Positions 1 to 33,498 of a DNA stretch of 33,498 bases are shown in pieces. Both the position numbers and the translations under genes were made by a program. The notes below the pieces were generated by a model. That model saw only the letters and a list, made by a program, of their open reading frames with translations, was not told the DNA's origin and searched no databases. Source of the stretch: Myxococcota bacterium (lineage in GTDB: Bacteria; Myxococcota_A; Polyangia; Polyangiales; Sandaracinaceae); assembly GCA_036149055.1 (NCBI GenBank), contig JAYZQJ010000061.1:1-33498 (forward strand). Reading direction: 5' to 3'. The stretch's first letter is position 1, and the number at the start of each line of letters is the position of its first letter.

Positions 1-12
1 GCCAACCCGCCG

Positions 13-79
13 GTTCGATCCCCGCGGCACCCGACGACGTTCGAATCCGCGGCACCGGGCGAGGTTCGATCCCGCGGCA
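13..79. repeat. Three short tandem units GTTCGA(T/A)YCC(C)GCGGCA, ~25-26 bp period
   Basis: gttcgatccccgcggca (13-29), gttcgaatccgcggca (39-54), gttcgatcccgcggca (64-79). Confidence 0.75.
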
Positions 80-287
80 GCGGGCGGCCAGCTCGCGCGG
101 TAGCGCGAGCGCGAGCCGCAGGGGACCCAGCGCCCCGCGCTGGGGTCGGGGCCGAGCGGAGCGAGGGCCCGGAGTGGGTGGGGGGGCCCCGCGGAGGAGG
201 CGCAGCGATGTTTGCGGAGGGCGAAGCCCGGAGCGAACATCGTTGTGCCGCCGCAGCGGGGGGGCGGGGGCGGACCCGCCCCTGCCG
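65..287. repeat. Palindromic intergenic repeat element (REP/MITE-like), copy 1
   Basis: 65-260 matches 33304-33498 with about 8 differences. It contains several hairpins, and the ends 75-87 (cggcagcgggcgg) and 276-287 (ccgcccctgccg) are imperfect inverted repeats. Confidence 0.85.
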
Positions 288-294
288 AAAAAAC

Positions 295-903
295 TCAGAA
301 GTCGCCGAACAGGTCGGCGATGTGCACGTCGAGCGCGGACGCGATCTTGTAGAGCGAGCTGATGGAGGCGCTCGACTCGGCGCGCTCGATCTGGCTGAGG
401 AGCGAGACGCTGAGGCCGGTGCGGCGGCTCATCTGCTTCAGGGTGAGGCTGCGGCCCTTGCGCAGGCCGCGAATGGTCTCGCCGATGAAGCGGTGGAGGT
501 TCTCCTCCGGCGTCCGCACGAGGCCCTTCTTCTTCATCACGCGATCGAGGACCTCGCGGAACTCGTCGGGGTTGAAGGGCTTCTTGAGGTAGTCGACCGC
601 GTCGAGCTTGATGGACTGCACGGCCGTCTCCAGCGAGGGGAAGCCCGTGAAGATCACGACCGCGATGTCGCTGTCGATCTTCCGGATGCGCTGGAGGAGC
701 TCGATGCCATCCATCTTCGGCATCATGAGGTCGAGGACGACGAGGTGATAGCCACCCTTCTTGACCTCTTCCTCGACCCGCTCGGGGTCGGTCTCGGTGG
801 TGACTTCGAAACCATCCTTCGCGAGGAAGGTCTCCATGTAGTCACAGATCGCCGGGTCGTCGTCGACGACCAGCACTCGTACGGCAGGAATCGCCTTGGC
901 CAT
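295..903 (-). CDS. digR: Response regulator with C-terminal XRE-family HTH (DigR-like)
   Basis: Receiver motifs VLVVDDD, VVLDLMMP, YLKKPF. XRE HTH LTLKQMSRRTGLSVSLLSQIERAESSASISSLYKIA resembles Myxococcus DigR from memory. Start set at ATG 903 after GGGAGG, because the longer ORF-track start overlaps the tRNA. Confidence 0.8.
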   Translation of the reverse strand: MAKAIPAVRVLVVDDDPAICDYMETFLAKDGFEVTTETDPERVEEEVKKGGYHLVVLDLMMPKMDGIELLQRIRKIDSDIAVVIFTGFPSLETAVQSIKLDAVDYLKKPFNPDEFREVLDRVMKKKGLVRTPEENLHRFIGETIRGLRKGRSLTLKQMSRRTGLSVSLLSQIERAESSASISSLYKIASALDVHIADLFGDF

Positions 904-984
904 GCTCGAACGTCCCTCCCCGGACGGATCCGCACACGCTGTTGTCAGCTGCCGGCTCTCGTCGAACCGGCCAAGGGAAGCAAC

Positions 985-1058
<74 letters not shown>

Positions 1059-1070
1059 GAAAGGAGCGGG

Positions 1071-1098
1071 ACGATAGCATCGGGTCCCCCCCTGTCAA
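1071..1098 (-). promoter_or_regulatory. Sigma70-type promoter for tRNA-Pro (possibly also digR)
   Basis: Minus strand TTGACA (1098-1093)-N16-TATCGT (1076-1071) with extended -10 TG, 12 nt upstream of the tRNA 5' end. Confidence 0.7.
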
Positions 1099-1126
1099 GC
1101 GCTGTCCCGTCCGTTCTGGGTGGATT

Positions 1127-2434
1127 TCACGTCTCTGTCCGCGGACGGCGCCAGCGCACGATCTGATAGCCGTCGACGTCGCCGAGCCAAGGGCCGGTGC
1201 GGCACACCCCGTCGGCGTCGGTGTGCTCGTCCGAAACGCGAACGAAGTCGGGGTGTTCGGACTCGAACGCGTCGGCCACCGAGGGGCCCTCCTCGCGGGT
1301 GAGCGAGCACACCGCGTAGACGAGCAATCCGCCGGGGCGGGTCAAGGTGGCCGCGGTGGCGAGCAGCTTGGCTTGCAGCGCGGCGAGTCGGGCGGGATCC
1401 GCGGGGGTGAGGCGATGCGCCAGCTCCGGCCGGCGGTGCACGGTGCCGAGCCCGCTGCAGGGCGCGTCGAGCAGCACGCGGTCGAAGCTCTCCGGCTCCA
1501 GCCCGCCGGCGCCCACCGCCAGATCGACCGCGCGCGCGCCCACGTCGGGCAGCCCGAGCCGCCGCCGCTCGGCGTCGAGGCGATCGAGCTTCTCCTCGTA
1601 GAGATCGGCGGCCTCGACCCGCCCCTCCGCGCCGACCCGCTCGGCCAGCGCCAGGGTCTTCGTCCCGTGGCCGCAGCAGAGATCGGCGACCCGCTCGCCC
1701 GGCTGCGCGCCGACCAGCTCGACGATGTGCTGCGAGCCGACCTCCTGGACCGCGAAGCGCCCCTCGGCGTAGCCCGGCAGCGCGCGCGCGTCGCCGGCGC
1801 CGCGGACGAGCAGGCCCCGCGAGGTGAACGACGCCCGCTCGATCTCGGCCTCGGGCGCCGCCTCGCGCAGCGCCTCGCGCAGCGCCTCGGGATCGACGCC
1901 GACCGCGCGCACGCCGAGCGGCGGAGGCAGCCGGCGGGCGCCGAGCACCTGAGCCGCGCGCTCCTCGCCGAGCGACGCCCGGAACCGCTCCTCGATCCAG
2001 CGGGGGACCTCGGTGCGATCGGGCGGCGACGGATCGTCCGGGCGCTCGGCCGCGATCTTGCGCAGCACCGCGTTGGCCACCCCGGCGAGCCTCGGGCCGC
2101 GCTCCCCGCGGACCACGCTGACGGTGTCGTTCACCACCGCGTGCGGCGGCACCCGGGAGAGATGCAGCAGCTGATAGGCCCCGCAGCGGAGCGCCGCGTG
2201 CAGCCACGGGTCGGTCTTGTTCGGCCGCTTGAGCCGCGCCGCCAGCGCCCGGTCGATCGACGGCAGCGCGCGCAGCGTGCCGTAGACGATCTCGGTGGCG
2301 AGGCCGGCGTCGCGGCGGTCGAGGTGGGCCCGATCGATCTCGGCGTCGAGCGCCGGCGTCGCGTACGCGCCCTCGGTCAGCACGCGGAAGATCACGCGGG
2401 TCGCGACCCAGCGGGAGGGGGAGGCTTTGCTCAT
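1127..2434 (-). CDS. rsmB: 16S rRNA m5C967 methyltransferase RsmB/Sun
   Basis: NusB-like N-terminus (LATEIVYGTLR, GVANAVLR), SAM motif DLCCGHGTKT, DAPCSGLG, YAVCSL. ATGA overlap with the rseP stop. Confidence 0.9.
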   Translation of the reverse strand: MSKASPSRWVATRVIFRVLTEGAYATPALDAEIDRAHLDRRDAGLATEIVYGTLRALPSIDRALAARLKRPNKTDPWLHAALRCGAYQLLHLSRVPPHAVVNDTVSVVRGERGPRLAGVANAVLRKIAAERPDDPSPPDRTEVPRWIEERFRASLGEERAAQVLGARRLPPPLGVRAVGVDPEALREALREAAPEAEIERASFTSRGLLVRGAGDARALPGYAEGRFAVQEVGSQHIVELVGAQPGERVADLCCGHGTKTLALAERVGAEGRVEAADLYEEKLDRLDAERRRLGLPDVGARAVDLAVGAGGLEPESFDRVLLDAPCSGLGTVHRRPELAHRLTPADPARLAALQAKLLATAATLTRPGGLLVYAVCSLTREEGPSVADAFESEHPDFVRVSDEHTDADGVCRTGPWLGDVDGYQIVRWRRPRTET

Positions 2435-4122
2435 GAGTCCTCGAAGGCCTCGACGATGTACGGCCACTGGCGCTCGAGATCGTTCTTGAAGGCGAGCACC
2501 ATGAGGATCACGAGCAGCGCGAGGCCCACCATCGAGGCGTACTCGCGGACCCGCGTCGACACCGGCCGGCGCGCCGCCGCCTCGATGAAGAAGAAGAGGA
2601 GGTGGCCTCCGTCGAGCATCGGGATGGGCAGGAGGTTGATCAGCCCGAGGTTGATGCTGATCAGGGCCATGAGGCTGAGGTAGTTGGTCGCCCCCTCGCG
2701 CGCCGCCGCCTCCGTCGCCTCGAAGATGCCGAGCACGCCGGTCAGCTCGTTCAGCGGCAGCCGCCCCTGGAAGAGCCGCACCACCGAGTAGACGGTCATC
2801 TCCACCAGGTCGGCGGTGACCCGGAAGGACTGGTCGAGCGCGTAGCCGATCGGGCTGGGGTTCGGGACCGGGGCGTCGAGGGTCGTCGGCCGCCAGTGGC
2901 CCAGGGTCGCGAGGTGACGGCCGGTCTCGGCGTCGAGCACCAGCACCCGCTGATCGCTGTCCTGGTTGGTCACCGAGCGGGCCGCGCGGAGGCGGTAGCG
3001 GCGGGTCACGAGCTGATCGCCGCGCCGCCAGCCGAGCTCCTGGGGCGTGTTGCCGGTCACCTCGACGTCCTCGACGAACGTCGCCCAGAGCCGGATCGGG
3101 ACGCCGTCGACCGAGACCAGCCGGTCACCCGGGCGCACCCCGCCTTCATAGTCGTTGGCCCGCGCGGTGACGTGGGCGACGTAGAGATCGGACTCCTCGA
3201 TCCCGGCGCGCGCGAGCCCGGACCCCGGGCCCGGCTCGGGGGTCAGCGTGGCGACGTGAGGCTCGTAGACCTCCATCTCCACCAGCCCGCCCAGGGCGCC
3301 CTCGACCCGGGTCGGCCGCATGTAGGTCACCGGCACCATCGCGCCGCGGTTCGGCCCGAGGAGCCGCTCGAGATCGATCCAGCGATCCACCGGCTCGCCG
3401 GCCGCGCTGATGATCCGATCGAAGCTCCGCAGCCGGGCGGCCGCGGCCGGGCTCGACGGCGAGGTGACGCCGATGACCGCGAGCGGGTGATGGGGCTTGA
3501 TGCCGACGCGGCCGACCTCGTCGACGAGGTCGAGAGGCCGCCGCGACCGGGCCAGGAACGGGGTGACGGTCACCGTGCGCCGCTCCTCGCCGCGCTCGAC
3601 CACCAGCTCCACCGGCTCCTCCGGGTGCGCCTCGATGATGCGGGCGAGCTCGTAGAAGGTGGTGACGTCCTCGCCGTCCGCCCGGACCACCCGGTCGCCC
3701 GGCTCGAGCACTCCGTCGGCCGGCCGGTCGGGGAAGACGGTGCCGATGACCGCGGGGACCGACTGCGCGTCGCCGAGGTAGACGACGAAGAACAGCCCGA
3801 TGGGCAGCAGCAGGTTCATCGCCGGCCCGGCGACCACGATGATCGTGCGCTTCCAGAGCGACTGCTGGGAGAACGCCCGGCCCTCGTCTTCGGGGCGGAC
3901 CTCGTCGTAGGGGCTCTCGCCGAGCATCCGGACGTAGCCGCCGAGCGGGAAGGCGGCGATCACGTACTCGGTCCCGCCGCGGGTGAACCCGGCGATGCGC
4001 GGGCCGAAGCCGAGCGAGAACTTCAGGACCCGGACGCCGAAGAACTTCGCCCACGCGAAGTGACCGAGCTCGTGCACGAACACGAGCACGCCGACCAGGA
4101 CGATGAAGTAGACGACCTCCAC
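2431..4122 (-). CDS. rseP: RIP metalloprotease RseP (M50, PDZ domains)
   Basis: HELGH zinc motif, FSLGFGP, PLGGYVRM, AGPAMN, PDZ-like repeats, NLLPIPMLDGGH. Confidence 0.93.
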   Translation of the reverse strand: MEVVYFIVLVGVLVFVHELGHFAWAKFFGVRVLKFSLGFGPRIAGFTRGGTEYVIAAFPLGGYVRMLGESPYDEVRPEDEGRAFSQQSLWKRTIIVVAGPAMNLLLPIGLFFVVYLGDAQSVPAVIGTVFPDRPADGVLEPGDRVVRADGEDVTTFYELARIIEAHPEEPVELVVERGEERRTVTVTPFLARSRRPLDLVDEVGRVGIKPHHPLAVIGVTSPSSPAAAARLRSFDRIISAAGEPVDRWIDLERLLGPNRGAMVPVTYMRPTRVEGALGGLVEMEVYEPHVATLTPEPGPGSGLARAGIEESDLYVAHVTARANDYEGGVRPGDRLVSVDGVPIRLWATFVEDVEVTGNTPQELGWRRGDQLVTRRYRLRAARSVTNQDSDQRVLVLDAETGRHLATLGHWRPTTLDAPVPNPSPIGYALDQSFRVTADLVEMTVYSVVRLFQGRLPLNELTGVLGIFEATEAAAREGATNYLSLMALISINLGLINLLPIPMLDGGHLLFFFIEAAARRPVSTRVREYASMVGLALLVILMVLAFKNDLERQWPYIVEAFEDS

Positions 4123-4134
4123 GGGGAGGAGGTC

Positions 4135-5067
4135 CTACCTCTGATCGGGCTCCGGCGCATGCACCGCCACGCGATCGCCCCCCGCGCCCTTGGCCCGGTA
4201 GAGCGCCTCGTCGGCCCGGCGGAGCAGCTCGAGCGCGGTCCCGCCGTCCGCGGGATAGAAGGCCAGGCCGCCCGAGACCCGCACCTTCAGCGGCTCCGCG
4301 TCGTGCATGAAGGGCGTCTCGGCCACCGCGCGGCGGATGGCCTCGGCCAGCTCGTGCGCCGCCTCCGCGGCCAGCCCGGGCACCGCGATCCCGAACTCGT
4401 CGCCGCCCAGCCGGCAGGCCAGCGCCCGGTCGAGCCGGCGGGTCTGCAGCACCGCCCGGACCAGCCCGCCGACCTCGCTGATGACCCGCGAGCCGACCAG
4501 GTGCCCGTGCATGTCGTTGATCGGCTTGAGGCGATCGACGTCCAGGACGAGCATCGAGAGCGTCTCGTCGTTGCGCGCCGCCGCGTCGAGGGCGCCGCTG
4601 AGCTCGATGTCGAACTTCCGCCGGGCGAGCAGGCCGGTCAGGTCGTCCATGTAGAGCCGCTCGAGCACGGCCTCGTCGTAGGCCTGCTCGACCGGGTCGT
4701 GCACCTCGAAGCGCACCACGGTGCCGCCGAGGATGATCTGGTCGTCGGGGGTGAGCATCAGCTCCTTCACCCGCATGCCGTTGACCTCGGTGCGCCGCTC
4801 ACCGGTCAGGTCGACGACCACCCAGCCCCCGTCCTTCGGCTCCACCCGGGCGTGATGCCAGTCGACCTCGGGATCGAAGAGCATCAGGTCCGCCTCGGGG
4901 TCCCGGCCGACGATCGCGGGCGCCTCCAGGAGGATGCGCTGGCCGACCTGCGGCCCCGTCAAGACGACGAGCACGGGTTTGGGCCCTCCGCCCTTCGCGA
5001 AGAGCGACGACGCGTCCACCGCCTCGGGGATGGTGGGACGCCCCCCGCGATCGCCCGGGTCGGTCAC
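4135..5067 (-). CDS. FHA-domain diguanylate cyclase
   Basis: FHA-like region (IVGRDPEADL...HHARV...VNG), then DDLTGL, DVDRLKPINDMHGHLVG, RLGGDEF, ADEALYRAK. Confidence 0.88.
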   Translation of the reverse strand: MTDPGDRGGRPTIPEAVDASSLFAKGGGPKPVLVVLTGPQVGQRILLEAPAIVGRDPEADLMLFDPEVDWHHARVEPKDGGWVVVDLTGERRTEVNGMRVKELMLTPDDQIILGGTVVRFEVHDPVEQAYDEAVLERLYMDDLTGLLARRKFDIELSGALDAAARNDETLSMLVLDVDRLKPINDMHGHLVGSRVISEVGGLVRAVLQTRRLDRALACRLGGDEFGIAVPGLAAEAAHELAEAIRRAVAETPFMHDAEPLKVRVSGGLAFYPADGGTALELLRRADEALYRAKGAGGDRVAVHAPEPDQR

Positions 5068-5104
5068 GCGTGGACTCTACACGGAAGCCGACGCGGTATC
5101 GAGG

Positions 5105-5923
5105 ATGGGGACAGGGAAAGCCCCGTCAGCGGCGTCCGGGCGGTCGGGCGTGTATGCTCGCGGCCTCTTGCGGGTCTCCGGCGGACAGCGCCCTGTCGCC
5201 CTGATCGCGTGCGCGTCCTTGCTCTCGGCGTGCACGGACGGCGACGCCCTGCGCGTGTTCGCCGCCGCGTCGGTCGGCCAGGCGATGGAGGAGGCGGGCG
5301 AGGCCTGGACCGCGCGGAGCGGCGTGGAGGTCCGGGTGACCGCGGCCGGCAGCCAGGTGCTGAGGCGGCAGATCGAGGCCGGCGCCCCCGCCGACGTCTA
5401 CGCCCCGGCGAGCTTCGCGCACCTCGAGGGCGCGGTCTCCGAGCGGCTCGAGGCGCCGGCGCTGCTCGGCTGCAACCACCCGGTGGTGGTGGCCCGACCG
5501 GGCTCGTCGGTGCGCGCGCTCTCCAGCCTCGACCGGGCCGAGCGCATCGTGCTCGGCGCGCCCGAGGCCCCGATCGGCGCCTACGCCGACGCGATCCTCG
5601 CGCGGGCCACCGAGCGCTACGGCGAGGCCTGGCGCCGGCGCGTGGACCGGCGCGTGGTCTCCCGCGAGATCGACGTGCGGCAGGTGCTGACGAAGGTCCA
5701 GCTCGGCGAGGCCGACGCGGCCATCGTCTACGCGAGCGACGCGGCCGGATCCCCCCTGCGGGTGGCGCGCATCCCCGACGGGCTCGAGGTGGAGGCCCGC
5801 TACCCGGTCGCGGTGGTCGCCGACGCGCCGGCCGAGGCGCGAGACTTCGCGCGCTGGCTCCGAGAGGACGGCTTCGCGCACCTCGAGCGCCACGGCTGGA
5901 CCCGCTGCGAGGCCGCCCCGTGA
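5105..5923 (+). CDS. modA: Molybdate ABC transporter substrate-binding lipoprotein (start uncertain, 5105-5168)
   Basis: Lipobox LSAC, VFAAAS, GSQVLRRQIEAGAPADVY, PIGAYA, GEADAAIVYASDA; first gene before modB/modC. Confidence 0.88.
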   Translation: MGTGKAPSAASGRSGVYARGLLRVSGGQRPVALIACASLLSACTDGDALRVFAAASVGQAMEEAGEAWTARSGVEVRVTAAGSQVLRRQIEAGAPADVYAPASFAHLEGAVSERLEAPALLGCNHPVVVARPGSSVRALSSLDRAERIVLGAPEAPIGAYADAILARATERYGEAWRRRVDRRVVSREIDVRQVLTKVQLGEADAAIVYASDAAGSPLRVARIPDGLEVEARYPVAVVADAPAEARDFARWLREDGFAHLERHGWTRCEAAP

Positions 5924-6711
5924 CCGACGCGCTGCGCATCGCCGCGAAGGCGCTCGGCTTCGCCCTCGTCCTCTTCCTGCTGCTGCCCTTCGTGGCGCTC
6001 GCGCTCACGCTGTCGGCGGGGGACTACACGGCGGCGGTGGACCGCGGGCTCTGGGAGGCGCTCTTGCTGAGCCTCGGGAGCACGACGATCGCGGCCGCGG
6101 TGCTGGTGCTGAGCGGGACGCCGCTCGCCTGGTGGCTCGCGCGGCGGAGCGGCTGGCTCGCGCGCCGGATCGAGGGCCTCGTCCGCCTCCCCGCGGTGAC
6201 GCCGCCGGCGGTGGCGGGCGTCGCGCTCCTCGCCGCGTTCGGGCGCGCCGGGCTCTTCGGCGAGGCGCTGAGCGAGGCGGGGATCGGCATCCCCTTCACC
6301 CTGGCCGCCGTGGTGCTCGCCCAGCTGTTCGTGGCCGCGCCGTTCTTCGTGCTCCCGGTCGCCGACGCCTTCCGCGAGGTCGACGACGAGCTCCTCTGGA
6401 CGGCCCGGAGCCTCGGCACCGGGCCGGCGGCCGTGTTCTTCCGGGTGGTGCTCCCGATGAGCGCGCCGACCTTCGTCGGCGGCCTCGCGATGGCCTGGGC
6501 GCGAGCCCTGGGCGAGTTCGGGGCGACGCTGGTGTTCGCCGGCAACCTCCCCGGCGTCACCCAGACCCTGCCGATCGCGATCTACACCGAGATGGAGGGC
6601 GACCTCGGCCCGGCGCGGGTGATGGCACTCGTCCTGCTCGGCTTCGCGCTCCTGCTCTTCGCCGCCCTGCGCACCGCGCGCGTGGAGCGCGTCCTGGGGA
6701 AGAGGACCTGA
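5920..6711 (+). CDS. modB: Molybdate ABC transporter permease
   Basis: GTGA overlap with modA; LPAVTPPAVAGVALL, ARSLG, WARALGEFGAT, TQTLPIAIY; multiple TM segments. Confidence 0.9.
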   Translation: MTDALRIAAKALGFALVLFLLLPFVALALTLSAGDYTAAVDRGLWEALLLSLGSTTIAAAVLVLSGTPLAWWLARRSGWLARRIEGLVRLPAVTPPAVAGVALLAAFGRAGLFGEALSEAGIGIPFTLAAVVLAQLFVAAPFFVLPVADAFREVDDELLWTARSLGTGPAAVFFRVVLPMSAPTFVGGLAMAWARALGEFGATLVFAGNLPGVTQTLPIAIYTEMEGDLGPARVMALVLLGFALLLFAALRTARVERVLGKRT

Positions 6712-7469
6712 TGCTCGAGGCGCGCGTGACGGTCCGCCAGGGCGAGTTCCTGCTGGAGGCTGAGCTCACCTGCCGCGGCACGACGGTGGTGATGGGCCCG
6801 AACGGCGCCGGCAAGTCCACCCTGCTGCGCGCCCTGCTCGGCGCGGTGCGCCCCGAGGCCGGCCGGATCGTCTACGGCCGCGAGATCCTCTTCGACGACG
6901 CGCGCGCCATCGACAAGCCCCCCGAGGAGCGCGGCATCGCCTACGTGCCCCAGGGCTACGGCCTCTTCCCCCACCTCGACGTGCTCGACAACGTCATGTT
7001 CGGCATCCGGCGCGGCCGCCGCCAGGAGCGCATCGTGCACGCGCTGTCGATCCTCGAGGACCTGGAGGTCCGAGAGCTCGCCCGCCGCCGCCCCTCGGAG
7101 CTGAGCGGCGGCGAGCAGCAGCGCGTCGCCCTCGCCCGCGCGGTCGCCTCGTCGCCCCGCGTGCTCCTCCTCGACGAGCCGCTCAGCGCGCTCGACCAGG
7201 CGGCCCGCCCCCGCGTCCGCCGCTTCCTCGCCGACTGGCTCCGCGGCACCCGCCTTCGCACGGTGCTGGTGACGCACGACGCGAGCGACGCCCGGGAGCT
7301 CGCCGACGAGCTGGTCGTGCTCGAGGGTGGCCAAGTCGTCCAGCGAGGCACCCCCGACGCCATCGCCTTCCGCCCCACGACCGAGTTCGTGGCCGCCCTC
7401 ACCGCCGGCCTGATCGAGCGAGACCACCGCTCGGTGCCCCCTCCCGGGATGCTCACCGAAGACGAGTAG
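6711..7469 (+). CDS. modC: Molybdate ABC transporter ATP-binding protein
   Basis: TGATG overlap with modB; Walker A GPNGAGKS, LSGGEQQRVALARA, LLLDEPLSALD, VTHD. Confidence 0.88.
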   Translation: MLEARVTVRQGEFLLEAELTCRGTTVVMGPNGAGKSTLLRALLGAVRPEAGRIVYGREILFDDARAIDKPPEERGIAYVPQGYGLFPHLDVLDNVMFGIRRGRRQERIVHALSILEDLEVRELARRRPSELSGGEQQRVALARAVASSPRVLLLDEPLSALDQAARPRVRRFLADWLRGTRLRTVLVTHDASDARELADELVVLEGGQVVQRGTPDAIAFRPTTEFVAALTAGLIERDHRSVPPPGMLTEDE

Positions 7470-7536
7470 TCCGGGAACCTTCGCGGAGCGGCGCTGTCCG
7501 ACGGCGGTCGGCCGTCGGGTCGGCGGAAGGAGCGAC

Positions 7537-7797
7537 ATGCGGGTTCTCTCTCTGTTCATCGGCCTCCTCGCCCTCGGCGGGCTGGCCTCGCCGGCGGCGG
7601 CGCAGGACGACGTCGAGTGCCACGAGGTCCGCCCGGGGCAGATCCAGTGCGGCACCCAGACGATCTACGGGCGGCGGCACGGCCCGCAGGGGGCGCTGCT
7701 GATCCCGCGCGCCCGCGAGCGCTACGAGGCGCCGCCGCTGGTGCGCCGCGATTTGCCGCGCGAGGTGCGCCGGTCGGTGCGCCGCACGCCGTTCTGA
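7537..7797 (+). CDS. Small secreted protein, CglF/GltF-like
   Basis: RBS AAGGAG; signal peptide ending AAA-Q; TIYGR..P.G...I.R...Y..L.R..L..EV..SV...PF pattern recalls myxobacterial CglF/GltF-like proteins (family call from memory). Confidence 0.6.
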   Translation: MRVLSLFIGLLALGGLASPAAAQDDVECHEVRPGQIQCGTQTIYGRRHGPQGALLIPRARERYEAPPLVRRDLPREVRRSVRRTPF

Positions 7798-7819
7798 TCT
7801 CTCCGTGCTACACGAGGGC

Positions 7820-8362
7820 GTGAGCTCGTACGACGCCCTCCGCGAGAAAGTCGACGCCTTCGCCCACGCGGTGAGCGCGCGCCGCGAGGACGTGGTCTGC
7901 CGGGCCGGGTGCAGCGGGTGCTGTCACGCCAAGCTCTCGCTCTGCGACGTCGAGGCCGACGCGCTCGCCGACGCGGTGCGCGCGCTCCCGGCGGAGGCGC
8001 GCCAGGCGCTGACCGCGCAGCTCGAGCGGCCCGACGACGATCGCTGCGCCCTGCTCGACGACGACGGGCGCTGCGCCGCCTACGCAGGTCGCCCGCTCGT
8101 GTGCCGCACCCAGGGGCTCCCGCTCCGTTATCCCGCGGGGACCGTGCCGGTCGACGCGGTGCGGGCCTCGGCGGGCGGGGACGTCACCTGGTGCCCCCTC
8201 AACTTCGAGGACACGCCACCGGAGGCGCACGACGTGCTCGACGCCGAGCGGGTCGATCTGATGCTCGCGCTGATCAACCGCGACCATTCCGCCACACCGA
8301 CCCGGCGGACGTCGATCGCGACGATCGTGCGTCGAGCGCTCGCGGGCGAACATCGCGATTGA
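7820..8362 (+). CDS. YkgJ-family (CxxCxxCC) cysteine-cluster protein
   Basis: CRAGCSGCC, CALLDDDGRCAAYAGRPLVCR, WCPLNF. Confidence 0.85.
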   Translation: MSSYDALREKVDAFAHAVSARREDVVCRAGCSGCCHAKLSLCDVEADALADAVRALPAEARQALTAQLERPDDDRCALLDDDGRCAAYAGRPLVCRTQGLPLRYPAGTVPVDAVRASAGGDVTWCPLNFEDTPPEAHDVLDAERVDLMLALINRDHSATPTRRTSIATIVRRALAGEHRD

Positions 8363-8407
8363 AGCCTTCGCGCGGACCGTGCTTCAATCCCGACTCCCCA
8401 GAGGCTC

Positions 8408-9619
<1,212 letters not shown>

Positions 9620-9620
9620 C

Positions 9621-10508
9621 ATGTCCGGCGTGGTGCTGATCGCCGAGGGCGATCCTTTCAATCTCCGCCTGCTCGAGGAGCTCTGCGAGGAGGCGGGCTT
9701 CGACGTGGTCACCGCCGACAGCGGCGAGACCGCGCTCAACGTGGTGGCGCGACAGCGCCCCGGCCTGATCGTGCTCGACGCGGGCCTGCGGAGCGACGAC
9801 GGCGCGGAGGTGCTCGAGGTCCTGCAGTCCGACGCGACGCTCGCCTCGATCCCCGTGCTGCTGACCACCGGCGCCGACGACGAGGAGAGCCGCAAGCGCG
9901 GCCTCGAGCTCGGCGCGTCCGACTTCGTCGCGCGGCCGTACCGGGTGTACGAGGTCGAGCAGCGCATCAAGAACCTGCTGCGGCTCGCCGAGGCCGAGCG
10001 GGCCGCCGAGCGCGCGCGCAGCTCGCTGACGAGCGATCCCGCGCTCGACAAGGACCCGATCACGCACGCGGGCGGGCCCGGTCAGCTCCGGATCAGCCTG
10101 GAGTACGAGGCCACCCGCGCGGTCCGGTACCGCCACTCGCTGACCTGCCTCGTGCTCCGCGTGCACAACTTCGACGCGATCGTGGCGGCGAGCGGCGAGG
10201 GCACGGGCCACGGCCTGCTCGTCCAGCTGGCCAACGGCCTCCGCATCGCGATCCGCGCCATCGACCACCTCTTCCGGAGCGACACCGACGAGTTCACGCT
10301 GCTGCTGCCGGAGACGGACGCGAGCGAGGCTCGGGTGGTGATCGATCGCCTCCGCGGTCAGGTGGCCGACGGGAGCCTCGTCGGCCCCGCGATCGAGCCG
10401 TCGCCGGAGCTCGGCCTGGGGCAGGCGTCGATCGTGCCGGAGGGACCGATCACCGACGGGGAGCGGCTCTGGCAGGCGGCGCGCGAGGGGATCCTCCCGC
10501 TGGCCTGA
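9621..10508 (+). CDS. Receiver domain plus degenerate GGDEF-domain protein
   Basis: REC ([21 protein letters not shown]); GGDEF-like fold with [15 protein letters not shown] replacing RYGGEEF; starts 1 nt after the EBP stop. Confidence 0.8.
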
Positions 10509-10516
10509 CGTCGCGA

Positions 10517-10558
10517 TCGACAAGGCCGCGGCGGAGGCCTACCCTGAGCTTCAGGAGG
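10517..10558 (+). promoter_or_regulatory. Putative sigma70-type promoter and RBS of the Pup-like/PafA operon
   Basis: TCGACA (10517-10522)-N17-TACCCT (10540-10545); AGGAGG at 10553-10558, 8 nt before GTG. Confidence 0.6.
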
Positions 10559-10566
10559 AAACCCTC

Positions 10567-10746
10567 GTGACCACCTCGAACGCGCTCGTCGACACCCTCT
10601 CTCCGACCCCCGCCGATCCGAGCGAGAGCCCGGAGCGTCCGCTCGAGACCCGACTCGGGGAGGCGCTCGGCCGCATCGCCGAAGACGCCCGCGACGCCGC
10701 CGAGCGCTACGCGCGCGACACCGAGGTCCCCGAGGGCGGCGAGTAA
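10567..10746 (+). CDS. Pup/UBact-like small modifier protein (59 aa, C-terminal GGE), absent from the ORF track
   Basis: MTTSNALVDTLSPTPADPSESPERPLETRLGEALGRIAEDARDAAERYARDTEVPEGGE*; perfect SD; acidic, disorder-prone; 13 nt upstream of a PafA-family gene. Confidence 0.85.
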   Translation: MTTSNALVDTLSPTPADPSESPERPLETRLGEALGRIAEDARDAAERYARDTEVPEGGE

Positions 10747-10759
10747 CGCCGCGCGGGCG

Positions 10760-12505
10760 ATGCGTCGCGTCGCCGGGATCGAGCAAGAGTACGCGATCCG
10801 CTACTCCCCGGTCGGCGGGGAGGGACGGCCGAGCCATCGGCGCGTGTTCCTGGCCTTCCTCCGCACGCTGTCGGAGGAGCTGCAGCCGGGGATCGTCGCC
10901 GAGGAGCGCCTCGACGAGCTGGAGGCGGCCCCGACGCCGGGCATGGGCGCCTTCGTCCTGAACGGCGGGCGCGTCTACTACGAGGCCCTGTCGAAGGCGC
11001 CCGACGGCGGGCTCATCGAGCTCGCGACGCCCGAGTGCCGGGGCGCCAACCAGCTGCTGGTCTACGAGCGCGCGCAAGACGCGCTGCTGCGCCGGGCGCT
11101 GCCCGGGATGCGCCGCCGGCTCGCGCGGGCCGGCTATCCGGGCGAGCTGGATCTCCTGAAGAACTGTCGCGACGCGGCCGGGCACGTGTACGGCACCCAG
11201 GAGAACGTCGAGGTGGAGGTGGCCCGGGGGCCGGCGCTGCTCGCCTACCGCGCGCTCGCCGCGCTGCTGCTCCCCTGGCCGATCGCGCTCACCCTCGCGC
11301 TCTGGGCGATCCTGATCTCGGTCGCGCTGGTCGTCTGCGGGCTGCTCCTCGCGCTCGGCCTCGTCTACGTGACGATCGCGCTGGGGCTCGGGGCGCTGGG
11401 GCTCGCCGGCGTCCGCGCCCGGCGCGCCTGGAGCCTCCTGGATCGCGCGCTGGCCTGGCCCGACCGGCACCTCGGCGTGACGCTGCGCGGGCGCGATCAT
11501 CGCGGCGCGGTCCTGCTCCACCGCTTCGACCACGCGATGTCCTACGCCTTCGCGACGCCGCACCTCGTGCTCGCGCGGCTCTTCCTCTTCGGCCGGGTGC
11601 GGCGCGACCTCGGCGGCCTGCTCGCCTCGCGGGTGGTGCTCTCGGGCGCGGGCGTGCGGCGGGACGACGGCGGCTTCGGTCTGTCGGAGAAGGCCGACGC
11701 GATCGGGGCGCTGCAGCGCTGGCACCTCGGGACGGCGCGCGCGATCCTCGATCCCGTCGAGAGCTACCGCGCGACCCAGGGCCTCGTCGCGCTCCGGGTG
11801 CGGCAGGTGGGGCGGCTCTTCGCGCGGCGGCAGCGGCTGCAGCTCGGGTGCTCGGACGCGAGCCTCGCCGAGGTCGGCGGCCTGCTGAAGATCGGCACCC
11901 TCCTCGAGGCCCTCGCGCTCTCGGACGACGGCGCGCTCGCCGATCTCCCCCGCCCGCGCGATCCGGTCGCCGCGCTCCGCGCGTTCAGCGCCGACCCGAG
12001 CCTCACCGCGCGCGTGCCGATGAGCGACGGCGCGCCGCGCACCGCGCTCGAGATCCAGCGGCTCTACCTCGAGCGCGCCGAGGCCGCCGGGGGCGCGGTC
12101 GATCCCGAGCGCCTCGAGATCCTCCGGCTGTGGCGCGAGTCCCTCGACGCCCTCGAGCGGGACCCGCGCAGCCTGTTCGGGCGCATCGACTGGGTGACCA
12201 AGCGCGAGCTGATCGCGCGGTGCGCGGACGACGACGCCTCGGCCACCAAGGTGGCCCTCCGGTACGCCGAGCTCGAGGGCGGCTACTTTCGCGCGCTCGA
12301 GCGAGACGGGCTCACCGATCGCGTGCTCGACGACGCCGAGATCGAGCGCGCGGTCACCGAGGCCCCGAGCGACACCCGGGCCTTCGCCCGCGCCCGGCTG
12401 GTGCGACGCCTCGCGCGCGAGGGCGGCCCTCGCGAGATCGGCTGGGATCGCGTCCGGGTCGGCCCCCGCTTCCGGGGGAAGGTCATCTTCCTCTTCGGGG
12501 AGTGA
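10760..12505 (+). CDS. PafA/Dop-family (Pup ligase-like) protein with transmembrane insertion
   Basis: RRVAGIEQEY (GhExE), NGGRVY, ELATPEC, LLKNCRDAAGHVYGTQEN, LASRVVLSGAG, LSEKADAI, RLQLGCSD..LKIGT, IDWVTK, DTRA occur in PafA order; ~60-aa hydrophobic stretch inserted. Confidence 0.88.
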   Translation: MRRVAGIEQEYAIRYSPVGGEGRPSHRRVFLAFLRTLSEELQPGIVAEERLDELEAAPTPGMGAFVLNGGRVYYEALSKAPDGGLIELATPECRGANQLLVYERAQDALLRRALPGMRRRLARAGYPGELDLLKNCRDAAGHVYGTQENVEVEVARGPALLAYRALAALLLPWPIALTLALWAILISVALVVCGLLLALGLVYVTIALGLGALGLAGVRARRAWSLLDRALAWPDRHLGVTLRGRDHRGAVLLHRFDHAMSYAFATPHLVLARLFLFGRVRRDLGGLLASRVVLSGAGVRRDDGGFGLSEKADAIGALQRWHLGTARAILDPVESYRATQGLVALRVRQVGRLFARRQRLQLGCSDASLAEVGGLLKIGTLLEALALSDDGALADLPRPRDPVAALRAFSADPSLTARVPMSDGAPRTALEIQRLYLERAEAAGGAVDPERLEILRLWRESLDALERDPRSLFGRIDWVTKRELIARCADDDASATKVALRYAELEGGYFRALERDGLTDRVLDDAEIERAVTEAPSDTRAFARARLVRRLAREGGPREIGWDRVRVGPRFRGKVIFLFGE

Positions 12506-12512
12506 CCGCGGC

Positions 12513-14582
12513 TCAGGGGCAGGAGCGGCCCCAGGACTCGAGGCGCGCGCGGACCTCGCCGATGGCGGGGTGATCGGGGACGAGGCGGCAGAAGCGCTGG
12601 TAGTCCCGGATGGCTTGTTGACGCTCACCCGCCGCGTCGTAGCAGTCGCCCCGGCGACGGAGCGCGATGGCCGGGGCGCCGCCGCGGATGGCCTCGTCGA
12701 GGATCCGCACGCAGCGCTGGGCGTCGCCGCCGCGCATCGCGCTTCGAGCCTGTCGCAGCGCCTCCGTCGGGGTGAGCGGGCCGGGCGCCGCCTCCTCGCG
12801 CGGCGGGCTCGGGGCGCGGCGCTCGCCGAAGCCGGGGAGGAAGTCACCGGGATCCGACGTCTCGGCGGGCGCGCGCTCCTCCGGCGCGTCGGCCTCGGTC
12901 GTCGGCGCGGCGCGGCGCTCCTCGCGCGGCTCGGCGCGAGCCCGACGGGCGCGACGCGGCGTGGGCTCGGGCTCCTCCTCCGCCTCCGGCGCAGGCTCCT
13001 CCGTGGTCGGCTCGGGGAGCTCGGCGCCCTCGACCGGCGCCTCCTCCGGGACGACCTCGACCGGCGCCTCTTCCTCCGGCGTCTCCTCCACCGCCGTCTC
13101 GGCCGGCGGCGGCTCCTCCTGGGAGCGCTCGTAGAAGTAGAGCCCGGCGATCACGAGGCCGGCGCTCGCCGCGCCCGCGAGCAGCGCGCCGAGCACGAGC
13201 AGCCAGCGCCCGCCCTTCTTGGGGATCGCGCTCGCGGGGATCGGCGTGCCGTCCCAGCCGGAGCTCGAGACGGCCGGCGCCGACGGGATCGACGCGCGCT
13301 GCGAGGCGTCCATCATCTCCGTCTGCGCGACCCGTCGCTTGGGCGCGGGCGGCTCGGGGAAGGACTCGACCTCGAACGGGGTCTCGCGGGTGGCCGGCAT
13401 CGCGCGGCCCTCTTCCGGGGAGCGCGTGTCGGGGATCTTCGGCTTGGCGGGCAGCGCGGGGCCCGGCGCCGGCGGCACGGGAGCCCCGGCGACCGCGCCC
13501 ATCGCCGCGGTGGCCCCGTAGGCCAGCTCGCTGCGATCGGGCGCCGGCGTCAGGCCGCTGAACGTCCCGATCGGCAGCTTGCCGCCCTCGTCGGGCGCGG
13601 GCGGAGGGTTCGTCGCCGGCACGCCGGCGTCGGGCGGCGGCACGCTGGCCACCTTCATGCCGCCGAACGCCTGGGTCGCGAGCCCTCGGCGCTGCTCCGA
13701 GCGGACCGCGGACACGCCCCCGACCGCGTCGATGTAGGCCTCGGCGAGCTGCATCGCGGTGTCGTGACGCGCGGTGCGGGTGCGGGACATCGCGCGCATC
13801 ACCACCGCCTCGACCGCCTCGGGCACGTCCGGGCGCGCCGAGCGCAGCGGCACCACCTGGGCGTTGAGGATCGCGATGATGAGATCGGTCGGCGTCGAGG
13901 TCAGGAACGGCGGCCGGCCGGCGAGCGCCTCGTAGAGGATCACCCCCAGCGCGTAGACGTCGACCCGCCCGTCGACGTCGGGCTCGGCGCCGAGCTGCTC
14001 GGGGCTCATGTACCGCGGCGTGCCCAGGATCTCGCCCGTCTGGGTGAGCTTCTCGCTCCCGTAGACCTTGGAGATCCCGAAGTCGAGCAGCTTGACCTGC
14101 ACCCCGTGCGCGGTGGGACAGAGGAAGATGTTGTCGGGCTTGAGATCGCGGTGGACGATGCCCCGCGCGTGCGCCGCGTGGAGCCCGGCGCAGGTGCCGG
14201 CGACGATCGGCGCGAGCTCGGTGGGGTCGAGCGGGCCCCGCCGCATGCGCGATCCGAGCGTCTCCCCCTCGAGCAGCTCCATGATCACGAAGACCGCGCC
14301 GTCGTCGAGCTCGCCCCAGGACTCGACCGAGACGATGGCCGGGTTGTCGAGCTCGCTGAGGACCTGGCCCTCGCGCTTGGTGCGCTCCACCGCCTCCGGC
14401 TTGGCGGCCACGTCGGCGTGCAGGACCTTCACCGCGACGCGACGGCCGCTCTCGGTGTCCTCGGCCGCGAAGACCTCGGCCATGCCGCCCTCGCCGAGCT
14501 TCTCCTCGAGCCGGTAGCGCCCTGCCACGAGCGTGCCCGGCGCGAGGGCCCGCGCTGCGCGTCTCCGCGCCGCCCGTGTCAC
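12513..14582 (-). CDS. Membrane Ser/Thr protein kinase with C-terminal TPR-like domain
   Basis: LGEGGMAEV, VAVK, HRDLKPDN, DFG, GTPRYMSPE, DVYALG; Pro-rich linker; TM WLLVLGALLAGAASAGLVIAGLYFY; TPR-like ALRRRGDCYDAAGERQQAIRDYQRF. Confidence 0.92.
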   Translation of the reverse strand: MTRAARRRAARALAPGTLVAGRYRLEEKLGEGGMAEVFAAEDTESGRRVAVKVLHADVAAKPEAVERTKREGQVLSELDNPAIVSVESWGELDDGAVFVIMELLEGETLGSRMRRGPLDPTELAPIVAGTCAGLHAAHARGIVHRDLKPDNIFLCPTAHGVQVKLLDFGISKVYGSEKLTQTGEILGTPRYMSPEQLGAEPDVDGRVDVYALGVILYEALAGRPPFLTSTPTDLIIAILNAQVVPLRSARPDVPEAVEAVVMRAMSRTRTARHDTAMQLAEAYIDAVGGVSAVRSEQRRGLATQAFGGMKVASVPPPDAGVPATNPPPAPDEGGKLPIGTFSGLTPAPDRSELAYGATAAMGAVAGAPVPPAPGPALPAKPKIPDTRSPEEGRAMPATRETPFEVESFPEPPAPKRRVAQTEMMDASQRASIPSAPAVSSSGWDGTPIPASAIPKKGGRWLLVLGALLAGAASAGLVIAGLYFYERSQEEPPPAETAVEETPEEEAPVEVVPEEAPVEGAELPEPTTEEPAPEAEEEPEPTPRRARRARAEPREERRAAPTTEADAPEERAPAETSDPGDFLPGFGERRAPSPPREEAAPGPLTPTEALRQARSAMRGGDAQRCVRILDEAIRGGAPAIALRRRGDCYDAAGERQQAIRDYQRFCRLVPDHPAIGEVRARLESWGRSCP

Positions 14583-14645
14583 TCTCCCGCCTCCCGCACG
14601 CGTCTTCCTCTCGGTGTCGGCGCGCCCTCTCGCGGGCTCGCGCGA

Positions 14646-15167
14646 TCAGGCCCCAGCGTACTGGATGCCGACCTTCACGCACCAGACCACGATGGACACG
14701 ATCGACAGGGCGATCGCGATCTTCTCCGCGTGGAGCCGGTCGAGCGTGTCGACGACGGGCATCTTCCGCACGATGCCGAGGAGCGCGACCGGGACCATCG
14801 CCGCCGTGCAGAGGAAGAGGAGGATGCCGAAGGGGTTGGCGTGGAAGGCGCCGAAGACCTCGAGCCGGATCATGTGGGAGAACGAGGTCGTCAGCCCGCA
14901 GCCCGGGCACGGGTAGCCGGTGTAGACGAGGAACCCGCAGGGCGGCAGGCCGAGCTGGGTGTGCGTGCCGTGCCCGGCCGTCGACGGCGTCAGGGTCGCG
15001 GCGGTGATCAGCACCGCGAGCGGCCCGAGGAAGAGCACCGCCCACACCGCCAGCGACACCCAGCTGCCCTCGCCGACCAGGTCGGCGCCGAAGATCGTCC
15101 CGCGGGACGGCGCGCCGGTGCGCGGGGGGAGCGCGGCGCTCTCGGCCACCGTGGAGGTCTCGTCCAT
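14646..15167 (-). CDS. DUF2752-family membrane protein
   Basis: GTHTQLGLPPCGF...PCPGCGLTTSF...ANPFG plus TM helices. Confidence 0.8.
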   Translation of the reverse strand: MDETSTVAESAALPPRTGAPSRGTIFGADLVGEGSWVSLAVWAVLFLGPLAVLITAATLTPSTAGHGTHTQLGLPPCGFLVYTGYPCPGCGLTTSFSHMIRLEVFGAFHANPFGILLFLCTAAMVPVALLGIVRKMPVVDTLDRLHAEKIAIALSIVSIVVWCVKVGIQYAGA

Positions 15168-15235
15168 CGCCAGAACTGAAACGCACGCCCGGGCCTCCGT
15201 CAAGCGCACGCCCCGATGTGCTACCCCTCCTGACG

Positions 15236-16267
15236 ATGCCCGCCTCGAGCCTCCTCCGCCGCCTCGCCCGCGGCGCCCTCCAGGCCCCCTCCCCGCTCCG
15301 CCGCGGGCTCGCCGGCCCGGCGCCGATCAACGATCGCGGCGTGAGCCTCGATCCGCAGCTGCACCTCATGCTCTCGATCCTCGAGCGGGCCGATCGGCCC
15401 ACCCTCGAGGAGCTGGGCGTGGAGGCCGGGCGCGCGGAGATGCGACAGCTGACCCGCCTCGCGGACATGCCGACGCGCCCGCTGCATCGGGTGGAGGATC
15501 GCTGGATCGCCGGCCCCGCCGGCGAGATCCCGGTCCGGGTCTACGCGGCCGGTCCGGGTCGCCGGCCCGGCATCCTCTACTTCCACGGCGGCGGCTTCGT
15601 GCTGGGCGACCTCGACACCCACGACGGCCTCTGCCGGTTCCTCGCCGAGCGCGCCGACGCGCACGTGATCGCGGTGCACTACCGCCTGGCGCCGGAGAAC
15701 GCCTTCCCGGCCGCGGTCGAGGACGCGGTCGCCGCGTTCCGATACGTGCACGCGCACGCCGACGCCTTCGACGTCGACCCCGATCGGATCGCGGTCGCGG
15801 GGGACTCGGCGGGCGGCAACCTCTCGGCGGTGGTCTGCCAGCAGACCCGTGGCGGCCCGACCCCGGCCTTCCAGTGCCTGATCTACCCGGCCACCGAGAT
15901 GACCCGCTCGCACGCGTCCCACCGCACGTTCGCCGACGGCTTCTACCTCACCGAGCCTTTGATCGACTTCTTCCTCGCGACCTACCTCACGAGCCCCGAG
16001 GACGAGACCGATCCGAAGGCGTCCCCGCTGGTGACCCCGGAGCTCGCCGGGCTGCCGCCCGCGCACGTGGTCGTCGCCGGCTTCGATCCGCTCCGCGACG
16101 AGGGCGAGGCCTACGCGGAGGCCCTGATGGGCGCGGGGGTCCCCACCACGCTGGTCGACCAGGGCAGCCTCATCCACGGCTTCGTCCAGATGGGAGGCCT
16201 GATCGACGCCGCCCGCTGGGCGATCGAGGACATCGCCGACGCCCTCCACCGCGGCCTCCATCGGTGA
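15236..16267 (+). CDS. HSL-family (alpha/beta hydrolase_3) lipase/esterase
   Basis: HGGGF oxyanion motif, YRLAPE, GDSAGG nucleophile, DPLRDEG, HGF. Confidence 0.92.
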   Translation: MPASSLLRRLARGALQAPSPLRRGLAGPAPINDRGVSLDPQLHLMLSILERADRPTLEELGVEAGRAEMRQLTRLADMPTRPLHRVEDRWIAGPAGEIPVRVYAAGPGRRPGILYFHGGGFVLGDLDTHDGLCRFLAERADAHVIAVHYRLAPENAFPAAVEDAVAAFRYVHAHADAFDVDPDRIAVAGDSAGGNLSAVVCQQTRGGPTPAFQCLIYPATEMTRSHASHRTFADGFYLTEPLIDFFLATYLTSPEDETDPKASPLVTPELAGLPPAHVVVAGFDPLRDEGEAYAEALMGAGVPTTLVDQGSLIHGFVQMGGLIDAARWAIEDIADALHRGLHR

Positions 16268-16285
16268 CCCGCGCGCCAAACGAGA

Positions 16286-16315
16286 CGAGCCCGCCTCCTG
16301 ACGAAGGCGGGCTCG
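16286..16315. terminator. Hairpin between convergent genes (putative terminator)
   Basis: cgagcccgcct-N8-aggcgggctcg, 11-bp perfect stem; no clear U-tract. Confidence 0.55.
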
Positions 16316-16334
16316 CTGCGGGGACCGTCGGGGC

Positions 16335-17690
16335 TCAGCGGCGGCGGCGGTAGACGAAGGCGCCGAGCAGGCCGAGCGAGAGGAGGAGCGCGGCCGGGGA
16401 GGCCGGGCTGCCCTGGCCCGCGGCGGTGCAGGCGCAGCCGCCGTCCTCGATGGTCTCGCGGTCGGACGGGCGGTCGGTCGAGGGCTCGGCCGGCTCCATC
16501 GGGGGCATCAGCGGGATGCAGCCCTCGGCCGAGCAGACCATGCCCTCGCCGCAGGAGGCGTCCGCGTCCTCGTCGACCTCGCCGTCGCAGTCGTCGTCGA
16601 CCGCGTTGCAGGTCTCGGCGACCGGCTCGACCGCGTCGGCGCAGGCGCCCCAGGCGCCCATCTCACAGAGCTGCACGCCGGGCACGCAGGCGCCCATGTC
16701 GCTGCCGCAGGCGCGGGTGTCGCCGCTGAAGCACTCGCAGCCGGGGTCGACCACGCCGTCGCAGTCGTTGTCGAGGCCGTCGCAGAGCTCCGGCGCGCCC
16801 GGGTAGACGGTGGGCTCCATGTCGTCGCAGTCGCGGCGCTCGGGGTCGGGCTCGGTGCCGGGCATCGAGGGGTCGCTGCCGCAGAGGTTGTGGCCGTCCT
16901 CGTCGACGTCGAAGCCCTCGTCGACGGTGCCATCGCAGTCGTTGTCGAGGCCGTCGCACATCTCGTCGGTGAGCTCGCGGGCGATGCCGTCGAGCGCCAT
17001 GCGGAGCTCGGTGAGGTCGTTCGCCTGCAGGTAGCAGTGGTTCATCGCCGAGGGCTCGGAGAGCGTCGGGTCGCAGCCCGGGAGGTCGGTGCCGGCGGCG
17101 ACGGCCGCGCGGTTCAGGGTCAGCGAGTCCACCGAGGCGCCGAAGCCGACCACGTGCACGGTCACGCCGAGGTCGCGGAGGCGCGTGACGGCCTCGACCG
17201 GGGTGAAGCGGGTCGACGCCTCGTAGGGGTCACACCACTGCCAGCCGTCGGTGATGAGGATGAGGTGGTTGTCGCGGGCGCCCACCATGCGGGGGCCGTA
17301 GTACTCGCGCGCCGCGTCGAGGGTCTGGGCCATCGGCGTGTAGTTGCCGCCGCTGGGGGGCGGGTCGCCGAGGGCCGCCATCAGGTCGGCGTGGGTGTGG
17401 GTGCCGAAGTCCATGGTCACCGCGCCGGGCGAGCACTGGTTCGGGTAGGGGAAGACCTGGAGCCCGAAGTCGATGCTCCCGGAGTAGCCGCTCGCGAGCT
17501 CGCCCAGCGCCATGCGCGCGGCGTCCCACTTGGTCCCGCCGCCGGGCAGCGAGCCCAGCATGCTGGAGGACTTGTCGACGGTGAGCAGGATCTGCGGTGC
17601 GTCGCAGCGCTGCGCCTCCGAGACGGAGGGCGCGATCCAGAACAGCAGGGCCGCGAGGCCCGAGAGGATGCGAGCGGTACGGGTCATCAT
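16335..17690 (-). CDS. Secreted vWA-domain protein with Cys/Asp-rich metal-binding repeats and MYXO-CTERM tail
   Basis: Signal peptide; MIDAS DKSSSM, TPM, ITDG; repeats CDGLDNDCDG x2 and CNAVDDDCDG; C-terminus GGCAC...ALLLSLGLLGAFVYRRRR. Confidence 0.88.
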   Translation of the reverse strand: MMTRTARILSGLAALLFWIAPSVSEAQRCDAPQILLTVDKSSSMLGSLPGGGTKWDAARMALGELASGYSGSIDFGLQVFPYPNQCSPGAVTMDFGTHTHADLMAALGDPPPSGGNYTPMAQTLDAAREYYGPRMVGARDNHLILITDGWQWCDPYEASTRFTPVEAVTRLRDLGVTVHVVGFGASVDSLTLNRAAVAAGTDLPGCDPTLSEPSAMNHCYLQANDLTELRMALDGIARELTDEMCDGLDNDCDGTVDEGFDVDEDGHNLCGSDPSMPGTEPDPERRDCDDMEPTVYPGAPELCDGLDNDCDGVVDPGCECFSGDTRACGSDMGACVPGVQLCEMGAWGACADAVEPVAETCNAVDDDCDGEVDEDADASCGEGMVCSAEGCIPLMPPMEPAEPSTDRPSDRETIEDGGCACTAAGQGSPASPAALLLSLGLLGAFVYRRRR

Positions 17691-17703
17691 GGCCGCGAGT
17701 AGA

Positions 17704-17718
17704 GCAGGCACCGTGCCA
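17704..17718 (-). promoter_or_regulatory. Putative sigma54 -24/-12 promoter for the vWA gene
   Basis: Minus strand TGGCAC-GGTGC-CTGC (GG-N10-GC). Confidence 0.6.
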
Positions 17719-17940
17719 GCGGCCATCGCTCCCCGTATCGCGCCGGATCCGGGGGTTTTCCGTCGACCCCGGCCCTTCAGGTGGCGACTCGACCTGCCGT
17801 TTTCCGGGGTCCGGGCGAGCCAGTGGCCACCGCTCTCGCCACAGCCGCTTCTTCCGTCCTCGTCACCCTCGGAAATCAGTGACGGTGCGCGCGAGAGGTG
17901 GTAGGGTCTCCCCTCGGCTCGAGCGCCGGAAGAACGTACG

Positions 17941-18594
17941 ATGGCCGGGTCCCCCCTCCTCGGATACAACACGAACGTCCGGCATCTGGGGAAGCTCTAC
18001 CACATCCAGACGGAAGACTCTGGAGCCTCCCACGGTCACATCTTCACCCATCTGTTCGCAGATGGCGGGCGCATCATCGCGTCCAAGAAGACGACCTACA
18101 GCCAGTACATCGGCACCGCCGAGTACCCGGGCGTCGTGAAGCAGCTGATGCGCGAGTCGCACAAGGCGATGTTCATCGCCCTGCGCGACGGCCTGTTCGA
18201 CGAGGACGAGGCGGCGGGCGCGCGGGCGATGATGGAGATGGAGATCACGCTCGACGGCGCGACTCCGCCCAAGAAGCCGGCGACGCCCACCCCGAGCGCC
18301 GAGATCGACGTCGACGCCCTCGAGCGGGCGGCCGAGGCCAAGCTCGCCGAGGCCGCGGAGAAGCAGACGCCGAGCCAGGCCCCGGCGGCGCGCCAGTCGA
18401 CGCGTCCTCAGACCGACTCCGGCCGCTACGCCCCGACGCGCCCCGCGGTCGCCAGCGGCGGCAGCCACCGCCCCGCCGCGCGCCCCCCGGATCCCGCCTC
18501 CGAGTCGATCTTCGGCAGCGATCTCCTCAGCGAGAAGAGCCTCGACGAGGTGATCCTCAGCTACCTCGCCGAAGACGTCGACGACGAGGGCTGA
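17941..18594 (+). CDS. Conserved myxobacterial protein, RomY-like (polarity module)
   Basis: N-terminal GYNTNVRHLGKLYHIQTEDSG...THLF...SKKTTY, low-complexity linker, C-terminal FGSDLLSEKSLDEVILSYL; RomY assignment from memory. Confidence 0.6.
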   Translation: MAGSPLLGYNTNVRHLGKLYHIQTEDSGASHGHIFTHLFADGGRIIASKKTTYSQYIGTAEYPGVVKQLMRESHKAMFIALRDGLFDEDEAAGARAMMEMEITLDGATPPKKPATPTPSAEIDVDALERAAEAKLAEAAEKQTPSQAPAARQSTRPQTDSGRYAPTRPAVASGGSHRPAARPPDPASESIFGSDLLSEKSLDEVILSYLAEDVDDEG

Positions 18595-18604
18595 CGGAAC
18601 GCGA

Positions 18605-18633
18605 GAGGCCCCGCTCCGAGGGAGCGAGGCCTC
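18605..18633. terminator. Hairpin between convergent genes
   Basis: gaggccccgctcc-gag-ggagcgaggcctc, 13-bp stem with one mismatch. Confidence 0.55.
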
Positions 18634-18654
18634 CAGTCGAGCGTCGCCCGGAGC

Positions 18655-18978
18655 TCACCCCAGCAGCTGCTGGAGCTTCGTGGCCTTCATGGCGTCGCCC
18701 GAGACCTTGAGCTTGCCCTGGAAGTAGAGCTGCATCGCCGACGAGGGGTTGTCGCTGATCGTCTGCCAGTCCTCGCTGGTCAGCTCGAGGGTGCAGTCGG
18801 CCTCGCCCGCCTCGCCCTCCTTCACGCCCGGGTCGTCCTTGCAGTTGACCGTCCAGGTGCCGCCGTCGTCGCCGGAGATCTTGAAGAGGAACACCGCGTC
18901 GATGTTCTTCGCGGACTCGGGGTCCGAGGAGATCTTCTCGGGCAGGTTCTTCTCGAAATCGGTCTTGGGGTCGGGCAT
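18655..18978 (-). CDS. SCP2 sterol/lipid-binding domain protein
   Basis: FLFKISGDDGGTWTV, ADCTLEL, AMQLYFQGKLKVSGDAMKATKL; RBS AGGAGG. Confidence 0.9.
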   Translation of the reverse strand: MPDPKTDFEKNLPEKISSDPESAKNIDAVFLFKISGDDGGTWTVNCKDDPGVKEGEAGEADCTLELTSEDWQTISDNPSSAMQLYFQGKLKVSGDAMKATKLQQLLG

Positions 18979-19022
18979 GTCGATGGACCTCCTGAAAGGG
19001 TGCGGACAGCGCGTCCGAGGTT

Positions 19023-19077
19023 GCTGAATGACGATTCAGCCGCTCGGCTTCTAGCGCCCGCGGCGGTCGCCTGTCAA
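19023..19077 (-). promoter_or_regulatory. Promoter plus palindromic operator upstream of the SCP2 gene
   Basis: Minus strand TTGACA (19077-19072)-N18-TAGAAG (19053-19048); palindrome GCTGAAT-gacg-ATTCAGC at 19023-19040. Confidence 0.6.
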
Positions 19078-19101
19078 GCCGCGGACCGCCCCGCCCGGAG
19101 G

Positions 19102-19818
19102 TCAGCGCCCGCGGAGCTCGCGCACGCGGCGGTCCACGATGGCGCGCTCGGCGGAGTCGCGCGGCAGGCTGCGGGCGTACTCCCGGAAGAAGTCGATCGC
19201 GTCCTGGGTCCGGTCGAGCCGCTCGGCGGTGACCGCGAGGTTGTAGACGACCTCGGGGAGCCGGGCGAAGTTGTAGGCCGCGGTGAAGGCCTGCATGGCC
19301 GCCTCGTACTGGCGGCGCCGGAACATCGCCACGCCGCGCTCGAAGAAGGTCCGGGCCTCGCGGGTCAGCGCGTCGTCCGACGGCGGCGCCGTCATGATCT
19401 GCTCGCGCTGCCGGCGGGCGATCGCCTCGAGCTCCCGGATCCGGCCCTCGACCTCCTCGCGCTCGGTCGCGTCGGGCGCGGCGCGGCGGAGGTAGTGCCG
19501 GTAGAACTCGATGCCGCGCTGGGCCTCGCCCATGCGCTCGTAGGTGCGGGCGACGTTGTAGGCGAGCTCGGGGCTCGGGACGGCGCGCCACGCCTCGAGG
19601 AACGCCTCGAGCGCCTGGTCGAGGCGCCCGGCCTGGTAGTGCTCCGAGCCCTGCACGAAGAGCGTGCGGGCGCGCTCCACCTGGGCGGGCGTCGGCGCGC
19701 GGCGGCCCCGGCGCTGGGCGTCGGCCTGCGCGGGGAACAGCAGAGCGGGGAACAGCAGAGCGGCGAACAGGAGCGCGGCGCCGAGAAGCGAGGCGACGAC
19801 GACGAGCAGCGAGCGCAT
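19102..19818 (-). CDS. Secreted tetratricopeptide-repeat protein (two TPR modules)
   Basis: Signal peptide ending ADA-Q; two similar ART(L/F)F..G...(Y/F)..A..AF..A...P...YN.A...ER...AI.F(Y/F)R.Y modules. Confidence 0.85.
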   Translation of the reverse strand: MRSLLVVVASLLGAALLFAALLFPALLFPAQADAQRRGRRAPTPAQVERARTLFVQGSEHYQAGRLDQALEAFLEAWRAVPSPELAYNVARTYERMGEAQRGIEFYRHYLRRAAPDATEREEVEGRIRELEAIARRQREQIMTAPPSDDALTREARTFFERGVAMFRRRQYEAAMQAFTAAYNFARLPEVVYNLAVTAERLDRTQDAIDFFREYARSLPRDSAERAIVDRRVRELRGR

Positions 19819-19927
19819 GGTCGCTCCGACGCGGCGGGGCGGCCCGGATTCACGCCTGGCCCCCACGATCGTCGGGCTCACGAGGACGGGGCTCATGAGC
19901 ACAGAGTGCCACCCGGGTCCGAGCGGC

Positions 19928-20227
19928 TCAATCTCCGTCGCCGGTGGCGGCGGCCTTGGCCTCGGCCGCCTCCTTCTTGGCCTTCTTCAGCTGGGTCTCG
20001 AGCTTGCGCATCGAGCGCTTGAGCTCGCGGACCTCCTTCTTGGTCACGAGCCCGAGCTTCTTGGCCATCTTCTCGACGCTCTCGTCGAAGCCCTCCTGCG
20101 CCTTCGAGCGGGCCTGGAAGGCCTGCATCATCATCTTCATGACGCGCTCGTCCTGCATGAGCTTCGTGACCCGGGGGTCCTGCATGAGCTTCATGCCCTG
20201 CTGCGTGAGTAGCTTCTTGAAGTCCAT
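19928..20227 (-). CDS. Small helical coiled-coil protein (phasin/UbiK-like C-terminus)
   Basis: Met/Lys-rich; LGLVTKKEVRELKRSMRKLETQL resembles the L(D/N/G)L(V/P)TxxE coiled-coil motif; alternative start at 20245. Confidence 0.7.
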   Translation of the reverse strand: MDFKKLLTQQGMKLMQDPRVTKLMQDERVMKMMMQAFQARSKAQEGFDESVEKMAKKLGLVTKKEVRELKRSMRKLETQLKKAKKEAAEAKAAATGDGD

Positions 20228-20255
20228 CCTGGCCCTCTCAACCATGCTTCGCGGG

Positions 20256-20777
20256 TCAGCGCAACCCGCCCTGGATCGCCTCGCGCACCGCCCGATCGCG
20301 CTCGACCGAGAGCCGCGCCCGGAGCGCCGCGGTGGCCTGGGGCCCGCCGATCTCGCCGAGCGCGCGCGCCGTCGCCTCGCGCACCACCACCTCGTCGTGG
20401 GCGAGGAACGGGCGCAGATCCTGGACCGCGTGCTCGCCGAACCCGCGGGCGAGCGCGATCACCGCCTGCCGGACGAAGAGGTCGCCCTGCCCCTCGGCGC
20501 GCGCGACCGCGAGCAGGAAGGTGCGGGTGGCCTCGCGCGGGAAGGCGGCGGTGGCGTTCACCGCGCGGAGCCGGACGTAGGGCGCCTCGTCCGCGTCGAC
20601 GTAGAGATCGATGAGCACCGGCAGCGCGCCGTCTCCGATCCGCTGCCAGTCCGCGTCGGTCGGGACGTCCTCGATCCCCGAGAGCAGCTCGCGCACCCGC
20701 TGCCGGGACGGCCCGGTCTGCGCGGAGGCGCTGGCGGCGACGAGGAGGACGGCGAGGGCGGTGATCGTGGCGCGCAC
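20256..20777 (-). CDS. Secreted HEAT-repeat protein
   Basis: Signal peptide ending ASA-Q; VRLRAV, VRQAVIALA, VREATARALGEIG, VREAI repeats. Confidence 0.8.
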   Translation of the reverse strand: MRATITALAVLLVAASASAQTGPSRQRVRELLSGIEDVPTDADWQRIGDGALPVLIDLYVDADEAPYVRLRAVNATAAFPREATRTFLLAVARAEGQGDLFVRQAVIALARGFGEHAVQDLRPFLAHDEVVVREATARALGEIGGPQATAALRARLSVERDRAVREAIQGGLR

Positions 20778-20874
20778 GCGCGCATGATACGGCGATGCGT
20801 CCGGGGGTGCTATCCTCCGCGCGGATGTCACAGTCATCGACGCCTCGGGGGGGGCACGTGGGCGGGCGCCCACG

Positions 20875-21894
20875 ATGATCCTTCGGACCGAGATCGTCGA
20901 GCAAGCGATCGACGGCACCGAGCGCCGCACCTTCGTGAAGGAGGTGGTGATGACGCCGGGCCAGCACCCGCTGGGCATGGTTCGCAAGCGCCTCCCGCCC
21001 CCCGCGAAGTCGCGCGGCGCCGTCATCCTGGTGCACGGCTACGCGCAGAACCGCTACACGTGGCACTCGAGCCGGCGCTCCTTCGTGAACTACCTCGCCG
21101 AAGACGGCTGGGACGTGTTCAACGTGGACCTCCGCGGGCACGGGCGTTCGCGCCGCTTCGGGGCGCCGGCCCCGCGCGCGATGGACGACTACATCCGCGA
21201 GGACCTGCCCCACTTCGTCGAGGAGGCGCTCGCGCTCAGCGGCGAGGATCGCCTCTTCCTCGTCGGCCACTCGATGGGCGGCCTCATCAGCTACTTCGCC
21301 GGCGGCACCCGGCTGCGCGAGCGGGTCCGGGGCATCGCGAGCCTCGGCTCCCCGTACGTCTTCGGGCAGGGCTCGGCGCTGCTGTTCGGGCTGCGCGAGC
21401 TCGCCGCGGCCGTGCGCTGGACGGGGCTCTTCGACAGCAACCCGCACGTGCCCTCCCGCATCGTCGGTCGCCACCTCAACCGTCGGAAGAGCCTCTGGAA
21501 CGCGCGGCTGCTGCCGCTGCCCATCCGGGCGTGGGCGCCGGACACGGTCGAGCCGGACGTGCTCGAGGAGTACCTCCACCGGACGTTCGACCGCTCCACC
21601 ATCGCGGTGGCCCTCGACATCTTCCGCGCCGGGCGCGATCAGGCCTTCAAGAGCGCCGACGGCATGATCGATTACTCGACCGCGTTCGAAATACTCGACC
21701 GCCCCCTGCTCGTAGTGGCCGGTAGCGAGGACAAGCTGGCGCCGCCGGCGTCGGTGCGTCCCGCCTACGAGAGGAGCCGGAGCCGCGACAAGACCTACCG
21801 CACCTTCCCGTTCGGCCACATCGATCTGGTGGTCGGCAAGGAAGCCACGCGCACGGTCTGGCCGCTGATCCGGAATTGGCTGGCGAGGCGATAG
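20875..21894 (+). CDS. Alpha/beta-fold hydrolase (lipase / PhaC-related)
   Basis: LVHGYAQN, DVFNVDLRGHGRS, DYIREDLP, GHSMGG, GSEDKLAP, FGHIDLVVG. Confidence 0.88.
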   Translation: MILRTEIVEQAIDGTERRTFVKEVVMTPGQHPLGMVRKRLPPPAKSRGAVILVHGYAQNRYTWHSSRRSFVNYLAEDGWDVFNVDLRGHGRSRRFGAPAPRAMDDYIREDLPHFVEEALALSGEDRLFLVGHSMGGLISYFAGGTRLRERVRGIASLGSPYVFGQGSALLFGLRELAAAVRWTGLFDSNPHVPSRIVGRHLNRRKSLWNARLLPLPIRAWAPDTVEPDVLEEYLHRTFDRSTIAVALDIFRAGRDQAFKSADGMIDYSTAFEILDRPLLVVAGSEDKLAPPASVRPAYERSRSRDKTYRTFPFGHIDLVVGKEATRTVWPLIRNWLARR

Positions 21895-21895
21895 A

Positions 21896-22492
21896 ATGAC
21901 GACGAGCGCCCTGATGACCGACGACGCCCTGAAGACCCGAAGCAAGAAGGCCGCCGACGCGGCCGTCGATCGCGTGATGGGCGAGAAGGTCTCTCCGGCC
22001 ATGCGCAAGGCGGCGTCGGAGGCGGTCTCACCGTGGGCCGAGCGGTTCGTGCGGGCCCTCGACGACTTCGTCCGCATCCCGGGCACCAAGCTCGGCATCG
22101 GCCTCGACCCCATCCTCGGCTTCGTGCTCCCGGGCGCGGGCGACGCGATCACCGGCACCGGCTCGATCGGCCTGCTCTTCCTCGCGCTGCGCGAGCGGGT
22201 GCCGACGGTGGTGCTGCTGCGCATGGTCGTGAACATCCTCGTCGACACGGTCGGCGGGCTGCTCCCGTTCCTCGGCGACGCCTTCGACCTCGTCTGGCGC
22301 AGCAACCGCCGGAACCTCGACCTCATCGAGAGGTACAAGGACGACCCCAAGGCGAAGGCGACCTGGGTCGACTACCTGGTGGTCGTGGTCGGCCTCGGCC
22401 TGGCCGTGCTGTCGATCGTCATCCCGATCTTCATCATCTACGGCCTCGGCCTCGGCGCGCTCCTCGGCATCGGCTCGCTCTTCGGCGAGTGA
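21896..22492 (+). CDS. DUF4112 membrane protein
   Basis: LDDFVRIPGTKLGIGLDPILGFVLPGAGD...RMVVNILVD..GDAFDLVWRSNRRN. Confidence 0.85.
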   Translation: MTTSALMTDDALKTRSKKAADAAVDRVMGEKVSPAMRKAASEAVSPWAERFVRALDDFVRIPGTKLGIGLDPILGFVLPGAGDAITGTGSIGLLFLALRERVPTVVLLRMVVNILVDTVGGLLPFLGDAFDLVWRSNRRNLDLIERYKDDPKAKATWVDYLVVVVGLGLAVLSIVIPIFIIYGLGLGALLGIGSLFGE

Positions 22493-23404
22493 TCACGTCG
22501 AGGTGGCGTCGGTCAGCGCCCGCTCGAGCGAGGTGTAGCGGTAGGCGTAGCCGGTCTCGAGGGTCCGCTCGGGGACCACGCGGCGCGAGGCGAGCAGCTC
22601 CGCCGCGAACGAGCCGAGCACCGTCTTGATGGCGAACGCGGGCGCGGGCAGAACCGCCGGTCGATGCAGCACCTTCGCCAGGGTCTTGGCGAACTCCTCC
22701 TGCCGCACCGGCTCGGGAGAGACCGCGTTGTAGGCGCCCTCCATCGCCTCGGTGTCGAGCGCGTGCCGGATCAGCCCGACGACGTCGTCGACGTGGATCC
22801 AGGGCCACCACTGCTGCCCGTCCCCGAGCCGGCCGCCGAGGCCCGCCTTGAAGAGCGGCAGCATCGCGTGCAGCGCGCCGCCGCCGTCGCCCATCACCAG
22901 CCCGATCCGGAGCCGCACCACGCGCAGGCCGAGGCCTTCGGCGCGCTGGGCCTCCGCCTCCCAGCCCTTGCAGACCTCGGCGAGGAAGTCGTCGGCCGGC
23001 TCGGTGGACTCGGGGAGCACGTCCTCGCCGCGGTCGCCGTAGTAGCCGATCGCGCTCGCGCACACGAGGACGCGCGGGCGCCGCTCGGCGCGCTCGATCG
23101 CGTCGACGACCCGGCGCGTCCCCTCCACGCGGCTCGACTCGATCTTGCGCTTCTTCTCGTTCGTCCAGCGACCCGCGACCGGCTCGCCCGCGAGGTGCAC
23201 CACCGCGTCGACGCCCTCGAGCGCCTCGTCGGGGACCTCACCGCGCGCGCCGTCCCAGTCGTGGGCGTGGTCGAGCGCGGGCACCTTCTGGCGCGCGCTC
23301 ATCGCGTTGCGCGAGAGGCCGACGAGGGTGTGGCCGGCCGCGGTCAGGCGCGCGGCGAGCGGCGCTCCGACGAAGCCGGTGACTCCGGTGATCAGGATCC
23401 GCAT
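22493..23404 (-). CDS. TIGR01777-family NAD-dependent epimerase-like oxidoreductase (YfcH-like)
   Basis: ITGVTGFVG, VHLAGEPV..RW, SAIGYYG, FLAEVCKGWE, GDGQQWWPWIH. Confidence 0.92.
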   Translation of the reverse strand: MRILITGVTGFVGAPLAARLTAAGHTLVGLSRNAMSARQKVPALDHAHDWDGARGEVPDEALEGVDAVVHLAGEPVAGRWTNEKKRKIESSRVEGTRRVVDAIERAERRPRVLVCASAIGYYGDRGEDVLPESTEPADDFLAEVCKGWEAEAQRAEGLGLRVVRLRIGLVMGDGGGALHAMLPLFKAGLGGRLGDGQQWWPWIHVDDVVGLIRHALDTEAMEGAYNAVSPEPVRQEEFAKTLAKVLHRPAVLPAPAFAIKTVLGSFAAELLASRRVVPERTLETGYAYRYTSLERALTDATST

Positions 23405-24366
23405 CGTCTCCAAGCATAGCCGAGTCGCGCGACCAGCCCGGCGACCAACAGCCAGAGCGCCAGCCAGGGAGCCCGGCGGCCGCCCGTGATCGCGCAGCCT
23501 CCGCCCTCCACCGGGTCGGCTCCGCCGTCGGGCGCGCCCGCGTCCGGAGCCGGGCAGACGTGATCCTCGCAGACCGCCACCCGGGCCCGCAGCGCGTCGG
23601 CGACCGTGTCGGTGATGACCCCGTCGACCCCCAGCTCGAGGTAGCGCCGCGCCGCGTCCTCCCCGTCGAGGGTCCAGACGTGGACGTCCAGCCCGGCCTC
23701 CCGGATCCGCGCCATCGTGCGGGCGTTGGCGCTGACCGCGAGCAGGTTGATCTGGGCGAAGCCCTCGCTCGCCGCGACGTCGACGTCGGCCGCCGCGGTG
23801 GCGAGGAGCGCGACCCGCACCTCGGGCGCCTCGTCTCGCACCCGCTGGAGGGCCGCGAGATCGAAGCTGCTGATGACGACGTCGCGATCGGCAGCGTCGG
23901 CGCGGACCACGGCCAGCGTCGCGTCCACCAGCGCGGCGCCGTCGGTGGGCGGACAGTCGCCGCCCTCGTCGACCTTGAGCTCGACGTTGACCCCGCCGGA
24001 CGTCGCCGCGAGCAGCTCGGCCAGGGTCGGGACGGGCGCCCCGCCCGCGTCGAGCGCGGCGAGCTCCGCCCGGGTGAGCTCGGCGACGCAGCCGGCGCCG
24101 TCGGTGGTGCGGCTCACCGTGGCGTCGTGCATGAGCACGACCTCGCCGTCTGCGCTGAGCTGGACGTCGACCTCGACCATGTCGGCGCCGGCCGCGAAGG
24201 CCGCCTCCACCGCCGGCACGGTGTTCTCGCCCGCGCCCGAGCCGTCGCCGCGGTGACCGACGATCACCGCGCCTTCGGCCGGGCAGACGCACTGGGCCCG
24301 GCCCGGCGCGGCCGCCAGCGAGATGAGCGCCAGGGAGATCGGCGCGAACGCGAACCGCCCGCGCAT
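23392..24366 (-). CDS. Secreted glycerophosphodiester phosphodiesterase with MYXO-CTERM-like tail
   Basis: GHRG, ENT, EVDVQLSADG..VLMHD, NVELK, ISSFD, VWTLD, GVDGVITD; tail GGGCAI..WLALWLLVAGLVARL..RR. Confidence 0.88.
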   Translation of the reverse strand: MRGRFAFAPISLALISLAAAPGRAQCVCPAEGAVIVGHRGDGSGAGENTVPAVEAAFAAGADMVEVDVQLSADGEVVLMHDATVSRTTDGAGCVAELTRAELAALDAGGAPVPTLAELLAATSGGVNVELKVDEGGDCPPTDGAALVDATLAVVRADAADRDVVISSFDLAALQRVRDEAPEVRVALLATAAADVDVAASEGFAQINLLAVSANARTMARIREAGLDVHVWTLDGEDAARRYLELGVDGVITDTVADALRARVAVCEDHVCPAPDAGAPDGGADPVEGGGCAITGGRRAPWLALWLLVAGLVARLGYAWRRCGS

Positions 24367-24917
24367 CAGAAGTAGAACTGCGCGCCGCCGGTCAGGATGT
24401 AACGCACGGCCTCGTTGCCGAAGTACGCCCGGCCCGTGTCGCCGAAGGCGAACTCGAGCTCCGCCGGCTTGATGTAGAAGGCGATGCGCTCCCGCGCGAC
24501 GAGGAAGCGCATCATGAAGGCCACGCTGAAGTGGAACCAGGGATCGGGGTCGCGCGGCGTGTCGAAGCCGTCGCTGGCCGCGAAGCCGATGGTCCCGGTG
24601 GGGCCGAGCTGAAAGGTGAAGTCCCGGTTGCGCACGATGTTGATCATGCCGCCGAGCCGGAACGGGAAGCGCAGCACCCAGAAGTCCGCGCCCCAGGACT
24701 GGGTGGGCGCGAACGCGATGAAGAAGCCGTCGGCGCGGCCGCTGAAGTAGTAGCCGAGCTCGGCCTCGATGTGGACCTGGTTCGGCCAGTCGTCGATCCG
24801 GAGCGCCGGGCCGACGCCGACCCCGAAGTACCCTTGCGCCTCCGCCTCCTCGGGCGCGGCGGACCAGAGAATCAGCGCGAGCAGCGACGCGAACGCGAGC
24901 CTGGAGCCTCTCGACAT
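24366..24917 (-). CDS. Putative small outer-membrane beta-barrel protein
   Basis: RBS GGAGG; signal peptide ending AEA-Q; alternating aromatic beta strands; C-terminal GGAQFYF beta-signal. Confidence 0.7.
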   Translation of the reverse strand: MSRGSRLAFASLLALILWSAAPEEAEAQGYFGVGVGPALRIDDWPNQVHIEAELGYYFSGRADGFFIAFAPTQSWGADFWVLRFPFRLGGMINIVRNRDFTFQLGPTGTIGFAASDGFDTPRDPDPWFHFSVAFMMRFLVARERIAFYIKPAELEFAFGDTGRAYFGNEAVRYILTGGAQFYF

Positions 24918-25076
24918 TGCACCTCCGTTGGGGGCCGCATCATACGCGATGTGCAAAGAGCCGGTGTGAGGGACAACCCCCACGCGAGAAACCGGTCCGC
25001 GAGGCGGCCGATGGGCTCTTTCGCGTGAGGGCGAGACTGGTCCGATGTACAGTGCGCCCGGTTCGAGCGGAGAACG

Positions 25077-26981
<1,905 letters not shown>

Positions 26982-26990
26982 GTTCGTCGG

Positions 26991-27782
26991 GTGGTGCGCA
27001 GGTACGTGGTCTGGCTCTCGCTGATCGCGGCGGTGCTCGCGGCGGAGAGCCCCGCGCGCGGCCTGGTCGTGCCGATCGAGCGGGCCAGGCGCGTGCCGCC
27101 GCGGCCGACGCCACCTGGAACGCAGCCACCTGGAACGCAGGCGCCCGGACAGCGCGCCGGGCGGCCGCCGGTCCGGGAGGTGCGTCAGGCGCTGCGCGAC
27201 ATGCAAGGCGAGGTGCAGACCTGCGCGGTGCGCTTCGCGCCTCGAGAGGGCCCCCGCCGCCGGCGCATCCGGGTGCGCGTCTGGCTCTATCCGAACGGCC
27301 GCTGGACGATGGAGGTCCCCGAGGCGCAGGCGCGGCGAGGCGCGAGGGGAGCGGCCGCGATGCCCCGGCGCGGGCTGTCGACCTGCATCGAGACCTCGCT
27401 GCGCGGGCGCATCCAGCCGCTGATGCGGCCCTTCGCCCGCCGCACCCGGCTCAAGATCGAGCACGCCTACGTGGTGCGCATGCCCGGGCCGCCGCCGAGC
27501 GAGGCCGAGCTGGCCCGCCACCTCGTGAACGAGCGCGCCCGGCTGCTGCAGTGCGTGCCCGGGCAGGGGCGCGGGGAGCGGGCCGAGCTGATCGTGCGGG
27601 CGACCCTCCAGGGCGACGGGAGCTTCGTGCTCGTCGGCCTCGGGGTCCCGGAGGGCGCGCCGTTCGACGCGATCGCGCGCTGCGTGGTCGGCGAGCTCCG
27701 CAACGTGAGCCACGCGCCGGTCCTCGCGCCGCGGACCTTCGAGGCGGCCCTCCCCATGCGCTGGGCCGCCCCGAGCCCCTGA
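26991..27782 (+). CDS. Secreted hypothetical protein with two Cys-paired TonB-C/AgmX-like alpha/beta domains
   Basis: Signal peptide; Pro-rich linker; two 'helix-C...strands...C-helix' modules; high GC3. Confidence 0.6.
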   Translation: MVRRYVVWLSLIAAVLAAESPARGLVVPIERARRVPPRPTPPGTQPPGTQAPGQRAGRPPVREVRQALRDMQGEVQTCAVRFAPREGPRRRRIRVRVWLYPNGRWTMEVPEAQARRGARGAAAMPRRGLSTCIETSLRGRIQPLMRPFARRTRLKIEHAYVVRMPGPPPSEAELARHLVNERARLLQCVPGQGRGERAELIVRATLQGDGSFVLVGLGVPEGAPFDAIARCVVGELRNVSHAPVLAPRTFEAALPMRWAAPSP

Positions 27783-27788
27783 ACCGCC

Positions 27789-28427
27789 TTGGGACGCAAG
27801 CGCAAACGCAAGCGCGAGGGACGTCGCGTCGGCACCCGGGTGGTGACGCTGACGACGCATCGGCTCGAGCTCGCGCGGGGTCACGACGGCCCGCTCCGCG
27901 GGCTGCCCGAGCCCTGCCTCGTGCTCGGCGTGTTCGGCGTGACCGAGCGCGGCGCGTCGCTGTCCGAGCGGTCCGTCCTGCGGCTGCAGAGCGTCGCGCC
28001 CCACCCCGAGGTGATCGAGCACGAGCTGCGCCTCGAGGCGCGCATTCCGCGGCGCGAGGATCTGTCGATCGTCGTGCTCGCGTTCGCGGTGGAGGACGAC
28101 GGAGGCGACGCGCTCGCCCACCTGTACCAGGCGCTCTCGACGCCCGAGCGGCTCTCCTTCTGGCGGGCCTCCGAGCGCGACCCGGATCCGGCCACGCTCG
28201 CCGAGTGGTGCGCGCGGCCTCCGCTCCCGCCGCCGGCCACCGAGACCGTGCACGCGCTCGACGGCGACGCCGACCTGCGCGACGCGAAGCTGGGCGACGA
28301 CTACGTCGGCTGCGCGCTGTTCCACCTCACGGGCGAGAAGCAGCCGACCTTCGAGCGCCGGCTGCGCTTCGTGAGCGCCGACGAGCGGAACGACTGGACG
28401 CTCGTCCTCTCTCTTCGCGTGGTGTGA
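27789..28427 (+). CDS. Hypothetical protein
   Basis: Fills the gap between co-directional genes with GC3-biased codons; TTG start uncertain. Confidence 0.6.
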   Translation: MGRKRKRKREGRRVGTRVVTLTTHRLELARGHDGPLRGLPEPCLVLGVFGVTERGASLSERSVLRLQSVAPHPEVIEHELRLEARIPRREDLSIVVLAFAVEDDGGDALAHLYQALSTPERLSFWRASERDPDPATLAEWCARPPLPPPATETVHALDGDADLRDAKLGDDYVGCALFHLTGEKQPTFERRLRFVSADERNDWTLVLSLRVV

Positions 28428-28446
28428 CTTGCGGTAACGTGCGCGG

Positions 28447-29535
28447 GTGCGCGCCGCGTGCCTCCTCGCGTTCCTGCTGACCGCCTGCGCGCGGGAGGCC
28501 CCGCCTCGCGCCCCGACCGAGGCGCCGGCCGCCTCCGCGCCTGCGGCGCCCGCGCGCGGCGAGCCCGCCCCCGCCTGGCCGGCCTCGCTGCGGGTCGGCG
28601 AGCGCGACGCGCCGACCCTCTACCGCGGCAGCCGCGCGGGCGCGACGGGCTACGCGTGGATCGCCCCGGGCGAGGCCCTCTCCCCGCGCGGCGCGGTGCG
28701 CCGAGGCCGGGTGCGCGCGGTGGTCGACGGCCCCCTCCGGCTGCGCGGCTGGACCCCGGTCGCGGGCCTCGAGGGCGTGGTGATCCGGCGCGGTCGGGTG
28801 GCGCCGACGCCGCTGTTCGTGGTCCCCGGCGACGTCGTCCGCCTGGTCACCGCCCGGGGCGAGCTCGCGGTGGTGCGCGGCGCGGCGCGCTTCGCCCACC
28901 CGGCGCACCCTCGCTCGGACGAGCTCGAGGGCCAGATCCCCCTCGCCCACCTCGGCGCCGCGACCTCGGGCGGCGGGCCCGCCGGCACCCCGGGGCGACC
29001 GATCCTCATCCACGCCCGGACTCCTCTCCTCGATCGTCCGGGCGGCGCCGCGGTGTGGGAGATCCCGGCCCTCGATCCGCCGCTCACCGCGACCGTGCTC
29101 CGGGAGACCGACGGCTGGCTCGGCGTCCGGCTCGGCATGGGCCCGCACCTGGTCGGCTGGATCCGCGCGCCCGGGTCCGCGCGCAAGAAGGACGCGGGGA
29201 CCGATCCCGAGGTGCTCGACCCGTGGGACCGGGATCGCCAAGGGCACGTGCAGCCCGCGGTCCAGGACCCATGGGCCCCCCGCGAGGAGGCGGAGCCCGA
29301 GGCGGCCGACTCGGATCTCCCGCCGCGCCTGCGCGACGCGGTGGTGCGCCCGGTCTGGCAGGTCGCCCCCGGGACCCGCGTGGTGGTCGAGGGCGCGACC
29401 GTCGCGGTCTTCACCGCCCCGGGCCATGGAGTCGAGCTCGACCGCGACGGCGACCGGGTGGAGATCCTCGGCGCGGTCGACGACACCGCGACCGTACGCG
29501 GCTGGGTCCCCTCCGCCGCCCTCTCTCCCCGGTGA
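28447..29535 (+). CDS. Hypothetical lipoprotein with SH3-like beta repeats
   Basis: Lipobox LTAC; repeated ...(L/V)(R/V)GW(T/I/V) strand motifs. Confidence 0.7.
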   Translation: MRAACLLAFLLTACAREAPPRAPTEAPAASAPAAPARGEPAPAWPASLRVGERDAPTLYRGSRAGATGYAWIAPGEALSPRGAVRRGRVRAVVDGPLRLRGWTPVAGLEGVVIRRGRVAPTPLFVVPGDVVRLVTARGELAVVRGAARFAHPAHPRSDELEGQIPLAHLGAATSGGGPAGTPGRPILIHARTPLLDRPGGAAVWEIPALDPPLTATVLRETDGWLGVRLGMGPHLVGWIRAPGSARKKDAGTDPEVLDPWDRDRQGHVQPAVQDPWAPREEAEPEAADSDLPPRLRDAVVRPVWQVAPGTRVVVEGATVAVFTAPGHGVELDRDGDRVEILGAVDDTATVRGWVPSAALSPR

Positions 29536-29553
29536 CCTTCGGCGACGTTCGAT

Positions 29554-30052
29554 GCTCTCGCAAAGGCGCGAAGCCGCAAAGTCCAGGGAGGGGCGACGGG
29601 ATGGCGGCTGGCCGCCGGCTGCCTCAGTTCGTCTGCGAGCTTCGGGGACGACTATTATCTCTCGCAGAGACGCAGAGCCGCAGAGGGCAGCGGGGTGGCG
29701 GCTGGCCGGCGGTGGCCGAGGCTGCCGGGGCCGCGACCGCCTCCGTTCGTCTGGGGGGCTCCGGCGACAACTCATTTTCACGCAAAGACGCAAAGACGCA
29801 AAGTCCCCATGAGGGGCGACGGGGTGGCGGCCTGGCCGGCGGTGTCCCGACAGCCGGGGGCTCGGGCGACGAGCCGCCGGCGTTCGAGGAGCCGGCGGCG
29901 AGTCACCACCCCGCCGCCATCTCTGCGTCTCTGCGACTCTGCGAGAGACAAATTCGCGGGCCGACGAGCCGGCGGCGTTCGAGGAGCCGGCGGCGAGTCA
30001 CCACCCCACCGCCACGACCCGTCCCTTTGCGGCTTGGCGGCTTTGCGAGAGC
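29554..30052. repeat. Nested inverted/direct repeat array built on (CGCA[A/G]AGN)x3 motifs
   Basis: Motif copies 29554-29581, 29658-29685, 29778-29803 (forward) and 29921-29948, 30025-30052 (reverse); 53-bp direct repeat 29867-29919 / 29962-30014. Confidence 0.9.
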
Positions 30053-30080
30053 CCATTGCCCCGTACGAAGCGCCGCGCGC

Positions 30081-30704
30081 TCAGAAGTGAGAGAGGGTGA
30101 GGCCGAGCTGGGCGCCGCCGGGGGCGGGGAGCGCTTCGAAGGCGAGGGTCGGGGAGCGCTCGTCGTGGTCGTCGAGGGCGTAGACGGCGACGCGGACGGT
30201 GCGCTGGAGGGCGAGGCCGAGGATGAACATCGTCAGGCCGGCCGTCTGGAGGAGGCCGCCGACGATCGCGCCGACGGTCTCGTCTTCGTTGCCGGAGTAG
30301 CTGAGGGCCGCCCACGGGCCGATCACCGGGATCCACATCCAGGTGCGGTAGTCGGAGTCCCAGCCGAGCTGGCCGAAGGAGGCGGAGAGGCCCCAGCTGA
30401 CGCCGAAGATGATCATGCCCGGGATCCAGAGGCCCTTGATGCTGCTCGTACGCTCGACGTAGCGCACCTGCGGCTGCTGGTAGACGGGCTGCTGCTGGTA
30501 CTGCGGCTGCTGGTAGGGCTGCGCGTAGGGCTGCTGCGGCTGCTGGCCGTAGCCGGGGGGCGGCTGCCCGTAGCCCTGCTGCTGACCGTAGGGCTGGTAC
30601 TGCACCTGGCCCTGCACCGTGACGCTCTGGGCGCTGGCCTGGGCGCCGAAGCCGAGCAGGGCGAGCGCCGCCGCGAGGGGCGCGGTGAATCGAAGCATCT
30701 TCAT
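30081..30704 (-). CDS. Secreted/membrane protein with Gln/Tyr/Pro-rich N-terminus
   Basis: RBS GGAGG; signal peptide ending ASA-Q; QQPY repeats; hydrophobic core IPVIGPW; C-terminal GLTLSHF. Confidence 0.8.
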   Translation of the reverse strand: MKMLRFTAPLAAALALLGFGAQASAQSVTVQGQVQYQPYGQQQGYGQPPPGYGQQPQQPYAQPYQQPQYQQQPVYQQPQVRYVERTSSIKGLWIPGMIIFGVSWGLSASFGQLGWDSDYRTWMWIPVIGPWAALSYSGNEDETVGAIVGGLLQTAGLTMFILGLALQRTVRVAVYALDDHDERSPTLAFEALPAPGGAQLGLTLSHF

Positions 30705-30801
30705 CTGGTCCTCCCGGAGCCGCGGCCGCTCGGCCCCCGGCTCATTGTTCTCTCGTCGCGACCCGGGGCGCAAACCTCCGGGCGACGGCTGACAGCCCAC
30801 A

Positions 30802-30816
30802 GCAGGTTTGGTGCCA
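30802..30816 (-). promoter_or_regulatory. Putative sigma54 -24/-12 promoter
   Basis: Minus strand TGGCAC-CAAAC-CTGC, ~100 nt upstream of the 30704 start. Confidence 0.55.
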
Positions 30817-30906
30817 CCCGCGCCTACGGCGCCAGCGGAGCCGATCTTCCTCCGATCGCCAACCCGCGTTCACGCCCTTCACGTGCCCGGACCCGGGTGA
30901 TACCTC

Positions 30907-33186
30907 ATGGAGATGCGCTGGCTCCTGCTCGTCCCGCTCCTGCTCGCCTGTGATGGCGCCACCCCCGCGGCCGACGCCGGGCCCACCGACGCGGGGACCG
31001 ACGCCGGGCCGGTCGACGCCGGACCGTTGCCCCCGAGCGTGCGGGCCGAGGCGCCCCTGGTGCAGTGGGTCGACCCGTTCCTCGGCACGGGCGGGTCCGG
31101 CTTCAACGACCTCGGCAGCGCGTTCCCCGGCCCGCAGCGCCCGTTCGGCATGGTGCGCCCGAGCCCGGACACCGCCGAGCCGGGCGGCGCGCCCGTCTTC
31201 ACCCACTGCGCGGGCTACGCCTTCGAGGACGACTTCATCACCGGCTTCAGCCAGACCCGCATGCACGGCACCGGCATCGCCGACTACGGCCACGTCGCGC
31301 TCCTGCCGGTCCCGGAGATGGAGGACGCCTTCGTCACCCAGGAGGGCGCCATGACCCGCAAGTCGGACGAGGAGGCGTCGCCGGGCTACTACGCGGTCAC
31401 CCTCGAGCGGGGCGCGATCCGGGCCGAGCTCACCGCGACCGAGCGGGTCGCCCTCCACCGCTACACCTTCGGCGCCGGGCCCCAGGCGGTGCTCGTCGAC
31501 ATCGGCCACCGCCTCGCGAACGACATCGAGGTGGTCGACGGCTCCGTCACCGTCGACCCCGAGGCGCGCGAGGTGCACGGGATGGCCCGCATCGACGGCG
31601 GCTACTCCGGGCGCTTCGGCGGCGTGCGCATGTTCTTCGTCGCCCGCTTCGACCGGGCGTTCGAGGGCTTCGGCACCTGGGAGGGCGAGACCCGGAGCGA
31701 GGGCGTCGCGACGGCGAGCGGCGGCCAGAGCGGCGCGTGGGTCTCCTTCGGCGGCGAGGGCGAGGCGGTCGAGGTCGCGGTGGCGATGTCCTTCGTCGAC
31801 GTCGAGGGCGCGCGCGCCAACCTCGAGGCCGAGCTGGGCGCGTTCGACGACGTGCGCGCGGACACGGAGGCCGCCTGGGAGACGCTGCTCTCGCGGGTCC
31901 GGATCGAGGGCCGCGACGAGGGGTTCTTCCGGCGCTTCTACACCGCGCTCTACCACTCGCTGCTCATGCCCACGCTCGCGACCGACGTGGACGGGCGGTA
32001 CCGCGGGGTCGACGACGAGATCCACACCGCCGACGGCTTCACCTACTACACCGACTTCTCGCTCTGGGACACCTACCGCACGCTGCATCCCTTGCTGACA
32101 CTGCTCTACCCCGAGATCCAGCTCGACTTCCTGCGCAGCCTCACCGCGATGGCGGTCGACGGCGGCGCGATGCCGCGCTGGCCGCTCGGGCACGGGTACA
32201 CCGGCGGCATGCTGGGCGAGCCGGCCGCGATCGTGATGGCCGACTCGTGGCGCAAGGGGCTGACCGACTTCGATCTGCGGGCCGCGTACGACGCGATGCG
32301 GCGCGGCGCGTTCGGGGAGGCGTCGCCGGCCTTCGGGGGGCGCGGCAACGCCGAGCTCTACGATCGCCTCGGGTACGTGCCGGTCGAGACGGGCGGCTGG
32401 AGCGCGAGCAAGACGATGGAGTTCGCCTACGCCGACGGCGCGCTCGCGCACCTCGCCGACGCGCTGGGCGAGACCGACGACGCGGCGCGCTTCCGCGAGC
32501 GCGCCGGGAGCTATCGCAACATCTGGGACGCCGAGCGCGGCTTCTTCCTCGGACGGCACGAGGACGGCTCGTTCACCGCGTCGTTCCGCGAGGATCGCTG
32601 GCAGGACTTCTACAGCGAGGGCAACGCCTGGCAGTACCTCTGGCTCGCCCCGCACGACGTGGACGGCCTCGTCGCGCAGCTCGGCGGACGGGACACCTTC
32701 CTCGAGCGGCTGCGGCTCTTCTTCGAGCAGTCGGCGCGCGAGCGGCGCACCGCCGTCCCGCCCACCTGGTACTGGCACGGCAACGAGCCCGACATGCACG
32801 CCGCCTACCTCTTCACCGCGGTGGGCGAGCCGGCGGAGAGCGCGCGCTGGAGCCGCTGGGTCGCCGACGCGTTCTACGGCGACGGCCCGACCGGCCTGCC
32901 GGGCAACGACGACGGGGGCACGATGAGCGCCTGGTACGTCTTCACCGGCCTCGGCTTCTTCCCCTTCGCCGGCGGCGACGACTACCTCCTCGGCTCCCCG
33001 CGGGTCACCCGCGCCGAGCTGACCCTCGACGGCGGCACCTTCGTCATCGAGGCGCCGGAGAGCAGCGAGCGCGCCCCCATCCCCACCGAGGTCACGCTCG
33101 ACGACGCGCCCCTCGAGGGCGGCCGCATCCCCCACGCCGACCTCCGGCCCGGATCGACCCTACGCCTCACGATGTCGGGGGAGTAG
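30907..33186 (+). CDS. GH92 alpha-mannosidase family lipoprotein
   Basis: Lipobox LLAC; VDPFLGTG, PFGMVRPSPDT, GFSQTRMHGTG, FYTALYH, SLWDTYRT, EGNAWQY, GNEPD, GNDDGGTMSAWYVF. Confidence 0.93.
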   Translation: MEMRWLLLVPLLLACDGATPAADAGPTDAGTDAGPVDAGPLPPSVRAEAPLVQWVDPFLGTGGSGFNDLGSAFPGPQRPFGMVRPSPDTAEPGGAPVFTHCAGYAFEDDFITGFSQTRMHGTGIADYGHVALLPVPEMEDAFVTQEGAMTRKSDEEASPGYYAVTLERGAIRAELTATERVALHRYTFGAGPQAVLVDIGHRLANDIEVVDGSVTVDPEAREVHGMARIDGGYSGRFGGVRMFFVARFDRAFEGFGTWEGETRSEGVATASGGQSGAWVSFGGEGEAVEVAVAMSFVDVEGARANLEAELGAFDDVRADTEAAWETLLSRVRIEGRDEGFFRRFYTALYHSLLMPTLATDVDGRYRGVDDEIHTADGFTYYTDFSLWDTYRTLHPLLTLLYPEIQLDFLRSLTAMAVDGGAMPRWPLGHGYTGGMLGEPAAIVMADSWRKGLTDFDLRAAYDAMRRGAFGEASPAFGGRGNAELYDRLGYVPVETGGWSASKTMEFAYADGALAHLADALGETDDAARFRERAGSYRNIWDAERGFFLGRHEDGSFTASFREDRWQDFYSEGNAWQYLWLAPHDVDGLVAQLGGRDTFLERLRLFFEQSARERRTAVPPTWYWHGNEPDMHAAYLFTAVGEPAESARWSRWVADAFYGDGPTGLPGNDDGGTMSAWYVFTGLGFFPFAGGDDYLLGSPRVTRAELTLDGGTFVIEAPESSERAPIPTEVTLDDAPLEGGRIPHADLRPGSTLRLTMSGE

Positions 33187-33211
33187 GTGCGGCGGTCGTA
33201 GCTGCACCTAC
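33183..33211 (+). terminator. Hairpin overlapping the GH92 stop codon
   Basis: gtaggtgcggc-N7-gctgcacctac, 11-bp stem with one G-U pair; no U-tract. Confidence 0.4.
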
Positions 33212-33303
33212 CGAGGCGACTGTCCGAGGTGACCGTGCCGAACTGCCTCGAGACGACGGCAGGCGAGGAGAAAGCGAGGTCGCCGCACGCACCACCTGCC
33301 GTC

Positions 33304-33498
33304 TTCGATCCTGCGGCAGCGGGCGGCCAGCTCGCGCGCAGCGCGAGCGCGAGCCGCAGGGGACCCAGCGCCCCGCGCTGGGGTCGGGGCCGAGCGGAGC
33401 GAGGTCCCGGAGTGGGTGGGGGGGCCCCGCGGAGCAGGTGCAGCGATGTTTGCGGAGGGCGCAGCCCGGAGCGAACATCGTTGTGCCGGCGCAGCGGG
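33304..33498. repeat. Palindromic intergenic repeat element, copy 2 (truncated by the window end)
   Basis: Direct repeat of 65-260. Confidence 0.88.

Follow-up and report, generated by a model that had tools for sequence, protein, structure and literature searches.

Pupylation is, to our knowledge, the only ubiquitin-like tagging pathway in bacteria, and nearly all that is understood of it comes from the proteasome of actinobacteria. A locus in a myxobacterium raises the question of what such chemistry might do where no proteasome genes are found. In the window, which is the whole stretch of 33,498 nucleotides that was analyzed, a 59-residue open reading frame (ORF) is preceded by an AGGAGG site and stops 13 nt before the ATG of a gene carrying the motifs of PafA and Dop (Table 1). 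All of these elements, first described in an initial annotation of this DNA, are reproduced from the sequence. The two genes probably constitute a self-contained, membrane-anchored protein-tagging pair of the Pup type, for which we infer the ligation chemistry, the lysine targets, the topology in the membrane and what becomes of tagged proteins. The initial annotation had proposed a self-contained tagging system composed of a Pup-like modifier and a membrane-anchored PafA-type ligase. This proposal gains support from the present analysis, as the pair is present in the sequence, conserved among relatives and carried by a proteasome-free genome.

Table 1. Features of the locus, numbered from the first nucleotide of the window
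Feature	Position	Strand	Remarks
Sigma-54 activator	8408-9619		Upstream of the tag gene
Response regulator, partial GGDEF match	9621-10508		Upstream of the tag gene
Shine-Dalgarno-like AGGAGG	10553..10558	+	8 nt 5' of the GTG of the tag gene; read from sequence
Pup-like tag gene	10567..10746	+	GTG start, 59 aa, TAA stop at 10744-10746
Pup-ligase-family enzyme, predicted to be membrane-anchored	10760..12505	+	581 aa; sole PF03136 member found in the genome
G-I-E-Q-E motif (G6, E8, E10)	10775..10789	+	GxExE, N-terminal
Glu75, at the position of the PafA catalytic Asp	10982..10984	+	From the phmmer alignment to PafA
Insertion of ~135 residues (155-290)	11222..11629	+	Between the Q147/E148 strand and the SGAG motif
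Continuous hydrophobic block, residues ~160-218	11237..11413	+	Kyte-Doolittle

The enzyme and its predicted complex with the small protein

The family of the enzyme is clear. It matches the Pfam family Pup_ligase (PF03136) over its whole length, with an E-value of 1.6e-68, a score of 232.2 bits (cut-off 25) and coverage of profile positions 1-440 of 441. Among PDB sequences searched with phmmer, its closest matches are PafA (4b0t, E 8.5e-26) and Dop. Neither subfamily model reaches its cut-off: the PafA equivalog TIGR03686 scores 136.6 bits (cut-off 551.3) and the Dop equivalog TIGR03688 scores 138.3 bits (cut-off 492.3). Because the two models score equally and far below their cut-offs, the sequence does not decide between a ligase and a hydrolase. 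The AF2 model of the enzyme (pLDDT 83.1, pTM 0.83) has a predicted carboxylate-amine ligase (GS/GCS2-like) fold, nearest to PafA and Dop. In Foldseek, this model matches PafA 4bjr (E 3.6e-24, target TM 0.72), Dop 4b0r (E 8.4e-24, target TM 0.79) and 9cku_G (target TM 0.83), with YbdK/GCS2 more distant at E 2e-3.

The N-terminus, MRRVAGIEQEY, contains the GxExE sequence which we take to be the nucleotide and metal motif of PafA and Dop. Its residues are kept among 120 homologues, G6 in 117, E8 in 115 and E10 in 116. The catalytic acidic residue stays acidic after the NG(S/G)R(L/V)Y strand, but it is Glu in place of Asp. In the alignment, 'vyyE' of the enzyme pairs with 'lylD' of PafA 4b0t and with 'lylN' of the 4bjr variant, and the position is occupied by Glu in 119 homologues and by Asp in one. 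The His of the PafA HENY motif is likewise replaced, by Gln. Other active-site residues are conserved in the same set of 120 (R137, D138 and Q147 in 120 each, E148 in 118). Taken together, the residue counts across these homologues indicate that the active site of the enzyme is under selection.

Structure prediction brings the small protein into this active site. Co-folding of the tag with the enzyme gave an ipSAE of 0.88, against 0.00 for the best of three controls; the mark applied is passed by 116 of 157 solved complexes and by 2 of 215 mismatched pairs, and the input used here, custom alignments plus ATP and Mg, is a setup outside that calibration. At least 78% of contacts agree between runs, and the partner has a pLDDT of at least 67. 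The predicted interface comprises residues 26-59 of the tag, helices 484-518 of the enzyme and active-site residues 10-16, 75-85, 133-147, 327 and 363. Within it, enzyme residues 10 and 12-16 touch the C-terminus of the tag, and residues 75-77 are also in contact with the tag. The model thereby places the 34 conserved C-terminal residues of the tag in the groove and active site of the enzyme. A complex of PafA with Pup has been solved (4BJR), so the co-fold pass may stem from memorization of that structure.

These predictions can be assembled into a mechanism. The 59-residue product would be an intrinsically disordered tag whose ~34 conserved C-terminal residues bind as a helix to a groove of the enzyme's C-terminal domain, with the terminal VPEGGE threaded into the active site. 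The 581-residue enzyme, having the glutamine-synthetase-like carboxylate-amine ligase fold of PafA and Dop, would activate the terminal Glu at its side-chain carboxylate with ATP and bond that carboxylate to lysine amines. Since the tag already ends in Glu, deamidation of the Dop type would be unneeded, which agrees with the presence of a single paralogue.

Another reading is that the enzyme binds the small protein without ligating it, acting either as a Dop-like amidase or hydrolase or as an enzyme that makes or breaks gamma-glutamyl bonds on a membrane small molecule, with the small protein as regulator. This is rather unlikely, even though the Dop and PafA models give similar scores (138.3 and 136.6 bits), Dop structures fit the enzyme model equally well, and the catalytic Asp and the HENY His have become Glu and Gln, respectively. 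A hydrolase would have nothing to remove without a ligase, and the genome contains one PF03136 gene; an amidase would find no deamidation target in a tag ending in Glu. In phmmer, the N-terminal half of the enzyme aligns to PafA with 30 bits, whereas no separate stretch aligns to Dop. The superfamily does hold small-molecule ligases, YbdK/GCS2, among the distant Foldseek matches, but the free C-terminal GGE is strictly kept in 70 of 71 small ORFs, as a ligation substrate needs.

Predicted membrane insertion and the search for proteasome genes

The enzyme is interrupted just after core strand 4 (residues 146-153) by an insertion at a connection that takes about 25 residues in PafA. The phmmer alignment between the two proteins is broken between query residues 175 and 358. 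AF2 builds the insertion as helices 158-169, 172-213, 219-231, 247-275 and 278-290, with pLDDT below 50 at residues 213-220 and 230-246. In a 19-residue Kyte-Doolittle window, hydropathy is at least 1.6 at centres 174-211 and peaks at 2.99, and Arg residues stand on either side of the hydrophobic block (R164; R219, R221 and R222). Both the insertion and a comparable hydrophobic block occur in 15 of 15 aligned homologues; the transmembrane insertion predicted from hydropathy is real and kept, in favour of the membrane-anchored ligase of the initial annotation. A second, weaker hydrophobic segment (residues ~260-280) exceeds the threshold in 6 of 15 homologues and not in this enzyme. The main block, of ~58 residues, could accommodate a membrane hairpin of two helices, the topology predicted here.

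Such a hairpin, emerging a few residues past the active-site strand, would tether the catalytic cradle to the inner membrane on its cytoplasmic side. With the cradle at the membrane, the likely targets would be membrane or membrane-proximal proteins. Because the active-site strand enters the hairpin within a few residues, the acceptor might not be, or not only be, a protein lysine. A speculative extension, which we consider quite improbable, is that the acceptor amine belongs to the head group of a membrane aminolipid (e.g. phosphatidylethanolamine), alone or besides protein lysine. If this were true, the pair would be a bacterial counterpart of Atg8-PE lipidation, with a disordered acidic peptide anchored at the inner leaflet. 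In a less radical version, the tag would mark membrane proteins for an ERAD-like route, in which they are extracted by a AAA+ protease of the membrane, FtsH for example.

The window contains no proteasome gene, no ARC/Mpa gene and no second PafA/Dop gene, as the initial annotation had stated, and a search of the whole assembly (289 contigs, 96% complete) for prcA/prcB, arc and dop found none either. The sole match of the Proteasome family in the genome is HslV, which adjoins HslU, and no 20S alpha subunit was found. The Mpa model gave nothing above its cut-off of 505 bits in the genome. Its best score, 201 bits, belongs to a frame with two AAA domains (201 and 195 bits) on contig C230, which was considered as an Mpa/ARC candidate along with other AAA frames and rejected as far below the cut-off. 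The same picture is seen in relatives. The model for the bacterial 20S alpha subunit had no match in five of five carrier genomes, each with a single Pup_ligase gene, and ten carrier genomes besides the present one, complete chromosomes included, hold 0-2 non-adjacent Proteasome-family matches and no alpha/beta pair.

Ordinary degradative pupylation would require a proteasome and Mpa encoded in sequence that is missing from the assembly. About 4% is unseen, but at 96% completeness a missed proteasome locus is unlikely; together with the lone HslV beside HslU, the sub-threshold Mpa scores and the carrier genomes without an alpha/beta pair, this makes the degradative reading highly improbable. 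The published analysis, where it describes these loci, is also without proteasome linkage (Iyer et al., 2008; PMC2588565). A genome with neither 20S proteasome nor Mpa leaves no way for the tag to serve as a proteasome signal. The tag would then act by regulating its targets or by delivering them to another machine.

Conservation of the tag gene and its surroundings

The tag ends in DAAERYARDTEVPEGGE followed by the stop codon (...EVPEGGE) and contains no lysine. Its N-terminal half is variable and rich in Pro, Ser and Glu, and its C-terminal part holds a conserved block, L..x..I..DAR.....Y(L/A)x(E/D)(T/S)xVPxGGE. In the alignment of the tag family, G58 and E59 are invariant and Y48, V54 and G57 are conserved at 90% or more. 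The GC content at codon positions 1/2/3 is 0.78/0.58/0.92, a coding-type pattern for a window of 73% GC.

Curated models do not recognize this protein. In a six-frame search of the genome, the Pup models PF05639 and TIGR03687 did not touch the small ORF and gave no Pup match, and scans with Pfam and NCBIfam brought up nothing of relevance for the tag of the window and produced a Pup match at E <= 10 for 0 of 49 aligned tags. Canonical Pups, the positive control, score E 4.9e-26 and 6.1e-28 with Pfam Pup. A search of PDB sequences with the tag profile retrieved no Pup chain; its hits, ribosome recycling factor and further helices matched by chance, were no better than E 0.26. When the tag alignment is compared by hhalign with 23 canonical Pups, the match is marginal (E 0.012, probability 3.6%). 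It covers 31 colinear columns fixed at the C-terminus on either side, in which Tyr/Phe and GGE/GGQ are paired. The size, ending and gene context expected of a Pup, namely a length of 50-90 residues, a C-terminal G[EQ] and an adjacent PafA-family gene, are all found for the 59-residue, GGE-ending tag.

Among 73 related loci, which come from Myxococcota, Acidobacteriota, Planctomycetota and Leptospirales, 69 have a GGE-ending small ORF upstream of the ligase gene. Of the four loci lacking one, one is merely frameshifted and one has no upstream DNA. All three genomes of the same order that have a full-length relative of the ligase carry a homologous GGE-ending ORF upstream of it, and the search for such ORFs beside homologues in Myxococcota and Planctomycetota was positive. 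The 71 small ORFs collected end in GGE in every case except one, which ends in EGE, and 60 of them lie within 50 nt of the ligase match. The pair is carried by at least four phyla. Among 1.84 billion proteins, the tag profile matches 838 cluster representatives at E <= 0.001, which are called genes of 47-117 aa. Across phyla, the tag is conserved at the protein level despite variable DNA, and its end is fixed at GGE-stop. The small ORF is conserved far more than chance would allow. Its size below the usual gene-calling cut-offs and its want of a curated family match could suggest an open frame arisen by chance, or a leader of the ligase gene that is not translated. Either reading is scarcely credible in view of this cross-phylum conservation, its anchored end, the 838 profile-matched proteins, a GC3 of 0.92, a strong Shine-Dalgarno site and a co-fold that is specific, with controls at 0.00.

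The pair has no conserved third gene, as judged from an all-against-all comparison of 2979 ORFs of at least 90 aa within 6 kb at 74 loci. Other neighbour clusters represent clade-local synteny of Acidobacteriota (class-III aminotransferase, chorismate synthase, NUDIX), and the sigma-54 activator and response regulator upstream in the window have no counterparts beside the other loci. A Ser/Thr kinase was considered as a partner and rejected. Kinases lie within 6 kb in the window and at 12 other loci of the 74, with varying architectures and positions; one is directly downstream in the window (convergent) and at loci L030, L034 and L057 (same strand). This proximity is judged compatible with chance in kinase-rich genomes, the chance expectation being an estimate.

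The candidate promoter that the initial annotation had assigned to the small ORF was not reproduced. A sigma-70 consensus scan of 7300-12800 gave 0 sites, and a sigma-54 pattern allowing up to three mismatches has no match in the spacer 10509-10566. In the whole window, the sigma-54 pattern occurs 62 times, against 69.9 expected. Contigs from RNA libraries of two studies include the tag gene and continue into the ligase gene, although strand and transcription are not deducible from them. In three of four runs these contigs leave the ligase gene partly uncovered, and the uncovered stretches carry no meaning.

Relation to known tagging systems

A membrane-anchored, two-gene, proteasome-free version of pupylation would be a case of tagging chemistry re-used for another purpose, spread over at least four Gram-negative phyla, with 838 clusters of the tag in public data. 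A literature search found no biochemistry on any member of the family. The pair is small enough for reconstitution in Escherichia coli, and the question is directly testable, 18 years after the prediction. Carriers include Plesiocystis pacifica SIR-1, Chondromyces apiculatus DSM 436 and Paraliomyxa miuraensis SMH-27-4, strains that we take to be culturable.

With the actinobacterial Pup-proteasome system (Mpa/ARC, Dop, Pup, PrcB, PrcA and PafA), the locus has in common the PF03136 family, the fold and GxExE. The tag is like actinobacterial Pup in its similar size, its disorder and its GG[EQ] end, and it is predicted to dock by a C-terminal helix and tail, as in 4BJR. Unlike that system, the 20S proteasome, Mpa and Dop were not found in this genome, and the ligase is predicted to be membrane-anchored. 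The enzyme also differs from actinobacterial PafA and Dop in falling below the equivalog cut-offs and in having Glu for the catalytic Asp and Gln for the HENY His, and the tag differs from canonical Pup in being missed by Pfam Pup.

Corynebacterium has pupylation (arc-dop-pup-pafA) without a 20S proteasome. Its Pup ends in GGE, and ARC, Dop, a soluble PafA and a canonical Pup are kept. In the control genome of C. glutamicum, a Pup_ligase match was found, and neither the Proteasome family PF00227 nor the 20S alpha subunit was. The present locus is similar in its GGE tag and in a genome where no 20S proteasome was found. It is unlike Corynebacterium in that ARC, Dop, soluble PafA and canonical Pup were not found, and in the predicted membrane insertion of its ligase. 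Another Pup-like system is UBact, reportedly described by Lehmann et al. in 2017 as a small modifier of Gram-negative phyla encoded beside PafA/Dop-family genes. Its loci are said to include Dop, Mpa and proteasome subunits, and its tag to have a different C-terminal motif. The present tag resembles UBact as a Pup-like small modifier outside Actinobacteria with an adjacent PafA/Dop-family gene. None of the 49 tags matched a UBact-type NCBIfam family at E <= 10, in a library whose inclusion of the UBact model is unconfirmed.

The gene pair of the proposed tagging system is real and widespread, yet not new. The comparative-genomic predictions mentioned in the initial annotation exist: in an in silico study published in Biology Direct, Iyer, Burroughs and Aravind described a Pup together with a Pup ligase bearing a transmembrane insertion in the myxobacterium Plesiocystis pacifica and in Rhodopirellula baltica (Iyer et al., 2008; PMC2588565). 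Where it treats these loci, that study notes no linkage to proteasome genes and proposes regulatory pupylation of membrane-associated proteins. The present pair is similar to theirs, having a small G[EQ]-ending protein beside a single PafA-family gene, an insertion after core strand 4 and no proteasome genes. The Plesiocystis locus itself was recovered among the relatives (locus L043), with a ligase identity of 42% and a tag ending in ...ETVVPEGGE. In the 2008 account, the ligase has four transmembrane segments and a membrane-protein gene is linked to the pair; here, a single block of ~58 residues, with room for two helices, exceeds the hydropathy threshold. In Plesiocystis, the neighbouring gene encodes a Bax-inhibitor-1 (BI-1) family protein, and no counterpart was found within 6 kb in the window or at any other of the 73 loci. 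The linked membrane-protein gene appears to be a peculiarity of the two genomes described in 2008, not a defining feature of the pair. To the prediction of that year, the present analysis adds that there is no conserved third gene, that Glu replaces the catalytic Asp and that the family is more widely spread, with Acidobacteriota (18 loci, assigned by record title), Leptospirales/Spirochaetales (3) and a Verrucomicrobiales MAG (1) lying beyond the members listed in that paper's account of these loci.

Gene pair and neighborhood

Two adjoining genes in the Sandaracinaceae window likely constitute a membrane-tethered Pup-type ligation system. The analysis establishes the fold, the conserved active site, the gene pairing and the insertion, whereas chemistry, targets, topology and what becomes of tagged proteins are the presumed parts of this reading. 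The initial annotation had described a proteasome-free operon of a Pup-like modifier and a membrane-anchored PafA-type ligase; the pair is real and conserved, and that interpretation is judged correct. Its small ORF, Shine-Dalgarno-like AGGAGG and adjoining PafA/Dop-type gene are all borne out by the sequence and by an end-to-end match of the ligase to Pfam Pup_ligase (PF03136, E 1.6e-68). The window has a G+C content of 73%, and values at codon positions 1/2/3 are 0.78/0.58/0.92 in the tag gene vs 0.80/0.51/0.96 in the ligase gene, so the tag ORF has the pattern of real genes in the window. The candidate promoter also listed there could not be recovered: a sigma-70 scan gave 0 sites in 7300-12800, and a sigma-54 pattern search likewise did not reproduce it.

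Features of the tag-ligase region and adjacent kinase genes
Feature	Position	Strand	Details
Sigma-54 activator (403 aa) and response regulator	8408-10508	+	directly upstream of tag gene; zero bases between stop and next start
AGGAGG	8 nt ahead of tag-gene GTG	+	read from sequence
Pup-like tag gene	10567-10746	+	GTG start, 59 codons, ends ...DAAERYARDTEVPEGGE-TAA
Ligase gene	10760-12505	+	ATG start 13 nt past tag-gene stop, 581 codons; PF03136 match
Ser/Thr kinase, window	12513-14582	-	convergent with ligase
Ser/Thr kinases, other loci	L030:7839-9161, L034:2464-6726, L057:7665-9689	same strand as ligase	

The pair ends a tightly spaced plus-strand run of an 86-aa ORF, a CxxCxxCC protein, the sigma-54 activator, a response regulator with a partial GGDEF match (profile positions 13-109 of 161), the tag and the ligase. 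None of these upstream genes recurs beside other tag-ligase loci. When ORFs within 6 kb were compared all against all at 74 loci, the ligase (69 loci) formed the sole universal cluster, and the next clusters (12-13 loci) represent acidobacterial synteny of housekeeping genes. At the Plesiocystis locus, a Bax-inhibitor-1 family membrane protein lies upstream and a PBP4-type carboxypeptidase downstream, neither of which recurs at other loci. As no third gene recurs, the functional unit is the two-gene pair. A Ser/Thr protein kinase follows the ligase directly in four loci, with differing domain architectures; we judge this adjacency to be probably chance in kinase-rich genomes. Sigma-54-type -24/-12 matches with one mismatch each are found at 6623-6638 (+), 17703-17718 (-) and 30801-30816 (-) and may be chance, since the pattern count in the window (62 vs 69.9 in shuffles) is not raised. 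Two stretches of ~1.6 kb (5923-7537 and 28427-30081) contain no ORF that passes the GC3 filter.

RNA-library contigs from two studies match the window at 95% or more. Contigs of 365 nt (10562-10926) and 430 nt (10559-10988) from one sample bridge the tag gene into the ligase start, and a 2288-nt metatranscriptome contig covers 10300-11530. They hint weakly that the pair is transcribed, because the contigs lack strand and ends and RNA libraries can contain DNA. The two contigs from the single sample start just past the AGGAGG, 5-8 nt before the GTG, with word depths of 10.6-13.6 vs 3.0-3.5 for upstream contigs, a hint of higher expression starting near 10559-10562, contig ends not being transcript ends.

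Ligase fold, active site and insertion

NCBI names the ligase family 'proteasome accessory factor PafA2 family protein', and the closest protein in a 5.8-billion-sequence collection is just 45% identical. By the NCBIfam models it stands equally distant from both characterized branches, scoring 138.3 bits for Dop (cut-off 492.3) and 136.6 bits for PafA (cut-off 551.3). The best PDB sequence match is Corynebacterium glutamicum PafA (4b0t, E 8.5e-26, two stretches), and the Dop chains 9cku, 4b0r and 5lrt are also among the best, with one stretch each. An AlphaFold2 model from 15 homologs (mean pLDDT 83.1, pTM 0.83) has as Foldseek neighbors the PafA-Pup structure 4bjr (E 3.6e-24) and Dop structures (E ~1e-23), with target-normalized TM of 0.72-0.83; YbdK/GCS2 is a more distant match (E 2e-3). 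The catalytic core is almost invariant across 120 homologs: R137, D138, Y144, Q147, R291 and R359 are present in 120/120, E148 in 118/120, G6 in 117/120, E10 in 116/120 and E8 in 115/120. Two positions deviate systematically from PafA in the alignment. The residue aligned with the PafA catalytic Asp (D in 4b0t, N in the 4bjr variant) is Glu in 119/120 homologs, and the His of the PafA 'HENY' motif is Gln in 120/120. An enzyme set apart from PafA in this way, and as close to Dop, might be non-ligating, acting as a hydrolase or on a small molecule; this reading is unlikely.

The alignment to PafA is interrupted between query residues 175 and 358. Between the Q147-E148 strand and the SGAG motif (295-298), the ligase carries an insertion of ~135 residues where PafA has ~25. 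The core of the insertion is an uninterrupted hydrophobic block (~160-218; Kyte-Doolittle 19-residue peak 2.99) with flanking arginines on each side; its length would allow a hairpin of two helices whose ends are both cytoplasmic. A comparable block occurs in 15/15 aligned ligase homologs, with low sequence conservation. A weaker second hydrophobic segment (~260-280) exceeds the hydropathy threshold in 6/15 homologs and falls below it in the window's ligase, so the membrane segments are counted as two to four; one passage of Iyer et al. reports four for the membrane-type ligase (PMC2588565).

Proteasome context and distribution

The assembly (9.89 Mb, 289 contigs, 96% complete) encodes a single Pup_ligase gene, and its sole Proteasome-family match is HslV, directly adjoining HslU. 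Searches of this 96% complete genome found no bacterial 20S alpha subunit, no Pup (PF05639, TIGR03687) and no Mpa/ARC above the 505-bit cut-off, the top match being a two-AAA-domain frame at 201 bits. This 763-aa frame (G000:C230:10673-12103, loci L083/L084; AAA domains at 201 and 195 bits) could be a Cdc48/VAT-type ATPase. Four more carriers (Plesiocystis pacifica SIR-1, Chondromyces apiculatus DSM 436, Paraliomyxa miuraensis and a complete Marinacidobacterales chromosome) each have one Pup_ligase gene and, by the same models, no 20S alpha. Ten carrier genomes hold 0-2 Proteasome-family matches each, never an adjacent pair, and a hidden proteasome is very improbable. One same-order MAG includes a 1879-base contig (L007; G192:C145) that carries a proteasome alpha-subunit-like 3' end, recognized by eye only, and after it a canonical, insertion-free PafA. 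This PafA is 96% identical to metagenome contig L089, and L007 looks like an actinobacterial contaminant of the bin, not a myxobacterial proteasome.

The ligase is patchy within the window's order, occurring in 5/201 genomes searched, one of them (G192) via L007; it was found in 0/31 other family members and not in the one other species of the genus. Scanning a single genome for each species yielded 73 ligase loci, which by record title belong to Myxococcota (20, plus 4 labeled 'Deltaproteobacteria'), Acidobacteriota (18), Planctomycetota (17), Spirochaetota (Leptospirales and similar, 3), Verrucomicrobiales (1), unspecified Proteobacteria (3), Enterobacterales-labeled MAGs (2) and unlabeled bacteria (5).

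The tag, its predicted complex and known systems

A G[EQ]-ending ORF lies immediately upstream of the ligase in 69/73 loci, and a spurious small ORF can practically be dismissed. All three same-order genomes with a full-length ligase relative have such an ORF, ending ...EYARDTEVPEGGE, ...RYARDTRVPEGGE or ...EYLRGTEVREGGE. Among the four misses, L038 lacks the upstream DNA, and in L050 (Acidobacteriota MAG, 5700-6000) the ORF is frameshift-split, with ...EIEEDARRLK and RDRYLKETVVPEGGE readable in different frames, owing either to an indel in the assembly or to decay of this copy. No GGE-ending ORF was recognizable in the 900 nt upstream of the ligase in L045 and L070, whose tags may be located elsewhere or lost. 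L045 has a small hydrophobic ORF in that place. GGE is the terminus of 70 of the 71 small ORFs listed and EGE that of the remaining one; in 60, the ligase match follows within 50 nt. In an alignment of 49 tags (the window's and the 48 of the 71 with a clear start), G58 and E59 are invariant, Y48, V54 and G57 nearly so, and the N-terminal half varies. The profile of this alignment retrieved 838 cluster representatives at E <= 0.001 from 1.84 billion proteins; the best 150 are 47-117 aa long, and in each the match extends to the last residue.

The 49 tags gave no curated-model match in Pfam or NCBIfam at E <= 10, six-frame genome searches with PF05639 and TIGR03687 missed the tag ORF, and the tag is invisible to current Pup models. 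For comparison, the L007 PafA led to 80 metagenome loci and 26 distinct canonical Pups ending QKGG[QE], of which 23 were aligned; two that were checked as a positive control match Pfam Pup (E 4.9e-26 and 6.1e-28). The tag and Pup alignments are colinear in hhalign over 31 columns, anchored at both C-termini, at only E 0.012 and 3.6% probability, a marginal match that neither reproduces nor excludes the Pup homology asserted for such proteins in a passage of Iyer et al. (PMC2588565). The tag is like Pup in its size, its position, its terminus and its predicted mode of binding.

Co-folding of ligase and tag from their alignments, with ATP and two Mg, gave ipSAE values of 0.88, 0.87 and 0.88 in three runs, and 0.00 in all three controls. 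The calibration mark was reached by 116/157 solved complexes and 2/215 mismatched pairs, in jobs that differed from this one. The runs share at least 78% of contacts, with partner pLDDT of at least 67. In the model, tag residues 26-59, which coincide exactly with the conserved block, contact helices 484-518 of the ligase C-terminal domain and touch active-site residues 10-16, 75-85, 133-147, 327 and 363. The prediction favors tag-ligase binding, and the pass may stem from the predictor's memory, since the structure of a similar complex (PafA-Pup, 4BJR) is known.

In the proposed membrane-tethered system, the ligase would activate the side-chain carboxylate of the tag's terminal Glu with ATP, which would then be attacked by the amine of a lysine in some membrane-proximal protein. 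As the tag is made with a terminal Glu, no deamidase would be needed. With neither proteasome nor Mpa, the outcome of tagging would be regulatory or routed to another machine. Pup orthologs with PafA homologs in Plesiocystis and Rhodopirellula are described, and regulatory pupylation of membrane-associated proteins is proposed, in passages of Iyer, Burroughs and Aravind (Biol Direct 2008; PMC2588565). No experimental study of a membrane-type Pup system was found in the full-text literature searched, which leaves out most subscription journals. The window's pair joins a kind already described in silico, and the additions made here are incremental: the spread to Acidobacteriota and Leptospirales, the lack of a conserved third gene, the systematic Asp to Glu and His to Gln active-site changes, weak RNA evidence, a tag unseen by present Pup models and a predicted, specific co-fold with its ligase.

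Follow-up and report, generated by a model that had tools for sequence, protein, structure and literature searches.

The window, which is the whole stretch of DNA analyzed in this study, covers 33,498 nucleotides of contig JAYZQJ010000061.1 from a Myxococcota bacterium, and the source genome is 96% complete in 289 contigs. Two closely spaced genes are found on its forward strand. The first is a small open reading frame (ORF) of 59 amino acids at 10567..10746 (+), recognized with a profile of 45 ORFs as a Pup-like modifier gene, whose product ends in RDTEVPEGGE directly before the stop codon. A Shine-Dalgarno-like AGGAGG, read from the sequence at 10553..10558 (+), is located 8 nt before the GTG start of this ORF. 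The small ORF ends 13 nt upstream of the second gene, a single open frame at 10760..12505 (+) that encodes a 581-aa enzyme of the Pup_ligase family and is placed in a clade referred to here as membrane-inserted. The enzyme carries an insert after core strand 4 (residues 155-277; 11222..11590, +), located by alignment against PafA and Dop and by family-wide comparison. Scans of 10300-12800 for sigma-70 promoters and terminators found none. The locus is represented in RNA-library contigs from two studies, although parts of it have no cover. Three of these contigs run across the boundary of the small ORF and the ligase gene (9500-11530, 10562-10926, and 10559-10988). Such contigs record presence in those libraries and are not proof of transcription.

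The 581-aa protein was matched to PF03136 with an E-value of 1.6e-68 and 232.2 bits (cut-off 25), and its residues 3-565 cover positions 1-440 of the 441 profile positions. The AlphaFold2 model of the protein has a mean pLDDT of 92.6 and a pTM of 0.91, and the predicted fold contains the glutamine-synthetase-like beta-sheet cradle and the small C-terminal domain. The best Foldseek matches of this model were Dop 7oxv (E 2.7e-27) and PafA 4bjr, with a target TM-score of 0.70-0.84 for Dop and PafA and with YbdK, GCL, and GS far behind. At the level of the equivalog families, the protein scored 136.6 bits against PafA TIGR03686, for which the cut-off is 551.3, and 138.3 bits against Dop TIGR03688, for which the cut-off is 492.3. 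The family profile of 133 homologues scored 275.8 bits on Dop chains and 236.3 bits on PafA chains. The tree, a quick search on 50 rows with long branches flagged, separated PafA and Dop from the membrane-inserted clade plus a third type with an SH-aLRT value of 100, and each group was recovered with a value of 99. By sequence comparison, the membrane-inserted ligases are a lineage separate from PafA and Dop. Because the scores are far below the PafA and Dop cut-offs and the branching lies outside both groups, the ligase activity of the window protein is a prediction.

The motifs in common with PafA are GxExEY, a TPEC-like motif, KNxxD...YGxxENY, SRxxxxGAG, and RLxxxxxDxN. Among the 133 homologues, E8 is kept in 129, E10 in 131, and E148 in 132, and E87, E92, D138, R291, G296, G298, and R359 are each kept in all 133. 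According to the passage on PF03136 in a review (PMC3511204), the conserved catalytic Asp of this family sits in the loop joining two cradle strands. This residue is not kept as Asp in the window protein, in which Glu75 occupies the PafA-aligned site (YYE, compared with YLD in PafA). The equivalent of Glu75 is Glu in 132/133 homologues, and an acidic residue is retained. In an alternative alignment, Dop D94 corresponds to D82, which is Asp in just 45 of the 133 homologues.

The first-pass annotation had placed an insertion between GTQENVEV (residues 145-152) and LASRVVLSGAG (residues 288-298) and had stated that these motifs are close together in soluble PafA and Dop. Both statements were confirmed. 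The insertion corresponds to residues 155-277, and Dop residues 160 and 161 flank 107 inserted profile positions; positions 74-144 of the profile of 133 homologues correspond to Dop 4b0r residues 94-160, and positions 252-557 correspond to residues 161-462. Similarly, a phmmer comparison with PafA 4b0t gave about 118 extra residues in the window protein. The insert size is 107-118 aa by these measures, and the insert directly follows the QENxE strand. The spacing equivalent to E148-R291 is 106-171 aa (median 127) in 133/133 aligned homologues. A Kyte-Doolittle 19-aa peak of at least 2.0 between the two anchor motifs was found in 233 of the 238 homologues that have both anchors, out of 258 collected, and the hydrophobic block was found in 30/30 homologues of a smaller set.

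The first part of the insert is an uncharged block (residues 165-218; 11252..11413, +), predicted to be a membrane-spanning helix pair from Kyte-Doolittle values, charge count, and the family profile. A nearly uncharged run of about 60 residues had been described at this place; the run is present, and its length is 54 residues. It is without any D, E, K, R, H, Q, or N, residues that make up 30.6% of the protein, and the expected number of runs of this length in 581 aa is about 1.5e-6. The Kyte-Doolittle 19-aa maximum of the block is 2.99. Among the 133 homologues, the block length is mostly 45-60 aa with a median of 52, and the consensus contains 42 charge-free columns that start at R164 (R in 116/133) and end with a Pro (69%) and then an R-rich stretch. 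L, A, V, I, and G are abundant in the block; the sequence is variable and the hydrophobicity is conserved. Judged from its length and borders, the 42-column block would be long enough to cross a bilayer two times, and its two ends would lie on the same side as the catalytic domain.

The amphipathic segment that had been noted after the run was also found. It is an arginine-rich helix at residues 219-243 (11414..11488, +) with a pLDDT of 58-78 and a muH of 0.64, above the 95th percentile of the whole protein (0.50), and it is predicted to lie on the cytoplasmic side. Residues 219-247 contain 7 K/R and 3 D/E. The last insert helix, residues 248-275 (11501..11584, +; DSSP H248-275), is polar, whereas in many relatives it is moderately hydrophobic; it continues into the native helix before SRxxxxGAG and aligns with Dop 161 onwards.

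The insert may contain two or four predicted spans. In the window protein, one 54-aa block, equal to two spans by length, is followed by charged helices, and in the Plesiocystis protein three clear hydrophobic stretches and one short stretch are present. The tail of the insert reaches a maximum 19-aa Kyte-Doolittle value of at least 1.6 in 88/133 homologues; if such a later hydrophobic segment spanned the membrane alone, the span count would be odd, which is impossible. A summed-hydrophobicity test was applied to the 133 members with 19-aa windows and a Hessa-type scale, a sum below zero being taken as inserting. Two non-overlapping inserting windows were obtained for 27 members, one for 97, and none for 8, and no 19-aa window outside the insert summed below zero in any of the 133. 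Two spans were not resolved in most members by this simple test, and this counts against the hairpin reading.

AlphaFold2 drew helices H172-212 and H216-243 for the window protein, with pLDDT values of 89-94 at residues 171-210 and 58-78 at residues 211-250, and helices H150-202 and H204-250 for the Plesiocystis protein, with pLDDT values of 89-98. A turn in the middle of the block was sought in both models and none was found; the helices form one long antiparallel hairpin. The catalytic core is undisturbed in both models, and Dop and PafA are the best structural matches. The earlier proposal of a membrane hairpin with both catalytic halves in the cytoplasm is therefore upheld in part: the family-wide insert, the lipid-facing composition, and the intact core agree with it, but the block has no bend in AlphaFold2. 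Structure prediction, which had been suggested as a check, did return a helical hairpin, but a long one without a turn inside the uncharged block.

The GGE ending is invariant in the 45/45 ORFs that form the modifier profile. This profile matches an ORF immediately upstream of the ligase, on the same strand, in 74 of 80 related loci, and among its 76 match sources, in which the window is counted twice, the frame ends in GGE in 73, DGE in 2, and EGE in 1. In its own genome, the 59-aa ORF is the sole match (E 1.6e-12). The modifiers of the relatives are 48-120 aa as called and share the conserved motif D[AS]-x(9)-Y-x(3)-[TS]-x-VPxGGE. Pfam and NCBIfam searches with the small ORF gave chance matches only and no family. 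The Pup family PF05639 has no match in the genome, and five members of the modifier family did not match it at E-values up to 10. When the modifier profile was compared with solved structure chains, no Pup was obtained and the only match was an unrelated one at E 8.2. A word-index protein search with the small ORF found nothing beyond the copy in the window itself (1 protein, 2 candidates), an outcome of little weight, as ORFs of this size are rarely called. Like Pup (PF05639), the modifier is small, ends in a C-terminal GGE, is encoded directly upstream of the ligase, and is predicted to comprise a helical part and, after it, an extended tail. Unlike Pup, it has a VPxGGE-type motif and not the canonical ...FVxxYVQKGGQ/E; the canonical form is observed in genomes of the same phylum.

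The complex of ligase and modifier was predicted with an ipSAE of 0.84 in all three runs, against 0.00 for the best control. This passes a mark that 116 of 157 solved complexes attained, compared with 2 of 215 mismatched pairs; the pass may stem from memorization of the solved PafA-Pup complex 4BJR by the model. The three runs have at least 73% of their contacts in common, and the partner pLDDT is at least 65. On the ligase side, the predicted contacts involve residues 12-16, 23, 77-85, 133-144, and 484-518, all outside the insert, and on the modifier side they involve residues 26-56. In these models, the small protein is predicted to lie in the groove that Pup occupies in PafA, and its tail is predicted to touch the groove and the active site, as a Pup-like feature.

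The genome contains one PF03136 gene, and searches for ARC/Mpa and the 20S proteasome, like that for Pup, were negative. The best genome score for ARC/Mpa TIGR03689 was 201 bits against a cut-off of 504.75, and the only PF00227 match is HslV. Similarly, the 20S beta subunit was found in 0/3 other genomes of the phylum that have only the membrane-inserted ligase type. The neighbors of the cassette encode a receiver-GGDEF protein, a sigma-54 activator, and, convergently and next after the ligase, a Ser/Thr kinase. When ORFs of at least 100 aa within 6 kb of 71 loci were clustered, no ORF family occurred in more than 12 of the 71 loci, and no neighbor hints at the substrate. Recurring neighbors were considered as a substrate clue and rejected, as the class-III aminotransferase upstream and the chorismate synthase downstream represent lineage synteny in Acidobacteriota. 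A linked membrane-protein gene is not general, with a hydrophobic segment in only 9/55 same-strand downstream ORFs of related loci and no such gene beside the window cassette. The membrane-inserted branch comprises 260 representative clusters at an E-value of 1e-30 or better, and the phylogenetic range of the system includes at least Myxococcota, Acidobacteriota, Planctomycetota, Verrucomicrobiota, and Leptospirales. Cultured carriers among the relatives are Plesiocystis pacifica SIR-1, Chondromyces apiculatus DSM 436, and Paraliomyxa miuraensis.

The idea of a membrane anchor was already published in 2008, and the window protein is a further member of the group for which it was put forward. 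From computational analysis, Iyer, Burroughs, and Aravind (Biol Direct 3:45; PMC2588565) described Pup ligases in Plesiocystis pacifica and Rhodopirellula baltica that carry an insertion directly C-terminal to core strand 4, and they counted four TM segments in it. The same paper proposes anchoring at the cytoplasmic face with no proteasome link, and it reports an adjacent Pup-like gene ending in G[EQ] and a linked membrane-protein gene. Compared with that description, the window cassette is the same in its insert after core strand 4, its adjacent GGE gene, and the absence of nearby proteasome genes. The differences are that the window protein is convincingly hydrophobic only in the first block, unlike the four TM segments described, and that the membrane-protein gene linkage is missing. 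The Plesiocystis SIR-1 ligase shows 42% identity over residues 1-567 and has a GGE ORF 10 nt upstream. A search for experiments with membrane-bound Pup ligases, in which few subscription journals were covered, returned only Iyer et al. 2008 and the papers citing it. The new findings of this study are the GGE ORF across the related loci, the groove prediction, the proteasome-free genome, the separate clade, and Glu75.

The window protein is like PafA (4B0T, 4BJR) in its fold, its adjacent gene for a Glu-ended modifier, and the same predicted groove. Unlike PafA, it has the hydrophobic insert, a Glu for the catalytic Asp, a position outside the PafA clade, and a genome without a Dop, ARC, or 20S partner. 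Dop (4B0R, 7OXV) is the best structural and profile match, but the protein is outside the Dop clade and there is no glutamine-ended modifier to deamidate. Among other known systems, UBact was reportedly described by Lehmann et al. in 2017.

The best explanation extends the 2008 model of Iyer et al. to a new member. It is fairly probable that the window protein is a Pup-ligase-family enzyme whose insert is a predicted membrane hairpin and which ligates the C-terminal Glu of the upstream GGE protein to amines of membrane-proximal targets. The 54-aa block would cross the inner membrane twice, and both catalytic halves would remain in the cytoplasm close to the membrane surface. With ATP, the enzyme would activate the terminal Glu at its gamma-carboxylate, as in PafA, and no deamidase would be needed because the modifier tail already ends in Glu. 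The tagging would act at the membrane independently of a proteasome, where it would either be regulatory or pass the tagged targets to another protease. The membrane substrates, toward which the first-pass annotation had the enzyme directed, are purely conjectural.

This explanation has to be weighed against others for both the insert and the reaction. The insert could be a long hydrophobic helical stalk that does not span the membrane and serves oligomerization or docking into another protein. Other enzymes of the glutamine-synthetase-like superfamily are oligomers, and the continuous high-confidence helices in both AlphaFold2 models would suit a stalk. However, AlphaFold2 ignores the bilayer, and 42-54 charge-free residues bounded by Arg are characteristic of lipid-facing helices and uncommon in soluble coiled coils, which makes a stalk unlikely. 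That the insert is an artefact of a frameshift, a two-gene fusion, or an assembly error is practically inconceivable and is refuted by the single frame and by the same architecture in hundreds of independent assemblies; both flanks also fold as one domain, and the same DNA was recovered in independent runs.

Regarding the reaction, the higher score of the family profile on Dop chains and the Dop structures among the best Foldseek matches would fit a Dop-like hydrolase, a depupylase or deamidase, in place of a ligase. Against this stand the position of the clade outside the PafA/Dop pair, the Dop equivalog score far below its cut-off, and the Glu-ended modifier in all 76 match sources, for which deamidation is unneeded. 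Moreover, with a single PF03136 gene in the genome, nothing would be left to make conjugates if its product were a hydrolase, and this reading is given a rather small chance. A different acceptor is also improbable, namely that the GGE tail is joined to a non-protein membrane amine, such as phosphatidylethanolamine or an envelope precursor, or that the small protein is the scaffold of a peptide natural product. With the insert beside the active-site sheet, the active site would be kept close against the membrane surface, and no protein-substrate or receptor gene is linked and no proteasome or ARC is present, all of which would be compatible with such an acceptor. However, to our knowledge, all characterized PF03136 members act on protein lysines, and no conserved lipid- or envelope-biosynthesis gene lies beside the cassette. 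It is very unlikely that the GGE protein and its ligase are a proteasome-independent tagging system with a membrane amine such as the phosphatidylethanolamine head group as acceptor, which would be a bacterial counterpart of Atg8 lipidation, or that the system marks membrane proteins with a tag read by a non-proteasome protease.

Almost all that is understood about pupylation concerns its role as a degradation tag for the proteasome of Actinobacteria. The cassette with the predicted membrane hairpin represents a predicted second, membrane-bound branch of the Pup-ligase family that would work without a proteasome. The branch is large, extends over multiple phyla, and is nearly always paired with its own GGE-ended protein. 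Since cultured carriers exist, what is tagged at the membrane, and why, is directly testable.

The ligase is encoded by one open frame of 581 aa at 10760-12505 (+), in a window of about 73% G+C. Its product matches PF03136 (Pfam Pup_ligase) from end to end (E 1.6e-68, 232.2 bits). Because residues 3-565 fill profile positions 1-440 of 441, the ligase exceeds the domain by about 120 residues. The first-pass annotation had placed an insertion between the motifs GTQENVEV and LASRVVLSGAG, and the flagged span (11222-11590, +; residues 155-277) sits exactly there. The nearly uncharged run that it described is present at residues 165-218 and is wholly uncharged, without D, E, K, R, H, Q or N; its length is 54 aa, not about 60. 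Only about 1.5e-6 charge-free runs of such length are expected given the protein's own composition. An amphipathic segment follows as described, an arginine-rich, strongly amphipathic helix at 219-243 (muH 0.64 vs a 95th percentile of 0.50). That the two motifs lie close together in soluble PafA and Dop was also confirmed. The profile of 133 homologues aligns with Dop (4b0r) at residues 94-160 and then 161-462, unbroken on the Dop side; therefore, 107 profile positions are inserted between Dop residues 160 and 161. The gap against PafA (4b0t) is about 118 residues. The insert is real and clearly beyond chance.

The insert was then followed across the family. A word-index search found 145 proteins at E <= 0.001 among 7995 scored candidates, mostly of 540-600 aa. 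Where named by the source, they are called 'proteasome accessory factor PafA2 family protein' and come from Myxococcales, Pseudenhygromyxa, Haliangium, Enhygromyxa, and Vicinamibacteria. When 50%-identity representatives were searched exhaustively, 2761 proteins matched at E <= 0.001, 260 of them at <= 1e-30. A hydrophobic block of 45-60 aa directly follows QENYEVE.ARGP..YR in all 30 of 30 aligned sequences, and the equivalents of E148 and R291 are 106-171 aa apart in 133/133. Both anchor motifs are present in 238 of 258 homologues, and the Kyte-Doolittle peak between them is at least 2.0 in 233 of the 238; of the remaining five, four reach 1.47-1.93, and in the fifth the anchor pattern hit the wrong place, with the peak of 2.87 outside the misplaced anchors. 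The family-average profile has 42 successive consensus columns with almost no charge. This stretch starts after R164 (R in 116/133), contains P172 (111/133), and closes with Pro (69%), followed by an R-rich segment, a charged linker, another but weaker hydrophobic zone in which a Pro is conserved (76%), and FRRxRR. Within the block, hydrophobicity is conserved and sequence is not.

AlphaFold2 was used with the 133 homologues to model the window protein. The model is confident (pLDDT 92.6, pTM 0.91), and its core matches Dop and PafA. The predicted insert is wholly helical (H157-170, H172-212, H216-243, H248-275, and H278-290), with pLDDT 58-78 across residues 211-250. The model of the Plesiocystis protein (pLDDT 95.8) shows the insert as two long unbroken helices, H150-202 and H204-250. 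The catalytic core is intact in both models. Neither turns in the middle of the uncharged block; the insert is instead drawn as one antiparallel helical hairpin with a length of about 70-80 Å.

As the two halves of a single catalytic domain have to share a side of the membrane, the number of spans must be even or zero. On a Hessa-type hydrophobicity scale, 19-aa windows summing below 0 number one in 97 of the 133 members, two in 27, three in 1, and none in 8; no such window lies outside the insert in any member. In the window protein, hydrophobicity is confined to the first block; the helices after it are rich in charged residues. Since this block is twice a bilayer span, charge-free, and bounded by Arg at both ends, a two-span hairpin is the best reading of its sequence. 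The Plesiocystis sequence shows three clear hydrophobic stretches plus a fourth, short one, which is consistent with the 2008 count of four segments, and some relatives may have four spans. Less probably, the insert may be a stalk that does not span the membrane, a reading in line with the absence of a mid-block bend in both AlphaFold2 hairpins. The two-span hairpin is preferred here for the window protein.

The window protein scores 136.6 against the NCBIfam PafA equivalog (cut-off 551.3) and 138.3 against the Dop equivalog (cut-off 492.3). A quick maximum-likelihood tree was built from 50 rows: 30 from the window's clade, 8 Dop, 8 PafA, and 4 'third-type' copies from the same phylum. Each of the four groups forms one side of a branch with SH-aLRT 99, and the four third-type copies group as sister to the window's clade. 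The split of PafA and Dop from the window's clade plus the third type has a support of 100 with no root inferred, and long branches, including that of the window protein, were flagged. The tree splits and the equivalog scores indicate that the enzyme belongs to a separate lineage and is an orthologue of neither PafA nor Dop; by sequence, its clade is placed as its own superfamily lineage outside both. Across the 133 homologues, most of the catalytic motifs vary little or not at all. An Asp is proposed as the catalytic base of PafA and Dop (review PMC3511204); in the window's clade, however, this position is Glu75 (YLD vs YYE in the alignment; E in 132/133), and the alternative Asp82 is present in just 45/133. 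The window protein is itself a rather divergent member of the clade. It has V150 where 126/133 homologues have Y and A263 where 101/133 have P, and its terminal branch of 1.05 is the longest but two in the tree.

The distribution was surveyed in 201 genomes of the window's GTDB phylum. Canonical-type high-scoring matches (best E <= 7e-150) occur in 37 of them. In eight pairs examined, Dop was above the cut-off and PafA just below it (pieces trimmed); in two of those genomes (loci L091 and L093), genes for a canonical Pup (...EEFVKNYVQRGGE) and for the 20S beta subunit lie between Dop and PafA. The membrane type alone is present in only 6 genomes of the sample, the window's among them. No PF03136 gene was found in any listed genome of the window's order. 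This patchy distribution of PF03136 types suggests transfer or loss. In four same-phylum genomes, a canonical Dop/Pup/20S/PafA locus is accompanied by a third PF03136 copy elsewhere, at G198:C3:2261711-2263420 (2685-4487 of locus L090), G128:C1:3537515-3539248 (locus L092), G118:C87:45245-46933, and G068:C77:20015-21748 (genome:contig:positions). These ORFs are 604-646 aa long and score 255-298 bits. The L090 copy, the one read, has a hydrophobic insert at the same site; its protein ends in ...SQRQGE. No upstream GGE ORF of their own was found at L090 and L092, the two loci scanned.

A small same-strand ORF of 59 aa (10567-10746, +) precedes the ligase start by 13 nt, with a GTG start, AGGAGG 8 nt before it, and the C-terminus ...RDTEVPEGGE. 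It is the sole copy in the window's genome, and it matched no Pfam or NCBIfam family and, by profile search, no solved Pup chain. When the small ORFs near 68 full-length loci were clustered, 55 of these loci proved to have a homologue, and a profile of 45 copies has GGE invariant in 45/45. With this profile, a same-strand homologue was found just upstream of the ligase in 74 of 80 related loci, at a median gap of about 30 nt. At five of the six loci without a match, the ligase match begins at query residue 250 or later; the full-length locus L027 had no upstream match by the 45-copy profile. Among 76 match sources (the window counted twice), the frame ends in GGE in 73, DGE in 2, and EGE in 1.

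The complex of the small protein with the ligase was predicted with an ipSAE of 0.84 in each of three runs, compared with 0.00 for the best of three controls; the mark used is reached by 116/157 solved complexes and 2/215 mismatched pairs. At least 73% of contacts are common to the three runs, with a partner pLDDT of 65 or more. On the small protein, residues 26-56 are predicted to contact ligase residues 12-16, 23, 77-85, 133-144, and 484-518, which form the sheet cradle and the C-terminal helices; the insert is not contacted. Because PafA-Pup (4BJR) is already solved, the pass may reflect likeness and not binding of this pair. The prediction supports binding of the GGE protein in the Pup groove, and the small protein is likely the partner of the ligase.

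The window's genome (9.9 Mb, 289 contigs, 96% complete) has a single PF03136 gene. No Pfam Pup was found in it, HslV is the only proteasome-family match, and no ARC/Mpa scored above the cut-off (best 201 bits vs 504.75). The best, sub-threshold ARC/Mpa match (201 and 195 bits) is a 763-aa ORF with two AAA domains (G000:C230:10673-12103; loci L083 and L084), which resembles a Cdc48-type ATPase. A RecQ gene in the window encodes a protein sharing 71-77% identity with proteins named Sandaracinaceae, which makes the host a Sandaracinaceae-like myxobacterium. Near-identical DNA (84-100% of sampled words) occurs in seawater, marine, and invertebrate-gut metagenome runs of several studies, and these labels fit a marine organism.

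Upstream of the cassette are the genes of a sigma-54 activator (8408-9619, +) and of a receiver-GGDEF protein (9621-10508, +); after the ligase comes a convergent gene (12513-14582) for a Ser/Thr kinase that has TPR repeats. The first two genes are 1 nt apart and end 59 nt upstream of the small ORF on the same strand, and they may be co-transcribed with the cassette. RNA-library contig X15 (9500-11530) spans the GGDEF gene into the ligase. This upstream arrangement is not conserved at other loci (71 compared), and no neighbor family is common to more than 12 of the 71. In a group of up to 12 loci that includes L005, L006, and L008, its listed members being Acidobacteriota, a class-III aminotransferase lies upstream and chorismate synthase downstream of the cassette, which is synteny within one lineage only. 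RNA-library contigs from two studies cover the window's locus, and three bridge the small-ORF/ligase junction; they are compatible with expression and no proof of it. Contigs X16 (10562-10926) and X17 (10559-10988), from two RNA libraries of one sample, start 5-8 nt before the small-ORF GTG, with a depth of 10.6-13.6 vs 1-5 in flanking contigs, although contigs cannot define transcript starts or levels.

Iyer, Burroughs and Aravind (2008, Biol Direct 3:45) describe a Pup and Pup ligase of Plesiocystis and Rhodopirellula without linkage to proteasome genes; they reported the insertion in these ligases, counted four TM segments, and proposed that the enzyme is anchored to the cytoplasmic face. 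One of the relatives recovered here is the gene of Plesiocystis pacifica SIR-1 (L060), with 42% identity over residues 1-567. The first-pass membrane-anchor reading is sensible, but observation and reading together rediscover a published computational prediction; the window ligase is a further member of the membrane-inserted clade predicted in 2008. The linked membrane-protein gene in the same account is, however, not general among the related loci here. A literature search with most subscription journals outside its reach found no experimental follow-up. What is new is how broad the clade is, the GGE partner present at nearly all loci and its predicted complex with the ligase, the placement outside PafA and Dop, the Asp-to-Glu change at the catalytic position, and the question of two versus four spans.

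In the proposed mechanism, the enzyme would be anchored in the inner membrane and hold its active site at the cytoplasmic face; membrane association is very likely. The GGE protein is predicted to occupy the Pup groove, where its terminal Glu would be activated with ATP as in PafA and passed to amines of membrane-proximal targets. That the targets are proteins at the membrane is an even call. Taken with the stronger cases for membrane association and for the partner, this leaves the model as a whole somewhat favored. As the proteasome and ARC are absent, tagging would serve to regulate the targets or to flag them for some other machinery.
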